From an uncultured Candidatus Rokubacteria bacterium (lineage in GTDB: Bacteria > Methylomirabilota > Methylomirabilia > Rokubacteriales > DASRDR01): a DNA stretch of 64,000 nt. The DNA is taken from positions 1 through 64,000 of the forward strand of contig CAWDVE010000019.1 of assembly GCA_963805625.1 (NCBI GenBank), read 5' to 3'. The notes below the pieces were generated by a model that worked only from the letters and a program-made list of their open reading frames with translations, was not told where the DNA came from and searched no databases. Positions 1-64,000 of this stretch are shown here, piece by piece (within the stretch, counting starts at the first letter, position 1; each line of letters begins with the position of its first letter). A program made the position numbers and the translations under genes.

Positions 1-838
1 AAAAGGGTGTAGCGAGATGCCCGAACGATGTCGAGATGCCGATGTCAGAGGCCAACCGAGCTGTCCTGCAGACAGTCGAAAAGGATCTCCTCCGACCGGA
101 GGTGGTTAGTGCGGCGATTGAGGCCGCCATTGCCGAGTTGCGACCCGAGACGGAGCACCTTGACGCACGGCGCGAGGGGTTTGAGGATCGAGTTCGGCGG
201 ATCGACACGGAATGCCGGCGGCTGACTGACGCGATCCGGCTGGGTGGTGATCTTCCCAGGCTCGTGCAAGAGATGAAGAATGCCGAGGCCTGTCGGCTCG
301 ATCTCCACCGACAGTGGGAGGAGCTGGAAGGCTGGGCCAAGGTTGCCCAGTTAGCCCCAATCGGCGATTCCGAGAACGGTCATGGGCATGCAAGGCACTG
401 TCATCATGCTGCCCCCGCGTCGCCCGGTGACTCATCCCAACGCCCTTTACGGGGCGGTTGGACTGGATCACCGACTGCGCTAATCACCGCGACCGGAGCG
501 GGCCTCGGACGACTCCCTGGCCTGTAAGATTCGCCGTTCAAGGTTTAGACGTGCCTCGCCTCCAACGAGACCTGGCGGATTGCCTCACAGATTGGCAGGG
601 TCTTCTAATGGGCCAACCCATACAGGCCCGGCAAATACTCAAGAAGCTGCTGGACGGGAGATTGGTCTTCACTCCTAGCGAGGACGGAACGGTTTACGTG
701 TTCGAGGGGAGGGGGAAGCTGGAACCCGTGCTGGCCGGGGTGGTCGAAGGGGCAAGCTCAGCCAAAGCGAACGGTACCCCTTGGAGCCACGACGCGCCTC
801 GCGCTTGTGCCGATGAATCATGGGTCTTGCGAGCGTGA
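1..838 (+). pseudogene. C-terminal part of a large serine recombinase-like protein, interrupted by a 190-bp insertion
   Basis: Coiled-coil ORF 36-527 and ORF 458-838 (QARQILKKLLDGRLVFTP) join in frame as KVAQLDVPRLQR once 355-548 is removed. The N-terminus presumably lies outside the window. Confidence 0.6.
355..544. mobile_element. Small non-autonomous IS remnant/MITE with TTAG target duplication
   Basis: TTAG at 351-354 and 545-548. Imperfect end repeats share CGGCGA(T/A)TC. Excision restores the host reading frame. Confidence 0.65.
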
Positions 839-947
839 GGCACGAAGCGCATCGGAAAGATGTTACGGCCTTGATGGCCAAGGCGACGCGGCATTCAGAG
901 GCATTTCCGGTGGTCCGCGAGCCCCGAGGCCCCGTCGCAAATGCCCG

Positions 948-970
948 GAATGGCAACCAAGTGGCAACCG
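948..970 (+). repeat. Tandem TGGCAACC pair, copy 1
   Basis: TGGCAACC at 951 and 962; related pairs at 5228/5241 and 53835/53846. Confidence 0.65.
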
Positions 971-1154
971 ACTGAGTGACGGCGTGACCAGGTAGCCTGG
1001 GAGCTCGCGTCAGGCTGCACATCGAGCGGCCGGGAGGGAGCGAGAGAACCAGAGCCGGTGGCGCCCTTCCACGGCCTGGCCTGGTGGCTGGGACGGCATC
1101 GAGGTCCCCGGCTCTCAATTGTGACCCTCACCGCGCTCCGCTTCGGCGGCGTCA

Positions 1155-2360
1155 CTACCCGAGCTCCCTTCCCAGGATCCTCGTGACGAAGCCTCCGGGT
1201 GCCTCGGAGGCGACGAGCCCTTTCACACGCTCGCGGATCTCGGCGACGTTCCCGTTCTTCTCCGCAGCCTTCATCGTGCTCGAGTATGCCGTCCAGACGT
1301 CGGCGCCAGTGATCTCGTAGCCGTAGCCCTGAACGAGCCAGCGGAGGGCGAGCAAGCCGGCGCCGAGGGCAAAGGCCGGCTGCTTGTCGGCGAAATCGCG
1401 CGCGGCGCGAGTGAGCGTCTTGGGATCGCAGGGGGTCTGGCTCGCGAGCGCGAGCGCTTCGTCGTAGAGCCCCGCCTCCTTGGCCGCGGCAAACCACTTG
1501 CCCTCGTCGCCCGGTGTGGTCTTCACCAGATCGGTGAGGATCTGGCCCGCGGACTTGTGTGGGTACTGCTTCGCGACCGCACGGAAAGTCGCGAGGTAGG
1601 TGCCACCGCGGCTCACCCGCACCCCGTAGCGCGCGTACGCTTCTTCGATGAGGCCGGAAGAGAGAAGGATCTCCTCGCAGAGGGCGTCGACATCGCCATC
1701 CGGGGTCCAAGGGCCGCGGCACGACTCTGCATACCGGATCGCCTCGGCCCTCTTGCCAAGGGCGGCGAGCGCCTTCACCGCCCAGCGCTTGTAGGGCCAG
1801 ATGGTGTCGACCTGGAGGATGTCGACAATCTCTGTGTAGCGCTCCGCGCGGTAGAGCGTGCTGAGGCACGCGGCGGTACCGTGGAAGTGACCGCGCAGGG
1901 TCTTGTCCGGGCTCAACGCCATGCCCGTGATGCCGACCAGGCGGTCCGCCCACGCCGAGGCGACGACCTTCGAAGCGCAGAGCTCGCCCCAGTGGTCGGC
2001 GAGCCTTTCGATGTAGGGCATCTCGTCTGCTTCGTGCGCTTCCCACAGGCGCTGGAGCCAGGTCTCGCGCCTCTCGGGATCGGCGGGCGCGCCGCCGATG
2101 ATCGGAACAAGCTCGGCGATCGCTCTGTTGACCGCGGTTCCGATCGCGCCCGAGGAGCTGTCGACGTGCTCGAGCGCCGGCGAGAGGCGCTCGAGCAGGG
2201 TCACCGCGCCGTCGGCGGCAAGCACCGGGTCGCCGCGAGCGACCGTCTTGATCTCGCTCACGGCCTGCTTCACGCGCTGGATCGCGGGCTGCGACCTCCA
2301 ACCGAAGGCGTGGCGCCGGAACCGCGCCGTGAACGCCCACTTGTGGCCGCCGGCCTTCAT
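1155..2360 (-). CDS. Hypothetical alpha-helical protein
   Basis: 401-aa ORF with GC3-biased codons, starting MKAGGHKWAFTARFRRHAFGWRS. Confidence 0.75.
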   Translation of the reverse strand: MKAGGHKWAFTARFRRHAFGWRSQPAIQRVKQAVSEIKTVARGDPVLAADGAVTLLERLSPALEHVDSSSGAIGTAVNRAIAELVPIIGGAPADPERRETWLQRLWEAHEADEMPYIERLADHWGELCASKVVASAWADRLVGITGMALSPDKTLRGHFHGTAACLSTLYRAERYTEIVDILQVDTIWPYKRWAVKALAALGKRAEAIRYAESCRGPWTPDGDVDALCEEILLSSGLIEEAYARYGVRVSRGGTYLATFRAVAKQYPHKSAGQILTDLVKTTPGDEGKWFAAAKEAGLYDEALALASQTPCDPKTLTRAARDFADKQPAFALGAGLLALRWLVQGYGYEITGADVWTAYSSTMKAAEKNGNVAEIRERVKGLVASEAPGGFVTRILGRELG

Positions 2361-2402
2361 CGTCCTGGGCACTCTCTCGACAGAGCGCAATCGCGGCTCG
2401 CC

Positions 2403-2618
2403 TCAGATCCGATCGACCAATCGCGCCTGGTGGGAGTAACCCTGTTCGGTCAGGAAGAGCTTGCGGTGATGGGCAAACTCCCCCTCGCAGGTGTCGCGAG
2501 AGACCGGGGTGAAGACATGAGCCACGCGCCCATCCCACTGTGGCCGGAGGATCCGCCCAAGCCGCTGCGCCTCCTTCTGGCGAGAGCCGAACGCTCCCGA
2601 GACTTGGATCAGGCCCAC
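2403..2618 (-). pseudogene. XPB/Rad25 helicase C-terminal remnant
   Basis: IQVSGAFGSRQKEAQRLGRILRP (motif VI) and HRKLFLTEQGY; the rest of the gene is missing. Confidence 0.75.
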
Positions 2619-2720
2619 CTAGCGCACCGTCTGGACCTCAGCGTGCGACAGGCGATGGCGCTGTCGCGCGTCGACCACGCGTGCATGGTCCGGTTCGGCC
2701 CCCCCTTTCTTCATGGCCAT

Positions 2721-3560
2721 TCACCCTGATCTCGAGCGCGAGTCGTCGTCATCGTCGAGTTCGTCGTGATCGCCCGATTGGCTCTCCGCCATGGCCATGG
2801 CCTCGCGGACCGCGTCGGCGATGTCGTCGTCATCGGAGTCCGCGAGATCATCGAGGAGCTCGAGCGCTTCGTGCGGCCGGATGCCGGCGGCCGCCTCGAT
2901 CGCCGCCAGGAGCAGAGGTTTCGGGGTCTTCCGCGAGGTGACGAGGGCGGCGATGGGCGGCCAGGCGGCGTCCACTCCCCAATTGCCGGCCGCAATGACG
3001 GCCTCGTAATGGATATCGGGGTTCGGGCTGGCGAGTGCCTCGAGAGTCTCCTCGTCGAATCCGCGGACGAAGCGCATGCAGAAGACCGCGGTGAGCCTCC
3101 AGGCCTCGTCGCGCCTCCCATAGGCGGCGCGGATCGCATCCCGGTGCCAGTCCTGGGGGGCGCGGACCGAGGCCTCCAGGATCCTTCGCCGAACGTCTTG
3201 GGGAACGTTGGCGTCCAGGTAGAGCTCGTGCAGGGACTCCTGGATCTGGCGGAAGGAACGCTCCGGAATCGGGAGGTCGTCGGCATCGTCGAAACTGCCG
3301 GTATCTACGTGCTCGAGTACGGGTCCCAGGGAGATCGCCGCTTGGCCCCGTACCGCCTCGGGCGTGTCGCCGCGGTGCAGGAGGGAGAGCAGCACGTCGA
3401 CCAGCTCGGTGTTGACGACCGCGACGTCGCCGGCAAGCTCAGCGGCCAGACGGAGATCGGACGTCGAGGCTCGGTCATCCCGTAGGATGCCGAGCAGCAT
3501 CGCCGCGGTCCCCTCGGGCCACTCCCACGGTGGCGTGTCCTTTAAGGTCGTCAGGTTCAT
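2721..3560 (-). CDS. HEAT-repeat protein
   Basis: 279 aa with repeated helical units (VRGQAAISLG, IHYEAVIAAG) and an acidic tail. Confidence 0.75.
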   Translation of the reverse strand: MNLTTLKDTPPWEWPEGTAAMLLGILRDDRASTSDLRLAAELAGDVAVVNTELVDVLLSLLHRGDTPEAVRGQAAISLGPVLEHVDTGSFDDADDLPIPERSFRQIQESLHELYLDANVPQDVRRRILEASVRAPQDWHRDAIRAAYGRRDEAWRLTAVFCMRFVRGFDEETLEALASPNPDIHYEAVIAAGNWGVDAAWPPIAALVTSRKTPKPLLLAAIEAAAGIRPHEALELLDDLADSDDDDIADAVREAMAMAESQSGDHDELDDDDDSRSRSG

Positions 3561-3681
3561 CGTGATCCCTCGTCGTCTCGACAGCGGATCTCGGTCCTCT
3601 TCTCCGGCCTCCAGCCGCTCGGGACACGAAGCGTCCCGGCGCAAGTGCCTCCGTCTGCCTCTTCCTGGCACGGCGTCTCCT

Positions 3682-4104
3682 TCATCGGAGGTGCTGTTTG
3701 CGCTTCAGGCTCGATCTAGCGGTGGGCCGCGCGTCGTCCTCGAAGGGCATGGCCGTGAAGCCCGAATCGTCGCCCCGGTGGAAGTAGATGTGACCGGTCA
3801 GGGAGCCGTCCTGCCGGAGAAGCACCCAGCCTCGACCACTGGCGGGATCACCCTCGTCATTGCCGTCCCAAGTGACGTCGACGGACGGTTGGCCGTTCCG
3901 CCGTCCGTGTCGGCAGTCCATCCACCCGTCGACCGCGATGAATCGGAACTGGCCTCCGTTCCCTCTGAACTCGATGAAGGCCGGCCCAAGGAGGTCGATC
4001 GCTTCTCGGTCCCAAAGGGACATGTCCGTGATGCGCCACTTGCCGGAGAGGGTGATCTGTGTGGCGGAAGCGGCCTTGGCTCGAGTCGGTCGACGCGTCC
4101 TCAT
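3682..4104 (-). CDS. Small beta-rich hypothetical protein
   Basis: GKWRITDMSLWD...WDGNDEGDPASGRGW...GHIYFHRGDDSGF. Confidence 0.7.
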   Translation of the reverse strand: MRTRRPTRAKAASATQITLSGKWRITDMSLWDREAIDLLGPAFIEFRGNGGQFRFIAVDGWMDCRHGRRNGQPSVDVTWDGNDEGDPASGRGWVLLRQDGSLTGHIYFHRGDDSGFTAMPFEDDARPTARSSLKRKQHLR

Positions 4105-4399
4105 GAGACCTCTGATCGCCCGCCGTCGCAGTTCGTTCTCCCGTGGCGGCTGCACCACGCCGGTCGCGCGTGCTGGCCGGCTGTTGGGGGACCGCCGGGG
4201 CGCTCCTGCCGATCGCCCATCCCGGGTCGGAGTATATCTCTTTGGTCGCCTCGCGCAGATCGCGGCCAACGAGCGAACGACCACTCCTCTTTTCGCGGAG
4301 CGTCAGCCAGAGCAGCTCGTGCCCGAACGGAGGAGAATTGGGGTCGCCAATGCTCGGATCCTCTTGACCGCACAGTGAGGGCGTGCATACCATTGTGGT

Positions 4400-5005
4400 A
4401 TGCGAGGTGCTAGCACGCACTGGACGCTGGTCTTCACGGTGGCCAGTCTGGAGCACCTGGCAGAACGCAATGTCGAGGCAACGGATGTTACAAGCGCGGT
4501 GTACGGCTGGAACGGCCCTGCACGGATACGCCGCGGAGGTCGCGGGGCCCAGGAGCGCTGGTTCGTGGTCGCGCCGCTGGAGAGCGGCGAGCTCCTGACG
4601 TGCGTGTTTCGGGCAGCGCGGCCGCGGGATCTGGACTCGGAGGGGGCATTCGTCGTCTCAAAGACAGGACGCCAACAACCTCCAGGCCAGTTCGATTCAT
4701 CGATGCGCCTCTGCGTCAGCGCTCGGATGTCCGACGAGGACGAGGCAAGGAGCTATCGCCGGTGGCGAAGAGGCAAGGGAGGGAGCTGGTGGGGACGGTT
4801 GCGGCAAACAAGGGTAGGATTCCAGCTTTCCGAAGCGACCAAGAAGAGCGTGCCTTCTGGGCGCGTCACAGCCTGGAGGAGTTCGCAAAGGACTTGGTGG
4901 ATCTCGACGTCGAGATCCGTCCTCCGCGCACGGAACAGATCGCGCTACGCCTATATAAAGAGGACCTCCAAGCCCTCCGCTCTCTTGCGGCGAAGCGCGG
5001 CGTAG
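4400..5005 (+). CDS. BrnT-like toxin; the native stop near 4787-4789 appears lost
   Basis: EHLAERNV...RWFVVAP...LLTCVF...VSARMSDEDEARSY pattern, directly upstream of an antitoxin-like ORF. Confidence 0.55.
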   Translation: MRGASTHWTLVFTVASLEHLAERNVEATDVTSAVYGWNGPARIRRGGRGAQERWFVVAPLESGELLTCVFRAARPRDLDSEGAFVVSKTGRQQPPGQFDSSMRLCVSARMSDEDEARSYRRWRRGKGGSWWGRLRQTRVGFQLSEATKKSVPSGRVTAWRSSQRTWWISTSRSVLRARNRSRYAYIKRTSKPSALLRRSAA

Positions 5006-5106
5006 GACATACAACGTTGGCGAGAACGGTCCTCGAGGGATGGCTTGCGCGTTCGCGGGGCAAGACCGAACGATCTGGTCGCACGAAGGCTCGCCGACCA
5101 GCCTGA
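4789..5106 (+). CDS. CopG/BrnA-like antitoxin
   Basis: IPAFRSDQEERAFWARHS followed by RHH-like IALRLYKEDLQALRSLAAKRGVGHTTLAR; GGAGGGAG RBS upstream. Confidence 0.75.
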   Translation: MGTVAANKGRIPAFRSDQEERAFWARHSLEEFAKDLVDLDVEIRPPRTEQIALRLYKEDLQALRSLAAKRGVGHTTLARTVLEGWLARSRGKTERSGRTKARRPA

Positions 5107-5227
5107 CCTCTGTTCAGTGTGGCCGCACCGACTCTCATGGCCGTCGGCGGCTGGATGAGCAAGAGGGATGATGCGTCGCCACGAGGCGGTTTGCCGTGGC
5201 TCGAGCCGTGCCCAGTTCGAGAGACCG

Positions 5228-5248
5228 TGGCAACCGCCGGTGGCAACC
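5228..5248 (+). repeat. Tandem TGGCAACC pair, copy 2
   Basis: TGGCAACC at 5228 and 5241, about 40 bp before a tRNA half. Confidence 0.65.
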
Positions 5249-5287
5249 GCGCGGTAAGTCTGCGTCACTGCAGGCCATGTCACAACC

Positions 5288-5325
5288 CTCTCAAGGCCAA
5301 AGCGCGGGTTCGAATCCCGTTGGCT
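5288..5325 (+). other. 3' half of tRNA-Glu(CTC), att-like remnant
   Basis: CT-CTC-AA anticodon loop, GGCCA, then T-arm GCGGG-TTCGAAT-CCCGT. No D-arm, 5' half or CCA. Confidence 0.65.
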
Positions 5326-5342
5326 CGTGTGGGGAATACAAG

Positions 5343-5579
5343 ATGCCCTCGATCCTCGTGCGGGGTCTCGACCCGAAGACCATCCGGCGTCTGAAGGAGC
5401 GGGCCCGTCTCAATGGGCGCTCACTCCAGCAGGAGATCAAGGAGATCCTTGAGCGCGCGACGGGCATGCTCACCATGAACGAGGCGCGACGGTTGTCAGA
5501 GAGGTGGAGGCACCGATTCGGCGGTCGATCGTTCTCCGACAGCGTGCGATTGATCCGCGAGGATCGCGATTCACGATGA
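5343..5579 (+). CDS. FitA-like ribbon-helix-helix antitoxin (orphan)
   Basis: MPSILVRGLDPKTIRRLKERARLNGRSLQQEIKEIL...DSVRLIREDRDSR; no PIN toxin follows. Confidence 0.8.
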   Translation: MPSILVRGLDPKTIRRLKERARLNGRSLQQEIKEILERATGMLTMNEARRLSERWRHRFGGRSFSDSVRLIREDRDSR

Positions 5580-5643
5580 CTTCAGCTCGGTAGGCGCCGG
5601 CGGTGACGCATCCTGAGGCGGGTGGTCAAGGATCTCCCCGAGT

Positions 5644-6789
5644 TCACCCGACGATACACCGGACGGCGACCGCATCGACGCGGCGCCGGAATCTGACGAT
5701 GAGCGCACCGGTCGGGAGGCTCCCCTCGTCACAGGCGCGAGCCTCGTCGATGCAGAGGATGAGGTTGGGGACCCGCGCCTCACGGTAGAGGGCGAGCTTG
5801 CGCCGGACGTAGTCCGGCGTCCAGTACCCGACGATTTCCAGCAGCCAGCGGCGCGCTGCATCGTGGCGGTGCTGCAGCGCAAAGTCCGGGAAGACCAGAC
5901 GGTTTCCGGAGACCACTGGCTCGGGTTCCCGGAGGACATCCCAGTCGGGCGCGAGCTTCCGGAAGTCGCGAGCGAACCGTTCTTCGATCTGGCTGTCATA
6001 CTGCCGGGGAGGGTCGGCCGGGAGGATGGGGTCACCCGTCCCGAGGTGGAGATCCACGAGTCTCTCCTCGAGGAGGCAGGCCGCCCGTAGTCGGAATCGT
6101 GGGCACCAGGCGAGATGTGGCACCAGTGCGCCCAGCGCGCGTCCGTACAGGATCGTCCGCCGGAAGAGCGCGAGGGGACCAGACACCTCGAGCACGGTGT
6201 CCCCGCACGACGTTCCGGAGACGGTGCAGATGAGCCCACGCAGCTTGGCGGTCCGAACGAGGGCCCTGGCATTGCCCTCGACTTCGAGGGTCACGCCGGT
6301 GGCGCGGAACAGGAGGGCTTGCGTCAGGGCGAGGTTGGCCCGGAGCGCGAGTTCGGTCGGTGACAGCGAAGCCCCAAGACCGGTCACGACATGCTCGCCG
6401 GGCAGATCGGCGAAGAGAGCCGCCTCGAGTTCCTCGGCGGTGACAGCCAGCGAACTCGCCACGCGCGCAAGTGCCCCGTCTCGCGCGCCAGCGGCGCGCG
6501 CGGCTTCAAGGAACACGAGTCGGCGGGCCTGGCGAGGTGGCACCGCGGCGTCCCGCGCCGTGCGCCCAAGCTGTGCGAGAACCCGAACCGCGAGTTGCTT
6601 CTTCCCGGCCGGCCCTTCGGGCGTGAGGGGCTCCTGCAGGCGGGCGTCGAGCTCTCGCTGTGGTCGTCCGACGAAGCGTTCACGCTCGTCGAGGAGAGTC
6701 CGCAGCCACGGATGATCCGCCTCGCTGAGGAAGCGGGGTACCACCGTGTTCCCGACGAACCTATAGCTGAATGGAGCGTCGAGCGACAA
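5644..6789 (-). CDS. DUF790 (Bax1-like) endonuclease
   Basis: LFADL, GPLALFRRTILYGRAL, YDSQIEERFARDF, REPEP...FPDF...LLEIVGYWTPDY; overlaps the helicase stop. The TTG start is inferred. Confidence 0.85.
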   Translation of the reverse strand: MSLDAPFSYRFVGNTVVPRFLSEADHPWLRTLLDERERFVGRPQRELDARLQEPLTPEGPAGKKQLAVRVLAQLGRTARDAAVPPRQARRLVFLEAARAAGARDGALARVASSLAVTAEELEAALFADLPGEHVVTGLGASLSPTELALRANLALTQALLFRATGVTLEVEGNARALVRTAKLRGLICTVSGTSCGDTVLEVSGPLALFRRTILYGRALGALVPHLAWCPRFRLRAACLLEERLVDLHLGTGDPILPADPPRQYDSQIEERFARDFRKLAPDWDVLREPEPVVSGNRLVFPDFALQHRHDAARRWLLEIVGYWTPDYVRRKLALYREARVPNLILCIDEARACDEGSLPTGALIVRFRRRVDAVAVRCIVG

Positions 6790-8134
6790 GTCCTTGGCGC
6801 CTTCGCCAGGCCTGGCTGACCTCAAGGGTCTGTCGCGTGACGAGCTCGTACACGAGGGCCCGCTTCCCGGGCCCGGGCCGAAGGAGCCGGCCAATCCGTT
6901 GCACGTGCTCGCGCTCGCCCAAAGCGCCCCCGACGATCACGGCGACATCCGCATCCGGCACGTCCAGACCCTCGTTGAGCACCCGTGACGAGACGAGTGC
7001 CCGGAGCTGCCCCTGACGGAAAGCGTTGAGAGCTTGGTCGCGCTCCTGGCGGCCGATGTCACAGGTCAGGGGCATGATGAGGTGCTCGCGCGCGATCGCG
7101 TACGCGCTGGCATTGTCCGCAGTGAAGATGAGCGTCCGTGTATTCCCATGACGATCGAGCAGCGCGCGTAGCGTGTCGCACTTCGCCCTGGTCAGGGCGA
7201 GGAGCCGTCGCGCCTCGCGCCAGGCGGCCAACGCATGCCGGCCCTCCGCCGACCGGCCGGCGGCGCGAACGAAGTCTGTCCAGGTCGCCTGCGGGAGCGT
7301 GTGGCGAAATGCCGCGTAGGCGGTCGTGAACCGCCGATGGAGCCTCGCGTAGTGGACTCGCTCCTCGGCGGTCAGGTCCACGTGGAGGGTGACCACATCG
7401 AAGCTCGCCAGGAACCGACCGGTGAGATCGCCGATCGCGAGCTCGTAGACGGTCGGCCCGACGACGTCCACCAGACGAGCCGCGTGGGCCGGGTTCCTGG
7501 GAGGGGTCGCGGTCAGCCCGAGTCGCGCGCCCGCGAGCGCCATCTCCAGCGCCTCATCGCGAAAGCCGCATCCGAAGTGATGGACTTCGTCGACGATCAG
7601 GAGGCCGAAGCGGGACCCGATGCGGTCCATGTGTCGATAGGCACTCTCGTACGTGGCCACCGTGACGGGCGTCACTTCGCGCCGGCCTTCCCCGTAGCAG
7701 CCGACCTCGTGCGGATAGACCGTGGCGATCTCTTGACGCCACTGCTCGAGGAGCACGCGCGTGGGGACTAGGCAGAGCGCGGGCAGGCGCGTCGCCGCCA
7801 GGGCCGCGAGGGCAATGCGGGTCTTGCCGCTCCCGGTCGGAAGCACGATGAGGCCCCGTCGCCCGGCGAGCTCCCACGCGGAGAGCGCCGCGGCCTGATA
7901 GTCACGCAGACCGGGATCGACCCATCCCTGCGTCTGTTCGTGGCTGCCCAGACTACCGGCGTCGAACGTGACGCCTTGGTCGAGTAGCCATCGGATGAGC
8001 GTGGAGTACTTGAAGGCCGGAGCCCGGTGCGCCCGGACCCTGGCATCCCACAGGAGCCCGGGGGCATCGGTGAGATCGAGCGTCGAAGGCACGTCGCTGA
8101 CGAGGATCGTGCCCCGGTCGAACTGGAGACGCAT
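6761..8134 (-). CDS. XPB/Rad25-like SF2 helicase
   Basis: LRDYQ, PTGSGKT, DEVH, LTAT, EGLDVPD, QRIGRLLRP. Confidence 0.92.
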   Translation of the reverse strand: MRLQFDRGTILVSDVPSTLDLTDAPGLLWDARVRAHRAPAFKYSTLIRWLLDQGVTFDAGSLGSHEQTQGWVDPGLRDYQAAALSAWELAGRRGLIVLPTGSGKTRIALAALAATRLPALCLVPTRVLLEQWRQEIATVYPHEVGCYGEGRREVTPVTVATYESAYRHMDRIGSRFGLLIVDEVHHFGCGFRDEALEMALAGARLGLTATPPRNPAHAARLVDVVGPTVYELAIGDLTGRFLASFDVVTLHVDLTAEERVHYARLHRRFTTAYAAFRHTLPQATWTDFVRAAGRSAEGRHALAAWREARRLLALTRAKCDTLRALLDRHGNTRTLIFTADNASAYAIAREHLIMPLTCDIGRQERDQALNAFRQGQLRALVSSRVLNEGLDVPDADVAVIVGGALGEREHVQRIGRLLRPGPGKRALVYELVTRQTLEVSQAWRRRQGLVARRSIQL

Positions 8135-8494
8135 GGCCGGAGCGACAGCAACGTTCGTGCCCAGTGAGAGTCGCGGGGTTCCCCTGTGTGACCTTGGACC
8201 GAGGTGAATCGAGTCGTGCACAAGCGTGTATCGATCTGCTCACTGCTCTGATGGCAGTGACGGGCATCATGACGACCGATCGCGCAGTGAACGAACTCGC
8301 GCGACTTCGTGAGACCTCGTCGTTCCTGCCCGCCACCGGCCCTGAAGGCACTCTTGCGCGCCTGGGGCGGATGCCGTAAGAAGGGGCAGCCGACTGAGCG
8401 GACTCGTGCGGAGGGCGCGGGCGGGGGATGCGGGGCTTCGTCGCCAACACGGTCACCCTCGGACGACGCGTCGGACCGCGCCCGGGGGCCCGTC

Positions 8495-9444
8495 TCGGCT
8501 CATAAGTGACTGTTACCCTCCGTGAGTCGGTAGCTCAAAAGTGACGGTTACCATCGGGACGGGGCGGAAGGGGTCGACGGGGAGCTGCGAGGGGGGTATC
8601 CCGCTATGGGCTCGCCCGAGATCGGGGCGCCTGAGGCCTCGTTGATGAACTCGGAGCCCGAGTCGCTGTCCCAGCCGAGCAGGGGCATGGGCAGGCGCTG
8701 CCGGACATGCTGGATGGCCCCGCCGACCCGCTCCTGATGCTTGCCCCAGACGGCGTGGAGCTCCGTCCAGGCCGTCACGATGTCGACCGCGCAGAGGGTG
8801 TGGAGATAGAAGCCCGCGGTGGTCGGGCCGCAGTGGGCGACGAGGTCGCCCTCGAGGAACCCGGGGCGGGCGTCATCCCACTCGGCGAAGGTGCGGATGG
8901 GGATCTGATGCTTGAGCCACGTGCCGGTGCGGGTCGTCCCCCGCCCGCGGGGCGGCCGGGTCGCGCGAATCGGGGCGAGCAGGCGTTTGAGCGTGGCGGC
9001 GCTCACCCGGCGGAGTGCCGCGGCGGTGTCGGGTGTCAAGGCCAGTGCCCCACAGGCGAGCAGGCGGTCCAGGAGCTCGGGGACGAAGGGCTGCAACCGG
9101 ACGGCGCCGATCTCGCCACTGGCCTCCCAGAGTACTTGGGCGGCGATGACGACGTCGGCCCCGTACACCCGGGGCCGGCCGGTCCGGACCTCGCGGGGGG
9201 TCGTGCGTGGGGGTCGACGCAGGCGGCGGAGGGCGGCTTTACGGTGATACTGAGTGACGGCCACGACCTCATCGAGGATGCGGCGCTTCTCCCGGCGCGA
9301 GGCCGCCAGGTACCGCGGCCGCTGGGCGGCCACGTACTCGTGCATGCTCGTCCGCGTCACGGTCACCTCCCCACTTGGATTGGGTCTGGTAACCGTTACT
9401 TTTGAGCTGCGGCCCCTGCTCTGGTATCAGAAGTTTTGACCCGA
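8495..9444 (-). mobile_element. Internally deleted IS (integrase-core transposase) with doubled terminal inverted repeats
   Basis: 8532-8552 and 9388-9408 form a 20/21 inverted match; weaker outer copies at 8495-8517 and 9423-9444. Confidence 0.8.
8548..9366 (-). pseudogene. Truncated DDE/rve-type transposase
   Basis: RYLAASRREKRRILDE, YHRKAALR, PGFLEGDLVAHCG, DSDSGSEFIN, after which similarity ends. Confidence 0.8.
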
Positions 9445-9489
9445 TGCGGGGCCGAGACGCGCACGCGGGCGATCGTGTACGATGCGGGC

Positions 9490-10701
9490 ATGACCCAACG
9501 ACCCATCTCGTCGCGCGTCGAGGCCTTCGCGCGGGCCACGGCGCCGTTCATGCGCTTCTTCTCGGAATCCCCCTACGCGCGGAAGGCGGGCAAGCCCGGC
9601 GTCAATGACTTTGCCGTCGGCAACCCACACGAGCTGGCGCTGCCGGGGATCGTTACCGCGCTCCAGAAGTGGGCCGTGCCGCAGAACGAGCGCTGGTTCG
9701 CGTACAAGATCAGCGAGCCCGAGCCGCAGGAGGTCGTCGCGGCATCGCTCAGGAAGTGGCGCGGAATCCCGTTCGAGCCAGCGGACATCGCGCTCACCAT
9801 CGCTGGTTTCGCGGCGATCGCGGCCGGACTCAAGGCCGTGACCGAGCCGGGTGACGAAGCGATCTTCAGCCGCCCGCCGTGGTTCTTTTACGAGGTGCTC
9901 TGTGTCGAGGCCGGGATCACGCCCGTGAAGGTGAACACCGTGCCCGTGACTTTCGACCTCGATCTCGACGCGATCTCCGCCGCGATCACGCCCCGGACGC
10001 GGGTCGTCATCGTCAACACGCCGAACAATCCGACCGGGCGGATCTACCCGCCCGAGACACTGAGGGGCCTCGCGCGGTTGCTTGAAGACGCCTCGCGCAA
10101 GAACGGGCGTGCGATCTACATCCTGTCCGACGAGCCGTACAGCCGGATCGTGTTCGATGGCCACCCGTTCCACAGTCCAACCGCGTACTACCCGAACACG
10201 CTACTCGCCTACAGCTACGGCAAGGTGTTGCTGTCGCCCGGGCAACGGATCGGCTTCCTTGCGCTGCCGCCCACCATGCCCAACCGCGAGGAGATGCGCC
10301 GGAACATCATGCTCACGCAGCTCGCCAGCGCCGGATTGTGGCCGAACGCGCTGCTCCAGCATGCGCTCGCCGACCTCGACGTGCTGTCGATCGACATCGC
10401 GCACCTCCAGCGCAAGCGCGACCGCATGGTCGAGGCGCTGCGCGGCATGGGCTACGAGGTCCATGTGCCCGAGGGCACATTCTACCTGCTGCCCAAGTCA
10501 CCGTGGGCCGACGACGAGGCGTTCTGCGAGGTGCTGGGCGAGCACGACATCCTCGTGTTGCCCGGCACGGTGAGCGAGATCCCAGGCTACTTCCGGATCT
10601 CGCTCACGGCGAACGACGAGATGATCGACCGTGGGCTGCCCGGCTTCGCGAAGGCGATGGAGCACGCGAAGGCGCACGAGCCCCGAGTTGTCGAGAGGTA
10701 G
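9490..10701 (+). CDS. Class I/II PLP aminotransferase
   Basis: VGNP, NTPNNPTG, SDEPY, SYGK..SPGQRIG, YFRIS. Confidence 0.93.
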   Translation: MTQRPISSRVEAFARATAPFMRFFSESPYARKAGKPGVNDFAVGNPHELALPGIVTALQKWAVPQNERWFAYKISEPEPQEVVAASLRKWRGIPFEPADIALTIAGFAAIAAGLKAVTEPGDEAIFSRPPWFFYEVLCVEAGITPVKVNTVPVTFDLDLDAISAAITPRTRVVIVNTPNNPTGRIYPPETLRGLARLLEDASRKNGRAIYILSDEPYSRIVFDGHPFHSPTAYYPNTLLAYSYGKVLLSPGQRIGFLALPPTMPNREEMRRNIMLTQLASAGLWPNALLQHALADLDVLSIDIAHLQRKRDRMVEALRGMGYEVHVPEGTFYLLPKSPWADDEAFCEVLGEHDILVLPGTVSEIPGYFRISLTANDEMIDRGLPGFAKAMEHAKAHEPRVVER

Positions 10702-10814
10702 AGATCTTGAGGCTGTGATGACCGGCGTGATGACTCTGATTTCAAAGACCTGCACGGTCCACTCATTCGATTCTCAAGTAACTAGGCCCAGCCAGCGCGG
10801 TCATTCTGGAAGGG

Positions 10815-10983
10815 CGCAGGAGGTGGAAGAAGAAGAGGACGAGCACCTCTATCACACCACCGGCTGGACTCGCGAGCTGTGGATTGAGACCCTGGGCATG
10901 CCCGCCGTCCCGAGGAGGAGAAGGAAGTGAAGATGGCGATCGGGGCCGCCCGCGCGAAAATGGCCCGCAAGGATCTCCTGTAG
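10815..10983 (+). pseudogene. C-terminal remnant of a ferritin-like hypothetical protein
   Basis: EEEEDEHLYHTTGWTRELWIE, then frameshifted AIGAARAKMARKDLL*. Confidence 0.45.
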
Positions 10984-11204
10984 GCCGGCCATGGCTCAGA
11001 AGCGCACGACCTCAGGAGCCGGGCCGGCGCCAAGCTCTACGCGAAGCGGTCGACGACGGGACAGTTCACCGACATCCAGACGTACAAACGAGCTCACGGC
11101 AGCGACGTCAAGCGGCGCGCCGCGACCGAGGGCGCCGGGCGGACGGCCAAGCCGCGCAGGGCCGCCGCTCCGACTGCCGCGCCTAAAAAGTGAGAGCGCT
11201 GGCC

Positions 11205-11865
11205 ACGCTCCGTCCGTTGCTCGACTGCCACGTGAACGGCCATACGACCGGGCAGTTCCACCTGACGCCGGACGGCCGACCGCAGCAGCGCCGCTTCCCG
11301 CTCGACACGACGAGCCTCCGAGGGGTCTTCCACCAGCAGATCCACGGCTCGAAGCGGAGCCTCCGGTCGGTCGAGGACTTCACCGAGTTCGAGCAGCGAA
11401 CCGCGTACTTCAACGGCGATCCGATCCGGGCGATGAAGAAGGGCATGAACATTCTCGATCGGATTCCCGTGAGCCACATGGCGCAGCTCCAGAACATGCT
11501 CGACTTCCCTCCGGCGCCCAAGCTCGACACCGAGGGGCGCCTGATCGCCGCGGCGGCCACCGAGAGCGAGCGTCGCGGGGAAGCCGTCTTCTTAGGGCAA
11601 GAGCCGGTGCGGCGCGTGCCACCCGGCGCCGTTCTACCTCGACCAGCAGATGCACGACCTGCGTGTCGAGCGGTTCGTGGACGAGCCGCCCCGCGGGCCG
11701 ATCCAGACCTTTACCCTGCGCGGAATCAAAGACAGCCCGCCCTACCTCCACGACGGCCGGCTGCTCACGCTCGAGGACACGGTGGAGTTCTTCAACCTGG
11801 TCCTCGGCCTGACGCTCAGTGGCCAGGATAAGGCCGATCTCGTGGCCTTCATGCGCCAGCTCTAG
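11205..11865 (+). pseudogene. Di-heme cytochrome c peroxidase-like remnant
   Basis: Broken CxDCH near 11218; CGACH near 11608 in a different frame; TLRGIKDSPPYLHDGRLLTLED. 5' part missing, at least two frameshifts. Confidence 0.75.
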
Positions 11866-11986
11866 GGCCGGCCCGATCCCCGCGACGGTCTTGGCCAGGC
11901 AGTGCCTGCGCGGCGTCGGCGCGTTCCGTCTTGTGGTGGCGGGTCTTCACGGGCGACTGCCCACCCCTCGACGGTGAGGTGAGCTG

Positions 11987-12247
11987 ATGGTGTCGTTCGG
12001 CTTCGCGCGGCTTCCTCTCTCTTGGCGCGAGCTCCTCATGCGGACCGTCAAGGAGTTCGTGGCGGACAACGGCCCCGGGCTCGCGGCGCAGCTCGCCTAT
12101 TACTTCTTCTTCTCGCTCTTTCCGGCGGTCCTGGTCGGGATCGCCTTCGCGAGCTTCTTCCCGCTCGAACACTTCGTCGACTGGATGGTCGGCGCGCTCG
12201 GCGGCCTCGTCCCCGGCGACATCATCACGATCCTCCAGGATCAGATC
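11987..12247 (+). pseudogene. YihY/BrkB membrane protein N-terminal remnant
   Basis: GLAAQLAYYFFFSLFP motif; similarity ends after about 85 aa. Confidence 0.75.
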
Positions 12248-12249
12248 CG

Positions 12250-12497
12250 AACACACATCGCCGTTCGATGCGCTCGTGCTGGTCCTCGAAGGCACCCTTA
12301 CCCTGACGATCGACGGGACCGCGGTTCGCGCGACGCCGGGCACCATCGTGCGCATGCCGGCCGACGTGGTACATGCGGTCGATGCGCCGGAGGCCGCCCG
12401 GATGTTCCTCATCATGCTGCGGGACCACACGGCAGGGGGGCGTAGGGGCAGGACGGCAGCGCTCGCCAGCCGGTGGGCTCAGAGGCGGAGCGAATGA
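12250..12497 (+). pseudogene. Cupin C-terminal remnant
   Basis: HTSPFDALVLVLEG...MPADVVHAV; no start codon. Confidence 0.65.
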
Positions 12498-12610
12498 CCA
12501 TTGAGCTAGCCCTGATCCGGGCGTAGCCGGGAGGTATGCATGCCGTTAGGTGCGAGCACCTCCTGCGTTCCACTTGAGGCTGGGACTGCTCATCACGGAG
12601 TCCGCAAGGG

Positions 12611-13876
12611 ATGAACCCGCCTCTCTGGGCTTGGCTGTCACTGGGCGTCGTCGTCCTGCTGCTGATTGCCGTGATCTGGTCGATCCGCAGTCACCGCGAC
12701 CCCATCCTGAAGATCCATAGCGCGTCGGCCATCGATGAGCTGATTCCCACGCTCGCCGGGCTGACGCTCAGCACGCCTCTGGCCGGCAATTCGGTCGAGG
12801 TGCTCGAGAACGGCGCGTACTTTGATGTCCTGCTCGAGCGCATCCGCTGCGCCGACAGGTCCGTGCATTTCGAGACCTTTCTGTGGAAGGAAGGCGTACT
12901 GGGTCGCCGTCTGGCGGACGCGCTCTCCGAGCGGGCTCGCGCGGGCAAGCAGGTGCGCGTGCTGCTGGACGCCAACGGCTCGCGCGGCGTGAGCCAGGCC
13001 ACCCGGCGACAGCTGCGCGAGGCGGGATGCACACTCGTGTTCTTTCACGACGGGGCGTTTCGCAACATCGGCGTGCTCACTGACCGCGACCACCGCAAGC
13101 TCGTCGTCATCGACGGTCGCGAGGCCTTTGTCGGCGGCCATTGCATCGTGGACACGTGGCAGGGCGACGCGGAAGACCACCAACACAACGCCGACGTCAG
13201 CCTGTGGCTGCACGGCCCTATCGTGCACAGCGTGCAGGCGGCGTTCAGCGAAAACTGGGTGGGGGAGACCGGTGAGCTGTTTGGCGGCGACGACGTCTTC
13301 CCCGCACTGGAACCGGCGGGCGACGTGCTGGTCCACGCTGCCTACCTGAAGCCCGAGCGCTCGGCCCCTGCCGTGAAGATCCTGCACCACACCGCCATCT
13401 GCCTGGCGCGCCAGCGCATCTGGATCCAGAATCCCTATTTCATCCCCGAGCCAGCGGCGATCGATGCGTTCGGCGAAGCGGTGGCCCGCGGCGTGGATGT
13501 CCGCGTCCTGATGCCCTCGGCCAGTGGCTCCGACAACCCGATCGTGCAGCATGCCGGGCACCGGAACTTCGAGAAGCTGCTGCGCTGCGGGGTGCGGCTG
13601 TTCGAGTATCCGTACACGCTGCTGCACCAGAAGGTGATGACCATCGACGGCGTGTGGAGCGCGGTGGGCTCCAGCAACTTCGACGACCGGTCATTCGAAA
13701 CTAACGACGAGATCACGCTCGGCCTTCTCGACGCCGCGCTCGCGCAGAAGCTCGACGCCATCTTTGAGAAGTACGTGCGGCGAGCCGAGGAAGTGCACCT
13801 GGAGCGGTGGCGCCAGCGCGGGCTGTGGCACAAACTGAAGGACAACACCGTCTACCTGATCAACGAGCTGCTCTGA
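12611..13876 (+). CDS. cls: Cardiolipin synthase (phospholipase D family)
   Basis: Two HKD motifs (HRKLVVID, HQKVMTID), NPYFIP, GSSNFDDRS, and an N-terminal TM helix. Confidence 0.92.
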   Translation: MNPPLWAWLSLGVVVLLLIAVIWSIRSHRDPILKIHSASAIDELIPTLAGLTLSTPLAGNSVEVLENGAYFDVLLERIRCADRSVHFETFLWKEGVLGRRLADALSERARAGKQVRVLLDANGSRGVSQATRRQLREAGCTLVFFHDGAFRNIGVLTDRDHRKLVVIDGREAFVGGHCIVDTWQGDAEDHQHNADVSLWLHGPIVHSVQAAFSENWVGETGELFGGDDVFPALEPAGDVLVHAAYLKPERSAPAVKILHHTAICLARQRIWIQNPYFIPEPAAIDAFGEAVARGVDVRVLMPSASGSDNPIVQHAGHRNFEKLLRCGVRLFEYPYTLLHQKVMTIDGVWSAVGSSNFDDRSFETNDEITLGLLDAALAQKLDAIFEKYVRRAEEVHLERWRQRGLWHKLKDNTVYLINELL

Positions 13877-14535
13877 CTCACCGAGTATCCGGGACGAGTG
13901 CCTTCTACGTGCCCCATCCGCCCGGCTCGTCAATGGGTGTCTTTTGGAGCCAAGGCCCCGTGCGCGACCGGCCGGTCTACCGACGGCGAACCAAGATGAT
14001 CATCCCGCACCTTCTCTAAACCCTGCCCACGACGCGTCGACCATCACTACCTCATGCCGAAGAATTCGGAGGCGTTGAGCCGTCCAGGCCCAATCCCCAT
14101 CGGGCGGCAGCTGTGCGGGGCATGAACGGAAGAGCTGCAAAGACGCATACCAAGTTGCTGGCGGCGTCAGCAGGAATGTCTTTTGCATGGCCCCGCAACC
14201 AAATCTAAAAACGCCACGGTCTCGCTCGAGCCGCGGCGTCTTGATTCGCGCGTGTCACGCGGAGCAGGAAGTCGGGGATCCTGTCAGTCGCCCGGAGAGA
14301 AGCGGATCCCGATCGAGGGGCTGGAGGCCGAACGTCTGGGCGAGTTCCCGCGCGCGAGCGCGATGCTTCGGCGATACGCTGGGCGGCGCGAGCGTGAGAG
14401 GGCCCACCGCCGCGCTCGCTTGGGCTGGTGGCGGTCGAAGTAGTGGTTGGTGAATACGTGATAGGTGGTCTGAAGCGTGAGGAGATGGTAAGACATCTAC
14501 TAGGCGTGCTGACGCAGATGAAAAGGAGATCAGGT

Positions 14536-14997
14536 ATGGCCGAAGCCAAGCTCGCCCCGAATCTTCCGGATTGGATGGTGGAACACGCCAACCGCTATCT
14601 TTCGAGCGGCGGCACCGACGGGCACATGTACAAGATGACACAGCCTGGTCGGCCGGAGATGACCGTTCCGTCGTTGCTGCTGACGACGAAAGGGCGGAAG
14701 TCAGGAGAGAAGTTCGTATTTCCGCTGTTCTATGGGAAGGCAGGCGACAGCTATTTCGTGGTCGCCTCCAAAGGCGGCGCACCGCAACATCCCGGATGGT
14801 ACCGCAACATCCTGGCTGACCCCGTGGTCGAGGTTCAGGTCGGGACCAAGAAGATTCACGCGCGGGCGCGGACCGCCACGGGCGTGGAACGGACGCGGCT
14901 ATGGGACGAGGCGCTGAGATTCTGGCCACCCTATGCCGATTATCAGCGCAAGACCGAGCGTGAGATCCCCGTGGTTGTGTTGGATCCCGTTCGTTAG
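14536..14997 (+). CDS. Deazaflavin (F420)-dependent nitroreductase family protein
   Basis: LLLTTKGRKSG, VASKGGAPQHPGWYRN, YQRKTEREIPVVVL; AGGAG RBS. Confidence 0.92.
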   Translation: MAEAKLAPNLPDWMVEHANRYLSSGGTDGHMYKMTQPGRPEMTVPSLLLTTKGRKSGEKFVFPLFYGKAGDSYFVVASKGGAPQHPGWYRNILADPVVEVQVGTKKIHARARTATGVERTRLWDEALRFWPPYADYQRKTEREIPVVVLDPVR

Positions 14998-15243
14998 GAG
15001 CCGAGGCGGGACCGGGTCCTGAGCGCGGAAGAAGATCAGCGGGTCGCCGTCCGGCGGGCGGCGACCCATTGCGAAGAGCCAATACCGTGCGTGCGGTATC
15101 TCCGTGGCGCTCGGCTTGGCTGGGAAGCCGCCTAGCCGTTCCGGCCGGGTCCCCTATCGTATTTGGCCGCGCAGGCAAGATGGCCACGCGCGCAGAAGAA
15201 CGTCGATCTACGCCTTGGCGCGCCTCCCGGCCAGGAGACCGAC

Positions 15244-16335
15244 TCAGTCGACGACGCGCTTCCGGCCCTCCTGCCAGCGGACGAGACGGATCCCGTGCCC
15301 CACTTGCCCTCCCGTCCACGGGTCGAGCCGAAAGCCGCCGTAGAAGGTCGTGGTCTCGAGCGCGCGAGCGGCGCCAAGGAGTGCGGCTTCGTCGAGACTC
15401 CCGCCGCAGCGTCGACGGCACTCCATGAGGATCAAGCCGATGGCAAACGCCTGGGCAGCGGGATACTCGGGCGGTCGATGAAAGGCCTCTTCGAAGGCGG
15501 CAATGAACGAGGCCGAGTCGGGCCCCAGGAGGGACGTGTCACCGACCGCCGGCTCCCACTGGCTCGGTCCGATGATGCCCTCGGCGAGGGCGCCCAGCTC
15601 GTCGCCGAACGCGGCGAGGCCGGCGGCGACGAGAGCGAGTACAGTCCTCTCCGGAAGGGTGGCCCGCTCCCGCGCGACGGCGAGGTCCTCCTCGAACGTG
15701 CCGACGCTCATGACCAGATCCGGGTCCCACATGGCCGCCTTGCGGCAGAGTGCACTCGCGTCGAGGAGCGGCGACTCGAACGGCACGACCCGGACGTCGA
15801 CGCAGCCGGCCGCCCGCGCGCCTTCGGCGGCGCCGCGGGCGACCTCGCTGGCGAAGGTCCCGGACGCGGCGTGCAGAACCGTCACCCGATTCACCACCGG
15901 AACGCGGCGTCGCCCCCATGCGGGGAGCGACCGCAGGTAGTCGCTGGCTGGACTCGCCACGCTCACCACTCGCCGAGCTCCCGCCCGGAGAATGGCGTCC
16001 GACGTGCCGCCATGGTTCCACAGCACCTTCCCCGCAGCGTCCGCGATGGGGGCGACCGCGCGTACCAACCCGCTGGAGTAGGGCCCCACGAGCACGTCGA
16101 CCTGGTGCTCGGCTAGCAGGCGCCGCGCGTGGGCCCGTGCGACGCTCGCGCGACTCTCGTCGTCGAGGACAATCAAGCGCGGCACCGGTCGTTCTCCGGC
16201 ATCCCTTGCGTACTCGATCCAGAGCTGGAGTCCGTCGCGAGCCTGGTCCCCCTGCCGCCGGAAGCGCCCGCTCAGGGACAGGGACGTGCCGACCAGCATC
16301 GCGTCACGCGCCGGGGGCCCGCGCGCCCCGCTCAT
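15244..16335 (-). CDS. Branched-chain amino acid-type ABC substrate-binding protein (orphan)
   Basis: GTSLSLSGRF, LDDES, VGPYSSGL, GPSQWEP, TTFYGGF; no clear signal peptide. Confidence 0.8.
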   Translation of the reverse strand: MSGARGPPARDAMLVGTSLSLSGRFRRQGDQARDGLQLWIEYARDAGERPVPRLIVLDDESRASVARAHARRLLAEHQVDVLVGPYSSGLVRAVAPIADAAGKVLWNHGGTSDAILRAGARRVVSVASPASDYLRSLPAWGRRRVPVVNRVTVLHAASGTFASEVARGAAEGARAAGCVDVRVVPFESPLLDASALCRKAAMWDPDLVMSVGTFEEDLAVARERATLPERTVLALVAAGLAAFGDELGALAEGIIGPSQWEPAVGDTSLLGPDSASFIAAFEEAFHRPPEYPAAQAFAIGLILMECRRRCGGSLDEAALLGAARALETTTFYGGFRLDPWTGGQVGHGIRLVRWQEGRKRVVD

Positions 16336-16425
16336 TCCACGAGCTCGTCGCGCACCCGTGCGACTCGGTCTGCGTGCCGGCTCCGGACGGGCTTGTCGTC
16401 GGGATCAAGCACGAGGTCGTTCCTA

Positions 16426-16842
16426 CTACCCGGCCTTCCACTCCCACGCTCGAACCTTGGCGTTGCCCTGGGCATCCGTCTCGTGCTCGACCATGCCCAC
16501 GATCCCGTTCAGGCGCGCTAGTTTCTTGGAATTGGTCTGGTAGGTGCACGCGGCCGACCACTTCATGCCCGTGCCCTGCCCGGTCGGTGTTCCGACCCCC
16601 ATCCCGTTCCAGATGACTCCCTCGCCATCCTCCGTCTCGAAGATGCCCTGACCCTCACCGTAGACCTGGCCGGGAATTCGCTCGTACGCCACGTACGTCC
16701 CGGTGTCGATCCCCTTCCGGCCGAGGTACGTCGCCTGTGTCTGGATTGTGATCTCCATCTTGACGTACCGCCCACCCTCGGCCGGCAGGACACGCGTCCC
16801 GATCACCTTGCCCGATCCCTCGCCGATCTTGTCGCCCATCAT
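16426..16842 (-). CDS. Hypothetical beta-rich protein
   Basis: 138 aa, MGDKIGEGSGKVIGTRVL...YGEGQG...WEWK; GGAGG RBS. Confidence 0.75.
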   Translation of the reverse strand: MMGDKIGEGSGKVIGTRVLPAEGGRYVKMEITIQTQATYLGRKGIDTGTYVAYERIPGQVYGEGQGIFETEDGEGVIWNGMGVGTPTGQGTGMKWSAACTYQTNSKKLARLNGIVGMVEHETDAQGNAKVRAWEWKAG

Positions 16843-17359
16843 CGAGCTGCCCTCCAGTGTCTCTGGATAGTCGTTCGCCGCCCACGGTCCACGCCACGCC
16901 GCTGACCGTGGAGCGACCACCAGCGGACAGGATAACGCGATGCGCTTATCGCTGCTATCCGCGAAGAGCGCGACGACGCCCGCCACCGGACGCGCCTTGA
17001 CAGCTGCCCTTCCGGACAGTAGAAGTACGGCCATGCCGATGCCCGGGCACGGTCTTGCGCGCGGGTGCGAACGGTCGCAGCCGGGAGCTGCGCACGCGCG
17101 ACGATCGGAAGGGCGCCGGGTCGTTCAGCCGCATCGGCCCGGAACACCGGGTCCCGCCCGACCGTCCGCTGCGCCGGTCCGCGAGGTGGTGGAACACGAC
17201 GAATCATCGAGCCGCCGGCGACCGGCTGGTGACCGGTCGGGGGTCGGAGCAGGCGGCCCCAGGACCGACCTCCCCGGGCCGGCTTCGAAGCGGCTCCGGG
17301 GTGGAATCGTCGATGACGGGCGTTGGATTCTCCGCATCCTGCGAGGGGGGCACACGTCG

Positions 17360-18436
17360 ATGGGTAAGCTCCGCGTATCGCGATTCCCGGCACCGGTCGT
17401 CTGCGTGCTGGCGACGCTGGCGCTGACGGCGCTTGGCTTCACGCCTCTGCTCGCCGGGATCGCCCGTGCGGACATGAAGGCCCTGGAGGAGGCGGCCCGG
17501 AAGGAAGGGCCGATGACGTGGTACATCAGCTTCTACGGTCAGGAGCCGGCCGACAAGGTGGCGGCCGCATTCGCGCAGAAGTATCCTGGTCTCAAGGTCA
17601 TTCCGATCCGCACGACGACGGGTGCGGCCTTCCAGCGCCTGCAGCTGGATTTCAAGAACAACGTGCCGGTCGCGAGCGTGGTCTCGCTCAGCGCCGTCGG
17701 CGGCTATTACGACATCCTCCTACGCGAGGGGCGGATCGGCGAGTACGTCCCGGAGAATGCGGACAAGCTCAGTCCCGCGCTGAAGCCGGCCATCGTTCCG
17801 AAGCTCCTGTATCCGATCGGCGCCAGCTTGATGGCGATGGCCTACAACACGACGAAGGTGAAGCCGGCCGACGCGCCGAAGACCTGGAAGGACCTGGCCG
17901 ACCCGAAGTGGAAGGGCCAGCTGGCGCTGAGCCATCCCGCGTTCAGCGGCTTCGACGCGGCCTGGGTCGTGGTGATGGACAAGCAGGTCGGATGGTCCTA
18001 CTTCCAGGCTCTCGCCAAGAACATCCCGCTCGTTCAACGTTCGACGTTCGATGCGATCCGCGCACTGAATTCCGGCGAGCGCCTGGTCGCCACCATGCCG
18101 GACGGCATGGCGCAGGACAGCGCCGCCAAGGGCAACCCGATCGCGGTGGTCTATCCGACCGACGGATCGGTGCTGATCCTGGGGCTCACCGGCATCCTCA
18201 AGAGTGCCCCGCAGCCGAACATGGCGAGGCTGTTCACGGAATTCCTGCTCGGAACGGAGCACGCCAAGGTCGTGGCCGAGGCGCGTTACCATCCGGCGCG
18301 GCCGGAGGTGTCCATGCAGATGCCCGGCGGCCTGACATTGAAGGACATCACGCTCGCGCCCCTCGTCGAATCCTCCGAAGCCGAGAAGGCGCTGCCGAAG
18401 CTCGTCGAACAATGGCGTGACACCTTCGGCCAGTAG
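17360..18436 (+). CDS. Fe3+/polyamine-type ABC substrate-binding protein
   Basis: Signal peptide, AARKEG, AYNT, PKTWKDLADPKWKG, VYPTDG. Confidence 0.9.
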   Translation: MGKLRVSRFPAPVVCVLATLALTALGFTPLLAGIARADMKALEEAARKEGPMTWYISFYGQEPADKVAAAFAQKYPGLKVIPIRTTTGAAFQRLQLDFKNNVPVASVVSLSAVGGYYDILLREGRIGEYVPENADKLSPALKPAIVPKLLYPIGASLMAMAYNTTKVKPADAPKTWKDLADPKWKGQLALSHPAFSGFDAAWVVVMDKQVGWSYFQALAKNIPLVQRSTFDAIRALNSGERLVATMPDGMAQDSAAKGNPIAVVYPTDGSVLILGLTGILKSAPQPNMARLFTEFLLGTEHAKVVAEARYHPARPEVSMQMPGGLTLKDITLAPLVESSEAEKALPKLVEQWRDTFGQ

Positions 18437-18496
18437 CCGCATTCCCGCTGCCCTCGATACAGTCGCCGAACGGGGCGTGGCACGATGCGCTGAGAC

Positions 18497-20215
18497 ATGA
18501 CCGCCACGCTTGAGACGGCGGCGAGGCCTTCCCGGCGTGGTCGGTTCGATCCGACCAGGCTGGTGTGGTTGGGCGTCGCTGCCGTCCTGATCCTGCTGGT
18601 GGTCCATCCGCTGTTTCGCCTGGTGCAGACGAGCTTCGAGGACCCGGCGACCGGCGGCCTCACGCTCGCCAACTACGTCGAGGCATTCAGCCGGGCGCGC
18701 TATCTCGTCGGCTTCCGCAATTCGATCCTGCTCGGCGTCTGCGTCGCGCTGCTGGGTGTCGTCTTCGCCGTACCGATGGCCTGGGCGGTGTCGCGCACCG
18801 ACATGCCGGGCAAGCAGCTGGTCCGCGGTCTGGTGCTCGCGACCTTCATCACGCCGCCCTTTCTCGGCGCGACGAGCTGGATTCTGCTCGCCGGTCCGAA
18901 TGCCGGATGGCTGAACCGCCTGTACATGTCCGTGACCGGTGCCGGGTCCGGATTGCTCGACATCTACACCTTCTCCGGCCTCGTCTTCGTGCTGGCGATC
19001 TACTCCTTTCCGTACGTGTTCGTGTTCGTCTCCGCGGCCCTCGATCTGGTGTCGAGCGAGGCCGAGGACGCCGCCAGCATCCTCGGCGCCAGCCCGATCA
19101 TCACGACCATGCGGATCACGCTGCCGCTGGTGACGCCCGCCATCCTGGGCGCCTGCATCGTGACCTTTCTCGAGGCCATCGCGATCATCGGCTCGTCGGT
19201 CGTGATCGCGTTGCCGGCGCGAATCAACCTGATCACGCTGCAGCTCTGGCAGTTCTTCGGCTTTCCGCTCAAGATCGAGGTCGCGACCGCGTACGCCATG
19301 CCGCTCCTGCTGATCACCGCCGGCCTGTTCGGCCTGCAGCGCCTCGTCCTGCGGCGCAAGGGCTATGTCGTGCTCAGCGGGAAGGGCGGCGAGCGCCGTC
19401 CGATCGCGCTCGGCGGCTGGCAATGGGCGTTCCTCGGTTATTCGCTGCTCGTGGTGACGCTGTCGGTCGTGTTGCCGTACGCGGTGCTGGCCCAGGCGGC
19501 CTTTGCCAAGGCCTGGGCCCGGGGGGTCGGGCTGGACAATTTCACGCTGGCCAACATCCGTTACCTGCTGTTCGAGAACGCCGTCGCCAGGCAGGCGATG
19601 GTCAACACCTTCACCTACGCCATCGCGACGGCGACCCTCGCCGTGACGCTCGCGCTGCTCGTCGCCTACATGGCCGGCCGTCGCCTGGTACCGTTCGGCG
19701 AGGTGCTCGGCGTCCTGTGCTTCGCCCCGTTCGTCATCCCGGGGATCGTGCTCGCCATCGGCTTCTACGCGGCGTATGCGCCGCCGCCGTTCGCGCTGGC
19801 CGGTACGGCCGCCATCCTGATCATCGCATTCATCACGCGCTTCTTGCCGATCGCCTACGCGAATGCGTCGGCCGCCATTCGCGGCATCAACCCGGAGATG
19901 GAAGACGCGGTGCGGATCCTCGGTGGCGGGAGGCTCGTCGCGATCCAGCGCGTCGTCGCCCCGTTGTTGAAGCGTAATCTCGCGGGCGCGTGGCTGCTGG
20001 TCTTCATCCCGAGCACCCGCGAGGTGAGCTCGGCGTTGTTCCTGTATGGGCCGAACACGAAGACGATGTCGGTGCTCTTCTTCGACCTGACCGAGGGTGG
20101 CAACTTCGAGCGGCTGGCAGCGCTCGGTGTCATCCTGCTGGTCACCACGATGACCTTCGTCGTGGTCGGCCTCAAGCTCGTCGGCCGCGACTTCATGCTG
20201 CGCGAGAATGCCTGA
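18497..20215 (+). CDS. Iron(III)-type ABC permease (fused double domain)
   Basis: About 12 TM helices; two EAA-like loops (EDAASILGA, EDAVRILGG). Confidence 0.92.
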   Translation: MTATLETAARPSRRGRFDPTRLVWLGVAAVLILLVVHPLFRLVQTSFEDPATGGLTLANYVEAFSRARYLVGFRNSILLGVCVALLGVVFAVPMAWAVSRTDMPGKQLVRGLVLATFITPPFLGATSWILLAGPNAGWLNRLYMSVTGAGSGLLDIYTFSGLVFVLAIYSFPYVFVFVSAALDLVSSEAEDAASILGASPIITTMRITLPLVTPAILGACIVTFLEAIAIIGSSVVIALPARINLITLQLWQFFGFPLKIEVATAYAMPLLLITAGLFGLQRLVLRRKGYVVLSGKGGERRPIALGGWQWAFLGYSLLVVTLSVVLPYAVLAQAAFAKAWARGVGLDNFTLANIRYLLFENAVARQAMVNTFTYAIATATLAVTLALLVAYMAGRRLVPFGEVLGVLCFAPFVIPGIVLAIGFYAAYAPPPFALAGTAAILIIAFITRFLPIAYANASAAIRGINPEMEDAVRILGGGRLVAIQRVVAPLLKRNLAGAWLLVFIPSTREVSSALFLYGPNTKTMSVLFFDLTEGGNFERLAALGVILLVTTMTFVVVGLKLVGRDFMLRENA

Positions 20216-20217
20216 CG

Positions 20218-21303
20218 ATGTTCAAGATGGCGATCCGTGGCCTCGGGCGAGATTTCGGTGCGGTGGCCGCCGTGCGGGATTTCACGCTCGACATCTCGGC
20301 GGGGGAGTTCGTCTCGCTGCTCGGACCGTCCGGCTGCGGCAAGACCACGATGCTGCGGATGATCGCTGGCTTCTTCGCGCCGAGCCGCGGCACGATCGAG
20401 ATGAACGGGCAGACCGTGTCGTCGCCGTCGTTCTGCGTACCGCCGGAGCGACGGAACATGTCGATGATCTTCCAGAGCTATGCGATCTGGCCGAACATGA
20501 GCGTGTTCGAGAACGTCGCGTTCGGCCTGAAGCTGCGTCGATTGCCGCGCGCGGAGATCGACCGGCGAGTGCGCGAGATTCTGGAGGTCGTGCAACTCTC
20601 GGAGTTGGCGGCCCGGTATCCCGCCGAACTCAGCGGGGGTCAGCAGCAGCGCGTGGCGCTCGCGCGAGCCATCGTGATCCGGCCGGAGGTTCTCCTGCTG
20701 GACGAGCCGCTGTCGAATCTGGACGCGAACCTGCGCGACGAGATGCGGCTGGAGATCCGTCGCATCCACGATCGGTTCGAGATGACGACGATCTACGTGA
20801 CGCACGACCAGGCGGAGGCCATGGTGACGTCCGACCGGATCGTCGTGATGAACGCGGGGCAGATCGAGCAGGTCGACACGCCGTACCGGCTCTACAACGC
20901 GCCGCGCAGGCTGTTCGTCGCGAGCTTCATCGGTCGGACGAATTTCATCCGCGGCAAGCGGAACGGGACGGAGGTCGATTTCGGCGGCTTCACCATGCCG
21001 ACCGCTGTGTTGGCGGGCACCGAGAGCGCGTCCGTGGAGCCGCTGTTCTCGGTCCGTCCGCAGTGCATCGACATCGTGCGGCGGGCGCCACAGGAGGGGC
21101 GGGGGAGCCGGCGCTGGATCAGCGGCAAGGTCGTCGAGCGCGCCTACTTCGGCGACCGCTGGGACTACACCGTCGACGCAGGCGGTATGACCATCGTCGT
21201 GTCGCGGGAGCCGAGGGAGCAGTTCGAGCGCGGCGAGATCGTGTGGATCGGGCTCGACCCCGCCGACCTGTCGCTGATTTCCGAATCCGATGTGACTTCG
21301 TAG
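20218..21303 (+). CDS. ABC ATP-binding protein with TOBE domain
   Basis: GPSGCGKT, LSGGQQQR, LLLDEP, VTHD. Confidence 0.95.
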   Translation: MFKMAIRGLGRDFGAVAAVRDFTLDISAGEFVSLLGPSGCGKTTMLRMIAGFFAPSRGTIEMNGQTVSSPSFCVPPERRNMSMIFQSYAIWPNMSVFENVAFGLKLRRLPRAEIDRRVREILEVVQLSELAARYPAELSGGQQQRVALARAIVIRPEVLLLDEPLSNLDANLRDEMRLEIRRIHDRFEMTTIYVTHDQAEAMVTSDRIVVMNAGQIEQVDTPYRLYNAPRRLFVASFIGRTNFIRGKRNGTEVDFGGFTMPTAVLAGTESASVEPLFSVRPQCIDIVRRAPQEGRGSRRWISGKVVERAYFGDRWDYTVDAGGMTIVVSREPREQFERGEIVWIGLDPADLSLISESDVTS

Positions 21304-21342
21304 TCGGCGCCCACGGCGCTCGACGGGAGGGAAGGGCATTCG

Positions 21343-22332
21343 ATGCGCAGGATCGTCGTGCCGAGGCTCGGTGGCCCCGAGGTGCTGACCATGGTGGAGG
21401 GTGACAAGCCCCCCATGGGCTCGGACCAGGTCCTGGTCAAGCTGCGGTACGCCACGATCACGTATGGCGATGTCTACTTGCGCGAAGGGACCTATCGCGG
21501 CGGCGCGCCGCTCGAGCCCGGAGAGGGTCCGTTGCGGATCGGCGGGGAAGGGGCGGGCATCGCGGAAGCGGTCGGTGCCAACGTGAAGCACGTGAAGGAA
21601 GGCGATCCCGTCATCTTCGAGGGTCCCGGCAGCTATGCGGAGTACGCGGCACCGCACGGCGTCCGTGTCATCACGGTGCCGACGGAGATCTCGCTGCAGG
21701 ACGCAGCCTCCTCGCTGTCGCAAGCTGGAACGGCGCATTACCTGACCCACGATACGGTGAGGCTCGAGCCCGGGATGTCATGCCTGATTCATGCGGCGGC
21801 CGGGGGCGTCGGTCACGTCTTGCTCCAGTTCGCGAAGGTGCGCGGCGCGCAGGTGCTGGCTACCGTGGGCAGCGACGAGAAGGCGAGGTTCGTCCGGGGC
21901 CTGGGGGCGGATCGGGTGATCCTCTACGACCGGGAGGACTTCCTGGCCGCCGTTAGGGCGTGGGGCGACGGCAACGGGCTCGACGCGGTCTACGATTCCG
22001 TCGGCAAGACGACCATCAAGAAGAGCATCCAGGCGGTGCGGCACCGGGGCACGTGCGTCCTCTACGGCAACAGCTCCGGCCTGGTCGAGTCGATCGCGCC
22101 GATGGAGCTGTCGGCAACCGGCTCGATCTACTTCACGCGTCCGCGGCTGGCGCACCACCTGAGGACGCGCGAGGACCTGGTGCGCCGGACCGACGACATC
22201 TTCGCGGCCATGCGCGCCGGGAGACTGAAGATCGCCCTGGCGCGGACCTTTCCGCTCGAGCAGGCGAGTCAGGCGCACCGGCTGCTCCAGTCGCGCGCCA
22301 CCATCGGCAAGATATTGCTGTCCATGGACTGA
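21343..22332 (+). CDS. NADPH:quinone oxidoreductase (MDR family)
   Basis: GGPEVL, HAAAGGVG, VYDSVG, GKILL. Confidence 0.92.
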   Translation: MRRIVVPRLGGPEVLTMVEGDKPPMGSDQVLVKLRYATITYGDVYLREGTYRGGAPLEPGEGPLRIGGEGAGIAEAVGANVKHVKEGDPVIFEGPGSYAEYAAPHGVRVITVPTEISLQDAASSLSQAGTAHYLTHDTVRLEPGMSCLIHAAAGGVGHVLLQFAKVRGAQVLATVGSDEKARFVRGLGADRVILYDREDFLAAVRAWGDGNGLDAVYDSVGKTTIKKSIQAVRHRGTCVLYGNSSGLVESIAPMELSATGSIYFTRPRLAHHLRTREDLVRRTDDIFAAMRAGRLKIALARTFPLEQASQAHRLLQSRATIGKILLSMD

Positions 22333-22394
22333 TCGAACCGACCTTCCACGCCGGGCCATGGCACCGGGCTCCGCCCGCGTCGTGCGCAGCTGGA

Positions 22395-22570
22395 ATGGGC
22401 GAATCGACTGGAAGCATGAAAGACCGCCTGGCCCGGGCCGTCATCGAAGGTGCCGCGGCCGACGGCCGGCTTCCACCGGGCGGGACCGTCGTTGAGGCGA
22501 GCGACGTCGATCTGATGGTGGTCCGTGACCGGCTGAGTGTTTCCGATCTCCTCGGGGCCCTGGAGCAGGG
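22395..22570 (+). pseudogene. Cysteine synthase remnant joined to a nucleotidyltransferase-like remnant
   Basis: TGSMKDRLA...GGTVVEAS running directly into DVDLMVV...DLLGALE. Confidence 0.55.
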
Positions 22571-22782
22571 TCAGTGTGGCGCAACGCTTCGTGATCGTTG
22601 GCGCCACCGTCGCGGGCGCCCGAAGAGCGGCTTCGTCCCAGCACCGCGATGCTCTCGGCCCACCCCGTGCCCATGCACGTGATTGATTCGGCCGATTGTC
22701 CCGTGTGCTCGCTTGGGCTAGGCTTCTCGTGCCACGCTGTCATGTTGCGACGATCGAGATCGACCACAGACAGGAGGAGTCG

Positions 22783-24339
22783 ATGAAGACACTTCGTGAA
22801 TCGCTGGCGATGGGGGCGATGGGGCTGGGGCTCGCCCTCGCGCTAGTGACGCCCGTGCTTGCCCAGAAGAAGGGCGGCGACTTGATCGTGGCCCAGCCAG
22901 CCGGCACGAACACGCTCGATCCGCACTTTACGGCCTCGGCCGCAGCCCGGAACATGATGCTCGGGATGTACGAGACCCTGGTCACGATCGATGAGAACGC
23001 ATCGCCCATCCCGCTCCTGGCCGCGAAGTGGGACGTTCTGGACAACGGCCTGACCTACCGCTTCGAGTTGCGCCGAGGCGTGAAGTTCCACAACGGGAAG
23101 GAGATGACTTCGGCCGACGTCAAGGCCTCCCTCGAGCGCTTCGGACGCGTCAGCCCCGAGAAGCAGACGATGGCCCAGGTGGCCTCCGTCGAGGCGACCA
23201 GTCCGTACGTGGTCGTGATCCGGATGAAGCAGATCGACACTGCCTTCATCGATCGGCTCGCGTCGCCTGCCTCGCCGACCACCATCATCCCGGCGGAGGA
23301 GGCGGCGAAGGAGGTCAACAAGACGGCCAACATCTCGACCGGCCCCTACCAGTTCGTGGAGTGGGTACCGGATTCCCACGTGAAGCTCAAGCGCTTCGAC
23401 GGATACGTTCCGAGTCCGGCACCCGCCGGCCGGGACGGCCTCGGCGGGCACAAGACGGCGTACTTCGACACCATCACCATCCGCATCATCAGGGAGGCGA
23501 GCGCGCGGGTGGCTGCGCTCGAGTCGGGTCAGGTGCACTTCGTGGAGGAAGTCCCCATCCCGGCCGCGAAGCGGCTGGAGGGGAACGCGAAAGTCAAGCT
23601 GGTCGATCTCCTGCCGTTCTCGCAGCCGCTCATCTACGTCAACACGAGCCTGGCTCCCACTAGCAACCTGAAGTTTCGCCAGGCGATCCAGGCTGCCCTC
23701 GACATCGACGAGATCCTCTCCGCCGCGACTGATGGCTTCTACCAGCTCAACCCGGGCTGGGTCTACCCGAACAGCGCGTACTACGTGGCGGAGGCCGGGC
23801 GCGCCCTCTACAACCAGAAGGACCTGAACAAGGCGAAGGCGCTTCTCGCGGATTCCGGCTACAAAGGCGAGCCGCTCGTGTTGATGACCAACAAGGACTA
23901 TCAGTACATGTTCAAGTCGGCGGTGGTGGCCTCCGAGCAGCTGAAGGCGCTGGGGATCAACGTCAAGCTGGACGTCCTGGACTGGCCGACGATGGCGGCC
24001 AAGGCTCTCACGTCGGAGGGCTGGAACCTCGCCACTTCGGGCTTCGCCATCCAACCCTTCGTCGGCCCGTACAGCTTCCTCAAGCTCTTCTGGGGACCGG
24101 CCCACGTCGGGCGCGTGACGAACGATCCGGTGCTCGACCAGGCCTGGACGAAGTTCAACACCTCGCTCAAGCAGGCCGATCGTAAGGACGCCTGGGCTCA
24201 GATCCAGCAGCGCATGGCCGATCAGGTCTACATCCTGAAGCTTGGTGACCAGGGCATCAAGCTCGGTATGGTGAAGACCCTCGCCGGCTTCAAGCCGTAC
24301 CAGGGGGCACACCGATTCTGGAACGTGTGGCTCGAATGA
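22783..24339 (+). CDS. Peptide/nickel ABC substrate-binding protein (family 5)
   Basis: Signal peptide, TLDPH, LRRGVKFHNG, TGPYQF; AGGAGG RBS. Confidence 0.93.
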   Translation: MKTLRESLAMGAMGLGLALALVTPVLAQKKGGDLIVAQPAGTNTLDPHFTASAAARNMMLGMYETLVTIDENASPIPLLAAKWDVLDNGLTYRFELRRGVKFHNGKEMTSADVKASLERFGRVSPEKQTMAQVASVEATSPYVVVIRMKQIDTAFIDRLASPASPTTIIPAEEAAKEVNKTANISTGPYQFVEWVPDSHVKLKRFDGYVPSPAPAGRDGLGGHKTAYFDTITIRIIREASARVAALESGQVHFVEEVPIPAAKRLEGNAKVKLVDLLPFSQPLIYVNTSLAPTSNLKFRQAIQAALDIDEILSAATDGFYQLNPGWVYPNSAYYVAEAGRALYNQKDLNKAKALLADSGYKGEPLVLMTNKDYQYMFKSAVVASEQLKALGINVKLDVLDWPTMAAKALTSEGWNLATSGFAIQPFVGPYSFLKLFWGPAHVGRVTNDPVLDQAWTKFNTSLKQADRKDAWAQIQQRMADQVYILKLGDQGIKLGMVKTLAGFKPYQGAHRFWNVWLE

Positions 24340-24375
24340 CCGGGCGCTAGGCGCCCGGCACCGCGGCGGCCGGCG

Positions 24376-25320
24376 ATGGGGCGTTACGTCGCTCGCCGCC
24401 TCGGTGCGACCGTCCTCGTCCTGTTCCTCGTCACCCTCATCTCGTTCAGCATCATGCACATGGTGCCGGGCGATCCGGCGGTCGTGATGGCGGGGGTCGG
24501 CGCGTCGGCCGACCAGGTCCAGCGGATCCGCGAGCAGTTCGGCCTCGACGCTCCGTTCCTGGTACGGCTCGGGCGCTGGTACGCGGGGCTCCTCCGCGGT
24601 GACCTCGGCCAGTCCATCCTGCTTGGCCGGAGCGTCGCCCAGGCGATCGCCGAGCGGCTCCCTGCCACGCTCGCCCTCGCTGCCTTCGCCTTCGTCCTGA
24701 CCGCCGTTCTCGGCGTCGTCCTCGGGACCTTCGCCGCCGTCCGCCAGCACACCTGGGTCGACCAGGCCGTGATGACGGTCGCCGTAGTCGGCGTCTCGTT
24801 GCCCGGGTTCTGGCTCGGGCTCATCCTGATCATCCTTTTCTCGGTAATGCTCGACTGGTTGCCCGCCGGGGGCTACGTCCCTTTCGCCCAGGGTCCCGGC
24901 GCCTGGCTCCGGGCACTCGTCCTGCCCGGGGCGTCGCTCGCGCTGCTCCAGATCGGGCTCCTCGCCCGCATCACCCGCTCGACGGTGGCGGAGACGCTCC
25001 GCCAAGACTACGTTCGCACCGCGCGAGCCAAGGGGCTTCCGGCCTGGTGGGTCGTGGGCCGTCACGCGCTCGGGAACGCCACGATCCCGATCATGACCGT
25101 CCTCGGGATCAGCGTGAGCCTTCTCCTCTCGGGGTCGGTTGTGGTCGAGACCGTGTTTTCGATCCCCGGGCTGGGCCGTCTCATGGCCACCGCGATCCTG
25201 GCGCGTGACTACCCGGTGATCCAGGGCGGGTTGCTCGTCACGGCCCTGATGTTTGTGGGGATCAACCTCGCGGTCGACCTCCTCTACGCCTGGCTCGACC
25301 CGCGTATCCGCTATGATTGA
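24376..25320 (+). CDS. DppB/OppB-type permease
   Basis: PGDPA, DYVRTARAKGL, RDYPVIQG, DPRIRY. Confidence 0.95.
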   Translation: MGRYVARRLGATVLVLFLVTLISFSIMHMVPGDPAVVMAGVGASADQVQRIREQFGLDAPFLVRLGRWYAGLLRGDLGQSILLGRSVAQAIAERLPATLALAAFAFVLTAVLGVVLGTFAAVRQHTWVDQAVMTVAVVGVSLPGFWLGLILIILFSVMLDWLPAGGYVPFAQGPGAWLRALVLPGASLALLQIGLLARITRSTVAETLRQDYVRTARAKGLPAWWVVGRHALGNATIPIMTVLGISVSLLLSGSVVVETVFSIPGLGRLMATAILARDYPVIQGGLLVTALMFVGINLAVDLLYAWLDPRIRYD

Positions 25321-26197
25321 CACGCTCACTCTCGGCGCGCCGGCGCCGGATCGGCGCGTGTGGCACCGCGGGTGGCGCGCGATCACCGGCCACCACGCGC
25401 TCTTCGTCGGGCTGGTCCTCTGCCTCGGCGTCGCCATGGTGGCCTGCCTCGCCGATGTGATCCAGCTCCAGGCGCCGGAGCGAATGCGAATCAAGGACGC
25501 CTTCGCCTCCCCCGGACGCGTCCATCCCTTCGGGGCGGACAATTTGGGCCGCGACGTCTACAGCCGGGTCGTCCACGGATCCCGCATCTCGCTCGGGATC
25601 GGGTTCGCAACGGTCGTGCTGACCGGGCTCGCCGGCACCGTACTCGGGTGCGTGTCCGGCTACTTCCGTCGGTGGGACGAGCTACTGATGCGGACGATGG
25701 ACGCGCTGCTGGCATTCCCCGCCATCCTGCTCGCCGTCGCGATCACGGCCGCCCTCGGGCCGTCGGCGGTCAACGCCGTCATCGCGTTGACTGCCGTCTA
25801 CACACCGCGCACGGCGCGCATCGCCCGCGCCTCGGTCCTGGTCGCCCGGGAGATGGAATACGTGCAGGCCGCCCGAGCCGTCGGGGCCGGCGCGGGCCGC
25901 GTCCTGGCTATCCACGTCCTCCCGAACTGCCTGACCCCGTTGATCGTTCAGTTGACGTTCGTGTTTGCCTACGCCGTGCTGGCCGAGGCGGCGCTGTCAT
26001 TCCTCGGCATGGGGCCGCCGCCTCCGATGCCGACCTGGGGCAACGTCATTGCCGAGGGCCGCGACTACCTGCGTGAGGCGCCGTGGATCTGCCTGTTTCC
26101 CGGGGCCGCGATCTCGGTGACCGTTCTCGGTCTCAACCTCCTCGGCGATGGGCTCCGCGACGCGCTGGATCCCCAGACCCGTCTGGAAGACAGCTGA
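25313..26197 (+). CDS. DppC/OppC-type permease
   Basis: HPFGADNLGRD, EYVQAARAVGA, GDGLRDALDP. Confidence 0.95.
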   Translation: MIDTLTLGAPAPDRRVWHRGWRAITGHHALFVGLVLCLGVAMVACLADVIQLQAPERMRIKDAFASPGRVHPFGADNLGRDVYSRVVHGSRISLGIGFATVVLTGLAGTVLGCVSGYFRRWDELLMRTMDALLAFPAILLAVAITAALGPSAVNAVIALTAVYTPRTARIARASVLVAREMEYVQAARAVGAGAGRVLAIHVLPNCLTPLIVQLTFVFAYAVLAEAALSFLGMGPPPPMPTWGNVIAEGRDYLREAPWICLFPGAAISVTVLGLNLLGDGLRDALDPQTRLEDS

Positions 26198-26544
26198 GGC
26201 GGCACGCGGTCCGGACTGGCATCTAACGGGGACGATACGAGAGCCTCGAGGGGCCGCCGCGCTACGAGCTGGAGGAGCGGGTCGATGCGGGCGACCGCGC
26301 TTCTCCCAGGTCCGCCGCCAAAGGCGTTCGGAGCGGGGAGGAGCTCGGGTCCCTACGGGCCGCCCTCGGTCGGCCACCCCTCTTGAGGGGCGAGTACTCG
26401 AAGGCCCCGATGTCGCACCGCGCGTCGCCATCCAGATCGCCGTGGATCGTGCCGGAGGACCCCGCGCTGATCGACGGGCTCACAACCGGGTAAATGGAAG
26501 GCACAGGCTCTCGAGGGCGCTCAAGGGTCAGCAGAAGCCGGCCC

Positions 26545-27918
26545 TCAGCCGCGGGCCACTCTCACCATCGCGGCGAGACTCCGCTCGACGTCGTCATCGG
26601 TCGTGGCCCACGACGAGACACTTATCCGCATCGCCGTGCGGCCCTCCCAGACCGTTCCGCCGCACCAGCAGGTCCCCTCCCGCTGGATGCCTTCGATCAC
26701 CTGCCGGGTGCGCTCGTCGCTTCCGAAGGAGACCAGCACCTGATTCAGGTTGACTTCATTGAGAATTGCAAAGCCGGCCTCCGCGAGTCCCTCGGCGAAT
26801 CGACGCGCGTGCCGGCAGGTCCGCTCGATCAGCTCGGCCAACCCCCGGCGGCCTAACGAGCGGAGGGCGGCCCAGACCTCGATGCCCCGCGCCCGGCGCG
26901 AGCCGCCCGGCGTCCAGTGCATCGGCTCCCGCCCGGCGCCGGGAGTGAGATAGGCCGCCTGCATCTGCATCGCGCTCCGCAGGGCGTTCCCGTCGCGCAC
27001 GATGGCGAGCCCGCAGTCGTAGGGAACGTTGAGCCACTTGTGTGCGTCGGTGGCCCAGGAGTGTGCGTCAGCGACGCCGCGCAGGGCGGCGCGAAGGTGG
27101 GGCGACGCAGCTGCCCAGAGCCCGAATGCCCCGTCTACGTGCACCCAGCTGCCGGCGCGCGCAGCCACCGCGCAGATCTCCTCCATTGGATCGAACGCGC
27201 CGGTGTTCACGTTCCCGGCCTGGGCGCAGACGATGGTCATGGAGTCAAGTGTGGGGAGCAGCTCTGCGCGCATGCGACCCTCGTCGTCGGCCGGCACCAC
27301 GGTCACCCGTTCGCGGCCCAGGCCCAACAGCGCGAGCGCTTTGAGTGCCGAAACGTGGACCTCTTCGCCCACCACCACGGAAATGACCGGCGCGCCGAAG
27401 AGGCCATGGGTTTCGACGTCCCAGCCGGCGCGCTCCAGCAAGGCGTGACGCGCGGCCGCGAGGCAGCAGAAGTTGGCCTCGGTGGCGCAGCTGTCGAATC
27501 CGGCGCCGCTCTCCGGTGGCAGGCCGAGCAGATCGAGGATCCAGCCGAGAGCGATGTCCTCGAGAGCGGCCCCGGCGGGCGACATCACCCGGAGTGCGGC
27601 ATTCTGATCCCACGCCGCGGCGAGCACGTTGGCGGCGCGGGCGGCGGGCAGGGCGCCCCCGTTCACGAAACCGAAGTAGCGGCCGCCGGCATTTGCCACC
27701 CCGGCAGGCGAGCCGATACGGTCGAGCAACTCGAGGACGCGGGCAGGATCGTCCCCGCGCTCAGGCAACGGGCCGCCCAGCTCAGCGAGCCGGGCGATGG
27801 TCTCAGGCGTCGGGGCAACCCGCCGGTCGCGAATGCCGTCGAGGTAGATCGCGCCGCGGTTAGCGGCGTCGAGGAAGAGGGCGCGCTCGGTTGCCGCATC
27901 AGGTTGTGAGAGGCTCAC
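26545..27918 (-). CDS. Group II PLP-dependent amino acid decarboxylase
   Basis: HVDGAFG, DAHKWLNVPYDCG, RISVSSW. Confidence 0.92.
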   Translation of the reverse strand: MSLSQPDAATERALFLDAANRGAIYLDGIRDRRVAPTPETIARLAELGGPLPERGDDPARVLELLDRIGSPAGVANAGGRYFGFVNGGALPAARAANVLAAAWDQNAALRVMSPAGAALEDIALGWILDLLGLPPESGAGFDSCATEANFCCLAAARHALLERAGWDVETHGLFGAPVISVVVGEEVHVSALKALALLGLGRERVTVVPADDEGRMRAELLPTLDSMTIVCAQAGNVNTGAFDPMEEICAVAARAGSWVHVDGAFGLWAAASPHLRAALRGVADAHSWATDAHKWLNVPYDCGLAIVRDGNALRSAMQMQAAYLTPGAGREPMHWTPGGSRRARGIEVWAALRSLGRRGLAELIERTCRHARRFAEGLAEAGFAILNEVNLNQVLVSFGSDERTRQVIEGIQREGTCWCGGTVWEGRTAMRISVSSWATTDDDVERSLAAMVRVARG

Positions 27919-28002
27919 GATGTCCCCGGTTCAGAAACGAAAGAAGTTGGCGGCCGGCGGCACAGGGCTCCATTGCGGCAACGGAACCGCGGACAAAATA
28001 TT

Positions 28003-28112
28003 AGCCCCGTCGGCGCCGTCGCGACGATCCCCCGCGTCACCCGACGGCCCTGCGCGTCCTCGATGTACCCGTGCGTTGATTTCCGCGAGACGTCCAGCCC
28101 ACAGTAGTGCAT
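28003..28112 (-). mobile_element. IS110 recombinase N-terminal remnant
   Basis: MHYCGLDVSRKSTHGYIED with AGGAGG RBS; ends after about 36 codons. Confidence 0.75.
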
Positions 28113-28259
28113 GCCAACCTCCTGGTGGTGAGCGGTTCGCGATCGCGTCCCCAACTCACTGAGACGCTATCGCAATCCGCCCGGGGGTTGGCACCCTTCA
28201 TAGCTTCTTTTCGGCCGTTTCGTCCGTTTCTCCCAAGGGGGCTGGCGGACAAAGTCAGC

Positions 28260-28310
28260 CCTGACCCACTCGACCTCGATGGTGCGCGGTCGGCGCGGGC
28301 GGTGTCAAGG
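28260..28310 (+). repeat. Dispersed ~50-bp repeat, copy 1
   Basis: CCTGACCCACT..GATGGTGCGCGG.CGGCGCGGGCGGTGTCA.GG, also at 31071-31120. Confidence 0.75.
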
Positions 28311-28324
28311 CGGCACCGGGCGGC

Positions 28325-28430
28325 ACCCGTGATCCATTACGAGCTCGAGATCCAAGACGCCATGGTAGAAAACCTCGGCCTTCACGAGCTCAGAAGTCTG
28401 GATATTGGCAACAATTCGATGGACTTTCAT
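28325..28430 (-). pseudogene. VOC/glyoxalase N-terminal remnant
   Basis: MKVHRIVANI...FYHGVLDLELVMDHG, cut off beside the repeat. Confidence 0.65.
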
Positions 28431-28604
28431 CAGCGATCCTCCCGAGCTCGTCTTGTGCGGCCTAACGCTCGCGATCAGCGGCCAGGCAACAGGGGGCGGA
28501 AGCCCGGCGTATAGCCCGCGTGTTGGCACGCGACGCGACGTGGTCCGGCGCAACGGCCCGCGAGAGGATTTGCGCGCCGTCGGCTTTCTCGGTGTCTGTG
28601 TCCG

Positions 28605-29049
28605 TTGCCCAGGCGCTCGACGAGGTGAAGCAGCAGGTCTTTGCCGACCGGACGCTGGTGGAGCCCGCGCGGCACTTTGCCAACGAGATGACCCGCGCCG
28701 GGCAGCCGGCCTGGCTCTACCGCTTCGCCTATGTCTCCGAATCCCAGCGCGGCCAGAACATGGGCACGCTGCACGGCTTCGAGATCCCCTTCGCCATGAA
28801 CATCCTGGCGGCCCTGGTGAGAGACAAGGTGACGTCGACCGACAAGGCCATGGGCGATCTGGTGAGCGCCTACTGGGTGGCCTTCGGGCTGACCGGCGAC
28901 CCCAACGGCAGCGGTCGGCCGTCTGGCCGCGACACGACCCGGCGGTCGATCGACTGCTCCAGTTCACTAATTCTGGCGTCATCGTCGGTACCGTTCCCTT
29001 GAAGCCTCGGCTTGATCTCTGGCAACGCGTCTGGAGCCGCGGACGGTAG
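28605..29049 (+). pseudogene. Type-B carboxylesterase C-terminal remnant
   Basis: WLYRF, HGFEIPF, YWVAFGLTGDPNG, then frameshifted WPRHD. Confidence 0.75.
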
Positions 29050-29153
29050 GGCGCAATCCAGAAACATGGGAATGCGAACCAGGATGAACGACCTGACTCG
29101 GGCCGGGTCAATCGCATCCGGAGTGCGGCCGCCCCGCCTGATACACTTGAGTC

Positions 29154-30851
29154 ATGCGCTATTACGCGCTGGCGTGCGACTACGACGGCACCCTCGCGTA
29201 TGCGGGCCGGGCCGGCCCGGAGGCACTGGACGCCCTGCGCCGCCTTCGGGAGTCCGGCCGGAAGCTGATCCTGGTTACTGGCCGTCTGCTGCCGCACCTG
29301 GCCGCGATCCTGGAGCCGCTGGACCTCTTCGACCGGATCGTCGTCGAGAACGGCGCCGTCCTCTACCGGCCCTCGAGCCGGGAGGAGCAGCAGCTCGTCG
29401 AGTCTCTTCCCGAGGAGTTCGTCTCCACGCTCGCCAGCCGGGGCGTTGCGCCGCTCGAGCGGGGCCGGGTCATCGTCGCGACCGTGCGTCCCTTCGAAAC
29501 GACCGTGCTGACCGCCATCCGTGACCTAGGCCTGGAGCTGCAGGTCATCTTCAATCGCGACGCCGTGATGGTCTTGCCATCCGGAGTCAACAAGGGGACC
29601 GGGCTCCGCGCGGCGCTGGACGAGCTGGGGCTGTCGCCCCACAACGTCGTTGGGATTGGCGACGCCGAGAACGACCACGGGTTCCTGGAGTTATGCGAGT
29701 GCGCCGTCGCGGTCGCGGACGCGTTGCCCGCTGTGCGGCAGCGCGCCTATCTCGTGACGGCAGGCGAGAACACCAGGGGTGTCGCGGAGCTGGCGGCCCG
29801 GATTCTGGAGAACGACCTGGCTGGAGTCGCTCCCCACGAGAACGTCCTCGGGCACGCACCGGACGGAAGCGCAGTGACGGTGGCCGCGTACGGCGAGAAC
29901 GTCCTGATCGCCGGCCCGTCGGGCGGCGGGAAATCGACGCTCGCGAGCGGGTTTCTGGAGCAACTCCATGGACTGAGCTACCAGTTCTGCATCATCGATC
30001 CGGAGGGAGACTTCCAGGGGATCGCGTCGGCCACACCGCTCGGGGACGCGGAGCGGGCGCCGACGGTGCGGGAGGTGATTCAGCTTCTCGAGAAGCCCAC
30101 TCAGAGCGTTGCCGTCAACCTCCTCGGGGTGGGGCTGGAGCATCGGCCGGCATTCTTCGCGCAGCTTCTAACGGCGCTTCTCGAGCTGCGGGCACGCACC
30201 GGCCGACCACACTGGCTCGTCATCGACGAAGTGCACCACCTCCTGCCGCGAGAGCGCGCGGACGCGGAGCTCACCCTGCCCCAGGCGTTGCAAGGGGTCC
30301 TGATGATCACGGTTCACCCGGAGCACGTGTCGCCGGCGATCCTCGCATGGGTGGACGTTGCCGTCGCGATCGGGAAGACGCCGCACCAGACCCTGGAAGG
30401 CTTCGCGGCGACGCGGGGGATCAGGGCGCCGGCCGTGCCGCCGGATGACCTCCCAACCGGCGAGGCCCTCGCGTGGCGACCGGCGACGGGCGCGAACCCG
30501 GTGCGGTTCCGTGGTGTCGTGGCCCGCGGAGAGCGCCGCCGGCATCGCCGCAAGTACGCGGAGGGGGAGCTTCCGCCCGACCGCTCCTTCTATTTCCGCG
30601 GGCCAGACGGGAAGCTGAATCTTCGGGCGCAGAACCTTAGGATGTTCCTCCAGGTGGCCGATGGCGTCGACGAGGCGACGTGGCGCCATCACTTCCAGAA
30701 CGGGGATGTCGCCCAATGGCTCCGGAATGCGATCAAGGATCCCGAGCTCGCTGAGCAAGTGGCCGCGCTCGCCCGGCAGCGGATGCCGGCGGCCGAGTCG
30801 CGCCGGCAGGTGCGCGCCCTGATCGAGGAGCGTTACACCGAGGCGGCGTAG
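29154..30851 (+). CDS. HAD-IIB hydrolase fused to a P-loop ATPase
   Basis: DYDGT, NKG and GDAEND motifs; GPSGGGKST, IDPEGD and LVIDEVH motifs. Confidence 0.9.
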   Translation: MRYYALACDYDGTLAYAGRAGPEALDALRRLRESGRKLILVTGRLLPHLAAILEPLDLFDRIVVENGAVLYRPSSREEQQLVESLPEEFVSTLASRGVAPLERGRVIVATVRPFETTVLTAIRDLGLELQVIFNRDAVMVLPSGVNKGTGLRAALDELGLSPHNVVGIGDAENDHGFLELCECAVAVADALPAVRQRAYLVTAGENTRGVAELAARILENDLAGVAPHENVLGHAPDGSAVTVAAYGENVLIAGPSGGGKSTLASGFLEQLHGLSYQFCIIDPEGDFQGIASATPLGDAERAPTVREVIQLLEKPTQSVAVNLLGVGLEHRPAFFAQLLTALLELRARTGRPHWLVIDEVHHLLPRERADAELTLPQALQGVLMITVHPEHVSPAILAWVDVAVAIGKTPHQTLEGFAATRGIRAPAVPPDDLPTGEALAWRPATGANPVRFRGVVARGERRRHRRKYAEGELPPDRSFYFRGPDGKLNLRAQNLRMFLQVADGVDEATWRHHFQNGDVAQWLRNAIKDPELAEQVAALARQRMPAAESRRQVRALIEERYTEAA

Positions 30852-31070
30852 GGCGAGCTCGCCGCGCCGGTGGGCGCTCGCGGGCTGGCCGGCCGCAGGT
30901 GGGCGCGGACTTCACCACCGCGCCCCGGCTGAACGACACGACTCGGGACGCGTTCCGCGAACGAGTCGATGCCCTGGTCGTCTCGCGCAACATGATGTCT
31001 AGTGCTACGTGGCAAGCATGGCACCGGCACCAGGACAGGGGGGCATCCGCTTACCCCCTTGAAAGGTAGT

Positions 31071-31120
31071 CCTGACCCACTGACCGCGATGGTGCGCGGC
31101 CGGCGCGGGCGGTGTCAGGG
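31071..31120 (+). repeat. Dispersed ~50-bp repeat, copy 2
   Basis: Matches 28260-28310 with a few differences. Confidence 0.75.
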
Positions 31121-31377
31121 CAGGGAGACGCGGCGGGCCCGAGCCGCCGCGGCGGATCGGAAGATCTGGTTTACCTCCTGGAGATTGGTCATGGCCGATG
31201 CATCCGGGACAAGGGCGCCGGTGAGGGACCGGCTGACCGAGGGGCCTGCGCCACGTCAGGGTGGGACGGTACTCGGGCCGCGCTCATTTGACGTCTGGGC
31301 TCGTTGCCACTTCGTTGCCATTGCGATGGGCGCTCGGGGCTCTCGAGGGCACGCGCACTGTTCGGGATCGTGAGGCC

Positions 31378-31573
31378 GGGTGGGTCTGTCTCGAGGACGT
31401 CGAGTTCGCGACCCTCGAGTGGGTCGCGTGGGACAACAGGCACCGCCTGCTTGCTCCGCTAGGGGTGCGTGCCCCCGGCCGAGTTCGAGCAGGCCTATCG
31501 TGACCGTCAGGCGGCTCCGGCCGGACTGGCGGTCCTCACGTAACGAGCGCTCCGGAGGACCCGGGGCGGTTCA
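31378..31573 (+). mobile_element. IS3-family (IS6110/IS51-like) right-end remnant
   Basis: LEDVEFATLEWVAW..RLL.PLG transposase tail; terminal IR reads TGAACCGCCCCGGGTCCTCCGGAG on the minus strand at 31550-31573. Confidence 0.8.
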
Positions 31574-32324
31574 GAGCCTTTGTCAGCGGCGGATAGCCGA
31601 GGGCGTCGGCTGATGCGTCCTGCAGGCCGTCGCGATCCTCGTGCGCGCGTCCCAGCGCTTCCTTGAGCCGCGTCAGGTCCTCCTCGATGCGGGCGCCCGG
31701 GTCCTCACCGAGCAGGGCGGTGATCATGTGCGCGAGCTCGCCGCCCGGGGGGCTGTACTGCAGTGACACGCGCACCATGGTGCTGCCGCCGGCCATGGGC
31801 TCGAAGCGCACCGAGCCCGCGGACTTGACGCTCGAGCCCTCCGTCTGCCACGCGATCAGCTCGTTCGCCTTGTCGTTGATGATCTCCGCGTCCCACTCGA
31901 ACTTGACGCCCATGGGTCCCTTAACCACCCAGTGCGACCGCGTATCCGAGTGCACCGTCACGGATTCGAGGTTGGGCATGATCGTCGGGAGGTTGCGGAA
32001 GTCCCGCCAGAAGCGGTAGATCTTCTCGGCCGGCTCGTCCATCGAGACCGCCCGCTCGACCTTGACGCCGAGATTGCCGCGACGACCTTGCTCGTCGGTG
32101 GCGCGGTCGATGCTGAGCAGATGATAGACGGCGCAGAATCCCCGGAGACCGCGGTACAGGAGCGTGGCGCCTGTCGCCGCCAGGCCCAAGCCGGTGCGGG
32201 ATCGACGCAGGAGCCCGAACACCACCAGCCCGGATCCCAGGGCAATCGAGGCGATCCGCTCGCCGTGTCCCACGTTCACCGATTGCGTCGCGGCCGGCTG
32301 CTCAGCTTGCGAGAGAGTCTGCAT
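31536..32324 (-). CDS. DUF2892 + SRPBCC (cyclase/dehydrase) protein
   Basis: NVGHGER, GFCAVY, YRFWRDFRNLP, RSHWVVKGP, EWDAEI, YSPPGG; the last 11 or so codons come from the IS end. Confidence 0.88.
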   Translation of the reverse strand: MQTLSQAEQPAATQSVNVGHGERIASIALGSGLVVFGLLRRSRTGLGLAATGATLLYRGLRGFCAVYHLLSIDRATDEQGRRGNLGVKVERAVSMDEPAEKIYRFWRDFRNLPTIMPNLESVTVHSDTRSHWVVKGPMGVKFEWDAEIINDKANELIAWQTEGSSVKSAGSVRFEPMAGGSTMVRVSLQYSPPGGELAHMITALLGEDPGARIEEDLTRLKEALGRAHEDRDGLQDASADALGYPPLTKALNRPGSSGALVT

Positions 32325-32336
32325 GTCGGGCTCCTT

Positions 32337-32499
32337 GGGATGCCGGGCTAATCCGGCGAGGTGTTGCGAATGAAACGGTCGTACGCTCCGGCGGCGTAGC
32401 CAGACCGCCCGCCTCACCTGGGAGCGGATGCGGTGGCTCATTCGGCGCTGGCTGCTCCCCGCGCGCTTTACTCATCCCTATTCCCCTGAGGTGACTTAG
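32337..32499 (+). mobile_element. Group II intron remnant (maturase C-terminus)
   Basis: 32386-32499 encodes LRRRSQTARLTWERMRWLIRRWLLPARFTHPY; no RT core or domain V. Confidence 0.65.
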
Positions 32500-32839
32500 A
32501 CGACAAGCGCCTTGCACTGGCGTGCGAATGTCGGGGGCAGGATCTCCACGGGTACCAGCGAGCGGGATTACCTGCACTGGACTCTTGCCTCAGGTGACAA
32601 TGTTAGCGACCGCCTCCCACACGCCCTACCGACCTTCGGGGACCGCCGCCCGCGCCAGACCGGGGTAGCGATCCGAAAGATGGCTATGCTCCGAGCAAGA
32701 AGGGTGCCTTGCGCTCATCTGCGGGACTGTTCGGCGTTGGGCGCTACCCCGGCTGCTCGCGATACAACCGCACCGCCCGCCTCAGTCCCTGCGGCGGCCA
32801 TCTTGGCGCGGCGACGCCACAATGTCTGCTTCAGCGTCG

Positions 32840-33547
32840 CTACGGCGTCGGTTGGATGGTCAACTCGCCCGTCGAACGCAGCGTGATGGCGTAGATGCGG
32901 TCCTTCCTGAGCCGTGTCGAGACGGCCTCGCCGTGGAGGGCTCGGACCCCGCGCTCGCGGGCCGCCTCCGGATCGTTGGCCAACTCCCAGAAGCGTGCCC
33001 AGAGCTCGCGCTCGAACGCCGTCGGCGCGCGCTCGGCGGCGTAGCTCTGCGGCATCTGTCCCTCTCGATCCAGCACGTCTCCGTCCGCGGGCCGGCGACG
33101 GTCGGTAAAGATCCGCCGGAAGAGCAGCAGTGCCTTGCCCTTGAGCGCGTCGCCAGCGGTCACGAATGTGTCCTCGAACTTGATGACGAGCGCGTCGACA
33201 TAGACCTCGTCGCCGTCAAGCAAGAGCTCCCGGGGCTCGCCGACGGGGTTGCCCTGGGCGTCGAGCTCGGTGAACCGGACGCGTGTCCGGACGTGCCCCT
33301 CAGGGCCCGGCGCTTGATCCAGCACGACGAGACGGGCGCGTCGCTCCGTGTGTCGGAGAAGCCGGACGGCGGCCTCGAGGGCCTGGTTCCGCTCCGTGAG
33401 TTGGCGGATCTGGGCGTCACGCTCGGCCAGCTGCCGCTGCAGCGCCCGTCCCGGGGCCAGGACCATTCGGTCCGCCAGATAGACGCTTCCCGTGGCCGCG
33501 GCGACGAGCAACAGCATCCAGAGGTGCCACGGCCGGGGTCCGCTCAT
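32840..33547 (-). CDS. Membrane-anchored coiled-coil hypothetical protein
   Basis: N-terminal TM helix, heptad region, globular domain (GDEVYVDALVIKF). Confidence 0.75.
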   Translation of the reverse strand: MSGPRPWHLWMLLLVAAATGSVYLADRMVLAPGRALQRQLAERDAQIRQLTERNQALEAAVRLLRHTERRARLVVLDQAPGPEGHVRTRVRFTELDAQGNPVGEPRELLLDGDEVYVDALVIKFEDTFVTAGDALKGKALLLFRRIFTDRRRPADGDVLDREGQMPQSYAAERAPTAFERELWARFWELANDPEAARERGVRALHGEAVSTRLRKDRIYAITLRSTGELTIQPTP

Positions 33548-33904
33548 TGCGATGGTGCGTCCGTCGACCCGGTCATGGCGGACCCGGCGATGGACCTCAC
33601 TTGTCTGGCCATCATGATGGGATGGTACCCCAGGCGAGCGTCATCTCTCACCGTCGGAGTTGCCGGAGGTGGGCCCATCCCAGCTCGCACGACGCCAAGA
33701 GAGCCCCGAGGTCTTGGTGAAGTCGGCCCATCGCGGCGTCGAGTGTCCAGCCGGCGTACGGGCTCATGGCGGCGCGGGTCACCCACCCGACGACTGGGTC
33801 CGCTCCCCGACGTCAGCCAGGAGAGCTGTCCGGCGGCCAGCCGCAACGTGCTGGGCATACGGCGGCGCGCGAGGGGAGGTCGTTCTTCTAGCAGATCAGC
33901 GGGT

Positions 33905-34819
33905 TCAGGGCGCAAGCGGATTCAATACGTGCCACCACAGGGGTAGCGTGAGAAACGACAGCGGGATTCCGATGCCCACCATCAGCGTGACGAGCGCCGG
34001 GTCGAGGTCATGGTCGACGGCGACGATCGCCGCGCCGATCTGGGGCGCCATCGCTGCCTCGAAAATCGTGATCTGGATGGTCTCTCCGCGCGCGCCGAAG
34101 AGGCCGGCGAAGAGCAGCGCCACCACCGCCGGTCCGGCCACGAGCTTGAACCCGAGCCCCATTCCTAGCTCGCGCAGCTTTCCGCCAACGGCGCTCCATT
34201 GAATTTGGTAGCCGACGGAGACGAGCGCCAGAGGCACGAGCGTCGCCCCCAGCCGTCGCAACAGCGCGTCGAACCAGGCCGGGTATGCGACCGGAATCAG
34301 GAGGAGTGCAACGACGAGCGCGACGAAGGGCGCGAAGGTCAGCAATCTTCGGATCACCGACCGCGCGCTGATTCCCGCTCCGTGTCCAAACAGCGCCGCC
34401 ACCAGGAGCCCGACGGTCGACAGCACCAGATAGGTACCCATCTGGTCGATCAGGATGCCCAGGCCGAGTCCCTGTGGGCCGTAATACGTCTCGATCATCG
34501 GGAGCCCGATGAACGAAGTGTTGGCGAGTGACCCCGTCAGGATGAGGGCTCCGACGGTTTCTCTGGGCAGTGCGAACACGCGCCCGAGCCCCCGGAACAC
34601 GAGGAATCCGACGCCGAACATGACCCACGCCATAGCGATCGGGAACAGAAGCCCAGCGTCGACTCGAAGGGCATGAACGTAGAGTAGGGTCAACGCCGGG
34701 AGCGAGATGTGAATCACGAATCCGTTCAGGGCGGCGTGCGCATTCGCGGGAAGGCGACCGCTTCGCCGCAGCAGCATGCCGATGAGAAAGCATGCGACCA
34801 ACAGGATGAAGTTGTTCAC
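33905..34819 (-). CDS. AEC family transporter
   Basis: About 10 TM helices, ISLPAL, ANTSFIGLP, EAAMAP. Confidence 0.9.
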   Translation of the reverse strand: MNNFILLVACFLIGMLLRRSGRLPANAHAALNGFVIHISLPALTLLYVHALRVDAGLLFPIAMAWVMFGVGFLVFRGLGRVFALPRETVGALILTGSLANTSFIGLPMIETYYGPQGLGLGILIDQMGTYLVLSTVGLLVAALFGHGAGISARSVIRRLLTFAPFVALVVALLLIPVAYPAWFDALLRRLGATLVPLALVSVGYQIQWSAVGGKLRELGMGLGFKLVAGPAVVALLFAGLFGARGETIQITIFEAAMAPQIGAAIVAVDHDLDPALVTLMVGIGIPLSFLTLPLWWHVLNPLAP

Positions 34820-34972
34820 GTCCGCCGTCCTCCTCGTCGCCGACGCAGACGTACCACCGGCGACGCCTTGCCGCGTTTCACCTGCCGGCGTATCTTAAGA
34901 ACCTCGGCGACTTGGGTCCACACGACTGCTCTTGGGCAACCCGACCCGTGGAGACGAGATAGGGACAGGACG

Positions 34973-35461
34973 ATGGTGAAGTCCACGACCGATAGCGTGG
35001 CAGCATTCGTCCGGCCGGCGAGGGGCGACAAGAGCGGAGAAGTATTAGTCATCTCTGGCTGGCGTCCGGCGGACTGGGAGACGTTGTTCTCCTATGCCCA
35101 GCGGGTGCATGTCCGGCGCGGACACGTCCTCATCAGGAAGCAGGCGTCCGAACGGGCGCTCTTCTTCCTCGCGTCCGGCCTCCTCGAAGTCACGGCTGTC
35201 CTGAGCAGCCATAGTCTCGAGGCGATCGCGCAAGTTCACCCCGGCTCGGTGGTGGGAGAGCTCGCGTTTCTGGACGGCATGCCCCGATCAGCGAAGGTCT
35301 GGGCTGTGACCGACAGTGACCTCTACCGACTCGACTTCGTTGACTACCAGCGCTTCGCCGCCGACCACCCGCGACAGACGTGCGACCTGCTCTTCGCGAT
35401 CGGTCGCGTGGTGGCGCTACGTCTCCGACACACCCGGACACGTCTGTCGCAGAGTTCGTGA
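34973..35461 (+). CDS. Stand-alone cyclic-nucleotide-binding domain protein
   Basis: GELAFLDGMPRSA phosphate-binding cassette. Confidence 0.85.
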   Translation: MVKSTTDSVAAFVRPARGDKSGEVLVISGWRPADWETLFSYAQRVHVRRGHVLIRKQASERALFFLASGLLEVTAVLSSHSLEAIAQVHPGSVVGELAFLDGMPRSAKVWAVTDSDLYRLDFVDYQRFAADHPRQTCDLLFAIGRVVALRLRHTRTRLSQSS

Positions 35462-35668
35462 GGCGCGTGTAACAGGGTCTGTCCTGGGTGGTTGGAGCGG
35501 TGCCGCCACGGGGATAGTCGACTATAGAGCCCTTCTGTGCCATTTCCCCATGCCAACAGCAGGCTACTAGGGCACCAGACGGCGGGGGAATGCGCCCCGC
35601 CGTTGGCCGAGGCCGCGTGGGCGGTGGTGGAGCCGGCGTAGACGTGCTGGCACACTTAAGCGGCTCGT

Positions 35669-36358
35669 CTACTGTACGCGGAACGTCGTCGTCTGCGACG
35701 CTCGGCGGTCGCCCATCGCGACCGTCGTCGTGACCTCGTACGGCCCCCGGGCCGCGGTCGCGGGAAGGGTGATGGGTAGTGAGGTCGTGTAGGTGCCGTT
35801 CGTCCGCGCCACGTTGGTCGTCGGGTTGGCTACCAGCTCGCCGAGATAGCGCACCTCGCGCGTCTCCCGGACCTCGAGCCACTGGTCGGGCGGCGTCAGC
35901 ACCGTGTACGTAGCGCCGAGGTTCACCGTGCCGCCGGGAGGAACGACGGCCGGGACCATCTGGACTCGATCCATCCGGACCCCCGGTCCATCGTCCGGCC
36001 GGTACACCGGTGACGGCTGGCTCGGGGCCGGTGAGGTGCTCGGCGCGGGGGCGCTCGCGACCTGCGTTGCCGCGTCGTCGCGGCGCTCGATGTAGTTCCC
36101 GATCGCGCCGCCAGCCAGCCCTCCCAAGAGGCCGCCGATGACCGCCCCCTTCGTGCCCCCCGCCAAGCCTCCCACGACTGCTCCCCCGACCGCACCGGCA
36201 CCGGCGCCCACAACGGTTCCGGGATGTTGCTGGACGGTCTCGCTGGCCACCTCTCCCGGGTTCTTCCCCGTCTGGGTCGTCTGGCAGCCCGCAAGGCCGC
36301 CCGCGAGGATTGCGACCGAGACGATCGCTCGCGTCGTGCCCATGCGCATCGCGCTCAT
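35669..36358 (-). CDS. Glycine-zipper lipoprotein
   Basis: Lipobox LAGC, GAGAGAVGGAVVGG zipper, beta-rich C-terminal domain. Confidence 0.85.
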   Translation of the reverse strand: MSAMRMGTTRAIVSVAILAGGLAGCQTTQTGKNPGEVASETVQQHPGTVVGAGAGAVGGAVVGGLAGGTKGAVIGGLLGGLAGGAIGNYIERRDDAATQVASAPAPSTSPAPSQPSPVYRPDDGPGVRMDRVQMVPAVVPPGGTVNLGATYTVLTPPDQWLEVRETREVRYLGELVANPTTNVARTNGTYTTSLPITLPATAARGPYEVTTTVAMGDRRASQTTTFRVQ

Positions 36359-36649
36359 GCCTGCCTCCCGCTTCCCCGCCGCGTGGCCGCGCCATCCTGC
36401 CGCCATGCCGTCACGATGACGGGCCCGCAGCGTGACTGTCGCCGTAAGGTTTCGCCGCCGAAGACCCGAGCGTCCTCACCATCAGGTCTCGAGCATTCCC
36501 GGAGATCGGTGAGGCAAGTGCCGTGCCAGGCCCCTCGCGCGACCGAGAGGAGAGGACGCGCCTCGACGAACGGTTTGGCTTGACCTCACTCGACCCGGAG
36601 TTCAACCTTGCGCATAAGGCCACCTCGCGGTGGTAAGGAAGGAGCGGGC

Positions 36650-37369
36650 ATGCGTCGAGTCTCCGCCGCCCTGTGTCTGGCGCTCGTCGCCCTTGGAGGC
36701 TGCGTCAGCTCGTCCCCGCGGGCAGGCTCGCGCCGGTCGCTTCCCCTCGCGCATGATGGGCAGATCGTGGTCGTGACGTCCGGGGAAAGCAGGTTCAGCG
36801 TCATGCATGAGGGCAACGCGCAGCTCGATCCCACTCTGGACGACGTTCTCAGGTGGGTCCCGTATGGTGCGCTCTGGCGAGCGGTCGCCCAGCTGGCCGT
36901 GTCAGGCGTGAACGAGCTGAGCGAGGCGGAGCGTCGAGCGGCCACGGCGCCACACGTGCGAGGGCTCGCCCCGCGGACCGTCGTGGCCGAGGCCTTCGCG
37001 CGCGCGCTCGTGGGGAGCGGGGGAATTCGAGAGGTTCGCACGCTGGACACGGAGCCCCTCGGCGCCGACCGCCGTGGCGCCGTCGCGATCGTGCGCCTCG
37101 CGGTCCCGCGCTGGGGTCTCCTGCGAGTGCTGGAGGGCAAGCCGGACCTCGTGGCCGCCTTTGCCGACGTCAGCGCCCAGGCGGTGGTGCCTGAGACGGG
37201 CGCCGTCCTGTGGGAGCACGAAGAGGACGTTACGCATCCGGATCGACTTCCGCTCGACGCCTTCACCCGCGACCGCCAGTTCACGCGGCAGGGTATCGTC
37301 GACGTACTCGAGCGCGCCGGCCGACGTCTGGCCGCCGAGTACCTGTACGCCAAGATGCCGGGCCGATGA
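36650..37369 (+). CDS. Putative lipoprotein
   Basis: AAGGAG RBS, lipobox LGGC. Confidence 0.7.
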   Translation: MRRVSAALCLALVALGGCVSSSPRAGSRRSLPLAHDGQIVVVTSGESRFSVMHEGNAQLDPTLDDVLRWVPYGALWRAVAQLAVSGVNELSEAERRAATAPHVRGLAPRTVVAEAFARALVGSGGIREVRTLDTEPLGADRRGAVAIVRLAVPRWGLLRVLEGKPDLVAAFADVSAQAVVPETGAVLWEHEEDVTHPDRLPLDAFTRDRQFTRQGIVDVLERAGRRLAAEYLYAKMPGR

Positions 37370-37953
37370 GCGGCGGCTGGCCGCTGCGATTCCTGGTCGT
37401 CCTTGCCGTCCTGGCCGCGGTCGGCGGATGCGGTTCCGCGCTCGACGTGCGATACCCCGAGACTGCCGCGAATCCCGCGCTCCTGTCGTCAATCCCGCCG
37501 CGACGGATCGTGATCGGACCGGTGACCGACCGGCGCGCGGACCGAACGCGCATCGGCGTCAGGCCGGCGTCCCAGGACGCGATCGTGACGCGGCGGCCGG
37601 TGGAGGAGATCGTGCGAGAGGCGCTCGCCGTCGAACTCGTAAAGAATGGGCACGCGGTAGACGGTAGCCCCGGCGACCTCGTGGTCGCCGCCGACGTGGA
37701 GGACTTCTGGCTCGACGCGGCGCGGCGGCGGGCGGCGACGCAATACGTCGGGCGCGTGGTCATTGCGCTCGCCGTGGCCGACGCGCATTCCGGCGGCCGG
37801 CTGTTGACGCGTCGCTACATCGGGATCAAGCGGCGAGAGGCCGACGCGGACGCCGAGGGCGCCTGGCGCGAGGTCATGGACGCCGCGCTCGCCCGAGCGA
37901 TCCGCGACATGGCGACCGATCCCGACCTGGTTGCCGCGCTCGCTCGCCGCTGA
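37366..37953 (+). CDS. Putative lipoprotein (YajG-like)
   Basis: ATGA overlap with upstream gene, lipobox VGGC, VTDRR..IG motif. Confidence 0.7.
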   Translation: MSGGWPLRFLVVLAVLAAVGGCGSALDVRYPETAANPALLSSIPPRRIVIGPVTDRRADRTRIGVRPASQDAIVTRRPVEEIVREALAVELVKNGHAVDGSPGDLVVAADVEDFWLDAARRRAATQYVGRVVIALAVADAHSGGRLLTRRYIGIKRREADADAEGAWREVMDAALARAIRDMATDPDLVAALARR

Positions 37954-38065
37954 GCCGACCGGCTCCGCCGGGACCATCGACTCGCGCGAATCCGATGAGC
38001 TGGCGGCGCCGGCAGCGGAGGATAGTCGACAGCCCTTCGCGGTCGTTTCCTCAGGAGGCTGGCGG

Positions 38066-38480
38066 ATGAAGGCAGCCTTGGCGCGCCGGCGGGACCGGCG
38101 CATGACCGGGCGCGCGCAACTCGCCATCGACGCCGACCGGCCGGTGCGTCACACGGTCGAGGTCCGGCACGCGAGTTTCGTGAATGACGAATTCCGGTGC
38201 CTCGCGACGCGGCACAGCGTCGCGGTCGTGGTCGCGGACACTGCGGGCAAGTGGCCGATGATCCTCGACGCCGCCTCGGACTTCGTCTACACGCGGCTTC
38301 ACGGCGACGTCCGGATCTACACGAGCGGCTACTCGGAACGGGCCCTCCTGGGCTGGGCGCGACGCATCCGACGCTGGGCTCGGGACGGGCGCGACGTCTA
38401 CGTGTACTTCGGCAACGACATCGAGGTGAGGGCGCCGTTTGACGCGCTCGGCCTGATGCGCCTGCCTGGTCTCGAGTGGC
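38066..38480 (+). pseudogene. DUF72 protein C-terminal remnant
   Basis: EVRHASF, VADTAGKWP, FVYTRLHG, YVYFGND..APFDA; N-terminal half absent. Confidence 0.75.
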
Positions 38481-38660
38481 CTCCGCGCGCTGGCGGCGGG
38501 GAAGAGTCCGACCTGCCGCGACATGCGGCGGGCGCGCCCGTCCCGCGCGTGCCGGACGGGCATGGCCCCCGGGTTACCGGCGGGCGCGTGTGGGAGGTTC
38601 TGCGAAGAGCGGGAGTCACCGGCCCGGCGGGCCGACGGCTGACGCGCCGCACGACCGCGG

Positions 38661-40388
38661 TCACGCGCCGGCCGGCCGGACGACTCGCCGGAACTCGTGG
38701 ACGGGCAGGGTGTTCAGCACGTCCCGCGCCGTCAGGAGGCCCCGCCGCGCCATGTCGATCCCGTAGCGGAGATGCCGGAGCTCGGCGGTCGAGTGCGCGT
38801 CCGTCGATACGACGAAGCGCAGGCCGCGCCGGAGCGCCTCGTGCTGCCAGCGTGGCTCCATGTCGAGACGGTGCGGGTTCCCGTTCACCTCGATCGCGAC
38901 CCGGGACTCGGCGGCGGCCTCCAGTACGTCCTCCATCCGGCAGGGGATGGGCGGGCGGCGCAGGACGTAGCGGCCAAGCGCGTGGCCCCAGATTTTGAAG
39001 CACGGATGACGCATCGCCCGGACGAGCCGGCGGGTCATCTGCGCCTCGTCCATCCGGTGGCGGTTGTGAATGCTCGCGATGACGACGTCCAGCTGCTCCA
39101 GGACCGCGTCGGGATAGTCCAGCCGGCCGTCGGCGAGGATGTCGCACTCCGTGCCTCGGAGGATCGTCAGGCCCTCGATGTGCTCCTGCACCTTCGCGAT
39201 CTCGTCCCACTGCCGTCGCAGGCGCTCCACGGTGAGGCCGCCGGCGTACGAGGCAGTCGGCGAGTGGTCGGTGAGGGTCATGTAGCGCATGCCCATCGCC
39301 CGGGCCGCCCGGGCCATGGTCTCGATCGTCTCGGCGCCGTCAGAGTACAGGGAGTGGCAGTGCACCATGCCCTGGATGTCGGATGCCTGGATGAGCCCGC
39401 TGGCCCGGCATCGCGCTGCTGCCGTCTCGAGGTCGACCCAGTCCTCCCGCACTTCCGGCGGAAGGTACGGAAGGTCCAGGTGCCGGTAGAGGTCCGCCTC
39501 GCTCTTGATCGGCGGCCGGCGGCCGTCTGTAGCCCGGGCGAGGCCGGCGCGGTCCAGCACGAAGCCGAGTTCGCGCGCGTGCTCGCCGAGCCGCGCCAGG
39601 TGGCCCTCCGAGCCGGTGAGCGCGTGGAGAAGCGCCGGGAACGCGGGCGGCGCCACGGCCTCCGCCTCGACCAGGAGGCCGCTCGCGACGCGGAACGTCA
39701 CGCGCTCGTCGGTCCGCACGAGGGGGGAGAAGGCGGCCGGGTACGCCGCGGCGTGGTCGAGGGCCCGCGCCGGCTGGTCGGAGCTCACGATGACGACCAG
39801 GCGGTCGACCGTCTCCGCGCGCCGGCGCAAGGCCCCCGCGAGCTCCGCGTGGAACACGTCCGCCCCGACCTGGACATGGGCCAAGAGCGCGTCCCCTTCC
39901 GCCGTCGCGCGATGGAGGAGCATCTGCTCCCCGTGCGCCGCGCGCTCGCGGAGCGCGGCTAGGAGCTTCGCCTCCGTCTTCGCGCCGAAGCCCGGGACGT
40001 TCCGCACGCGACCGGCCTCGAGAGCCCCTTCGAGATCCTCGACGGACGCGATCCCGAGCGCATGGTGGAGCGCCGCGATCCGTGGGACGCTCAGGCCCGG
40101 AACCTGGCTCAGCTCCAGTACGCCGGGCGGCAGCGCGGCGCGGAGCCGATCGAGCTGCTCGTTCCGCCCCGTCAGGTGGAGCTCGCGGATCGTCCCGGCC
40201 AGCGCCGCGCCGACGCCGGGGAGCTCGGTCAGTCGACCTTGGGACACGAGTAGCCTGAGGTCCGCTCCCAGCGCCTCCAGCGCCCGCGCGCCGCGCTCGT
40301 ACGCGCGCGCCTTGAACGGATTCCCGCCCTGGAGCTCCAGCAAGCGGCCGATCTCGCGCAGGGCTCGCGCGATCGCCAGGCGGTCCAT
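38661..40388 (-). CDS. polX: PolX-PHP protein with altered polymerase active site
   Basis: NPFKARAY, HhH motifs, TGS..H; PHP motifs HCHS..SDG, TDHS, GTECD, STDAH. Confidence 0.92.
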
Positions 40389-40679
40389 GCTTCGAGAGTA
40401 ACCCTTGTGCCGCTTCGGAGCATCGTCGCGGAGCGGGGAATCGGGGGCCTGGCACTGGCATTGCTTGACTTAGGAAGGAGACAGGCCTACGGCTTCCACA
40501 AGCGCGCGTGGGTGAGTGAGCGTGGCCGGGGCCGAGAGGCGAGACTGCGGCCGCGTCGGCGATGCGACTGCGGGAAGAGGCGCCGTCGCCGGCGGCGGCA
40601 AGCGACAGGGTCCGCCGTCTGTCACGCTGACGTGACCATGGGAGGAGATGTGAGCGGGGAATTCCACGCGCGCGTCGCG

Positions 40680-40907
40680 CCGGACCAGGCCCCGGTCGAG
40701 GTCTACAACAGCCCCCTCTCCGAGGTCGGCGTGCTGGGCTTCGAGTACGGCTACAGCCTGGACTGTCCCGGCGGGCTCATCCTCTGGGAGGCCCGGTTCG
40801 GCGACTTCGTGAATGCGGCCCAGGTCATCGTGGACCAGTTCGTGGTCAGCGCCGAGGAGAAGGGGCGCCGTCTGAGCGGGCTCGTGCTCCTCCTGCCCCA
40901 CGGGTTC

Positions 40908-40908
<1 letters not shown>
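40680..40908 (+). pseudogene. sucA: 2-oxoglutarate dehydrogenase E1 internal remnant
   Basis: [37 protein letters not shown]. Confidence 0.85.
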
Positions 40909-41540
<632 letters not shown>

Positions 41541-41549
41541 GCTAGGGCG

Positions 41550-43205
41550 TCAGAACGACGTGCGATTGAGCGTGTTGTCCGGAGCGCCGATGCGGTACCA
41601 GCGATGGCCGTACGGACCGAGAGTCAGCTCGTGGGTGCCGTTCTCGGACCGGCTGTGGGTCTCGTCGAAGACGTCCACCAGGAGCCCGCTGTTGTCCGAC
41701 TTGGGATCGAGGGCCACGGTCTGTCGGCGGCTCGAGAAGTTGTGCAGGGTCAGCATGGAGACGCCGCGGAAGTCGTAGCGGATCGCCAGCACCTCGGGGA
41801 CGTTGACCCGCAACACCGAAAAATCGCCCCATCCGAGCTCGGGACACTCCTTGCGCATGCGGATGCGCCGCTCGGTCCAGTTCAGCAGGGACTCCGGCTC
41901 GCGACGCTGCTGCGACACGTTGACCTTCTCGTACCCGTACGTGGCGTCGTCGATGACGGGACGCACGGTGCGCTCGGCGCGCGAGAAACCGGCGTGCGGC
42001 TCGTTCGTCCACTGCATGGGGGTCCGGGCGCACTCGCGCTCGTCCATCGTGAGGTCGTCGCCCATGCCGATCTCGTCGCCGTACTGCATCATCGGCGTGC
42101 CCGGCAGCGAGAAGAGCAAGCTGAACGCGAGCTCGAGCCGGCGGCGGTCGTTCTTGAGCATCGGCGCGAGCCGGCGCCGGATGCCGCGGTCATAGAGCTG
42201 CATGGACTTGTCCGGCGCGAACGCCGCGAAGACCGTGGCGCGCTGCTCCGGTGACAACCGGCCGAGGTCGAGCTCGTCGTGCGAGCGGAGGAAGTGGACC
42301 CACTGGGCCGCGGGCGGCTTCTTCGCCGTCTGCTGGAGCGCCCACGTGAGCGGCCCGATGTCTTCGCTCGCCAGCGCGTAGAACAGGCGCTGGTTGACGG
42401 GGAAGTTCAGCATGAGCTGGAGTCGGTCTCCCTCGTTGCCGAAGTACGCGATGCTCTCGTCCGGCGGGACGTTCGCCTCGGCCAGCAGCACGGCATCACG
42501 GCACCGCCACTGGAGGAACTGCCTGAGCTCGTGGAGAAGGTTGAAATCGCGCTCCTCCGGGACGTCGGCGCCCTTTCTCGAGATGATGAACGGCACCGCG
42601 TCCATGCGGAACCCCGAGATCCCGAGCTCGAGCCAGTAGCCCATGATCTTGGTCATCTCGTGCCGCACGGACGGATGGTAGGTGTTCAGGTCCGGCTGAT
42701 GATCGTAGAACCGGTGGAAGTACCACATGCCCGCGGTGCTGTCGAATGTCCACGTGGTCTTCTGGGTGCCCGGAAACACCATGCCCTTGTCGTAGTCTTT
42801 CGGCCGATCGTCGGCCCAGACGTACCAGTCGCGGAACCGCGACTGTGGGTCGCTGCGCGCCGACTGGAACCAAGGATGCACATCCGAGGTGTGGTTGACG
42901 ACCAGATCGACGATCACCCGCAGCCCGAGCGCCTTTGCATGGTTCATGAACTCCACGAAGTCCCCGGGGGAGCCGTGCTTCGGGTGCACGCCGTAGAAGT
43001 CGCTGATGTCGTAGCCGTTGTCGCGGTTCGGTGAGGGGTAGAACGGCTGGAGCCAGAGGCAGGTGACGCCCAGCCCGGCCAGGTACTCGAGGCGGCGGTG
43101 GAGCCCCTCGAAGTCTCCCGTCCCATCGCCGTTCGCGTCCATGTACTTCTCGACGTCCAGGCAATAGACGATCGCGTTCTTGTACCAGAGGTCGTGGACC
43201 GCCAC
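41550..43205 (-). CDS. GH13 trehalose synthase/alpha-amylase-like protein
   Basis: DLVVNHTS, GFRMDAVP, LAEAN, LRSHDE, YGDEIGMG. Confidence 0.93.
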   Translation of the reverse strand: MAVHDLWYKNAIVYCLDVEKYMDANGDGTGDFEGLHRRLEYLAGLGVTCLWLQPFYPSPNRDNGYDISDFYGVHPKHGSPGDFVEFMNHAKALGLRVIVDLVVNHTSDVHPWFQSARSDPQSRFRDWYVWADDRPKDYDKGMVFPGTQKTTWTFDSTAGMWYFHRFYDHQPDLNTYHPSVRHEMTKIMGYWLELGISGFRMDAVPFIISRKGADVPEERDFNLLHELRQFLQWRCRDAVLLAEANVPPDESIAYFGNEGDRLQLMLNFPVNQRLFYALASEDIGPLTWALQQTAKKPPAAQWVHFLRSHDELDLGRLSPEQRATVFAAFAPDKSMQLYDRGIRRRLAPMLKNDRRRLELAFSLLFSLPGTPMMQYGDEIGMGDDLTMDERECARTPMQWTNEPHAGFSRAERTVRPVIDDATYGYEKVNVSQQRREPESLLNWTERRIRMRKECPELGWGDFSVLRVNVPEVLAIRYDFRGVSMLTLHNFSSRRQTVALDPKSDNSGLLVDVFDETHSRSENGTHELTLGPYGHRWYRIGAPDNTLNRTSF

Positions 43206-43526
43206 GCTACAGTCCCTCGGCGCGGACAGTGTCGCGCGGCCGGACGTCGCCGTACGTGAAACCGGGCCCGGATGGGCTCACGGCGTGCCGGGGCGCCAGG
43301 CGCGAGCGAGCATCCATGTCCTGGCGTGGTGCAAGGCGTGTGCCGCGCGTCGGGTGGCCGCTGGTCCGTCGCCGCCGTTGGCCGGCCACCGGACGGCATG
43401 TCGCATTCGCGCCAGCCTGACGCTGTTGGCGATGGGTACCAAGGAAGGGCGGGACGTGCTCGAGCTATCCTCGAGGCTGGCGAGGCAGGGCATCGTTGTC
43501 CAGAACCATGTGGATGCGGAGGGCAC

Positions 43527-44525
43527 ATGAGACTCGAGGGCCGCGTCGTCGTCGAGGAGTTCGAGTGCGAGGCGCTGAAAAGCAACCCCCTCGGGGATCC
43601 CCATCGGAGGTCCGTCCCCGTCTATCTTCCCCCTGGGTACGATCGCGGCGACCGCCGGTATCCGGTGATCTACTGGCTGCACGGCTGGGGCGGCACCGGC
43701 CTGCGGGAGACCAACTACACTCCGTGGGTCCCATCGTTGCCCGAGCTCATCGATCGGGTGATCCAAGCCGGTGCCCCTCCGGCCATCCTAGTGATGGCCG
43801 ACGTCTTCACGGCGTACGGCCACAGCCAGTGCATCAACTCGTCGGCGACGGGTCGGTACGAGGATGCGGTCAAGGAGCTCGTCTCCTACGTGGATACACA
43901 CCATCGCACGCTGCCCTCACGCGACCACCGCGGCCTGGACGGGAAGTCCAGCGGCGGCTACGGCTCCCTGGTCCTGGCCATGCGCAACCCGGAGCTCTTC
44001 GGCGCCGTCGCCTCGCACAGCGGCGACATGTACTTCGAGGCCGCCTACCGGCCGGACTTCTGGCGGGCGGTGGATACGATCCGCAAGCACGGGGGGCTCG
44101 ACGGCTATCTCAGGGCCTGGCGCGAGGCGCCCAAGAAGACGGACGAGCTGGTGCGGCCGATGGTGACGGTCGTGTGCATGGCGATGGCCTACTCGCCGAA
44201 CCCCGACCGCGCCCATGGGTTCGACCTTCCGTTCGATCCGGAGACCGGGGAGATCGACGAGGCGGTGTGGGCGCGATGGCTGGAGTGGGACCCGGTCTTC
44301 ATGGCGGAGCGCTACGCGGGGAGTCTGCGCACGCTGCGGCTCATCTATATCGAGTGCGGCAGCCGGGACCAGTACAACCTTCACCATGGCGCGCGCATCC
44401 TTCGCCGCCGGCTGGAGCGTCTGGGTATCCGCCACGAGTACCAGGAATTCGATGACGACCACACGGCCGTGAACTACCGCTACGTCGAGTCGCTGCGGCG
44501 TCTCTGCGCCGTGCTCCAGGCGTGA
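43527..44525 (+). CDS. Putative esterase (alpha/beta hydrolase)
   Basis: VYLPPGY, YPVIYWLHG, GKSSGG nucleophile elbow. Confidence 0.9.
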   Translation: MRLEGRVVVEEFECEALKSNPLGDPHRRSVPVYLPPGYDRGDRRYPVIYWLHGWGGTGLRETNYTPWVPSLPELIDRVIQAGAPPAILVMADVFTAYGHSQCINSSATGRYEDAVKELVSYVDTHHRTLPSRDHRGLDGKSSGGYGSLVLAMRNPELFGAVASHSGDMYFEAAYRPDFWRAVDTIRKHGGLDGYLRAWREAPKKTDELVRPMVTVVCMAMAYSPNPDRAHGFDLPFDPETGEIDEAVWARWLEWDPVFMAERYAGSLRTLRLIYIECGSRDQYNLHHGARILRRRLERLGIRHEYQEFDDDHTAVNYRYVESLRRLCAVLQA

Positions 44526-44534
44526 CCGACCGGG

Positions 44535-44849
44535 CGCCGGTTCACGCTCCGGGACGGGAACCGCATCCGCGAGCAGCTGCTCGGGCTCTCCGACCGGGAC
44601 CACGTCTCCACGTACTGCATCCTCGACGCGACCGTGCCGCGCCAGTGGTACGTGGCCACCGTCCAGCTGAAGCGGGTGACCGACGGCGACCGCACCTTCT
44701 GGCACTGGCAGTCCGCCTTCGACGCGCCGCGGGGCCGCGAGCGCGAGCTGGCCGACATGGTCGGCCTAGGTTCGGGCGGCGCCCCCAAGTATCGCGAGAA
44801 GTGCGACGAGGTCGCCGCCTGCGGCTACCCGGGCTTCACTTTTCGGTAA
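44535..44849 (+). pseudogene. SRPBCC remnant joined to a Baeyer-Villiger monooxygenase-like tail
   Basis: RFTLRDGNRIREQLL...VTDGDRTFWHWQS, then GGAPKYREKCDEVAACGYPGF. Confidence 0.6.
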
Positions 44850-44891
44850 GCCCGTAGCGAGGACGGGTAGCGCGAGCGGCGACCGTCGCGG

Positions 44892-46127
44892 TCAGCGCGT
44901 CGCTTTCGGCACGCTCTTCGCCACCAGCTCGCCGACCTGCTGGCCCACCGCGGAACCCACCTCAGTCGAGTAGCGGTAATGGACCCCGTCGTAGATGCGC
45001 GCGCTCGCCACCTCCTTCGTGAAGTCGGCGACGCTGGTCCAGGTGCGGACGGCGCCTCCGGCGGTCGGGCTGGCGGAGGTGAGCGTCGGCGTCGGCCCGG
45101 AGCCGATCTCGGCCGCGAGCACCGCGCCGAGGGACGCCGACACGATGCAGTGAGCGCACGGATACTCGGGATGCATCGGCGTGTCGATGAACGGCGTCCA
45201 GCCCGGGTCCCGGTCGGTCGCGTCGTTGCCGTCGATGTCGCCGTTGCGGATGGCGGTGACCGGGCGCCAGAGATTGTAGGTGTACTTGGCGTCGAAGACG
45301 GCGATCAGCGCGTCGTCCATGGCCATCGCGGCCAGCGCGAGCAGGCGCGCGTTGTCGGTGACGTCGCGGCCGGGCATGGCCGCGACCGAGCGCGCGATCG
45401 GCCAGTACACGGCCGGGGCCGTCGCCTCCCAGAACTTCGCGATCGCGGTCTGCTCCGGCGTGCGCTGGGTGCTGTTCCGCCCTCCGACCGCCTTGATCTC
45501 GTTGTAGTCCCGCGCCCAGGTCGCGCTGGTCAGCGCGGGCGGCGGGCCCGGACGGAACTGGTCGCCGCGGGTCATGACCCACGGGCGGCGCTTGCCCCAG
45601 TGAGGCACCGCCGGTCCCATCGTCGGCACGTAGACCCCGGCTGCGGTGGAGGGGCGGTAGACGTCGGGTGCGATCACCCCGTCGTCGGCGCACATCGCCA
45701 CGATGGCAGTCGCGGACTGCTCGCCGACCGCGATGCCCGCGATCTTCGCGGGGCCGTCAGGGACCGAGCCGAGCAGGGCCTGGTAGTCGGCATCGATGAC
45801 CGCCTGCTGGGCGGGCATGAGCTTCGAGAGCGCGGTGCGCGTCGCCGCGGCGACCGCCGCTTCCACCGACGCCCCCGGCGCCGGGGTGAGCTTGGCGCGC
45901 TGCGGAGGATAGCGGGCGGTGATCGTGTTGACCGCCTCGAAGACCGAGACCTGCACGATGGCCATCATCCTCACCGTGATGGGCGGTGCCGGGATGCGCG
46001 ACACCATGTCGGCGGCCTTCGCATTCGCATCGGTGACGATGTCCGCCTGGGCGACCGGGGCGCCGGCGAGGATCACCACGGCCAGAACACCGATCGCTGC
46101 GCTGATGAGTCCGCGTATGGTCTTCAT
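44892..46127 (-). CDS. Secreted vanadium haloperoxidase/PAP2-family protein
   Basis: Signal peptide; KYTYNLWRP, HPEYPCAH, RIYDGVHY; AGGAG RBS. Confidence 0.88.
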   Translation of the reverse strand: MKTIRGLISAAIGVLAVVILAGAPVAQADIVTDANAKAADMVSRIPAPPITVRMMAIVQVSVFEAVNTITARYPPQRAKLTPAPGASVEAAVAAATRTALSKLMPAQQAVIDADYQALLGSVPDGPAKIAGIAVGEQSATAIVAMCADDGVIAPDVYRPSTAAGVYVPTMGPAVPHWGKRRPWVMTRGDQFRPGPPPALTSATWARDYNEIKAVGGRNSTQRTPEQTAIAKFWEATAPAVYWPIARSVAAMPGRDVTDNARLLALAAMAMDDALIAVFDAKYTYNLWRPVTAIRNGDIDGNDATDRDPGWTPFIDTPMHPEYPCAHCIVSASLGAVLAAEIGSGPTPTLTSASPTAGGAVRTWTSVADFTKEVASARIYDGVHYRYSTEVGSAVGQQVGELVAKSVPKATR

Positions 46128-46728
46128 GTCGCCTGCTCCTTTCGAGCGTCTCCGGTGGAGTTCGACTCGTTCACGTCCAGACCGAGGGCCACGCGCCCCG
46201 CATAGGTGAGCTGGGCGCTGCCGCGGAGCGGGTGGTAGCGGGCGCCCTGGACGTCGCGGAAGAGCCGCTCGAGGCCCAGGTCCCGGTAGAAGCCGGCGCC
46301 CGAGGCGAGCTCTATCGCCGCCTCGACGGTCCGGATCGCCGCTCGGCCGGCCACCGCCCGGCCGATCATCACCTCGTTGGTCGTCTCGATCCCCGGGCGG
46401 GCGCCCGCCGCCGCGTCGATCATCTGGCGCAGCCCCATCCTCGCGGTGGCCAGCTCGTTCTCCATGCGGCCGGCCAGCTCCTGGGTGGCCGCGTCGTGGC
46501 GTCGTCCCGCCGCCGGGCGGAGCGCGAGGGCTCGGGCAGCTTCGGCGACGCCGACGTAGACGGCATAGATCAGGGGCAGGGCGTGCATCACGACGACGTG
46601 CCACGCGGGACCCCAGCGCCCCGCGGGGCGGCGCAGCCCGATCGCGGCGTCCGGCACGAAAACGCCGTCCAGCACGATGTCGTGCGAGCCGGCACCGCGC
46701 ATGCCGAGCGTTCGCCAGGTGTCCTCGA
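46124..46728 (-). pseudogene. Acyl-CoA dehydrogenase-like C-terminal remnant
   Basis: WRTLGMRGAGSHD, LERLFRDVQ; 5' half absent. Confidence 0.75.
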
Positions 46729-46992
46729 GGTGCAGGCCGACGCCGACCAGGCGAAGGGCAAGATCGAGGAAGCGAAGGCATCGCTCAAAGAGCTGGGGCT
46801 GAACGACTCGGTCGAATCTTCCGGCTAGCGTTGTAGATTGTAGGGCTTCCCTAACCGCGGCATTGGTATCAGCAAGAGTACCACTCCGAGGAGTCTGTAG
46901 GGCGGGGTGGGAGCCGGCGGGATCCGAGGGTCTACTCGGGAATCCCGCCGGGAACTACGCGGACTTACGGACGACGCTCACACGGCGGCTGA

Positions 46993-47030
46993 GCCTTCTA
47001 AGCCGTGGGTCAATTCCCTCCAGGCGCGCA
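46993..47030 (+). other. Degenerate 3' half of tRNA-Arg(TCT), att-like remnant
   Basis: GCCTTCTAAGCCGTGGGTC...AATTCCCTCCAGGCGCGCA; the 5' side of the T-arm is missing. Confidence 0.45.
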
Positions 47031-47493
47031 TCCCATGGTGCCGTGGGACATCAGACACGGAATCCGCGGGTTGCGGCTCCCTCGCCTGTCCCGTTCGTAT
47101 TAGCCCGGTCCCGTCGAGACGCCACGCGCGAGCGTCGCGAACGGATCGGTGGTTGGTAACCGCCGGAGCCGCATCTATCACCGACCTGACTGTCCGAGCT
47201 ACCGCGACGTGGCCCCTCAGAATCGTGTCCCGTTCGGGAGCGCGGCTGAAGCCGAGAGCGCGGGCTATCGGCTCGCGCGGAATTGCCCGTAGGGATCGGC
47301 CCCCGTATCACCTTCTAGCACCCGACATACCCTGGGGCCGTGCGCATCAACGGCATACGCCCTGAGCATGCATCGGCTGTAGAATCTTGGTGGCAGGCAC
47401 ACGCCTGGAGCACGGTGATCCATGACACAGAGCGTCGCGCCGACTCTCGAGCGCTTCGTCGTGTAGTTTAAGAGACCTACCCGGAGAATAGAA

Positions 47494-47904
47494 ATGGCGA
47501 CACGTGTGGACCAGCTCAAGGCGATCCCGCTCTTCTCAGGCCTCGCTTACGCTGACTTGCAATTCCTCGCTGGCCAGATGGACGAGGTCAACGTCCCGGC
47601 CGGTACCGTGCTGATCACCGAACGGGAGGGGAACAATGTCTTCTTCGTGATCCTGGAGGGCGTGGTCGACGTATCGGTGGGGGGCAAGTACCGGCGTACT
47701 CTGGGCCCGCATGACTTTTTTGGTGAGATCAGCATGATGGAGCTCGACCCAGCGACCGCAACCGTAGCGAGCCGAACGCCGGTCCGGGCATTCGTGATGA
47801 GTCCCGCTCAATTCAGCGCGGTGAAGGCGCACGAGACCGTAATGCTCGAGCTCAAAGCCGCGAGGAGTCAACGGCTGCACGCCGATCGAAAGGTCAAGGA
47901 GTAG
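47494..47904 (+). CDS. Cyclic-nucleotide-binding domain protein
   Basis: LKAIPLFSGL, FFGEISMM..PATATV. Confidence 0.85.
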   Translation: MATRVDQLKAIPLFSGLAYADLQFLAGQMDEVNVPAGTVLITEREGNNVFFVILEGVVDVSVGGKYRRTLGPHDFFGEISMMELDPATATVASRTPVRAFVMSPAQFSAVKAHETVMLELKAARSQRLHADRKVKE

Positions 47905-48135
47905 CCGGAATGAGGATACGGAGATGCGGATCTTCCGCATCGGCCTCAAGAAGGAAACGGTTCGCGGTGAGGACGCCGACTTCCGATCGGTACGAGAACG
48001 GTCGTCTGGGCGCTCGCACTACGAGACTGCCTCTCGTGTTCTTGCGAACGTTCCTGGAACCAAGCGATCTAGGATCTACGCTCATTGACGACCCACACGG
48101 CGGAGCGTGAAGGTTCTTGACGGAGAAGCTACCCA

Positions 48136-48375
48136 ATGGCGACATTTGTCCTCGTTCATCCGGCTTTATTCGGTGGCTGGTGCTGGAAGAAGGTAACGCC
48201 GTTGATTCGCGCGCGTGGACACGACGTCTATACCCTTACGCTGACCGGACTGGGCGAGCGCGCCCACCTCGCGCGTCCCGACGTCGGCCTGGGAAACCCA
48301 CATCGAAGACGTTGTCCGCGTGCTGGAGTATGAAGAACTGAGCGGCGTCGTCCTTGTCGGCAACAGCTCGGCAGC
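48136..48375 (+). pseudogene. Alpha/beta hydrolase N-terminal remnant
   Basis: TFVLVH...GGWCW, TLTGLGER; frameshift near 48292, then VVLVGNS; truncated. Confidence 0.75.
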
Positions 48376-48524
48376 CGGGCGCGAGCGTCCGCTCCTGGTC
48401 GCGGATCTTCGGAGCGGCGCCCTGGTCGATTTCTGTCGCATTCTGAACCGCATCAGGGAAGGAGAGCCGCTGGAGTAGCAGCCCGTCCCTGGACCGCCAT
48501 GCCCGTGCTTCTTACCGGGCGGGT

Positions 48525-48700
48525 TCAGCCGCGGATGACCGCCATGCCGGACGTGGCGTCGTCCGGTGCCGTTTCCCGGACCGATCGCACAAGCCCTGCG
48601 ACCCCAACTATCGATTCGACGCAGGCGACGCAGTACGTGGCGGACTCGAAGATGAACGTGCAGGAAGGGCAGCAGGGGCTACTGCACTCGAGACACGTGA
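48525..48700 (-). CDS. Small Cys-rich (zinc-finger-like) protein or remnant
   Basis: CLECSSPCCPSC...YCVAC; start unclear. Confidence 0.4.
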
Positions 48701-49160
48701 CGTGGTAGGACCCGTGCCTGACGGAGCTGCTGCAGGAACACCGGTGTCTCATGTTCTCCTCCGTTGCGGACGCTTAGGGTCAGCGACGAGGCGAACGGCC
48801 CGGCCACGCCTCGCAACCTTCGATCCGCACTGGCGGCGACCTGCCGGCATCTGGCGCTGGGGCAGGGGCCGATTCAGAAGGAGGCAAGCCCTGTGCCATG
48901 GGCCATCCCGGGCCGGCAGGACTGTGACTGCCAGGTCGGGGAGCCTTCTCGAGGCGGCCCAGTGGCTGGGGCAGCCAGCCAGCCTCGCTCGGTGTAACAA
49001 CTACCGTGCAGGGATTGACCGGCTCCCCCCCCCCGGCGTCAGGCCATCGGCGCTGTGCTAGACGGCGAGCGCCCGGTGTTGAGGAGAGGTGGGATCGTGC
49101 CCAGGGGAGAGATTCGGACGCTTGGGTTGTAGCGGTGGAGGCGGAGCCGAGCGAGTCGCG

Positions 49161-49355
49161 TCAGATGGAGAGGACGCGCCGCGCGTGCTCGTCGTAGAAC
49201 GCCACCGCACGCTTGAGCTGGTGCGGCCGGATGTTCGTGTAGATCTGGGTCGCGTCGATCCGCACGTGGCCGAGGAGCGCGCGCACCCCCTCGAGGTCGT
49301 GCCGCTGCTCGAGCACCTCGACCGCGACCCCGTGCCGTCGCGCATGGAGCTTCAC
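49161..49355 (-). pseudogene. Tyrosine recombinase C-terminal remnant
   Basis: HARRH, LLGH..IDATQIY catalytic box II. Confidence 0.75.
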
Positions 49356-49476
49356 CTCCGGGTAGCCAATCAGCTTCGTAGATCTTGTGGCCCGCGCCCG
49401 CCTGGCGAGCCTTCGCCGCGTGGGCTATCCTGAGGGGCGTGGTGCACCCGCACCGGGTGAACCGAAGGGGCCACTC

Positions 49477-50427
49477 ATGCGAAGAGTGACGCTCTACAGC
49501 AGCGCGCGCCGGCCGATCCCAGCCGGCCCGTCGGCCCCGGGCGGCCGCGCGGCCGACGGTGCCACGCTGTCCAGCGCTTCACTTCCCGCGGCGCCGCCGC
49601 CCTCCCCGGTTGCCCGGACGCCCGGCGCGCCCTGGCGCCGGCTCTCCCGGCGGCCCGGGCTCCTCCTGGCGGCCGGAAGCGGCCTGCTCGTCCTGATCGC
49701 GGTGACCGTCACGGGGGTCCGGACACCCCTCCCTCGACGCATCACCCAGCAGGACATCGACCAGGCGGTGCTGCACACGCTGGCGACCAAGTCCCTGCCG
49801 TCTCGCGCGGCGAAGGCGTATGCGGTCATCCGGCCCTCCGTCGTCGAGGTGCGAGGGTGGAAGGACGACGAGCGCGCGAAGAAGGGCACCGGGAACGACG
49901 TCGGCACCGGGGTCGTCATCGTGGACAAGGGCATCATCCTGACCAACCTCCACGTGGTGTCGGACGCCCAGCGGGTGGAGGTCGTCTTTGCCGACGGGCT
50001 CACGTCCGAGGCCACGGTCATCTCGGTCAAGCCGGAGCACGATCTCGCCGTGCTCCAGGCGAAGACGATCCCCGACGATCTCGTCCCGGCGACGCTCAGG
50101 TCCACCCAGGGCCTCGCCCCGGGCGACGAGGTGGTCGCCGTGGGCTTTCCCTTCGGCATCGGACCGTCCGCGTCTTCGGGCGTGATCTCCGGGCTTCGCC
50201 GCGAGTTCCACTCGCGGCGCGGCCAACGTCTCCTGACGAATCTCATCCAGTTCGACGCCGCCGCCAATCCGGGGAACTCCGGCGGCCCGCTGGTGACGAT
50301 GGACGGCGAGGTGATCGGCATCGTGACAGGCATCCTGAACCCCACCGACCAGCGGGTGTTCGTCGGCGTCGGGTTCGCGGTGCCCATCGAGAACGCCGCG
50401 TCGGCCGTCGGGCTCTCCCCCTTCTAG
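49477..50427 (+). CDS. Membrane-anchored S1C (HtrA-like) serine protease lacking PDZ
   Basis: LTNLHVV, DLAVL and NPGNSGGPL triad motifs; one TM helix. Confidence 0.9.
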   Translation: MRRVTLYSSARRPIPAGPSAPGGRAADGATLSSASLPAAPPPSPVARTPGAPWRRLSRRPGLLLAAGSGLLVLIAVTVTGVRTPLPRRITQQDIDQAVLHTLATKSLPSRAAKAYAVIRPSVVEVRGWKDDERAKKGTGNDVGTGVVIVDKGIILTNLHVVSDAQRVEVVFADGLTSEATVISVKPEHDLAVLQAKTIPDDLVPATLRSTQGLAPGDEVVAVGFPFGIGPSASSGVISGLRREFHSRRGQRLLTNLIQFDAAANPGNSGGPLVTMDGEVIGIVTGILNPTDQRVFVGVGFAVPIENAASAVGLSPF

Positions 50428-50609
50428 GCCAGAGTGCCGTCCCAACGGATCGGGCGAGGGTTGTCGCCGCGGGTGGCGCCGGGCGGCGCCTTCCGGGGCG
50501 AGGCGAGGATACTCCGAGCGGGGGCCCGGAAGGCACGCCCGGCGACAGGGCCCGCGGTGACTCGCCACGACCAGTCGGATCGGCACTAGCGGGCGCGGGA
50601 GGAGGACCG

Positions 50610-51626
50610 GTGGAGATCCTGGAGCGGGACCGCAGCGAGATCGCGTCGCTCATGGAGCGGATCCTCTACGAGGTGAAGCGGATCGTCGTCGGCCAGGATC
50701 ACTTTCTCGAGCGCGTGCTGGTGGCCGTCCTGGCCGAGGGGCACCTGCTCGTGGAGGGCGTGCCGGGCCTGGCCAAGACGCTGACGGTCAAGACGCTCGC
50801 CCAGACCGTCCGCGGCACGTTCCGGAGGATCCAGTTCACGCCGGACCTCGTGCCAGCGGATCTCGTGGGCACGCGGGTCTACAACCAGCGGACCGGCGAG
50901 TTCAGCACATCGCTCGGTCCCGTCTTCACGAACCTCCTCCTCGCCGACGAGATCAACCGGGCCCCGGCGAAGGTGCAGAGTGCGCTGCTCGAGGTGATGC
51001 AGGAGCGCCAGGTCACGATCGCCGGGGAGACCCACCGGGTCGGCGAGCCGTTCGTGGTGATGGCCACCCAGAATCCGATCGAGACCGAAGGGACCTATCC
51101 ACTTCCCGAGGCTCAGGTCGACCGGTTCATGATGAAGGTCCTGGTCGGGTACCCGAGCGAGGAAGAGGAGTTCGTGATCGTCGAGCGGGTGACGGGTCCC
51201 ACGACGACGGTCGCTCCCGTCGCCACCACCGAGCAGCTCGCCCGGATCCAGCGTGAATGCCGGACCGGGTACGTCGATCCGTCGGTCATCCAGTACGCGG
51301 TCCGGCTCGCCGCCGTGACACGGAACCTCGCGCGGTACGGCCTCGGCGACCTCGCGCGGTACGTGTCGTACGGCGCCAGCCCCCGGGCCTCCATTCACCT
51401 GATCGAGGGTGCCCGCGCGCTCGGGTTCCTCCGGGGTCGCGCCTACGTCCTGCCCGAAGACGTCACCGACCTCGCGCCCGACGTGCTGCGCCACCGGCTC
51501 GTCCTGTCCTACGAGGCCCTCGCCGACGGGATGACCGCCGATCAGCTGGTCCGGCGGATCCTGCACCACGTGCCGGCTCCCGAGAAGCCGCTGGCGACCC
51601 ATGTCAGAGTCGGCGCGCCATCCTGA
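50610..51626 (+). CDS. moxR: MoxR AAA+ ATPase
   Basis: GVPGLAKT, RIQFTPDL, DEINRAPAK, GTYPLPEAQVDRF; GGAGGA RBS. Confidence 0.95.
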   Translation: MEILERDRSEIASLMERILYEVKRIVVGQDHFLERVLVAVLAEGHLLVEGVPGLAKTLTVKTLAQTVRGTFRRIQFTPDLVPADLVGTRVYNQRTGEFSTSLGPVFTNLLLADEINRAPAKVQSALLEVMQERQVTIAGETHRVGEPFVVMATQNPIETEGTYPLPEAQVDRFMMKVLVGYPSEEEEFVIVERVTGPTTTVAPVATTEQLARIQRECRTGYVDPSVIQYAVRLAAVTRNLARYGLGDLARYVSYGASPRASIHLIEGARALGFLRGRAYVLPEDVTDLAPDVLRHRLVLSYEALADGMTADQLVRRILHHVPAPEKPLATHVRVGAPS

Positions 51627-52557
51627 AGAGCTGCTGCGCCGGCTCGAGTGGACGGTGATCAGGCGCCTGGATGGGCTCTTGCAGGGCGACTACCGGACCC
51701 TGTTTCGCGGCGCCGGGCTCGACCTGGCGGACCTGCGCGAGTACCAGTATCACGACGACGTCCGGCACATCGACTGGAACGTGACGGCGCGCCTCGGGAC
51801 GCCCTACGTGCGGGAGTACCACGAGGACCGCGAGATCACCGCGTGGTTCCTGCTCGACGTGACGGCATCGATGGACTTCGGCTCGCGGGGCGCACCCAAG
51901 CGGTCCTCGTCGGCCGAGCTCGTCGGCGTGCTAGCCCGCCTGCTGACGCGCCACGGCAACCGCGTGGGGGCCCTGCTCTATGACGGCCGTCCGCAAGGGG
52001 GGATTGCCGTCATCCCCGCGCGGAGCAGTCGGCGCCATGTGCTCCACCTTCTGCACCGGCTGCTCACCCGCCCGGCCGCAACACGCCCGGCCGTCACGAG
52101 GCTGGTGGACCTGCTCAGCCTGGCTGCCCAGCTCGTCCGGCGCCGGGCCCTCGTCTTCGTCGTCTCCGACTTCATCAGCGCGCCAGGCTGGACGGCGCCC
52201 CTCGGCCACCTCGCGCAGCGCCACGACGTGGTGGCCGTGCGGCTCCTCGACCCCCTGGAGGTCGAGCTCCCGGATCTGGGGCTCCTCGTGGTGCAGGACG
52301 CCGAGACCGGGGAGCAGCTGCTCGTGGACACCCACGACCGAGCGTTCCGCCAACGCTTCGCGGCCGCCGCCGCGCGGCGGGACGCGGCCCTTCGCGCGGC
52401 CTTCGGCGAGGCCGGCGTGGACGCTCTCGAGCTGTCGACCGACGATGACCTGGTCCAGGCCATCCTGAGATTCGCGGACCTCCGCAAGCGGCGCGGCCAG
52501 CTGGCAGCGGCGGGCGGACTGCCGGACCACCTGGAGCCCGCGGGGCGACGCGCATGA
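51601..52557 (+). CDS. DUF58 protein
   Basis: LREYQYHDDVRHIDWNVTAR, VSDF. Confidence 0.93.
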   Translation: MSESARHPEELLRRLEWTVIRRLDGLLQGDYRTLFRGAGLDLADLREYQYHDDVRHIDWNVTARLGTPYVREYHEDREITAWFLLDVTASMDFGSRGAPKRSSSAELVGVLARLLTRHGNRVGALLYDGRPQGGIAVIPARSSRRHVLHLLHRLLTRPAATRPAVTRLVDLLSLAAQLVRRRALVFVVSDFISAPGWTAPLGHLAQRHDVVAVRLLDPLEVELPDLGLLVVQDAETGEQLLVDTHDRAFRQRFAAAAARRDAALRAAFGEAGVDALELSTDDDLVQAILRFADLRKRRGQLAAAGGLPDHLEPAGRRA

Positions 52558-53600
52558 GCTTCATCTGGCCCGACATGCTCTGGCTCTTGCTGACGGTGCC
52601 CGCGCTCGTCGTCGGGTACGTTCTGCTGGTGCGTCGGAGGAAGCGGGCGGCGCTCCGCTACGCGAGCCTCCACCTCGTGCGGGAGGCCCTCGGTCCGGGT
52701 CAGGCCTGGCGGCGCCACCTGCCGCCGCTCCTGTTCCTGCTGGCCCTTGTCTCGATGCTCCTCGCGGTGGCGCGGCCGAGCGCCGTCGTCACCCTGCCCT
52801 CCCACCACGACACGGTCATCCTCGCGATGGACGTCTCCGGCAGCATGCGGACCACCGACGTCCTCCCGAACCGGCTGGTCGCCGCCCAGGCCGCGGCGCG
52901 GGCCTTCGTCGCCGAGCAGCCACGCCGCACCCGGATCGGGGTGGTCGCGTTCGCGGGGACGGCGGCGGTCGTGCAGGCGCCGACCAGCAACCGGGAGGAG
53001 ATCCTCGCCGCGATCGATCGCTTCCAGGTCCAGCGGGCGACCGCCATCGGCAGCGCGATCCTGGTCTCGCTGAAGATCATCTTCCCGGACATCGAGTTCG
53101 ACCTCCGTTCGTCGGACCCGCGGCCCGACGCCGGGCAGCGCGGCGCTCCGCTCGCCTCTGGTGGCGAGCCCAGCCGCCCGCCGTTTCAGCCGGTGCCGCC
53201 CGGATCCCACGAATCCTCCGTCATCATCCTCCTGACAGACGGCCGGACCACCACGGGCCCCGATCCCCTCGAGTCGGCCCGCATGGCTGCCGCGCGCGGC
53301 GTGCGCGTCTTCACGGTCGGGGTGGGCACCAAGGAGGGCGGGACGCTCTCGTATGGGGGCTGGTCGATGCGCGTGAGCCTCGACGAGGACGCGCTCAAGG
53401 CGATCGCCGCCACGACGCACGGCGAGTACTACCACGCGGGCACGGCCGCCGACCTGATGAAGGTCTACCAGCGCCTGAACGCCCGGGTCGTGATGGAGCG
53501 GAAGGACACTGAGATCACGGCGGTGTTCTCGGCGGCGGCGCTGGTCTTCGCGGTCGCCTCGGGGCTCCTGTCCGTCCTCTGGTACCACCGGATCCTGTAG
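52554..53600 (+). CDS. vWA domain membrane protein (BatA-like)
   Basis: DVSGSM MIDAS, TAIG, LLTDG; terminal TM helices. Confidence 0.93.
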   Translation: MSFIWPDMLWLLLTVPALVVGYVLLVRRRKRAALRYASLHLVREALGPGQAWRRHLPPLLFLLALVSMLLAVARPSAVVTLPSHHDTVILAMDVSGSMRTTDVLPNRLVAAQAAARAFVAEQPRRTRIGVVAFAGTAAVVQAPTSNREEILAAIDRFQVQRATAIGSAILVSLKIIFPDIEFDLRSSDPRPDAGQRGAPLASGGEPSRPPFQPVPPGSHESSVIILLTDGRTTTGPDPLESARMAAARGVRVFTVGVGTKEGGTLSYGGWSMRVSLDEDALKAIAATTHGEYYHAGTAADLMKVYQRLNARVVMERKDTEITAVFSAAALVFAVASGLLSVLWYHRIL

Positions 53601-53611
53601 GCGGGCCGGGC

Positions 53612-53775
53612 TCAAAGTCGTCGGGCCGTTTGAAGCCGTACCAGCCCGCGGCGAACCGCACGGCGCGGCGGTAGGCGACTTCCATATAGCCACCGATGAT
53701 GATCGGCATGTGCGGCTTCTGGATTGGCTTGGGGTCCAGGCAGGCGGTCTCGAACTTCACCCACTTGCCTTGAAG
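53612..53775 (-). pseudogene. LLM-class oxidoreductase internal remnant
   Basis: PKPIQKPHMPIIIGG...RRAVRFAAGW. Confidence 0.7.
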
Positions 53776-53831
53776 TCGACCACCGGCTCGGTCCACGTGG
53801 CGTTGAGCGGCCTTGATCGTTGACGGGCCCC

Positions 53832-54035
53832 GAATGGCAACCACATGGCAATCTCCCGGACTCGACCCGGAAGAGAAACACAGCAGGGCCACTTCCGGCC
53901 AAGTCTTGCCCACCGCAGATGTCCGCGGAGTCGTGTGGAGGAAGACAGGATGCCCTCGATCCTCGTACTGGGCCTCGGTCAGAAGACCGTTCAGCGTCTG
54001 AAGGAGCGGCCCCGCCTTAGGGGGCGCACGCTTTC
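53832..54035 (+). repeat. TGGCAACC pair copy 3 plus a degraded copy of the FitA-like gene 5' end
   Basis: GAATGGCAACCACATGGCAATC; MPSILVLGLGQKTVQRLKER at 53950 resembles the gene at 5343. Confidence 0.7.
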
Positions 54036-54136
54036 GGGACTCCTGGTCGGGCTTGCCCGCGGACGAGCTGGATGGCGCCGGCCAGCGTCGCGATCCAGAG
54101 CAGGGGCGCCACCGGCCACCACGCCGTGCTGGAGGC

Positions 54137-55067
54137 TCACCGCGACCGTACCCGTGGCCCGATCTGCGGGACCGGGCGCGCCTGGGCGGCCGCCGCGAAG
54201 ATCTCCATGAACGCGCGGGCGGCGGCGCTCAGCCGGCGTCGCGCGTGGTGGATCAGGTGGAAGTGCCGCACGATCCGGAGGCCGCGGACCCGGAGCGGCC
54301 GCAACCGGCCCGTCGCCCGCTCCCCCTGGATGGCGTAGACGGACACGAACGCCACGCCGAGCCCGGCCAGCACGCCCTGCTTGATCGCCTCGGTGTGCGG
54401 CAGCACCATGCCCGGGCGGTAGGCCACCCCGGCGCCGGCGAGCGCCCGCTCGGTCACCTGGCGGGTCGCCGAGCCAGGCTCCCGCAGCAGAAGCGGTTGG
54501 CCCGCCAGCTCGGCCGGACGGATGTCACGGCGGCGGGCCCACGCATGCGTCGGGCCGACGACGAGCACGAGCTCATCCTCCACGCGGGCCGCCAGGCTCG
54601 CCTCGGCCGGACTCGTCTCGCCGTCGCCGACCACCCCGAGGTCGAGCCCGCCCGCCCGCACCAGCGCCTCGATCTGCGCGGAGTTCCCGAGCTGCAGGGC
54701 CACCTCGATCGCGGGGTAGCGCTGCCGGAAGGCGCCGAGCACCCCGGGCACGACGTAGATCCCCGGGGTCGTGCTCGCCCCGATGGCCAGCGTACCCCGC
54801 TGCAGCCCCTGAAGATCGGCGATGGCGTGCCGGGCGTCCGTGAGCGTGGCGAACAGACGGGTCGCATGGTCCTCGAGGATTCGGCCGGCCTCCGTCAGGT
54901 GGACGACCCGGCCGAGGCGGTCGAAGAGGCGGGCGCCCAGCGCGCCCTCGAGCTCCCGGACGTGCTGGGAGAGGGGCTGGCTGGCTCAGATGGAGCGTCT
55001 CGGCGGCGTGCCGGAAGCTCCGGGCCCGGGCGACGGCCAGGAAGGCTTCGAATTGCCGCAGCGTCAT
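54137..55067 (-). pseudogene. CysL-like LysR regulator with a +1 frameshift
   Basis: MTLRQFEAF HTH; LSQPA/LSQHVRELE is broken in a C4 run at 54973-54976; IGASTTPG, REPGSATR; length 931 = 3n+1. Confidence 0.85.
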
Positions 55068-55210
55068 GGTTCGGGTTTCCCTTATCGAACCGATCTGAAT
55101 ATCCGATTGGACCTTATCGCACTGCCTCGCCGACAGTGCAAGGGCGGGGCGCTCCCGGGTGGGCGTCCCTTCGAGCCCCGGCGCCGCGGCCATCAGCGAG
55201 GAGGTCCACG

Positions 55211-55942
55211 ATGATCTTCCAGCAGTTCCTGTATCCCCAGACCGGGTGCGCCGCCTACGTCTTCGGGTGAGTGAGCCATGGGTCGTCTACGGTCGTAGAC
55301 CCACACGCCGACGACCTCGAGCGCTACCTGGAGTTCGCCGCCCTCAAGGGCACCAAGATCACGCACGTCCTCGACACGCACATCCAGGCGGACCATCGGT
55401 CGGGAGGCCGTGAACTCGCGGCCCGCACGGGCGCCGCCTACTGTCTCCACGAGGCTGCGGACGTGGCGTTCCCGTTCACGCCGCTCGCCGATGGCCAGGA
55501 GCTCGTCTGCGGGAACGTCGTGATCCGCGTGCTCCACACGCCCGGCCATACGCCCGAGAGCCTCTGTCTCGTCGTCACCGACAAGACGCGCGGGCCGGAG
55601 CCGTGGTTCGTGCTAACGGGCGACACGCTCTTCGTCGGCGCCGTCGGGCGGCCGGACCTCTCCGGCGCGGCCGAGGCGAGCGCCCGGGCGCTCCATCGGA
55701 GCCTCCGGCGGCTCCTCACCCTGCCAGACCACACCGAGATCTACCCGACCCACTTCTCGGGCGCCGCGTGCGGGAAGGGGATGAGCGGCAAGCCCATGTC
55801 CACGCTGGCCTTCGAGAAGCGGTTCAACCCGTTCCTGGGGATGGCGGGCGAGGACGAGTTCGTCGCGGCCCTGACGCGAGACCTTCCCCCGATGCCCGCG
55901 GACATGGCGGCCACGCTCCGCGCCAACCAGGGCCGCGCGTGA
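55211..55942 (+). CDS. MBL-fold persulfide dioxygenase-like protein, candidate selenoprotein (TGA at codon 20)
   Basis: GAGG RBS; MIFQQFLYPQTGCAAYVFG-TGA-VSHGSSTVVDP in one frame; THIQADH, TPGHTPES, GDTLF, GRPDL. Confidence 0.8.
55271..55306 (+). promoter_or_regulatory. Bacterial SECIS-like hairpin
   Basis: GTCTAC-GGTC-GTAGAC stem-loop extended by TGG/CCA and GTG/CAC; the G-initiated loop begins 20 nt after the TGA. Confidence 0.7.
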
Positions 55943-56024
55943 CCGGCAGGCCGCCCCGGCGCGGCCGGCCGACCGGCGCGCCGGGGCGGGGCTGCGCCGG
56001 GCCAGGCTCCGCGAGGCGCCCCGG

Positions 56025-57284
56025 GTGAGTTCCGCGGCCGGAGCGGGCGCCATCCGGCTGGGGCTGGGGGCGAACCTCGGCCAGTTCTCGCTCCTCGTCT
56101 TGATCAATGCCTTCGTCGGGGCGATGGTCGGCCTGGAGCGCACCGTGGTCCCGCTCATCGGCGAGCGGGAGTTCGGCCTCACGTCGAAGACCGCGATCGT
56201 CTCGTTCATCGTGAGCTTCGGCGTGACCAAGGCGCTGCTGAACCTGGTGGCGGCCCGCCTGGCGGAGCGGTTCGGGCGGAAGCCGATCCTAGTGGCGGGG
56301 TGGCTGCTCGGCCTTCCGGTGCCCTTCATGATCATGTGGGCGCCGTCCTGGGGCTGGATCGACGCCGCCAACGTCCTGCTCGGCGCGAACCAGGCCTTCG
56401 CGTGGTCCATGACGGTGATCATGAAGGTCGACTTGGTCGGACCGCAGCGGCGGGGGCTCGCCCTCGGCCTCAACGAGTTCGCCGGGTACCTGTCCGTGGC
56501 CCTGTCGGCGTGGGCCACCGGGGAGATCGCCAGCCGCTACTCGCTCCGGCCCGAGCCCTTCTACTACGGCGGGATTGTCGCCGTCCTGGGACTCGGATTG
56601 TCGGCGCTGTTCGTTCGGGAGACGCGCGATCACGTCGCGCTCGAGATCGCGCAGAACGCGCCTCGGCACGGCCCGGTCGGGCCTGCGCTCTCCTTCAAGC
56701 GCGCGTTCGCCGTCACGACCTGGCGCGACCGGAACCTCGCCGCCGCGTGCCAGGCGGGGCTCGTCAACAACCTGAACGACGGGATGTCCTGGGGGATCTA
56801 CCCGCTCTTCTTCGGGAGCTACGGCCTCGGCGTCGCGGCGATCGGCGTCATCAAGGCCGTATACCCGGGAGTCTGGGGCGCGCTGCAGGTCATCACGGGA
56901 CCGCTCAGCGACCGGATCGGCCGCAAGGGGCTGATCGCCGGGGGGATGCTCGTCCAGGCCGGAGGCATCTGGCTCACGGTCCTGATGCCAGCCTATCCGT
57001 CGTGGATCGCGGGCGCCGTCCTCCAGGGGCTCGGGACGGCGATGGTCTACCCGACCCTGCTCGCGGTCATCGGGGACGTCGCGCACCCCTCGTGGCGCGC
57101 GACCAGCTACGGCGTCTACCGATTGTGGCGGGACCTCGGCTATGCGGTGGGTGCGCTTCTTGCGGGACTCATCGCCGACTGGCTGGGCATGGCCGCGGCG
57201 ATCCACGTCGTGGCCATGCTCACCCTACTGTCGGGCCTCGTCGTCCTCGTCCGCATGCGGGAGACCCTGGGCGGTCTTCGGTGA
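56025..57284 (+). CDS. MFS transporter
   Basis: About 12 TM helices; ARLAERFGRK and GPLSDRIGRK motif A; GVYRLWRD. Confidence 0.92.
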   Translation: MSSAAGAGAIRLGLGANLGQFSLLVLINAFVGAMVGLERTVVPLIGEREFGLTSKTAIVSFIVSFGVTKALLNLVAARLAERFGRKPILVAGWLLGLPVPFMIMWAPSWGWIDAANVLLGANQAFAWSMTVIMKVDLVGPQRRGLALGLNEFAGYLSVALSAWATGEIASRYSLRPEPFYYGGIVAVLGLGLSALFVRETRDHVALEIAQNAPRHGPVGPALSFKRAFAVTTWRDRNLAAACQAGLVNNLNDGMSWGIYPLFFGSYGLGVAAIGVIKAVYPGVWGALQVITGPLSDRIGRKGLIAGGMLVQAGGIWLTVLMPAYPSWIAGAVLQGLGTAMVYPTLLAVIGDVAHPSWRATSYGVYRLWRDLGYAVGALLAGLIADWLGMAAAIHVVAMLTLLSGLVVLVRMRETLGGLR

Positions 57285-57374
57285 TGCCGCCCCCTCCGTG
57301 ATGCGGCGGGCCGACGGGTCCATGGACAACGGATCGCGCGTCGATCGCCGACCTGGTCCGGAGCCAGCAGACAC

Positions 57375-57638
57375 ATGACAGATGGCGCCGAGAAGATGAT
57401 CGCCCGCGCCCCACTCCACTACTCGGGGTCGGCCGACGGCTACGCGGAGTACTGGAGTCCGGTCATTCGCCCCCTCGCCCGACGGTTGCTCGATGCGCTG
57501 CCGTGGGATCGAGCAGGCCGGATCCTCGACGTCGGCACGGGGACGGGCGCGCTCATCCCCGACATCCTCGGCCTCGCGCCAACGGCCCGCGTCGTCGGGA
57601 TCGACCCGTTGCGGAACCGGTGTCAAGGTCCGCGGTGA
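57375..57638 (+). pseudogene. Class I SAM methyltransferase N-terminal remnant
   Basis: ILDVGTGTG, VVGID, then truncated. Confidence 0.7.
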
Positions 57639-58441
57639 TGCTCATGCTCGCCTCCTATCTCGCCGAGAACACGCGGCCTACGTATGAGCGCCTCGCGACA
57701 TGGCTCACCGCGCGCCTCGGCGAGCCCGCGTCCCTGCTCGGCGGCGTGGCTTGGGAGGAGCGTGTGGCGATGCTGGACGACGGGCGGGTGCACGTCGCAT
57801 TTATCTGCGGCTGGTCGTACATCCAACGCCACGACCGGCCGGCGCGGCCGGTCGACCTCTTGTGCGCGCCAGTCATGGCCCCGCCCCGGTATGAGGACCG
57901 GCCGATCTACTTCACGGACGTGGTCGTCCGCTACGACAGCCCCCTGTGGTCTTTCGCGGATCTCCGGGGTCAGCGCTACGCGTACAACGACCGCAGCTCG
58001 CACTCCGGCTACAACGTCCCCAGAGATTACCTGCTCCGGGTCGGTGAGACCCGCGGCTACTTCGGTCGCGCGGTCGCCTCGGGGTCTCACCAGACCTCGA
58101 TCCGGATGGTCGAAGCGGGCGAGGTCGACGCCTCGGGGATCGACAGCACGATGCTGGACGTCGAGCGCCAGCGGCGTCCCGACGTGAGCACGACGCTGCG
58201 CACCGTGGCCGTCCTCGGGCCATCGCCGATTCGGCCGATCATCGTGACCCGTGCACTCCCCGAGAATCAGAGAGAGCGGCTCCGCGCCGCACTCCTCACG
58301 ATGCACGAGGATGCCGAGGGTCGCGCGATCCTGGGCGACGGACTGATCGCCCGCTTCGTCCGCGTGCAGGACGCCGACTACGACCCGATCCGCGCGATGG
58401 TCGCCCGGGCGGTCGAGGTCGGCTTCATGGAGCTACGGTGA
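57638..58441 (+). CDS. PhnD-like phosphate/phosphonate-binding protein
   Basis: AFICG, DLRG..AYND..SHSGY, SGSH, IDS, DYDPIR; no signal peptide. Confidence 0.85.
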   Translation: MLMLASYLAENTRPTYERLATWLTARLGEPASLLGGVAWEERVAMLDDGRVHVAFICGWSYIQRHDRPARPVDLLCAPVMAPPRYEDRPIYFTDVVVRYDSPLWSFADLRGQRYAYNDRSSHSGYNVPRDYLLRVGETRGYFGRAVASGSHQTSIRMVEAGEVDASGIDSTMLDVERQRRPDVSTTLRTVAVLGPSPIRPIIVTRALPENQRERLRAALLTMHEDAEGRAILGDGLIARFVRVQDADYDPIRAMVARAVEVGFMELR

Positions 58442-58697
58442 CCCGCGCGGGCCGGACGCCGGCTCATCGGGTCGCGTCCCAGCACCTGAAGGAGATGAAT
58501 CACTCGCTTGAGCCCATGGCACCGCACCTGTCAAGATGTTGGCCGCGTTCATGGGCGAAGAGGAGAGGCTGACGACACTGAACGCGAAGTATATGAACCG
58601 CCATCGGCGGCGTGCCATCGCCTCGTGTCGACGCCCATTGACGCTTCTCGCGCGCCCGGCGTAGAGTCTCGCTACCGTGACACTGGGGGGCTCAGCC

Positions 58698-59718
58698 GTG
58701 ACAAGGCGTGGCCGCGGGCCCGGCAGTCGTCGTCCCTTCTGGTGGTGCGGCGTCGCACTGGTCGCGTTGCTCACCGGCCCGGCGCCGCCCGGTCGAAGCG
58801 CCGTCGCGGCCGAGCGCACTGGATCCGTCAAGATCGGGGCACTGACGCAATCTTGGGGTGCGACACCCGAGATGGTCGGCCTCCGTGACGGGCTGGTGGC
58901 GCTGGGATATCGAGAGGGCGAGCAGTTCGTCATCGGCGTCCGGTTCACGCAAGGGGACATCGCCGCGCTTCCGGCGGCGGCCCACGACCTGGTCCAGTCC
59001 GGGGTGGACCTCATTTTCGCCATCGATGTGACCGCGGCGAGGGCGGCGCAGCTGGCAACCAACCGGATTCCGATCGTCGTCGGCCTCCTTCGTGGGCGAT
59101 CCGGTCGAACTGGGGCTCGTCCAGAGCTACGCTCGGCCCGGCGGCAATATCACCGGTGTCCTCCATGAGGACACCGACTTGAGCGCGAAGCGCCTGGAAA
59201 TCTTCAAGGAGATGCTGTCGGGCCTGAAGCGCGTCCTGTTCCCCTATGATCCAAACGATACGGACGCGGCGGCGGCCGCACGCCTGTACCGCGCCGCCGC
59301 CCGGCAGCTCGGCCTCGTTCTCGTCGAGAAGCCCGTGCGGACCGAGGAGGAGGCGCGGACGACCCTCGCAAAGCTCCGGAAGGGCGAGGTGGATGGGATC
59401 ATCGCCCCGTCGAACCTGTCGCTGAACATTCCCGGCGTCGTCCTGGACGCCACGTCGCAGCGCGCCATCCCGACCATGTTCACCGGAGCGTTCTACGTCG
59501 AGCGCGGCGGGCTGGTCAGCTACGGTCCAGATTTCTACGAATCGGGCCGCCAGGCGGCCCGCCTGATGGACAAGATCGTCAAAGGCGAGAATCCGGGGCG
59601 GATCCCGGTCGAGGCGAACCCGAAGATGGAGCTGGCGATCAACATGAAGGTCGCGAGGGCCCTGAAGCTCACGATCTCGCCAGCGGTCTCGCAGCGCGCC
59701 AACCGGCTCATCGAGTGA
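58698..59718 (+). pseudogene. ABC substrate-binding protein (Trp/Tyr type), frameshifted paralog
   Basis: Similar throughout to 59824-60837; frame changes near 59075-59095 between PIV and VGDPVELG. Confidence 0.8.
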
Positions 59719-59823
59719 TGGCGACGTGGGGAGGCGGACGTCAAGAAGCGACGAGGCGGCGATGCGCGAGACGCTGGGTGCCGTGCGCTGATGCGACCCA
59801 CCGGGATTGAAGCGTGGTAAGGT

Positions 59824-60837
59824 TTGATCGCGGCGTCCGCTAGAGCGCTGCGCCCTCGCTGGCAGTGCGGGCTGGCCCTCCTTTGGCTGTTCGCGGGCAC
59901 CGCCTTCGACGGCCGGAGCGTGGACGCGGCCGAGCGCACGGGACCTGTCAAGATCGGGGCCCTGACGCATTCCTGGGGTGTGACACCCCAGATGGTTGGC
60001 CTCCGGGACGGCCTCCTCGCGCTGGGCTACCGAGAGGGCGAGCAGTTTGTCATCGGCGTCAGGTTCACGCAAGGGGACGCGAGCCTCCTTCCCGAGGCGG
60101 CCCAGGGCCTGATCCAGGACGGGGCAGACATTCTTTTCCCCACGGACGCGAACTCGGCGAGGGCGGCCCAGAAGGCCACGACCCGGGTCCCCATCGTCTT
60201 TGCCGCAGTCGTGGGCGACCCCGTCGAGTTGGGGCTCGTGCGGAGCTTTGCCCGGCCAGGGGGCAACGTCACCGGGGTGACCGACGGCGACCTCGAGCTG
60301 AACCCAAAGCGCCTGGAGATCTTCAAGGACCTGATTCCGGGCTTGAAGCGCGTGCTGCTTTGCTACGATCCAAGCGATCCGCACGCGGCAGCGGCCGCGC
60401 GTGCGTACCGCGACGGGGCCCGTCAACTCGGCGTGGTGCTCGTGGAGAAGCCGGTACGGACCGAGGCGGAGGCGCGAGCGACCCTCGCCAGGCTCCGGAA
60501 GGCCGAGGTCGACGGGATCCTCACCCCGCCGACGACCTCGCTGAACATCCCTGGCGTCGTGCTGGAAGCCACGGCGGAGCGCAGGCTCCCGGCGATGTTC
60601 AACGCCGCGTTCATGGTCGAGCGCGGCGGCCTCGTGAGCTACGGCCCGGACTGGTACGAAACGGGCCGCCAGGCCGCGCGCCTGGTCGACAAGATCGTGA
60701 AAGGTGAGGATCCCGGACAGATCCCGGTGGAGGTGAACCCGAAGGTCGAGCTCGCGATCAACATGAAGACGGCCAAGGCGTTGAGACTCTTGATTCCACC
60801 CAGTGTCCTGCAGCGTGCCAACCGGCTCATCGAATAA
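59824..60837 (+). CDS. ABC substrate-binding protein (Trp/Tyr type)
   Basis: GDPVELGLVRSFARPGGNVTG, GGLVSYGP, INMKTAKAL; start uncertain. Confidence 0.9.
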   Translation: MIAASARALRPRWQCGLALLWLFAGTAFDGRSVDAAERTGPVKIGALTHSWGVTPQMVGLRDGLLALGYREGEQFVIGVRFTQGDASLLPEAAQGLIQDGADILFPTDANSARAAQKATTRVPIVFAAVVGDPVELGLVRSFARPGGNVTGVTDGDLELNPKRLEIFKDLIPGLKRVLLCYDPSDPHAAAAARAYRDGARQLGVVLVEKPVRTEAEARATLARLRKAEVDGILTPPTTSLNIPGVVLEATAERRLPAMFNAAFMVERGGLVSYGPDWYETGRQAARLVDKIVKGEDPGQIPVEVNPKVELAINMKTAKALRLLIPPSVLQRANRLIE

Positions 60838-60861
60838 CGGCCCGGTGGAGAGGAGGATGTG

Positions 60862-61422
60862 ATGAACGCTAGGACGCGAGCGAGAACATCGGTGCTTATC
60901 GGCGCACTGCTGGTCGCTGCACTCGGTGGAGGGGGCGCCGGCGTGGCGACCGCGCTGGAGATCGGCAAGCCGGCGCCCGACTTCACGCTCCCGAGCACGA
61001 CCGGCGAGAAGATCAGCCTGAGTCAGTACCGGGGCAAGCTGGTCCTCCTCGAGTTCTATGGCGCTGCGTTCGTTCCCACCTGAGCGGATAACCTGTCGGC
61101 CAGGAAGGCCGACTACAGCAAGTTCAACGAGCTGGGTGTCCAGATCCTCGGCATCAGCTCCGACAACCCCTTCGCCCAGAAGACCTTCGCCGATTCCCTG
61201 AAGCTGGCGTTCCCGCTCCTCAGCGACTGGCCCGACCTGAAGGTCATCCGGAGCTACGGGATCCTGGGCGCGAGCAACATGATGGCCAGTCGGTCGTTCT
61301 TCCTGGTGGATCAGCAGGGGATCGTCCGGCAACAGTGGCTGCTCGGCGCCGCTGGGGGCACCACCGTCATGCCCAGCGAGCCGATCCTCAAGGCGGTGCA
61401 GGAGCTCAAGGGCAAGCCGTAA
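60862..61422 (+). CDS. Exported AhpC/TSA peroxiredoxin-like protein, candidate selenoprotein (TGA at codon 74)
   Basis: IGKPAPDFTL...EFYGAAFVPT-TGA-ADNL...GISSD...FPLLSD...RSFFLVDQQG, open to TAA 61420-61422; no Cys codon. Confidence 0.88.
61093..61118 (+). promoter_or_regulatory. Bacterial SECIS-like hairpin
   Basis: GTCGGCC-AGGAA-GGCCGAC perfect 7-bp stem; the loop begins 18 nt after the TGA. Confidence 0.75.
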
Positions 61423-61424
61423 GG

Positions 61425-61988
61425 GTGGACGTGCGCCCGGGGCCTCGCGGGGTTCTGGCGGGCCTCCTCGCCTCTCTGACCCTGGTGGCGCCGCCGGCGG
61501 TCGGCCAGTCCGCCGGCGCGCTCCAGCGGCTCGGTCTCGCGGGGTATCCTCCTGACACGCGGCCTCCAGGATTCAGTGGCGCGACGGTGGACGGCTTCCC
61601 GCTGTCGCTGGAGAGCTTGCGGAGCCGTGTCGTCCTGCTGAATTTCTGGGCCAGCTGGTGCCTCGAGTGCCGTGCTGAGCTGCCGGTCCTCGAGCAGCTT
61701 CACCGCGATTACACTCCGCGGGGTCTCACGGTCGTCGCGGTGAACTTCCGGGACGAGCCTGGGACTGTTCGGCAGTACGCTCGCGAGCTCGGTCTCACGA
61801 TGCCGCTCGTCCTGGACTCTGCCGGCGCCATCAGGCAATCGTACGGGGTGATCGGGTTTCCGACCAGCTTCCTGGTCGCGCGGGACGGACGGGCCGTGGC
61901 CCGAGCGATCGGCCCGCGGGAGTGGGCCGGCCCCGAGGCCCGTGCGCTCATCCAGTCGCTGCTGATGGAGCCGACCGGACGCCGCTGA
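61425..61988 (+). CDS. TlpA-family thiol-disulfide reductase
   Basis: Signal/TM segment, LNFWASWCLECRAELP, GFPTSF, GPREW. Confidence 0.9.
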   Translation: MDVRPGPRGVLAGLLASLTLVAPPAVGQSAGALQRLGLAGYPPDTRPPGFSGATVDGFPLSLESLRSRVVLLNFWASWCLECRAELPVLEQLHRDYTPRGLTVVAVNFRDEPGTVRQYARELGLTMPLVLDSAGAIRQSYGVIGFPTSFLVARDGRAVARAIGPREWAGPEARALIQSLLMEPTGRR

Positions 61989-62607
61989 AACCGGCGGATC
62001 CGACAGCGATTTGGTGGCGTGGTGAACGGAGGGGCCGGCAGGAGTTGCTCCGTGCCCTCCGGCCTCGCTGGCGCGAACCGCCGGGTCGTGGGCCGGACGC
62101 CCTCCGAGGCGAAGGAGCCACCCCGTGAGTGTCCCCGTGCAGACCCGGAACCCCTCGTCGCTGGCCCCTTGAGTGTGGGCGTGCCCTCCTGGCTCCTGGT
62201 CACGGAACAGGCAGCCTAACGCGACGGACGGGGGTCTCCCGAATCTCCCCCTTGGTCCCCGGCCTGGATCACGGCTCGCATCCCACTATCCAGACGCGCA
62301 TCACCGCCACGGCCATCACTCTGTCCGGCAAGTGTCCTGGAACGCGATGGGTCGCCCTCTGGTTGAGAGCCGTCCAGCCCCTTCGGACACAGCGGCCCAT
62401 ACGCATCGGTTCCCGACCCACGCCGTTCCGCGCCTAGCGTAGAGGTACCGCCGCGGCGACCGTTCGGGATATTCGAAGGGGGCAGGCCACGACTCGATGA
62501 ACTCGTCGCGTCACGACCCGGCTCGCGGTATGGTGAGGTCTAGGGACTACTGGCGGTCCTGAGCTCGAGGCCGCGCCAAGGAACCCCGATGAACCAGGGG
62601 ACTACTG

Positions 62608-63222
62608 ATGCGCCATAGGGGCAACGAGGGTTATACCGAGGAAGCGGACGCGCTCACGAGACAGTACGAGAGCGTTCGTTTCGCCGACGTGCACGGCCCG
62701 GTCTTGCATCTGCTCCCGACCGTGCCCAGCTCTGTGCTCGACATCGGGGCCGGGACCGGACGCGATGCCGCGGCCCTGGTCGGGATGGGGCATCGAGTGG
62801 TGGCGGTGGAACCCACCGCGGCCCTCCGCGATCGGGCGGCCCTCTTACATCCGTCCTCCCACATTGAATGGATCGACGATTCCCTTCCGCACCTCGCACG
62901 CCTCATGAGACGCGGGGACCGGTTCGACGTCGTGATGCTCACCGCCGTCTGGATCCATCTCGACCCGCAGCAACGTCGGGAGGCGATGCCGAGAGTCGCC
63001 AGTCTCCTCCGCCCAGGCGGTGTCCTGCTGCTGACGCTTCGTCATGGCCCTGCCCCGCCCGGCCGACGCCGCCTCTTTGAGACGTCGGCGGATGAAACGA
63101 TCGCCCTGGCCGGCGTCCACGGCTTGCACGTCGCCCTGAAGGTCGAACACCAACCAGATTTCTACGGCCGCCGGGAGATAACGTGGACTTCCCTCGCCTT
63201 TCTCAGCGAGAGGTCAACCTGA
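62608..63222 (+). CDS. Class I SAM-dependent methyltransferase
   Basis: VLDIGAGTGRDA, DDSLP, LLRPGG, LRHGP. Confidence 0.88.
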   Translation: MRHRGNEGYTEEADALTRQYESVRFADVHGPVLHLLPTVPSSVLDIGAGTGRDAAALVGMGHRVVAVEPTAALRDRAALLHPSSHIEWIDDSLPHLARLMRRGDRFDVVMLTAVWIHLDPQQRREAMPRVASLLRPGGVLLLTLRHGPAPPGRRRLFETSADETIALAGVHGLHVALKVEHQPDFYGRREITWTSLAFLSERST

Positions 63223-63257
63223 CGGGCCGGTCCCAGGCTTCGGGTAGCCTTCGATCC

Positions 63258-63860
63258 ATGGACGAATGTTGCGCGGTCAGAGACGTTCCGCGCGAGCAAC
63301 GGCGCGTGCTCTACGCGGTCCTGTGGATCAACGCCGCCATGTTTCTGGCTGAATCACTCGGCGGGCTCATGGCCCACTCGACGGCATTGGTCGCTGATTC
63401 CGTCGACATGCTCGGCGACGCCATCGTATACGGATTCAGCCTCTACGTGATCCATCGGGGCACCACCTGGAAAGCGCGAGCCGCATTGCTCAAAGGCATC
63501 ATCATGGCGGCCTTCGGGATCGGTGTGCTCATCCAGGTGGCCGTGAAGATCGTTCAAGGCCTCACCCCGACCGTCGAAGTCATGGGCGCGATCGGCGCCC
63601 TGGCATTTGCCGCGAATCTCTTTTGCCTGGTGCTCCTACGGCGACGCCGTGACGACGATATCAACATGCGGTCGGCGTGGGTCTGCTCACGCAACGACGT
63701 GATCGGCAACGCGGCGGTCCTCGCGGCCGCTGCCTTGGTGGCCGTGACGAGGTCGGCATGGCCGGACATCCTCATCGGGCTGCTCATCGCTGGGGTCTTC
63801 GGCCGCTCGGCAGTCCAGATTATCCGCGAGGCGTCGCGCGCGGTTGTTCTGTCAGCCTGA
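63258..63860 (+). CDS. Short CDF-type cation transporter
   Basis: MDECC, ADSVDMLGD, NMRSAWVCSRND; 5-6 TM helices. Confidence 0.88.
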   Translation: MDECCAVRDVPREQRRVLYAVLWINAAMFLAESLGGLMAHSTALVADSVDMLGDAIVYGFSLYVIHRGTTWKARAALLKGIIMAAFGIGVLIQVAVKIVQGLTPTVEVMGAIGALAFAANLFCLVLLRRRRDDDINMRSAWVCSRNDVIGNAAVLAAAALVAVTRSAWPDILIGLLIAGVFGRSAVQIIREASRAVVLSA

Positions 63861-64000
63861 TACCCATCCCCTCGGCTTGGCGTGCAGGCCTAGCCATCGC
63901 GCCCCATCGGACACGAAAGGGGCCCGGTGTGACCACCAAGCGCCGCCGAAGGCCGAAAATCGGCCCTGTGCACGTCACCTACGCCCAGACGTCGCGTGTA

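Follow-up and report, generated by a model that had tools for sequence, protein, structure and literature searches.

The region described here spans positions 54137 to 61988 of the window, the 64,000-nucleotide stretch of DNA that was analysed. A lysR gene on the minus strand (54137–55067), whose product is a LysR regulator of the YeiE/CysL-like group, is divergent from a run of genes that all lie on the plus strand, and gene calls bear out this order and these strands as a first-pass annotation had given them. Between lysR and the run, alignment of 33 intergenic regions reveals a conserved operator/−35 block, a predicted LysR box (55080–55119). The run begins with a gene for what appears to be a stand-alone CstB-type persulfide dioxygenase (PDO) domain (Sec-MBL, 55211–55942), followed by an MFS transporter of PF07690 (56025–57284), a methyltransferase remnant (57375–57638) that has lost ~760 bp relative to genome G005, with a junction near 57610, a PhnD-like binding protein of PF12974 without a signal peptide (57638–58441), and a first PF04392 binding protein, SBP1 (58677–59718), with a sigma-70-like promoter match upstream (58638–58667). 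Immediately 5′ of the second, SBP2 (59824–60837), which has a signal-peptide-like N-terminus and an uncertain start codon, lies a relic of an MFS 3′ end, a 30-nt scar that includes the stop codon (59762–59791). A predicted exported 1-Sec peroxiredoxin-fold protein (Sec-Prx, 60859–61422) and a TlpA/ResA-like thioredoxin with a WCxxC motif and a hydrophobic N-terminal segment (61425–61988) complete the region. An Rfam scan of the window returned nothing at gathering scores.

Two of these genes carry a +1 frameshift, lysR near 54973 in a C run and SBP1 near 59079–59082. At the lysR site, contigs of runs X2 and X4 are one base shorter and X1 agrees with the window; at the SBP1 site, X4 is one base shorter and X1, possibly the window's own source sample, again equals the window. 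The selB gene of the window's genome (G000) is also in two frames, split at a homopolymer run, and an intact lysR orthologue, 92.9% identical, is present in G005. The lysR frameshift may reflect a recent pseudogene or an assembly error, and the gene may have lost its function in this strain.

Both in-frame UGAs, at 55268–55270 in the MBL gene (Sec20, equivalent to CstB C20) and at 61081–61083 in the Prx gene (the peroxidatic position), very likely encode selenocysteine, since they are conserved in relatives, align to Cys, are followed by SECIS-like hairpins and occur in a genome that has selA, selB, selD and tRNA-Sec. TGA stands at the identical codon in 32 of 33 MBL genome loci and in all 38 Prx rows, and an internal TGA is found in all 50 Prx matches of the order; Cys occupies MBL residue 20 in 74 of 80 metagenome loci and the Prx peroxidatic position in 91 of 120 database homologues. 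The view of the first-pass annotation that both genes are genuinely recoded thus stands. In both genes the hairpin follows the UGA closely on its 3′ side and has G in the first two positions of its loop. That of the MBL gene (55285–55300) has a 6-bp stem and a G-first loop, and outside the genus the best hairpin of most relatives lies ~5 nt further downstream. That of the Prx gene (61095–61113), with a 7-bp stem and a 5-nt loop, has 95.5% of cells paired across 19 distinct sequences (slid controls reach 49.6% at most), and three cells are changed on both sides. Hairpin covariation is modest (6/500 and 3/500 shuffles) and is limited by coding constraint. A rule-based census of the genome gave 35 TGA candidates against 2 TAG and no TAA. 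The presence of two recoded genes within 6 kb, earlier held to be noteworthy, was rejected as a sign of selection: in a genome with ~33 Sec genes it is at chance level, random placement of 33 such genes giving 0.83 pairs within 6 kb and at least one pair in 57% of trials. The related expectation that gene callers split both genes needs rewording, as the MBL is truncated (the N-terminus is missing in 78 of the best 120 database matches, and U appears in none) and the Prx TGA is read as W in 26 of 120 database homologues.

The divergent LysR, Sec-MBL and MFS make up what we call cassette A. Sec-MBL has 243 aa and no fused rhodanese domain; its best PDB matches are 3TP9 (E 1.5e-48) and 3R2U (2e-41), and TM is 0.91–0.92, versus at most 0.69 for glyoxalases II. 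The Fe triad H57/H113/D138, C13 and C187-G188 occur in 33 of 33 genome matches, and the C187-G188 loop in 79 of 80 metagenome matches. Databases name its relatives glyoxalase II-like; the protein scores 78 against the 200.8 bits of TIGR03413 (GloB) and has HxQxDH in place of HxHxDH. Cys forms retain all seven dimetal ligands and Sec forms have H59Q, a change that takes away a canonical ligand of the two-metal site and leaves the PDO triad untouched. On its sequence, Sec-MBL resembles the PDO domain of CstB, yet it is not a CstB, as the C408 rhodanese domain is absent. The earlier proposal of cytoplasmic sulfane detoxification with export draws support from the CstB-type fold, the catalytic residues and the MBL-MFS pair, which 75 of 80 metagenome loci contain; selenium, which had also been suggested as a detoxified substrate, is the catalytic residue, and no observation indicates that it is a substrate.

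The regulator falls below curated cut-offs in 4 of 4 intact orthologues, both for NF040786 (220–248 versus 250) and for NF040889, the YeiE model (185–195 versus 480). Its regulatory domain matches 7ERP (E 1e-23), and six of eight YeiE sulfite-pocket residues are identical. The box profile scores 51.5, the next best site in G000 25.7, leaving one box in that genome. A LysR-box regulon shared by the two halves of the region was considered and rejected, with a box in 1 of 25 Sec-Prx loci that lack MBL. The PhnD-like gene is an accessory gene of cassette A in G005, G008 and G015; its product lies below TIGR03431 (94 versus 261 bits) and TIGR04553 (60 versus 250 bits), no hydrophobic N-terminus was found, and it lacks the cut-off score, signal peptide and cognate permease of a PhnD or putative selenate ABC binding protein.

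From the observed composition, Sec codon, residues and operator block of cassette A, we infer a persulfide-dioxygenase chemistry, which we regard as somewhat favoured. Sec-MBL would hold one Fe(II) at H57/H113/D138 and move sulfane sulfur from a thiol persulfide to C187 (cf. CstB C201), with oxidation by O2 to follow. Since Sec-MBL has no rhodanese domain, the C187 adduct would need another releaser, which might be C13, Sec20 (perhaps of another subunit) or a rhodanese encoded elsewhere in the genome. Sulfite or thiosulfate formed in this way would leave the cell through the MFS, and the MBL-MFS pair is probably induced by the YeiE-like LysR on sensing a sulfur oxyanion. Some observations sit uneasily with this chemistry: neither a rhodanese nor an SQR adjoins cassette A, CstB loses its activity when the rhodanese Cys is missing, according to the available part of PMC12934615, and YeiE E145 is G or D here.

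Cassette B comprises the predicted exported Sec-Prx-like protein, TlpA and a dedicated clade of PF04392 binding proteins. A model of the Cys-form homologue P0010 predicts a Prx fold (TM 0.71–0.77) in which the first turn of helix 2 carries the Cys/Sec. Sec-Prx is Cys-free and lacks the PXXXT/SXXC(U) motif, having G67 and V71 there; none of 120 homologues has Pro at C-7, 55 of them have A and 23 S at the Thr position, and the catalytic Arg, present in Sec-Prx, is found in 119. Peroxide is a doubtful substrate because the PxxxT motif is missing. The Pro and Thr, termed absolutely conserved in Prx in the accessible text of PMC3322552, are both absent, an observation that counts against the explanation preferred below. 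Of the extracytoplasmic peroxide or thiol relay proposed earlier, the exported Prx/TlpA pairing is retained and peroxide is in doubt. A Cys-form Prx used as query found three loci only in the genome scan.

SBP2 is a constant partner of Prx, not filler. Loci of its clade contain Sec-Prx in 30 of 30 cases and TlpA in 28 of 30, and in a quick tree 25 of the 26 SBPs adjacent to Prx group together, separate from ~30 paralogues (SH-aLRT 94); rows with stops or fewer than 250 aligned residues were excluded from this tree. SBP1 DNA is nearer the C11 paralogue (86.6%) than the G008 orthologue of SBP2 (77.9%). Its sigma-70-like promoter is weak evidence alone, one match being seen against 0.6 by chance; the −10 hexamer recurs upstream of the SBP in G004, G011 and G008. 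The predicted SBP/Prx contact is weak (0.60 versus 0.03), and an ESM Atlas search gave generic PF04392 clusters only. No permease or ATPase gene adjoins the SBPs of this region. Among 43 flanking genes scanned (60 called; 18 of 19 loci) there was no cognate permease or ATPase either, but just a single sugar-type permease and, on the opposite strand, an ABC system that has an SBP of its own; transporter partners may lie elsewhere in the genome.

For this cassette, composition, Sec codon, SBP clade and missing motif are observed, and from them we infer location and chemistry, namely a TlpA-recycled envelope reductase, which we consider probable. Exported TlpA would restore the reduced state of the secreted 1-Sec Prx-fold reductase, a step for which TlpA-to-PprX reduction is a precedent in the part of PMC3322552 at hand; TlpA would in turn receive electrons from the DsbD/CcdA-type membrane protein of the genome (G000 has one PF02683 gene), and the transporter-less dedicated SBP probably selects substrate or presents it to Sec-Prx.

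Several other explanations deserve weighing. That the UGAs are ordinary stop codons, or products of decay within a degenerating island carrying two frameshifts and one deletion, is almost certainly wrong and is already ruled out by conservation, with TGA at the same codon across several families, Cys elsewhere, a hairpin behind it and the Sec machinery present. For cassette A, the MBL could be a hydrolase that uses a thiol or selenol, or else an enzyme that handles selenium (acting, for example, on selenopersulfides), accompanied by a selenium-sensing LysR and a PhnD-like protein that binds selenium oxyanions. The selenium-metabolism-associated NF040786 as best NCBIfam match of LysR, the weak match of the PhnD-like protein to TIGR04553, the intact dimetal ligands of Cys forms and the database names would all fit; both matches, however, stay below their cut-offs, H59Q removes a two-metal ligand in Sec forms and spares the PDO triad, the loop at C187-G188 is specific to CstB, and most relatives are Cys forms adjoining the same MFS. 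We consider this reading improbable. Somewhat less so, though still unlikely, is that cassette B amounts to a conventional PprX/TlpA-type pair of exported peroxiredoxin and thioredoxin, which an SBP of a ~50-copy family has joined as a passenger. The predicted fold, the near-invariant Arg, the precedent in PMC3322552 (as far as its accessible text goes) and the 50 PF04392 matches in G000 agree with it; against this, the neighbouring SBPs are one clade rather than random paralogues, all 31 clade-bearing genomes of the order lie within the 36 with Prx (6.1 expected), two MAGs labelled betaproteobacteria show the pairing with Cys-Prx, it holds across several gene orders, and the C-7 Pro is missing throughout the homologues.

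Whether A and B belong together was assessed across 183 genomes of the order. Sec-MBL occurs in 55 and Sec-Prx in 36, and both in 13 versus 10.8 expected, a descriptive figure as kin are not independent; there is thus no statistical co-occurrence in this set. The cassettes are linked in 3 of the 13 (G000, G004 and G008), all of genus g1, and are unlinked over ~10 kb on each side or more in five (G018, G035, G043, G062 and G097), lying 666 kb apart on one contig in G097; four exclude just a direct junction and one is uninformative. Linkage of Sec genes across lineages, as in a conserved selenoprotein operon, is therefore not seen. G004 retains the A-B junction and G000 does so at least in part, and G011 keeps an SBP stub after MFS; in the MFS tree, G004 branches below G011 and G000/G005 (SH-aLRT 95 and 92). 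The scar at 59762 aligns locally with the MFS ends of G004 (score 41) and G011 (45), scores equalled by 0 of 3000 random pieces, and points to a past MFS-SBP2 junction, as in G004, at this locus. Insertions, the deleted methyltransferase and the two frameshifts now separate or mark the cassettes. A second copy of cassette B lies just behind lysR in G008, and in G039, which belongs to a different family, a methyltransferase-Prx-Prx-TlpA-SBP run that lacks MBL stands behind this type of LysR and its box; these up to three separate B-LysR associations (junction, G008, G039) hint at a shared stress signal.

A single LysR-controlled six-gene operon, in which cytoplasmic persulfide oxidation and export are coupled to an envelope selenoenzyme for exported or incoming sulfur species and of which the window holds a degraded copy, would account for G004, where lysR is followed contiguously by MBL-MFS-SBP-Prx-TlpA on one strand past the divergent lysR with tight spacing. 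It would also account for the scar before SBP2, for the position of cassette B in G008, beside this LysR type, and in G039, where the box of that LysR precedes it, and for the stretch from MBL to SBP1, in which a simple scan found no terminator-like site. Against it stand the chance-level co-occurrence, the 42 of 55 Sec-MBL genomes without a Sec-Prx match at the threshold used (many genomes being incomplete), the box missing from 24 of 25 B loci, a separate −10-like element upstream of the SBP even in G004, and cassette B seen in none of 80 metagenome MBL loci, many of them short. We judge this operon to be decidedly improbable, and with it goes the earlier idea of a single selenium/sulfur functional neighbourhood; the caveat that the modules might be independent is upheld by the chance-level co-occurrence and the linkage limited to g1. 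They are not unlinked everywhere, given the contiguous G004 cluster, and linkage beyond the genus was not found. It is highly probable that the two cassettes, separately conserved, were once joined within the genus and are now drifting apart, and the best overall explanation, with a probability of about 0.7, is two cassettes that likely represent two systems rather than one pathway. A bolder combination, which we hold to be unlikely as a whole, is that the orphan SBP docks on the Prx-fold selenoenzyme and hands over a specific oxidised small molecule, not peroxide, with TlpA as reductant, that cassette A represents a new selenoprotein family with Sec20 and C13 replacing CstB's missing rhodanese, and that the same LysR repeatedly recruits both.

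Taken as a whole, the neighbourhood is an arrangement of local extent in a lineage rich in selenoproteins, and its interest lies in the parts that annotation hides. One is a Sec persulfide-dioxygenase-like family present in 55 of 183 genomes and stored in databases as N-terminally cut 'glyoxalases'; the MBL-fold family is absent from the 119 selenoprotein families catalogued in the available portion of PMC13188914. Titles and abstract beginnings gave no paper on Sec-MBL or cassette B, although Haft and Tolstoy 2025 or Deng et al. 2026 (Cell Rep) could list the families, and nothing on them came up when the main texts of PMC13326102 and PMC12013277 and one, possibly incomplete, BSepDB supplement were searched by term. 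CstB C20 has been found persulfidated or sulfonated, its significance being left unexplained in the part of PMC12934615 available; the evolution of Sec at residue 20 suggests that C20 is likely redox-active and makes this point testable. The coupled H59Q and invariant C13 suggest a possible turnover route for a rhodanese-free enzyme, and the fixed Prx-like/TlpA/SBP trio, whose active site is altered and which comes without a transporter, would put an SBP to a new use if the predicted contact is true.

Among known systems, Staphylococcus aureus CstB, in which a persulfide dioxygenase is fused to a rhodanese (PMC12934615, in part), shares its fold with Sec-MBL, and in the 3R2U alignment H57/H113/D138 correspond to CstB H56/H119/D145, C187-G188 to C201-G202 and residue 20 to C20. 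Sec-MBL differs in having no rhodanese or pseudorhodanese domain, in Sec at 20, Cys for Q13 and Gln for H58, and in its pairing with MFS and LysR. The sulfite-sensing YeiE, as covered by the accessible text of PMC8931317, has S96, N126, S127, R191, S195 and T197 in common with the window's LysR; S97 is T, and the specificity residue E145 is G or D here. The window's LysR is divergent from an enzyme-transporter pair; YeiH is named as the partner of YeiE (PMC12880088).

The SBPs share family and fold (E 1e-38) with the PF04392 amino-acid ABC binding proteins 3LKV, 3LFT and 6HNI, the ligands of the family being Trp, Tyr and Phe in the available part of PMC10443332, and are set apart by SWGPTP and N(I)PG motifs of their own clade. 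The SAO and Tso operons in the consulted portion of PMC13188914 likewise cluster redox selenoprotein genes, whereas the Sec-MBL/Sec-Prx pair is not conserved as an operon. The bacterial Sec-peroxiredoxins of the same source (PF00578, TxxU) also have UGA at the peroxidatic position and a hairpin downstream, their PxxxTxxU contrasting with GxxFxP(T/V)U here. Closest to cassette B is the Caulobacter ScsB-TlpA-PprX envelope peroxide pathway, which, on the sections of PMC3322552 at hand, also combines an exported Prx-fold protein with a TlpA-type thioredoxin; the Prx of the window has Sec rather than Cys, no resolving Cys and no PXXXT, its genes are adjacent, and its cassette includes a dedicated PF04392 binding protein.

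We read the region as two conserved selenoprotein cassettes, joined locally and eroding: cassette A, a lysR gene divergent from Sec-MBL and MFS genes, and cassette B, a Sec-Prx-like gene with TlpA and PF04392 solute-binding protein (SBP) genes. Gene and domain calls confirm the order and strands proposed in the first-pass annotation, with lysR (55067-54137) on the minus strand followed, all on the plus strand, by the MBL-fold gene (55211-55942, in-frame TGA at 55268), MFS, a methyltransferase remnant, a PhnD-like gene whose product has no signal peptide, the SBP genes SBP1 and SBP2, the Prx-fold gene (60859-61422, in-frame TGA at 61081) and a TlpA-like gene. Apparent one-base frameshifts in lysR and in SBP1, one in each, had been missed there. 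The window opens contig C19 of a genome of 7.27 Mb and 70% GC, probably one of the Rokubacteriales (Methylomirabilota). In this genome selB (C21:223609-225488, next to selA and tRNA-Sec) is frameshifted in a C/G run, and this split in a homopolymer suggests indel errors in the assembly. Positions 49477-53600 hold an ordinary cluster of trypsin-like protease, MoxR AAA ATPase, DUF58 and vWA genes, of no relation to the cassettes. Behind TlpA, methyltransferase and cation-efflux genes (62608-63222 and 63258-63860), which also adjoin cassette A or B in the relatives G008, G020 and G062, look as if taken from one shuffling gene pool.

Both UGAs very likely encode selenocysteine, and the recoding first proposed for the two genes is supported by TGA at the same codon in relatives, Cys elsewhere, hairpins and Sec machinery genes. 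In alignment, the codon is TGA in 32 of 33 genome loci for MBL and in all 38 rows for Prx, and Cys occupies the position in 74 of 80 metagenome MBL loci and 91 of 120 database Prx proteins. The genome carries tRNA-Sec, selA, selD, which itself contains a TGA, and the split selB. Behind both UGAs lies a hairpin whose loop has an early G, as in the bacterial SECIS consensus of PMC13188914. The Prx stem is 95.5% paired across 19 distinct sequences, versus at most 49.6% in slid controls, and five cells of the MBL stem, in the register seen in the window, show changes on both sides, covariation whose evidential value is limited in both hairpins by coding constraints. In most relatives outside the genus, the MBL stem folds about 5 nt further downstream than in the window. 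Database MBL entries are N-terminally cut in 78 of the 120 best matches, and none of the 120 contains U. One metagenome MBL in the otherwise Cys-type group (L176:702-1427) has a TGA as codon 20, so that Sec may have arisen there separately. Strong hairpins also accompany other Sec candidates in this genome, at C10:1384878, C10:725132, C17:531270 and C1:30045.

The closeness of the two genes carries little weight. A genome census of recoded stops, which asked for coding signal to either side, a hairpin and a motif of Cys type, yielded 35 TGA candidates (a few probably false, and some known Sec genes missed), 2 TAG and 0 TAA from pools of 2173, 2184 and 263, respectively. Random placement of 33 genes yields 0.83 pairs within 6 kb, so that two recoded genes at such a distance, as noted earlier, are no more than chance would give; contig C4 has a further pair, spaced 0.56 kb. 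According to PMC13188914, one Methylomirabilota MAG has 63 selenoprotein genes.

The cassettes themselves are conserved. Sec-MBL is found in 55 of the order's 183 genomes (54 flagged with TGA plus the frameshifted G008) and Sec-Prx in 36. Cassette A recurs throughout, and of 80 metagenome loci 75 pair MBL with MFS, for the most part with Cys-form MBL. Cassette B is tighter: 30 SBP-clade loci (one being this window) were fetched out of 47 matches across 251 genomes from the phylum, and all 30 have Sec-Prx and 28 have TlpA. In a quick tree, 25 of 26 SBPs adjoining Prx group apart from about 30 paralogues (SH-aLRT 94), and two betaproteobacteria-labelled MAGs keep the SBP-Prx pair, there with Prx in the Cys form. 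Flanking genes vary between loci, and no cognate permease or ATPase was seen among 43 flanking genes scanned (60 called). A second SBP-Sec-Prx copy (G000:C11:169606-170186 to 171186; L111:8607-10186) is 71-73% identical, lacks TlpA and is followed by IS21-type genes; its SBP is the closest to SBP1. At L107:8176-9564 (G043), an SBP56-family (selenium-binding) gene is divergent from a Prx-SBP cassette.

Linkage of the cassettes is local: among 13 genomes with both, they are linked in three, all of genus g1 (this genome, G004 and G008), and unlinked in five (G018, G035, G043, G062 and G097, the last with 666 kb between them on one contig), while only a direct junction is excluded in G017, G067, G112 and G172, and G028 is uninformative. 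In G004, lysR is divergent from an uninterrupted MBL-MFS-SBP-Prx-TlpA run, and G011 keeps an SBP stub behind MFS. Directly upstream of SBP2 the window retains 30 nt left over from the 3' end of an MFS gene. This relic aligns to the MFS ends of G004 and G011 with scores of 41 and 45, which none of 3000 random pieces attained, and less well to the window's own, with 27, attained by 15 of 3000. Because of this relic, and because G004 is the first branch in the MFS tree, a junction inherited in this clade is the simplest reading. The window looks like a mosaic of a G005-type left half, in which the methyltransferase has lost about 760 bp, an SBP1 resembling the C11 copy and a right half of G004/G008 type.

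A single pathway joining both cassettes is unlikely, in keeping with the caveat of the first-pass annotation that these may be two independent modules. Sec-MBL and Sec-Prx co-occur in 13 of 183 genomes versus 10.8 expected, a count over many incomplete genomes and non-independent kin. Of 33 intergenic regions between lysR and MBL, 31 conserve a 40-nt block, the predicted LysR box; it scores 51.5 in the window, its single occurrence in the genome, and among 25 B loci without MBL it turns up at one. Full independence is countered by G008, where the linked B copy is a different paralogue behind lysR, and by G039, where a LysR of the same type and its box head a B cassette without MBL. That box-headed run (L053:6842-12626) consists of genes for a methyltransferase, two Sec-Prx, TlpA, SBP and an FGE-family protein, and MerB-like genes lie close by. 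Upstream of SBP1 is a sigma-70-like match (1 found versus 0.6 expected), whose -10 hexamer is seen again before SBP in G004, G011 and G008, a weak hint that B may have its own transcription start.

The interest lies in the parts, Sec-MBL and cassette B, and not in the neighbourhood as such. No MBL-fold family is among the 119 selenoprotein families in Table 1 of PMC13188914, no NCBIfam 20.0 model passed its cut-off, and a literature search over titles and the openings of abstracts found no publications on either cassette. MBL is closest, by sequence and by fold, to the fusions of MBL with rhodanese in 3TP9 and 3R2U (TM 0.91-0.92), against a TM of at most 0.69 for glyoxalases II. By alignment to CstB, H57/H113/D138 correspond to H56/H119/D145, C187-G188 to C201-G202 and U20 to C20. 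PMC12934615 shows self-S-sulfonation of CstB C201, dependence on C408 of the rhodanese, and persulfidation or sulfonation of C20, of unknown significance, about 29 Å from the iron. Two changes, C13 and H59Q, are specific to this family. C13, located where CstB has the active-site Q13, is invariant in 33 of 33 genome matches and 77 of 77 metagenome matches covering the site. H59Q accompanies the Sec form, with Q in 32 of 33 genome matches and in 74 of 78 truncated database entries versus 0 of 42 full-length Cys entries. We propose that C187 would capture a persulfide whose sulfur would be oxidised there, and that the product would be freed by C13, Sec20 or a rhodanese in trans (24 rhodanese domain matches in the genome, four with TGA), then exported by MFS, with LysR sensing an oxyanion. 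The role of Sec20 is the least certain step, since CstB geometry, if it applies here, places it out of the iron's reach within one subunit. The cassette-A LysR keeps six of eight residues of the YeiE sulfite pocket, E145 not clearly among them, and scores slightly below the NF040786 cut-off. In two other genera, a Cys/Met PLP enzyme fused to a NifU-like domain lies inside or beside cassette A (L049:10149-11903, L044:6852-8579), which fits a persulfide-generating partner.

For cassette B, the extracytoplasmic setting of the relay suggested earlier is consistent with the signal-peptide-like N-terminus of Prx and the WCxxC of TlpA; its peroxide chemistry is doubtful. Prx has the catalytic Arg and no Cys, and lacks both the Pro and the Thr of the Prx motif, termed absolutely conserved in PMC3322552; its substrate may therefore not be peroxide. 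The genome has one DsbD/CcdA-type gene. For L194, whose SBP-Prx pair is natively of Cys form, a predicted complex based on alignments made for this analysis gives weak support for contact: it scores 0.60 (best of three controls 0.03), and the runs share at least 94% of contacts, with partner pLDDT no lower than 85. Of 157 solved complexes 116 reach the mark, as do 2 of 215 mismatches; 18 of these complexes and both mismatches do so at scores of 0.60 or below, where a pass is more often wrong than right unless contact is likely beforehand; the fixed gene pairing raises that prior, and direct binding is a tentative proposal to which we give rather less than an even chance. The SBPs beside Cys-form Prx (L194:6923-7849, L195:2403-3332) have a vicinal Cys-Cys in a clade-specific loop, a feature of 0 of 25 SBPs adjoining Sec-form Prx. 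In its mode of action cassette B would resemble Caulobacter TlpA-PprX, but with the motif missing its Prx falls outside Prx proper.

What the first reader, a model, noticed from the sequence alone, without database searches (positions are those of the whole stretch)
55211..55942. Candidate new selenoprotein: persulfide-dioxygenase-like MBL enzyme with C-x6-U N-terminus
Seen: an RBS and ATG at 55211, 19 codons matching the first MBL strands, TGA at 55268-55270, then the rest of the fold in the same frame. A hairpin with a G-led loop follows 20 nt later and uses codons rare in this gene (TCT, GTA, CCA), suggesting selection on RNA structure. The metal motif is HIQADH rather than HxHxDH. Known: bacterial SECIS elements lie immediately 3' of the UGA. 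From memory, homologs read SYLFGC at this position. Inference: Sec20, possibly paired with Cys13, handles persulfide or selenosulfide. I do not recall this family among established selenoproteins.
Basis: partly seen in the sequence, partly recalled or inferred. Interest (0 to 1): 0.88.

Follow-up and report, generated by a model that had tools for sequence, protein, structure and literature searches.

The report
Selenocysteine-containing CstB-type persulfide dioxygenases
A soil bacterium's likely sulfur-detoxifying enzyme carries an in-frame UGA at codon 20 that relatives either keep or swap for cysteine, so it very likely encodes selenocysteine in an enzyme family missing from the 2026 selenoprotein catalogue I could read, and a second branch of the family has its UGA at the catalytic cysteine instead.

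Summary
Confirmed. Gene 55211-55942 reads through a TGA at codon 20. In 67 first loci the column is TGA in 52 and TGC/TGT in 9, never Trp. Carriers span Rokubacteria, NC10, Acidobacteriota and one Chloroflexota genome. The host has selA, Sec-type selD, tRNA-Sec and a selB split by one missing base. A SECIS-type hairpin follows in 43 of 52 TGA genes against 20 of 85 Cys genes, with a compensatory pair.

The protein is a stand-alone version of the dioxygenase domain of S. aureus CstB, almost always followed by an MFS gene. Sec20 matches CstB C20, which is persulfidated and sulfonated for unknown reasons. The proposed Cys13-Sec20 pair is unsupported.

New here: 11 acidobacterial CstB-like rhodanese fusions carry TGA plus a hairpin at the catalytic loop cysteine (CstB C201) instead.

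No MBL-fold family is in the 119-family 2026 catalogue; two relevant papers were not held. This scan noted the codon-20 family before, on another genome (e1-2098762). Selenium incorporation and activity are untested.

The parts
55198..55204 (+). Shine-Dalgarno-like GAGGAGG, 6 nt before the ATG
   Evidence: sequence; similar purine runs before most homologous starts
55211..55942 (+). stand-alone CstB-type persulfide-dioxygenase domain (MBL fold), 243 aa with read-through
55268..55270 (+). in-frame TGA, predicted Sec20 (column of CstB C20)
   Evidence: TGA/TGC/TGT alternation; alignment to 3R2U
55285..55300 (+). predicted bacterial SECIS hairpin GTCTAC[GGTC]GTAGAC, loop 20 nt after the TGA
55247..55249 (+). 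Cys13 (column of CstB Q13, near the active site; not a likely partner of Sec20)
55379..55396 (+). H57-I-Q59-A-D61-H62 motif; H57 matches the CstB Fe ligand H56; Q59 replaces CstB H58
55547..55549 (+). H113, matches the CstB Fe ligand H119
   Evidence: 48 of 48
55622..55624 (+). D138, matches the CstB Fe ligand D145
   Evidence: D in 35 of 48, H in 13
55769..55774 (+). C187-G188, matches the CstB catalytic loop C201-G202; this column is TGA in 11 acidobacterial fusions
   Evidence: (47 of 47 rows that reach it)
56025..57284 (+). MFS transporter gene directly downstream; conserved partner
   Evidence: (49 of 50 Sec forms, 65 of 69 single-domain Cys forms, 0 of 8 fusions)
54137..55067 (-). divergent LysR-family regulator, broken here by one extra base near 54976

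Best explanation
The gene encodes a stand-alone CstB-type persulfide dioxygenase domain whose codon-20 UGA is very likely read as selenocysteine, and Sec20 probably acts as a surface sulfur-relay site away from the metal centre.

Steps: (1) Shown: the UGA alternates only with Cys codons in the family, the host has Sec machinery, and a conserved hairpin follows. (2) Inferred, about 0.95: SelB binds the hairpin and inserts Sec. (3) Inferred from homology, about 0.75: Fe(II) on H57/H113/D138 oxidises sulfane sulfur loaded on loop C187, as in CstB. (4) Inferred, about 0.4: Sec20, a stronger nucleophile than Cys (established knowledge), collects or passes on sulfane sulfur or the oxidised product. 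It would act across a subunit interface or with a separate sulfurtransferase, doing part of the job that a fused rhodanese does in CstB. (5) Inferred, about 0.5: the MFS exports the product. The confidence value is for steps 2 and 3 together.
For: Column 20 is TGA in 52, TGC/TGT in 9, frameshifted in 3 and Ser in 3 distant rows, of 67 loci (4 TGA rows are duplicates). It is TGA in 6 and Cys in 74 of 80 metagenome loci, and Cys in 43 of 43 full-length database homologs (one read by eye). Host: selA 576 bits, selD with its own TGA, tRNA-Sec(UCA) 76.9 bits and the only UCA tRNA. selA is in 25 of 25 TGA carriers and 20 of 23. Edaphobacter aggregans, with no sel gene found, has Cys inside the Terriglobia group that otherwise has TGA. 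Hairpin: 43 of 52 TGA against 20 of 85 Cys genes; one pair is CG in 12 and UA in 7 of 19, another AU in 10 and GU in 9. In a 21-gene clade the only A/T-ending major codons among 126 conserved columns are 20, 27, 30 and 31. Best structures are 3TP9 and CstB 3R2U, TM 0.87-0.90. CstB C20 is persulfidated or sulfonated, 'significance unknown' (PMC12934615). Column 20 is Cys or Sec in every single-domain MFS-type row, but Cys in only 2 of 16 rhodanese fusions.
Against: No experiment shows selenium or activity. The host selB lacks one base at a C/G run; 3 of 4 same-genus genomes have it whole, so an assembly error is likely but not shown. selA is common in these lineages (52 of 61), so co-occurrence discriminates weakly. 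Only 4 of 12 Terriglobia TGA genes give even a marginal model hairpin. Window folding z-scores are flat. Against step 4: CstB C408A is inactive although C20 is present and can be persulfidated, and C20 is about 29 A from Fe (PMC12934615). Six of 6 Rokubacteria fusions keep Cys20 despite having a rhodanese. Q59 and C13 differ from CstB H58 and Q13.
Confidence: 0.72

Rival explanations
1. Sec is inserted, but Sec20 is a redox sensor or an oxidation-resistant protective site, not part of the catalytic sulfur path.
For: CstB C20 is far from Fe and cannot rescue C408A (PMC12934615). Position 20 is not Cys in 14 of 16 fusions.
Against: Cys or Sec is invariant in the single-domain family. TGA rows are not one clade (AU p 6e-8) and use different hairpins, which suggests repeated selection on this residue.
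Confidence: 0.35
2. The enzyme works on selenium species (selenopersulfide, selenide) and the MFS exports a selenium product.
For: Some loci have a Sec-type arsenite methyltransferase (L054, L055, L071) or a cysteine desulfurase nearby. The window's LysR and binding protein score weakly, below cut-off, with selenium-linked NCBIfam models.
Against: The same gene pair with Cys is common (65 of 69), and one genome with no sel genes found has the Cys form. The neighbours named are not conserved.
Confidence: 0.12
3. The TGA is a real stop (pseudogene, sequencing error, or restart at GTG21 giving the 223-aa product that databases list).
For: The assembly has frameshifts in selB and in the adjacent LysR. 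TGA is followed by GTG in the window. Databases list post-TGA fragments: 77 of 120 hits are under 240 aa, 53 starting at residue 21.
Against: The same TGA is in 48 distinct genes of several classes with both flanks conserved. Codon 21 is GTG in only 4 of 52. The restart would drop the first two strands of the fold.
Confidence: 0.03
4. UGA is read as Trp or Cys through a changed genetic code or a suppressor tRNA.
For: Cys is the alternative residue in homologs.
Against: TGA ends 966 of 1447 long high-GC3 ORFs of the host, and the only UCA tRNA found is tRNA-Sec. The column is never Trp in the rows examined.
Confidence: 0.02
5. The protein is a glyoxalase II-like hydrolase, as database names say.
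For: JGI names on homologs; weak TIGR03413 hit.
Against: 78 bits against a cut-off of 200.8. The second His of HxHxDH is Gln. The CstB Cys-Gly loop is invariant. Glyoxalase II structures fit worse, TM 0.63-0.73.
Confidence: 0.08

Closest known systems
Staphylococcus aureus CstB, persulfide dioxygenase-rhodanese fusion (PDB 3R2U; 28MT-28MY in PMC12934615)
   Same: Fold (TM 0.87-0.90). Fe triad H56/H119/D145 = H57/H113/D138; loop C201-G202-K203 = C187-G188-K189; F148 = F141; R154 = R147; C20 = Sec20.
   Different: No fused pseudo-rhodanese or rhodanese domain (243 aa). Sec for Cys at 20, Gln for H58, Cys for Q13. An MFS gene and a LysR or ArsR-rhodanese regulator as neighbours.
Alicyclobacillus acidocaldarius beta-lactamase/rhodanese protein (PDB 3TP9)
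   Same: Best sequence and fold match (E 1.6e-48; 40% identity, TM 0.89); Cys at column 20 and the Cys-Gly loop.
   Different: A 474-aa fusion with Cys; I read nothing on its function.
ETHE1-type persulfide dioxygenases (4CHL, 4YSB, 8ZBD, 5VE4)
   Same: Single MBL domain with a mononuclear Fe site; 8ZBD also has Cys at column 20.
   Different: They lack the Cys-Gly loop and use glutathione persulfide (PMC12934615); lower fit, TM 0.82-0.85.
Known sulfur-transfer selenoproteins: rhodanese-like forms 1-5, type III SQR selenoprotein, DsrE-like, YeeE/YedE (Table 1 of PMC13188914)
   Same: Sec for a reactive Cys in sulfane-sulfur handling proteins; bSECIS right after the UGA.
   Different: None has an MBL fold; 'lactamase', 'dioxygenase' and 'hydrolase' do not occur in that paper.
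Trypanosome SelTryp (PMC1557815, passages read)
   Same: A selenoprotein with an MBL fold plus rhodanese domains.
   Different: Eukaryotic; Sec lies in a C-terminal CxxU tail, not in the MBL domain.

Membership tests
Bacterial selenoprotein | In-frame UGA aligned to Cys of homologs, both flanks conserved | tested here: met
Bacterial selenoprotein | bSECIS: G in the first two loop positions, loop 3-9 nt, 16-37 nt from UGA, stem of 4 bp or more, MFE at most -7.5 (model quoted in PMC13188914) | tested here: met
   window: spacing 20, loop GGTC, 6 bp, -9.8; 40 of 40 non-Terriglobia TGA genes give such a hairpin, only 4 of 12 Terriglobia; my own script, not bSECISearch
Bacterial selenoprotein | selA, selC and selD in the host | tested here: met
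Bacterial selenoprotein | intact selB in the host | tested here: inconclusive
   two pieces, one base missing at a C/G run; whole in 3 of 4 same-genus genomes
Bacterial selenoprotein | Selenium physically in the protein | not testable with these tools
   needs 75Se labelling or MS
CstB-type persulfide dioxygenase | His2Asp Fe(II) facial triad | tested here: met
   H57, H113, D138 by alignment; metal binding itself not tested; Terriglobia forms have His at 138
CstB-type persulfide dioxygenase | Mobile loop with Cys-Gly (C201-G202) | tested here: met
   C187-G188 in 47 of 47 rows that reach it; loop low-confidence in the model
CstB-type persulfide dioxygenase | H58 (water-binding) and Q13 second-shell residues | tested here: not met
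   Q59 and C13 in the window
CstB (full fusion) | Fused pseudo-rhodanese and rhodanese with C408 | tested here: not met
   stop after residue 243; no rhodanese hit in the window's contig
CstB-type persulfide dioxygenase | Persulfide-, Fe- and O2-dependent turnover to thiosulfate | not testable with these tools
   needs an enzyme assay
Glyoxalase II / di-metal MBL hydrolase | HxHxDH and the TIGR03413 cut-off | tested here: not met
   HIQADH; 78.2 against 200.8 bits
ETHE1-type persulfide dioxygenase | No CstB loop; glutathione-binding site | tested here: not met
   the loop is present; glutathione-binding residues not mapped one by one

The most novel reading that the evidence does not exclude
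CstB-type persulfide dioxygenases have taken up selenocysteine at two separate sites. One is the unexplained surface Cys20 of a rhodanese-free, MFS-coupled subfamily, in several lineages with different SECIS hairpins; there Sec20 is the sulfur relay that makes a fused rhodanese unnecessary. The other is the catalytic loop cysteine of an acidobacterial fusion subfamily, which would place a selenol next to an O2-activating non-heme Fe(II) centre.
Probability: 0.35. Interest if true: 0.88.

Novelty: new variant of a known kind. Interest (0 to 1): 0.72.

Why it matters
It adds an MBL-fold oxygenase family, with two Sec positions, to a catalogue of 119 prokaryotic selenoprotein families that lists none (PMC13188914). 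It shows that public databases cut these proteins at the UGA and label them glyoxalases. [quoted passage not shown] The Sec187 fusions offer a natural selenium version of the residue that CstB self-sulfonates, a direct probe of that mechanism. The hosts are soil and sediment lineages known mostly from metagenomes.

Tried and rejected
1. Folding z-scores of the window hairpin showed nothing; the support comes from conservation.
2. Cys13-Sec20 pairing: rejected.
3. Q59 looked tied to Sec20 (39 of 40 non-Terriglobia Sec forms against 1 of 74 single-domain Cys forms). It broke down: 5 of 6 close Chloroflexota Cys forms have Q59 and Terriglobia Sec forms have H59. It is a clade trait.
4. One origin of the Sec20 rows is rejected (AU p 6e-8; 59 of 102 rows, N-terminal residues removed). 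The group was named after a first tree, and the test cannot tell repeated gains from one gain and losses.
5. Three TGA carriers lack selA (G032, G038, G042; 92-95% complete). All three have a TGA-type selD, G032 has selB, none gave tRNA-Sec, and G038 and G042 lacked even EF-Tu hits. I read this as incomplete assemblies; not proven. G342 (Sec187) lacks selA and G437 (Sec20) lacks selB in the same way.
6. Laying 4 of 21 runs gave short contigs only. No listed piece bridges the TGA, so expression and the two frameshifts stay open.
7. No promoter or terminator match.
8. No dimer model was obtained, so how close Sec20 comes to C187 of a partner subunit is open.
9. Literature: searches found no report of a Sec-containing MBL or persulfide dioxygenase in bacteria (listings only). 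Deng et al. 2026 (Cell Rep; groundwater MAGs, novel candidates, a Methylomirabilota MAG with 63 selenoproteins) and Haft and Tolstoy 2025 were not held. Haft's families appear in Table 1 of PMC13188914; Deng's candidates may include this family. The BSepDB supplement held only a cut Table S1. deep-Sep's 4 supplements had no hit.

Full report
**Observation.** The window has GAGGAGG at 55198-55204, ATG at 55211, 19 sense codons, TGA at 55268-55270 and an open frame to TGA at 55940-55942. The motif is THIQADH. The hairpin GTCTAC[GGTC]GTAGAC has its loop 20 nt after the TGA. TCT, GTA and CCA are rare in this gene: 1 of 11, 1 of 16 and 2 of 16. The region's folding energy is no better than shuffles (z -0.30 to -0.96). 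The window is G000:C19; its closest named matches are Rokubacteria / Methylomirabilota MAGs at 81-92% identity.

**The TGA is conserved and alternates with Cys.** Among 61 genomes, 23 of the 24 best hits carry one TGA; the 24th is a frameshifted copy. Over the first 67 loci, column 20 is TGA in 52, TGC/TGT in 9, frameshifted in 3 and Ser in 3 distant rows; 48 distinct TGA genes remain after duplicates. Carriers are Rokubacteria, NC10, Pyrinomonadaceae, Terriglobia and other Acidobacteriota, plus one genome of the Chloroflexota sample (L194). Of 80 metagenome loci, 6 have TGA and 74 Cys. Of 120 listed database homologs, the 43 full-length ones have Cys there; 77 are shorter, and 53 of those start at residue 21, just after the column. 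Trp was never seen.

**Machinery.** The host has selA (576 bits), selD with its own TGA, and tRNA-Sec(UCA), the only UCA tRNA found. TGA ends 966 of 1447 long high-GC3 ORFs, so the code is standard. selB is in two pieces: one base is missing at a C/G run relative to three same-genus genomes where it is whole. I read this as an assembly error, unproven. selA is in 25 of 25 TGA carriers and 2 of 3 Cys carriers. The exception, Edaphobacter aggregans, gave no selA, selB, selD or tRNA-Sec and has Cys within the Terriglobia group. Among relatives, 20 of 23 TGA carriers have selA; the other three have a TGA-type selD. The baseline is high (52 of 61), so this test is weak.

**SECIS.** I scripted the bSECIS model quoted in PMC13188914. 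With a G[GU] loop and the hairpin within 1 kcal/mol of the local optimum, 43 of 52 TGA genes pass against 20 of 85 Cys genes (kin are not independent). All 40 non-Terriglobia TGA genes give a hairpin; only 4 of 12 Terriglobia do, marginally (3-bp upper stem). In the window's group (19 rows) one pair is CG in 12 and UA in 7, another AU in 10 and GU in 9; 84% of cells pair, against at most 58% when slid. A second group uses GCTGTGG[TGGAT]CCACAGC. In its 21 genes the only A/T-ending major codons among 126 conserved columns are 20, 27, 30 and 31.

**The protein.** Best solved relatives by sequence and fold are 3TP9 and S. aureus CstB 3R2U (E 1.6e-48 and 2.1e-41; TM 0.87-0.90), ahead of ETHE1-type enzymes (0.82-0.85) and glyoxalase II (0.63-0.73) (model pLDDT 87.7 with Cys at 20). 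I read the abstract, the first part of Results, the Discussion, the figure legends and passages of the CstB preprint PMC12934615; its supplements were not seen. CstB's Fe ligands H56/H119/D145 match H57/H113/D138, the catalytic loop C201-G202 matches C187-G188 (47 of 47 rows that reach it), and C20 matches Sec20. [quoted passage not shown] Differences: no rhodanese domains, Gln for H58, Cys for Q13.

**Cys13 is not a likely partner.** It begins, and Sec20 ends, the same predicted strand. CstB Q13 belongs to the active-site shell. It is Ala in 13 of 48 Sec forms.

**Neighbourhood.** An MFS gene follows in 49 of 50 Sec forms and 65 of 69 single-domain Cys forms, and in 0 of 8 fusions (rows with enough flank). 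Upstream lies a divergent LysR in Rokubacteria (29 of 64 loci) or an ArsR-rhodanese fusion in Terriglobia (13 of 64). The window's LysR has one extra base near 54976.

**History.** The Sec20 rows are not one clade (AU p 6e-8; 59 of 102 rows, N-terminus removed) and use different hairpins. That fits repeated gain, or one gain with several reversions and remodelled hairpins.

**A second Sec site.** A search of 301 Acidobacteriota genomes gave four CstB-like rhodanese fusions with TGA at the column of C187. In their class, 11 of 26 genomes have the gene, and all 11 carry that TGA in HVAGST-U-GRVTSGK. All 11 have a 6-7 bp hairpin with loop AGGT 19 nt on; 2 of the 11 fold at only -6.3 kcal/mol. Ten of the 11 genomes have selA and the eleventh has a TGA-type selD. 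None has Cys at column 20; all keep Cys13. Related Chloroflexota fusions have Cys at 187.

**Mechanism.** Sec insertion is inferred at about 0.95 and CstB-like persulfide oxidation at about 0.75. For Sec20 I favour a sulfur-relay role (about 0.4): the column is Cys or Sec in every single-domain MFS-type row but Cys in only 2 of 16 fusions, and CstB C20 takes up sulfur. Against it, CstB C408A is dead although C20 is present, the distance is large, and 6 of 6 Rokubacteria fusions keep Cys20. A sensor or protective role is nearly as likely (0.35). The oligomer geometry is open.

**Novelty.** Table 1 of PMC13188914 (119 families; parts 1 and 2 of section 7 read) has no MBL-fold entry. Term searches of PMC12013277, PMC13326102 and PMC13745706 found none. 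NCBIfam of June 2026 gave no selenoprotein model and no hit over cut-off. Eight paper searches found no report. Deng et al. 2026 and Haft and Tolstoy 2025 were not held; the first may list this family. Eukaryotic SelTryp has an MBL domain, but its Sec is in a C-terminal tail. This scan noted the Sec20 family before, on another genome (e1-2098762); that note agrees with a reading I had reached first and is not independent support. A word search showed no note on the Sec187 form.

**Verdict.** Real; a new selenoprotein variant of CstB-type persulfide dioxygenases, with two Sec positions. Interest 0.72.

Noticed in passing
L162:1178-2566 (G302); L178-L188: CstB-like dioxygenase-rhodanese fusions with in-frame TGA at the catalytic loop Cys (CstB C201) and a hairpin GTGGCA[AGGT]TGCCAC; 11 of 26 genomes of one acidobacterial class.
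   Followed up: yes
G000:C21:223609-225488 (L003): Host selB split by a single missing base at a C/G run near 224980; whole in 3 of 4 same-genus genomes.
   Followed up: partly
window 54137-55067 (-): Divergent LysR gene with one extra base near 54976 relative to 5 related loci; error or real is open.
   Followed up: partly
window 57375-57638: Methyltransferase fragment; about 760 nt present in the closest relative (L039) are missing near 57610, just before a PhnD-like binding-protein gene (57503-58441).
   Followed up: no
L057-L070, L158, L159: Terriglobia-type members have His at the column of the Fe ligand D138, Ala13 and His59, which suggests a different metal site; most have an upstream ArsR-rhodanese regulator.
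   Followed up: partly
L055:6203-7000, L054:224-1000, L071:3261-4000: Arsenite-methyltransferase-like genes with in-frame TGA (WTx-U-IxG) near three members of the family; L055 has a second methyltransferase with a further TGA.
   Followed up: partly
G000:C10:1686886-1687965: Host paralog: dioxygenase with Ser at column 20, the Cys loop kept, and an in-frame rhodanese hit behind it.
   Followed up: no
L077:2314-3039: A TGA-20 member with Arg at the otherwise invariant C187; variant or error.
   Followed up: no
window 44892-46781 (-): Vanadium haloperoxidase / PAP2-like gene.
   Followed up: no
window 58677-60837: Two tandem genes that read like ABC substrate-binding proteins; the first is split over two frames near 59100.
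   Followed up: no

Follow-up and report, generated by a model that had tools for sequence, protein, structure and literature searches.

A peroxiredoxin-like selenoprotein with its own TlpA and solute-binding protein in Candidatus Rokubacteria: a putative redox sensor of the cell envelope

Three neighbouring genes of an uncultured Candidatus Rokubacteria bacterium appear to form a module consisting of a peroxiredoxin-fold selenoprotein that is predicted to be exported, a TlpA-like thioredoxin and a solute-binding protein (SBP). The selenoprotein may be a redox switch of the cell envelope, one that signals via the SBP and is reset by the TlpA; a probability of about 0.38 is given to this reading. 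The genes are on contig C19 of the host genome, labelled G000 here, within a stretch of 64,000 nucleotides referred to as the window. Coordinates are those of the window, and all features described are on the + strand.

The selenoprotein coding sequence (60862..61422, 186 amino acids) extends from an ATG at 60862 to a TAA at 61420-61422. Five nucleotides upstream of the ATG is an AGGAGG (60851..60856) that reads as a Shine-Dalgarno sequence. There are no Cys codons, and one in-frame TGA, at 61081-61083, represents residue 74 in the motif FYGAAFVPT-U-ADNLSARK. The frame then stays open for 112 more codons and takes in the conserved Arg, as an earlier, sequence-only reading of this DNA had pointed out; the facts stated in that reading are all confirmed. 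A short-read contig from run X1, possibly of the same sample, spans positions 60993-61527 with 0 differences and confirms the TGA. The RNA runs X15 and X16 contain short contigs only, mostly from relatives. A scan for promoters and terminators remained at chance level. Among titled records, the nearest relatives of the gene are 87% and 81% identical and are labelled Candidatus Rokubacteria. The host has a second copy of the gene on contig C11, which is 73% identical and adjoins an SBP gene, with TlpA absent.

The UGA codon and its predicted decoding

Is the UGA a selenocysteine codon? The family was examined at 69 distinct DNA loci, defined by the Asn at position +3 once 28 TlpA or outgroup rows had been removed. 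At the column of Sec74 (61081..61083), 66 of the 69 carry TGA, three carry TGT or TGC, and TGG is not found at any. Protein-database matches number 120 and have Cys in 80 cases, Trp in 37, Asp in two and Ser in one. Protein databases under-count Sec forms. The Trp entries are read as gene-caller read-through, since TGG is missing from the DNA loci and the flanks of 13/37 entries match those of a TGA locus exactly. A genetic code in which TGA specifies Trp was considered and rejected, because of the same lack of TGG and because TGA is a normal stop in the host. In a search of the phylum, 50/251 genomes have a match to the selenoprotein at E<=1e-28, and at E<=1e-40 a single TGA is found in each of the 53 matches. 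The TGA is thus not peculiar to this assembly.

A perfect 7-bp hairpin downstream of the TGA, noticed already in the sequence-only reading, represents a putative bacterial SECIS (61095..61113; GUCGGCC/AGGAA/GGCCGAC), and its loop begins 18 nt after the UGA. The bSECIS rules given in Fig. 2 of PMC13188914 call for a loop of 3-9 nt, a stem of 4-16 bp, a distance of 16-37 nt from the UGA, an MFE <= -7.5 and a G within the first two loop positions. With a loop of 5 nt, a stem of 7 bp, a spacing of 18 nt and -14.2 kcal/mol, the hairpin satisfies these rules. Its stability is by itself weak in comparison with shuffles (z of -1.5 to -2.8, not significant). In an alignment of 60 distinct family rows, pairing holds in 91% of the stem, with both-side changes at 4/7 pairs; the covariation score was matched by 1/500 shuffles, in a control that ignores relatedness. 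The rare Arg codon AGG is present at the SECIS loop in 64/66 loci, vs 47/466 Arg codons elsewhere in the same genes. Some Cys forms retain the hairpin, and its presence is thus no guide to whether a member is a Sec or a Cys form.

The host encodes selA, selD and tRNA-Sec (selC), all above profile cut-offs, and its selD itself has a TGA. selB is also present and is split in the assembly by a 1-base frameshift in a homopolymer; a contig from the X1 short reads carries the additional base and shows no other difference over 417 bases. Broken Sec machinery was therefore rejected as a candidate explanation.

The UGA is predicted to encode Sec74, where selenium would be incorporated during translation, in line with what was first proposed for this codon. 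The contrary view, of a pseudogene in which the TGA is a genuine stop or an artefact of sequencing, has next to no probability. The assembly does have indel errors elsewhere, as in selB, but the TGA recurs across several lineages, intact Cys orthologues exist, and the covarying SECIS is accompanied by a complete Sec machinery. TGA conservation, the X1 contig and SECIS covariation together refute this view computationally.

Active site and family

The selenoprotein matches PF00578 (Pfam, E 1.7e-34). No NCBIfam profile matched it above its own cut-off, and in the ESM Atlas it is found with generic peroxiredoxin clusters only. The AlphaFold2 model (pLDDT 87) has a peroxiredoxin fold, and U74 sits where helix 72-83 begins. 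A Foldseek search with this model has Bcp4 (3hjp) and AhpE (1xvw) as the closest structures, with a TM of about 0.9 by target length, an rmsd of 1.5-1.6 A and 32-33% identity. When aligned with the solved peroxiredoxin 2ywn, U74 falls on the peroxidatic Cys, the position that had been assigned to it from the sequence; G67 is at the Pro, V71 at the Thr and R144 at the Arg. Arg144 (61291..61293, within SRSFFLVD) represents the conserved catalytic Arg of peroxiredoxins and is an R in 119/121 aligned rows.

The PxxxT/SxxC motif is described in section 9 of PMC3322552 as absolutely conserved among peroxiredoxins. With this motif plus the Arg as a test, the fold, the peroxidatic Cys/Sec and the catalytic Arg are present in the selenoprotein, and Gly and Val are found instead of the Pro and the Thr/Ser. 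On account of these two positions the protein is called peroxiredoxin-like here and is not filed as a peroxiredoxin. The initial identification as a peroxiredoxin thus holds for the fold, the peroxidatic residue and the Arg, and fails at the Pro and the Thr/Ser. The Pro is found in 0/117 Cys- or Trp-form matches and 0/69 DNA loci; a Thr or Ser is found in 19/66 Sec loci (Ser in 17/66) and in 21/80 Cys-form matches.

In a midpoint-rooted FastTree tree of 318 sequences and 125 columns, the family forms its own clade of 89 sequences (support 0.95) with a poorly resolved sister group, which agrees with the earlier suggestion of a distinct subfamily. Which of the changes marks this subfamily? The sequence-only reading had named the loss of both Pro and Thr. 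A Thr or Ser is present in 18/86 scored clade members vs 202/212 sequences outside. The Pro is absent inside the clade; it is also absent in 50/212 outside, so that the loss of Thr/Ser is the distinctive change and the idea that Pro loss defines the family was rejected. Neither is the odd motif tied to Sec forms, as had been supposed, since 59/80 Cys-form matches also have no Thr or Ser. Compensation by Sec for a lost Thr is for the same reason not required, and was rejected as a requirement. Thr73 was considered as a substitute hydroxyl and rejected, as canonical motifs with T/S at -3 can have a Thr at -1 as well. The +3 residue is Asn in 120/121 family rows and Glu in most outgroup peroxiredoxins.

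What would the loss of Thr do to the chemistry? In the yeast peroxiredoxin Tsa1, the T44A change lowers the rate constant with H2O2 from 4.7e7 to 3.8e4 M-1 s-1, about 1000-fold, and T44V is too slow to measure with H2O2; in a coupled assay T44A still turns over, at 8.8e3 vs 2.0e4 M-1 s-1 (PMC5024103, Table 1). The residue at the Thr site of the host selenoprotein is Val, as in Tsa1 T44V. The Ser retained in 17 of the Sec loci suggests that some members may be competent peroxidases.

The selenoprotein has a predicted signal peptide (60862..60954) with a basic n-region, a hydrophobic h-region and cleavage between VATA and LE, according to a hydrophobicity heuristic. With the same heuristic, a hydrophobic 10-mer is found in 55/56 scored family leaders and Ala at -1 in 56/56; nine rows that the pattern did not match were left out of the leader and Cys scoring. 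The mature part is Cys-free in 55/57 scored Sec loci, so that the resolving Cys is missing. Both the signal-like N-terminus and the missing resolving Cys had been proposed beforehand. Judged by these leaders, the selenoprotein would be exported to the periplasm.

The family is found mostly in Rokubacteria/Methylomirabilota, and also in records labelled Binatia, Deltaproteobacteria, Eisenbacteria and others. In the class labelled Binatia it is present in 6/251 genomes. An order-level search around the Cys-form genome G253 gave a match only in G253 itself (1/121). The host also encodes canonical TxxC/TxxU peroxiredoxins. Deng et al. reportedly described, in 2026, a Methylomirabilota MAG with 63 selenoprotein genes.

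Sec peroxiredoxins with a TxxU motif are known (PMC13188914, Table 1). The selenoprotein resembles one of the known types, PrxU (NF040737), in its PF00578 fold, the Sec at the peroxidatic position and the SECIS inside the coding region. It differs in that it scores 75 bits vs the NF040737 cut-off of 270, has VxxU and not TxxU, and is predicted to be exported. The motif of the host protein is in no row of that table, whether in the three AhpC/TSA-type Sec rows (TxxU, UxxC/UxxU, UxxS) or in the Prx-SUH row (CxxU). AhpE, the 1-Cys peroxiredoxin of Mycobacterium, shares with it a single redox residue and the retained Arg. However, AhpE and BCP/PrxQ retain P and T/S and mostly have E at +3, where N is invariant in the selenoprotein family. 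Reduction of AhpE proceeds through mycothiol/mycoredoxin (PMC8113037). The main text of the deep-Sep paper (PMC12013277) has no Prx terms. Existing lists may possibly include members of the family as generic Prx selenoproteins.

Neighbouring genes: TlpA, solute-binding protein and sensor kinases

The TlpA/ResA-like thioredoxin gene (61425..61988) starts with a GTG at 61425, 2 bp after the stop of the selenoprotein gene, as first noted from the sequence. It carries CLEC (61659-61670, within WCLEC, by sequence reading) and a signal-like N-terminus, judged by eye. A CxxC is present in all 51 TlpA neighbours that were extracted. In the phylum, 33/36 TlpA matches are within 1 kb of a selenoprotein-family gene, and all 32 genomes with the module TlpA also carry the selenoprotein. 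By its genomic distribution, then, the TlpA is dedicated to the selenoprotein family, and the gene linkage suggests that it may recycle the selenoprotein. This much of the original proposal of TlpA as the partner stands. The TlpA is not the most constant neighbour, however. In a survey of 59 longer module loci, 56 of them with the selenoprotein, TlpA adjoins 45/56 family loci and the SBP 51/56.

An envelope peroxide pathway, ScsB-TlpA-PprX, is known in Caulobacter crescentus (PMC3322552). That system combines a signal-bearing peroxiredoxin-fold protein with an envelope TlpA as reductant and an electron source of the DsbD/CcdA class, and candidates for all three are encoded by the host. PprX, however, has the full PxxxTxxC and a resolving Cys and uses Cys, whereas the host selenoprotein is GxxxVxxU, is without a resolving Cys and is accompanied by a dedicated SBP. 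As a candidate electron source the host has only a PF02683 gene of CcdA size, a single one that is away from the module. A tblastn search with one query did not find ccdA at the 59 module loci.

Of interest is the SBP, which is the core partner of the selenoprotein. Its gene (59824..60837; PF04392, E 2.8e-48) has the signature GALTxSWGPTP...GLRDGL and SLNIPG, and a tblastn search with one query did not find a permease at the 59 module loci. A first, tandem PF04392 copy (58677..59718) is broken in this assembly by a frameshift near 59079-59083; tblastn recovers it in two pieces that share 69% and 73% identity with the second copy. In run X2, contigs from related strains have one base fewer at 59079-59083, a deletion that is not seen in X1.

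The orphan SBP, too, is dedicated by its distribution. In the phylum, 44/47 SBP matches are within 2 kb of a selenoprotein-family gene, and all 34 genomes with the SBP fall among the 38 with the selenoprotein; the genomes in these module counts are related, and the counts do not represent independent events. Module SBP orthologues are about 50-91% identical, and other listed paralogues of the host <=43%. The gene order varies, being SBP-Prx-TlpA or Prx-TlpA-SBP. As a control, 17 other redoxin genes of the host were compared with its 41 PF04392 genes, and none is <8 kb from any of them. Co-inheritance of this type points to a common function and does not give the direction of information flow. 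The selenoprotein probably works with the SBP, a claim that is common to two of the readings weighed below taken together, that of a switch and that of a reductase for the ligand of the SBP.

What might the SBP bind? The modelled fold is that of Trp/Phe/Tyr binders (3lft, TM 0.84), and the SBP shares the PF04392 family and fold with TrpX, 3lft, 3lkv and CD0873. It is 24-28% identical to these proteins and scores 142 bits against the NF041285 TrpX cut-off of 390, and a permease was not found adjoining it. The ATP, TDP, ExN and DNT motifs of 3lft and 3lkv are altered in the SBP, and thus the ligand is probably different. A conserved Cys is absent from the SBP, so that any coupling with the selenoprotein would have to be conformational.

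A complex of the SBP and the peroxiredoxin-like protein was predicted with a natural Cys orthologue pair from locus L070. The score is 0.57 vs 0.00 for the best of 3 controls; at least 97% of the contacts agree between runs and the partners have a pLDDT of at least 84. Of the calibration pairs, 116/157 solved and 2/215 mismatched ones reached the mark; among those that did so at 0.60 or under are only 18 solved pairs and both mismatches, and a pass at such a score is rated more often wrong than right unless binding is likely beforehand. The prediction therefore lends weak support to direct binding.

Sensor kinases are also found near the module. Histidine kinases with a dCache_1 domain flank 6/56 family loci, which is not far above the dCache adjacency of 3/41 among all PF04392 genes of the host. 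Co-oriented dCache_1 sensor genes flank loci L071, L074, L086, L242, L249, L273, L274 and L275; a kinase domain is seen at the first six of these, and dCache_1/HisKA is confirmed with Pfam at L071, L074 and L086. At locus L273, two kinases enclose a single co-oriented array of eight SBPs (66-84% identical) and four selenoproteins, and a TlpA is missing. Genes for dCache sensors follow 3/8 of the Binatia-class matches, and several Binatia-class loci have kinases and no TlpA. A dCache sensor was not found in the 64-kb window. The module SBPs form a clade (support 0.99) that is sister (0.94) to two host SBPs encoded directly upstream of dCache_1 sensors. In LuxP-LuxQ and TorT-TorS, a periplasmic binding protein feeds a membrane kinase with a Cache-type sensor. 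Unlike these systems, the SBP here is accompanied by a selenoprotein and a thioredoxin, and a kinase adjoins at a minority of loci.

Possible functions and significance

How might the three proteins act together? In the proposed switch, an oxidant would convert Sec74 to the selenenic form; by analogy with the Thr mutants of Tsa1, the peroxide chemistry of the selenoprotein would be slow. The redox state of the selenoprotein would control the adjoining SBP, and this in turn would signal through a dCache_1 histidine kinase, which in the host would be one encoded elsewhere. The TlpA would then return Sec74 to its reduced state by way of a short-lived Se-S bond, the electrons coming from a CcdA-type protein, also encoded elsewhere in the genome. 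The switch reading is favoured because of the linkage to the SBP, the kinship of the SBP clade with SBPs beside dCache sensors, the L273 array, the loss of Thr and the weak complex prediction. Evidence against it consists of the small number of loci with a dCache gene nearby, with none in the window, and the lack of a conserved Cys in the SBP. The Sec loci that retain Ser also weigh against it, as does the turnover of Tsa1 T44A in the coupled assay. In literature searches the three-gene module was not found described. It can tentatively be proposed, then, that the module represents a periplasmic redox sensor of a kind not found described, in which a selenium-switch peroxiredoxin gates an orphan SBP that acts on a dCache_1 kinase and the TlpA resets the system.

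The same linkage of SBP and TlpA would also be expected if the selenoprotein were a specialised reductase, exported and consuming or forming the small-molecule ligand of the SBP, for example a bulky hydroperoxide, a sulfoxide, a persulfide or a haloamine. The SBP would capture or present the ligand and may report to a kinase, and the TlpA would donate electrons. A dedicated CxxC TlpA at most family loci suggests turnover, the SBP has the fold of an aromatic amino acid binder with altered pocket motifs, the loss of Thr with the Arg kept fits a changed substrate, and the complex prediction fits equally well. This reductase is somewhat unlikely nonetheless: a candidate substrate is not indicated by the other conserved neighbours, as none that would name one was found besides the SBP, the TlpA and kinases/cyclases, and both the L273 array and several Binatia-class loci consist of kinases without TlpA. 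An ordinary scavenger of envelope peroxide is unlikely. Such a protein would work with the TlpA in the manner of PprX, selenium would make up for the Thr, and the SBP would be a co-regulated passenger. The peroxiredoxin fold, U74 at the start of its helix and the retained Arg are as a scavenger would have them; Sec is dominant at the DNA level, the TlpA is dedicated, a CcdA-type gene is in the genome, and the ScsB-TlpA-PprX pathway has been shown experimentally (PMC3322552). Yet Cys forms have dropped Thr/Ser just as often, which makes Sec compensation unnecessary, and canonical TxxC/TxxU peroxiredoxins are already present in the host. The SBP, moreover, is linked more tightly than the TlpA and is co-amplified with the selenoprotein beside kinases. 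Very unlikely is a mostly non-catalytic accessory subunit, whose selenolate would bind an electrophile or a metal (e.g. a soft metal ion), this state being read by the SBP and kinase. A lone exposed Sec/Cys in a degraded peroxide pocket, and the Asp and Ser of three database matches at the Sec column, offer a hint of this, but the Arg and the CxxC reductase partner are conserved and metal-resistance genes are not recurrent among the neighbours.

When genes are called, the Sec forms become split or acquire a Trp, and the module thus escapes current annotation. Loci such as L070, where a natural Cys orthologue is accompanied by both partner genes, make it testable without Sec expression. The Thr has been lost from Sec and Cys forms alike in a widespread natural clade that retains the Arg, and this provides a direct test of the role of the Thr, and the natural Sec/Cys and Ser/Ala/Val variants can show whether selenium replaces it. 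Few redox sensors are known outside the cytoplasm. The fixed pairing with a transporter-less SBP, and sometimes with a Cache kinase, points to redox sensing in that location. The peroxiredoxin-like selenoprotein, predicted to be exported and co-inherited with its own TlpA and SBP, may well serve to sense redox state and not simply to scavenge peroxide. If so, some of the orphan PF04392 proteins, which are greatly expanded in these uncultured bacteria, would gain a role.

Genes around the module and its binding proteins

The module of selenoprotein, TlpA and PF04392 solute-binding protein is preceded in the window by genes for a LysR regulator, a metallo-beta-lactamase-fold hydrolase and an MFS transporter (54137-57284), the regulator being split over two open reading frames and apparently frameshifted. 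A similar trio lies upstream of the module only in L068, a locus from the same genus. Also flanking the module are a phosphonate-type binding protein (57503-58441), a SAM methyltransferase (62608-63222) and a cation-efflux membrane domain (63183-63860); at the compared loci none is a conserved neighbour, except the methyltransferase in L067. Across the host genome, comparison of coordinate lists for 41 PF04392 genes places a PF02653 permease within 1 kb of a single gene (C19:91447), and dCache_1 sensors adjoin three; the remaining genes look like orphans.

In locus L273 (G490:C33:29000-47000), eight module solute-binding proteins and four family selenoproteins form a co-oriented array bounded by two histidine kinases, and from which TlpA is absent. 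The binding proteins share 66-84% identity, one having an internal stop, and two of the four selenoproteins carry a two-Cys loop insertion (CxxxxxxC). The locus also has an inserted MazEF-like pair, at about 4700-5400.

Variant forms of the selenoprotein

A paralogous subtype with the motif FYVGESPT-U, its active-site loop one residue shorter, is found in L039, L052, L057, L061 and L158, in tandem with the usual form at four of these five loci. Sec proteins from records labelled Binatia or Deltaproteobacteria (L087, L088, L090, L092; motif FYxxDFxPx-U) appear to form a sister group that lacks the family's invariant Asn, and with which the module binding protein was not found.

Did Cys replace Sec in this family? 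The orthologues in L070, L072 and L082 have a Cys codon; their genomes carry selA and all three retain the AGG (Arg) codon at the SECIS loop, the hairpin of L072 being identical. These retained features suggest recent Sec-to-Cys changes.

Predicted selenoproteins of the host genome

The host selB is frameshifted at a C/G homopolymer (L004:1485, contig C21, about 224981); the extra base is present in a short-read contig, and the frameshift looks like an assembly error. Contig C4 carries a second Thr-less, signal-bearing Sec peroxiredoxin-like gene (168000-168991; L017, L020; motif FIGAFNGP-U), directly followed by a Sec TlpA (WTTW-U-PDC); no PF04392 gene was found on this contig. Genome-wide, the active-site position is an in-frame TGA in 10 of 20 redoxin-like matches, which points to a large predicted thioredoxin-fold selenoproteome.
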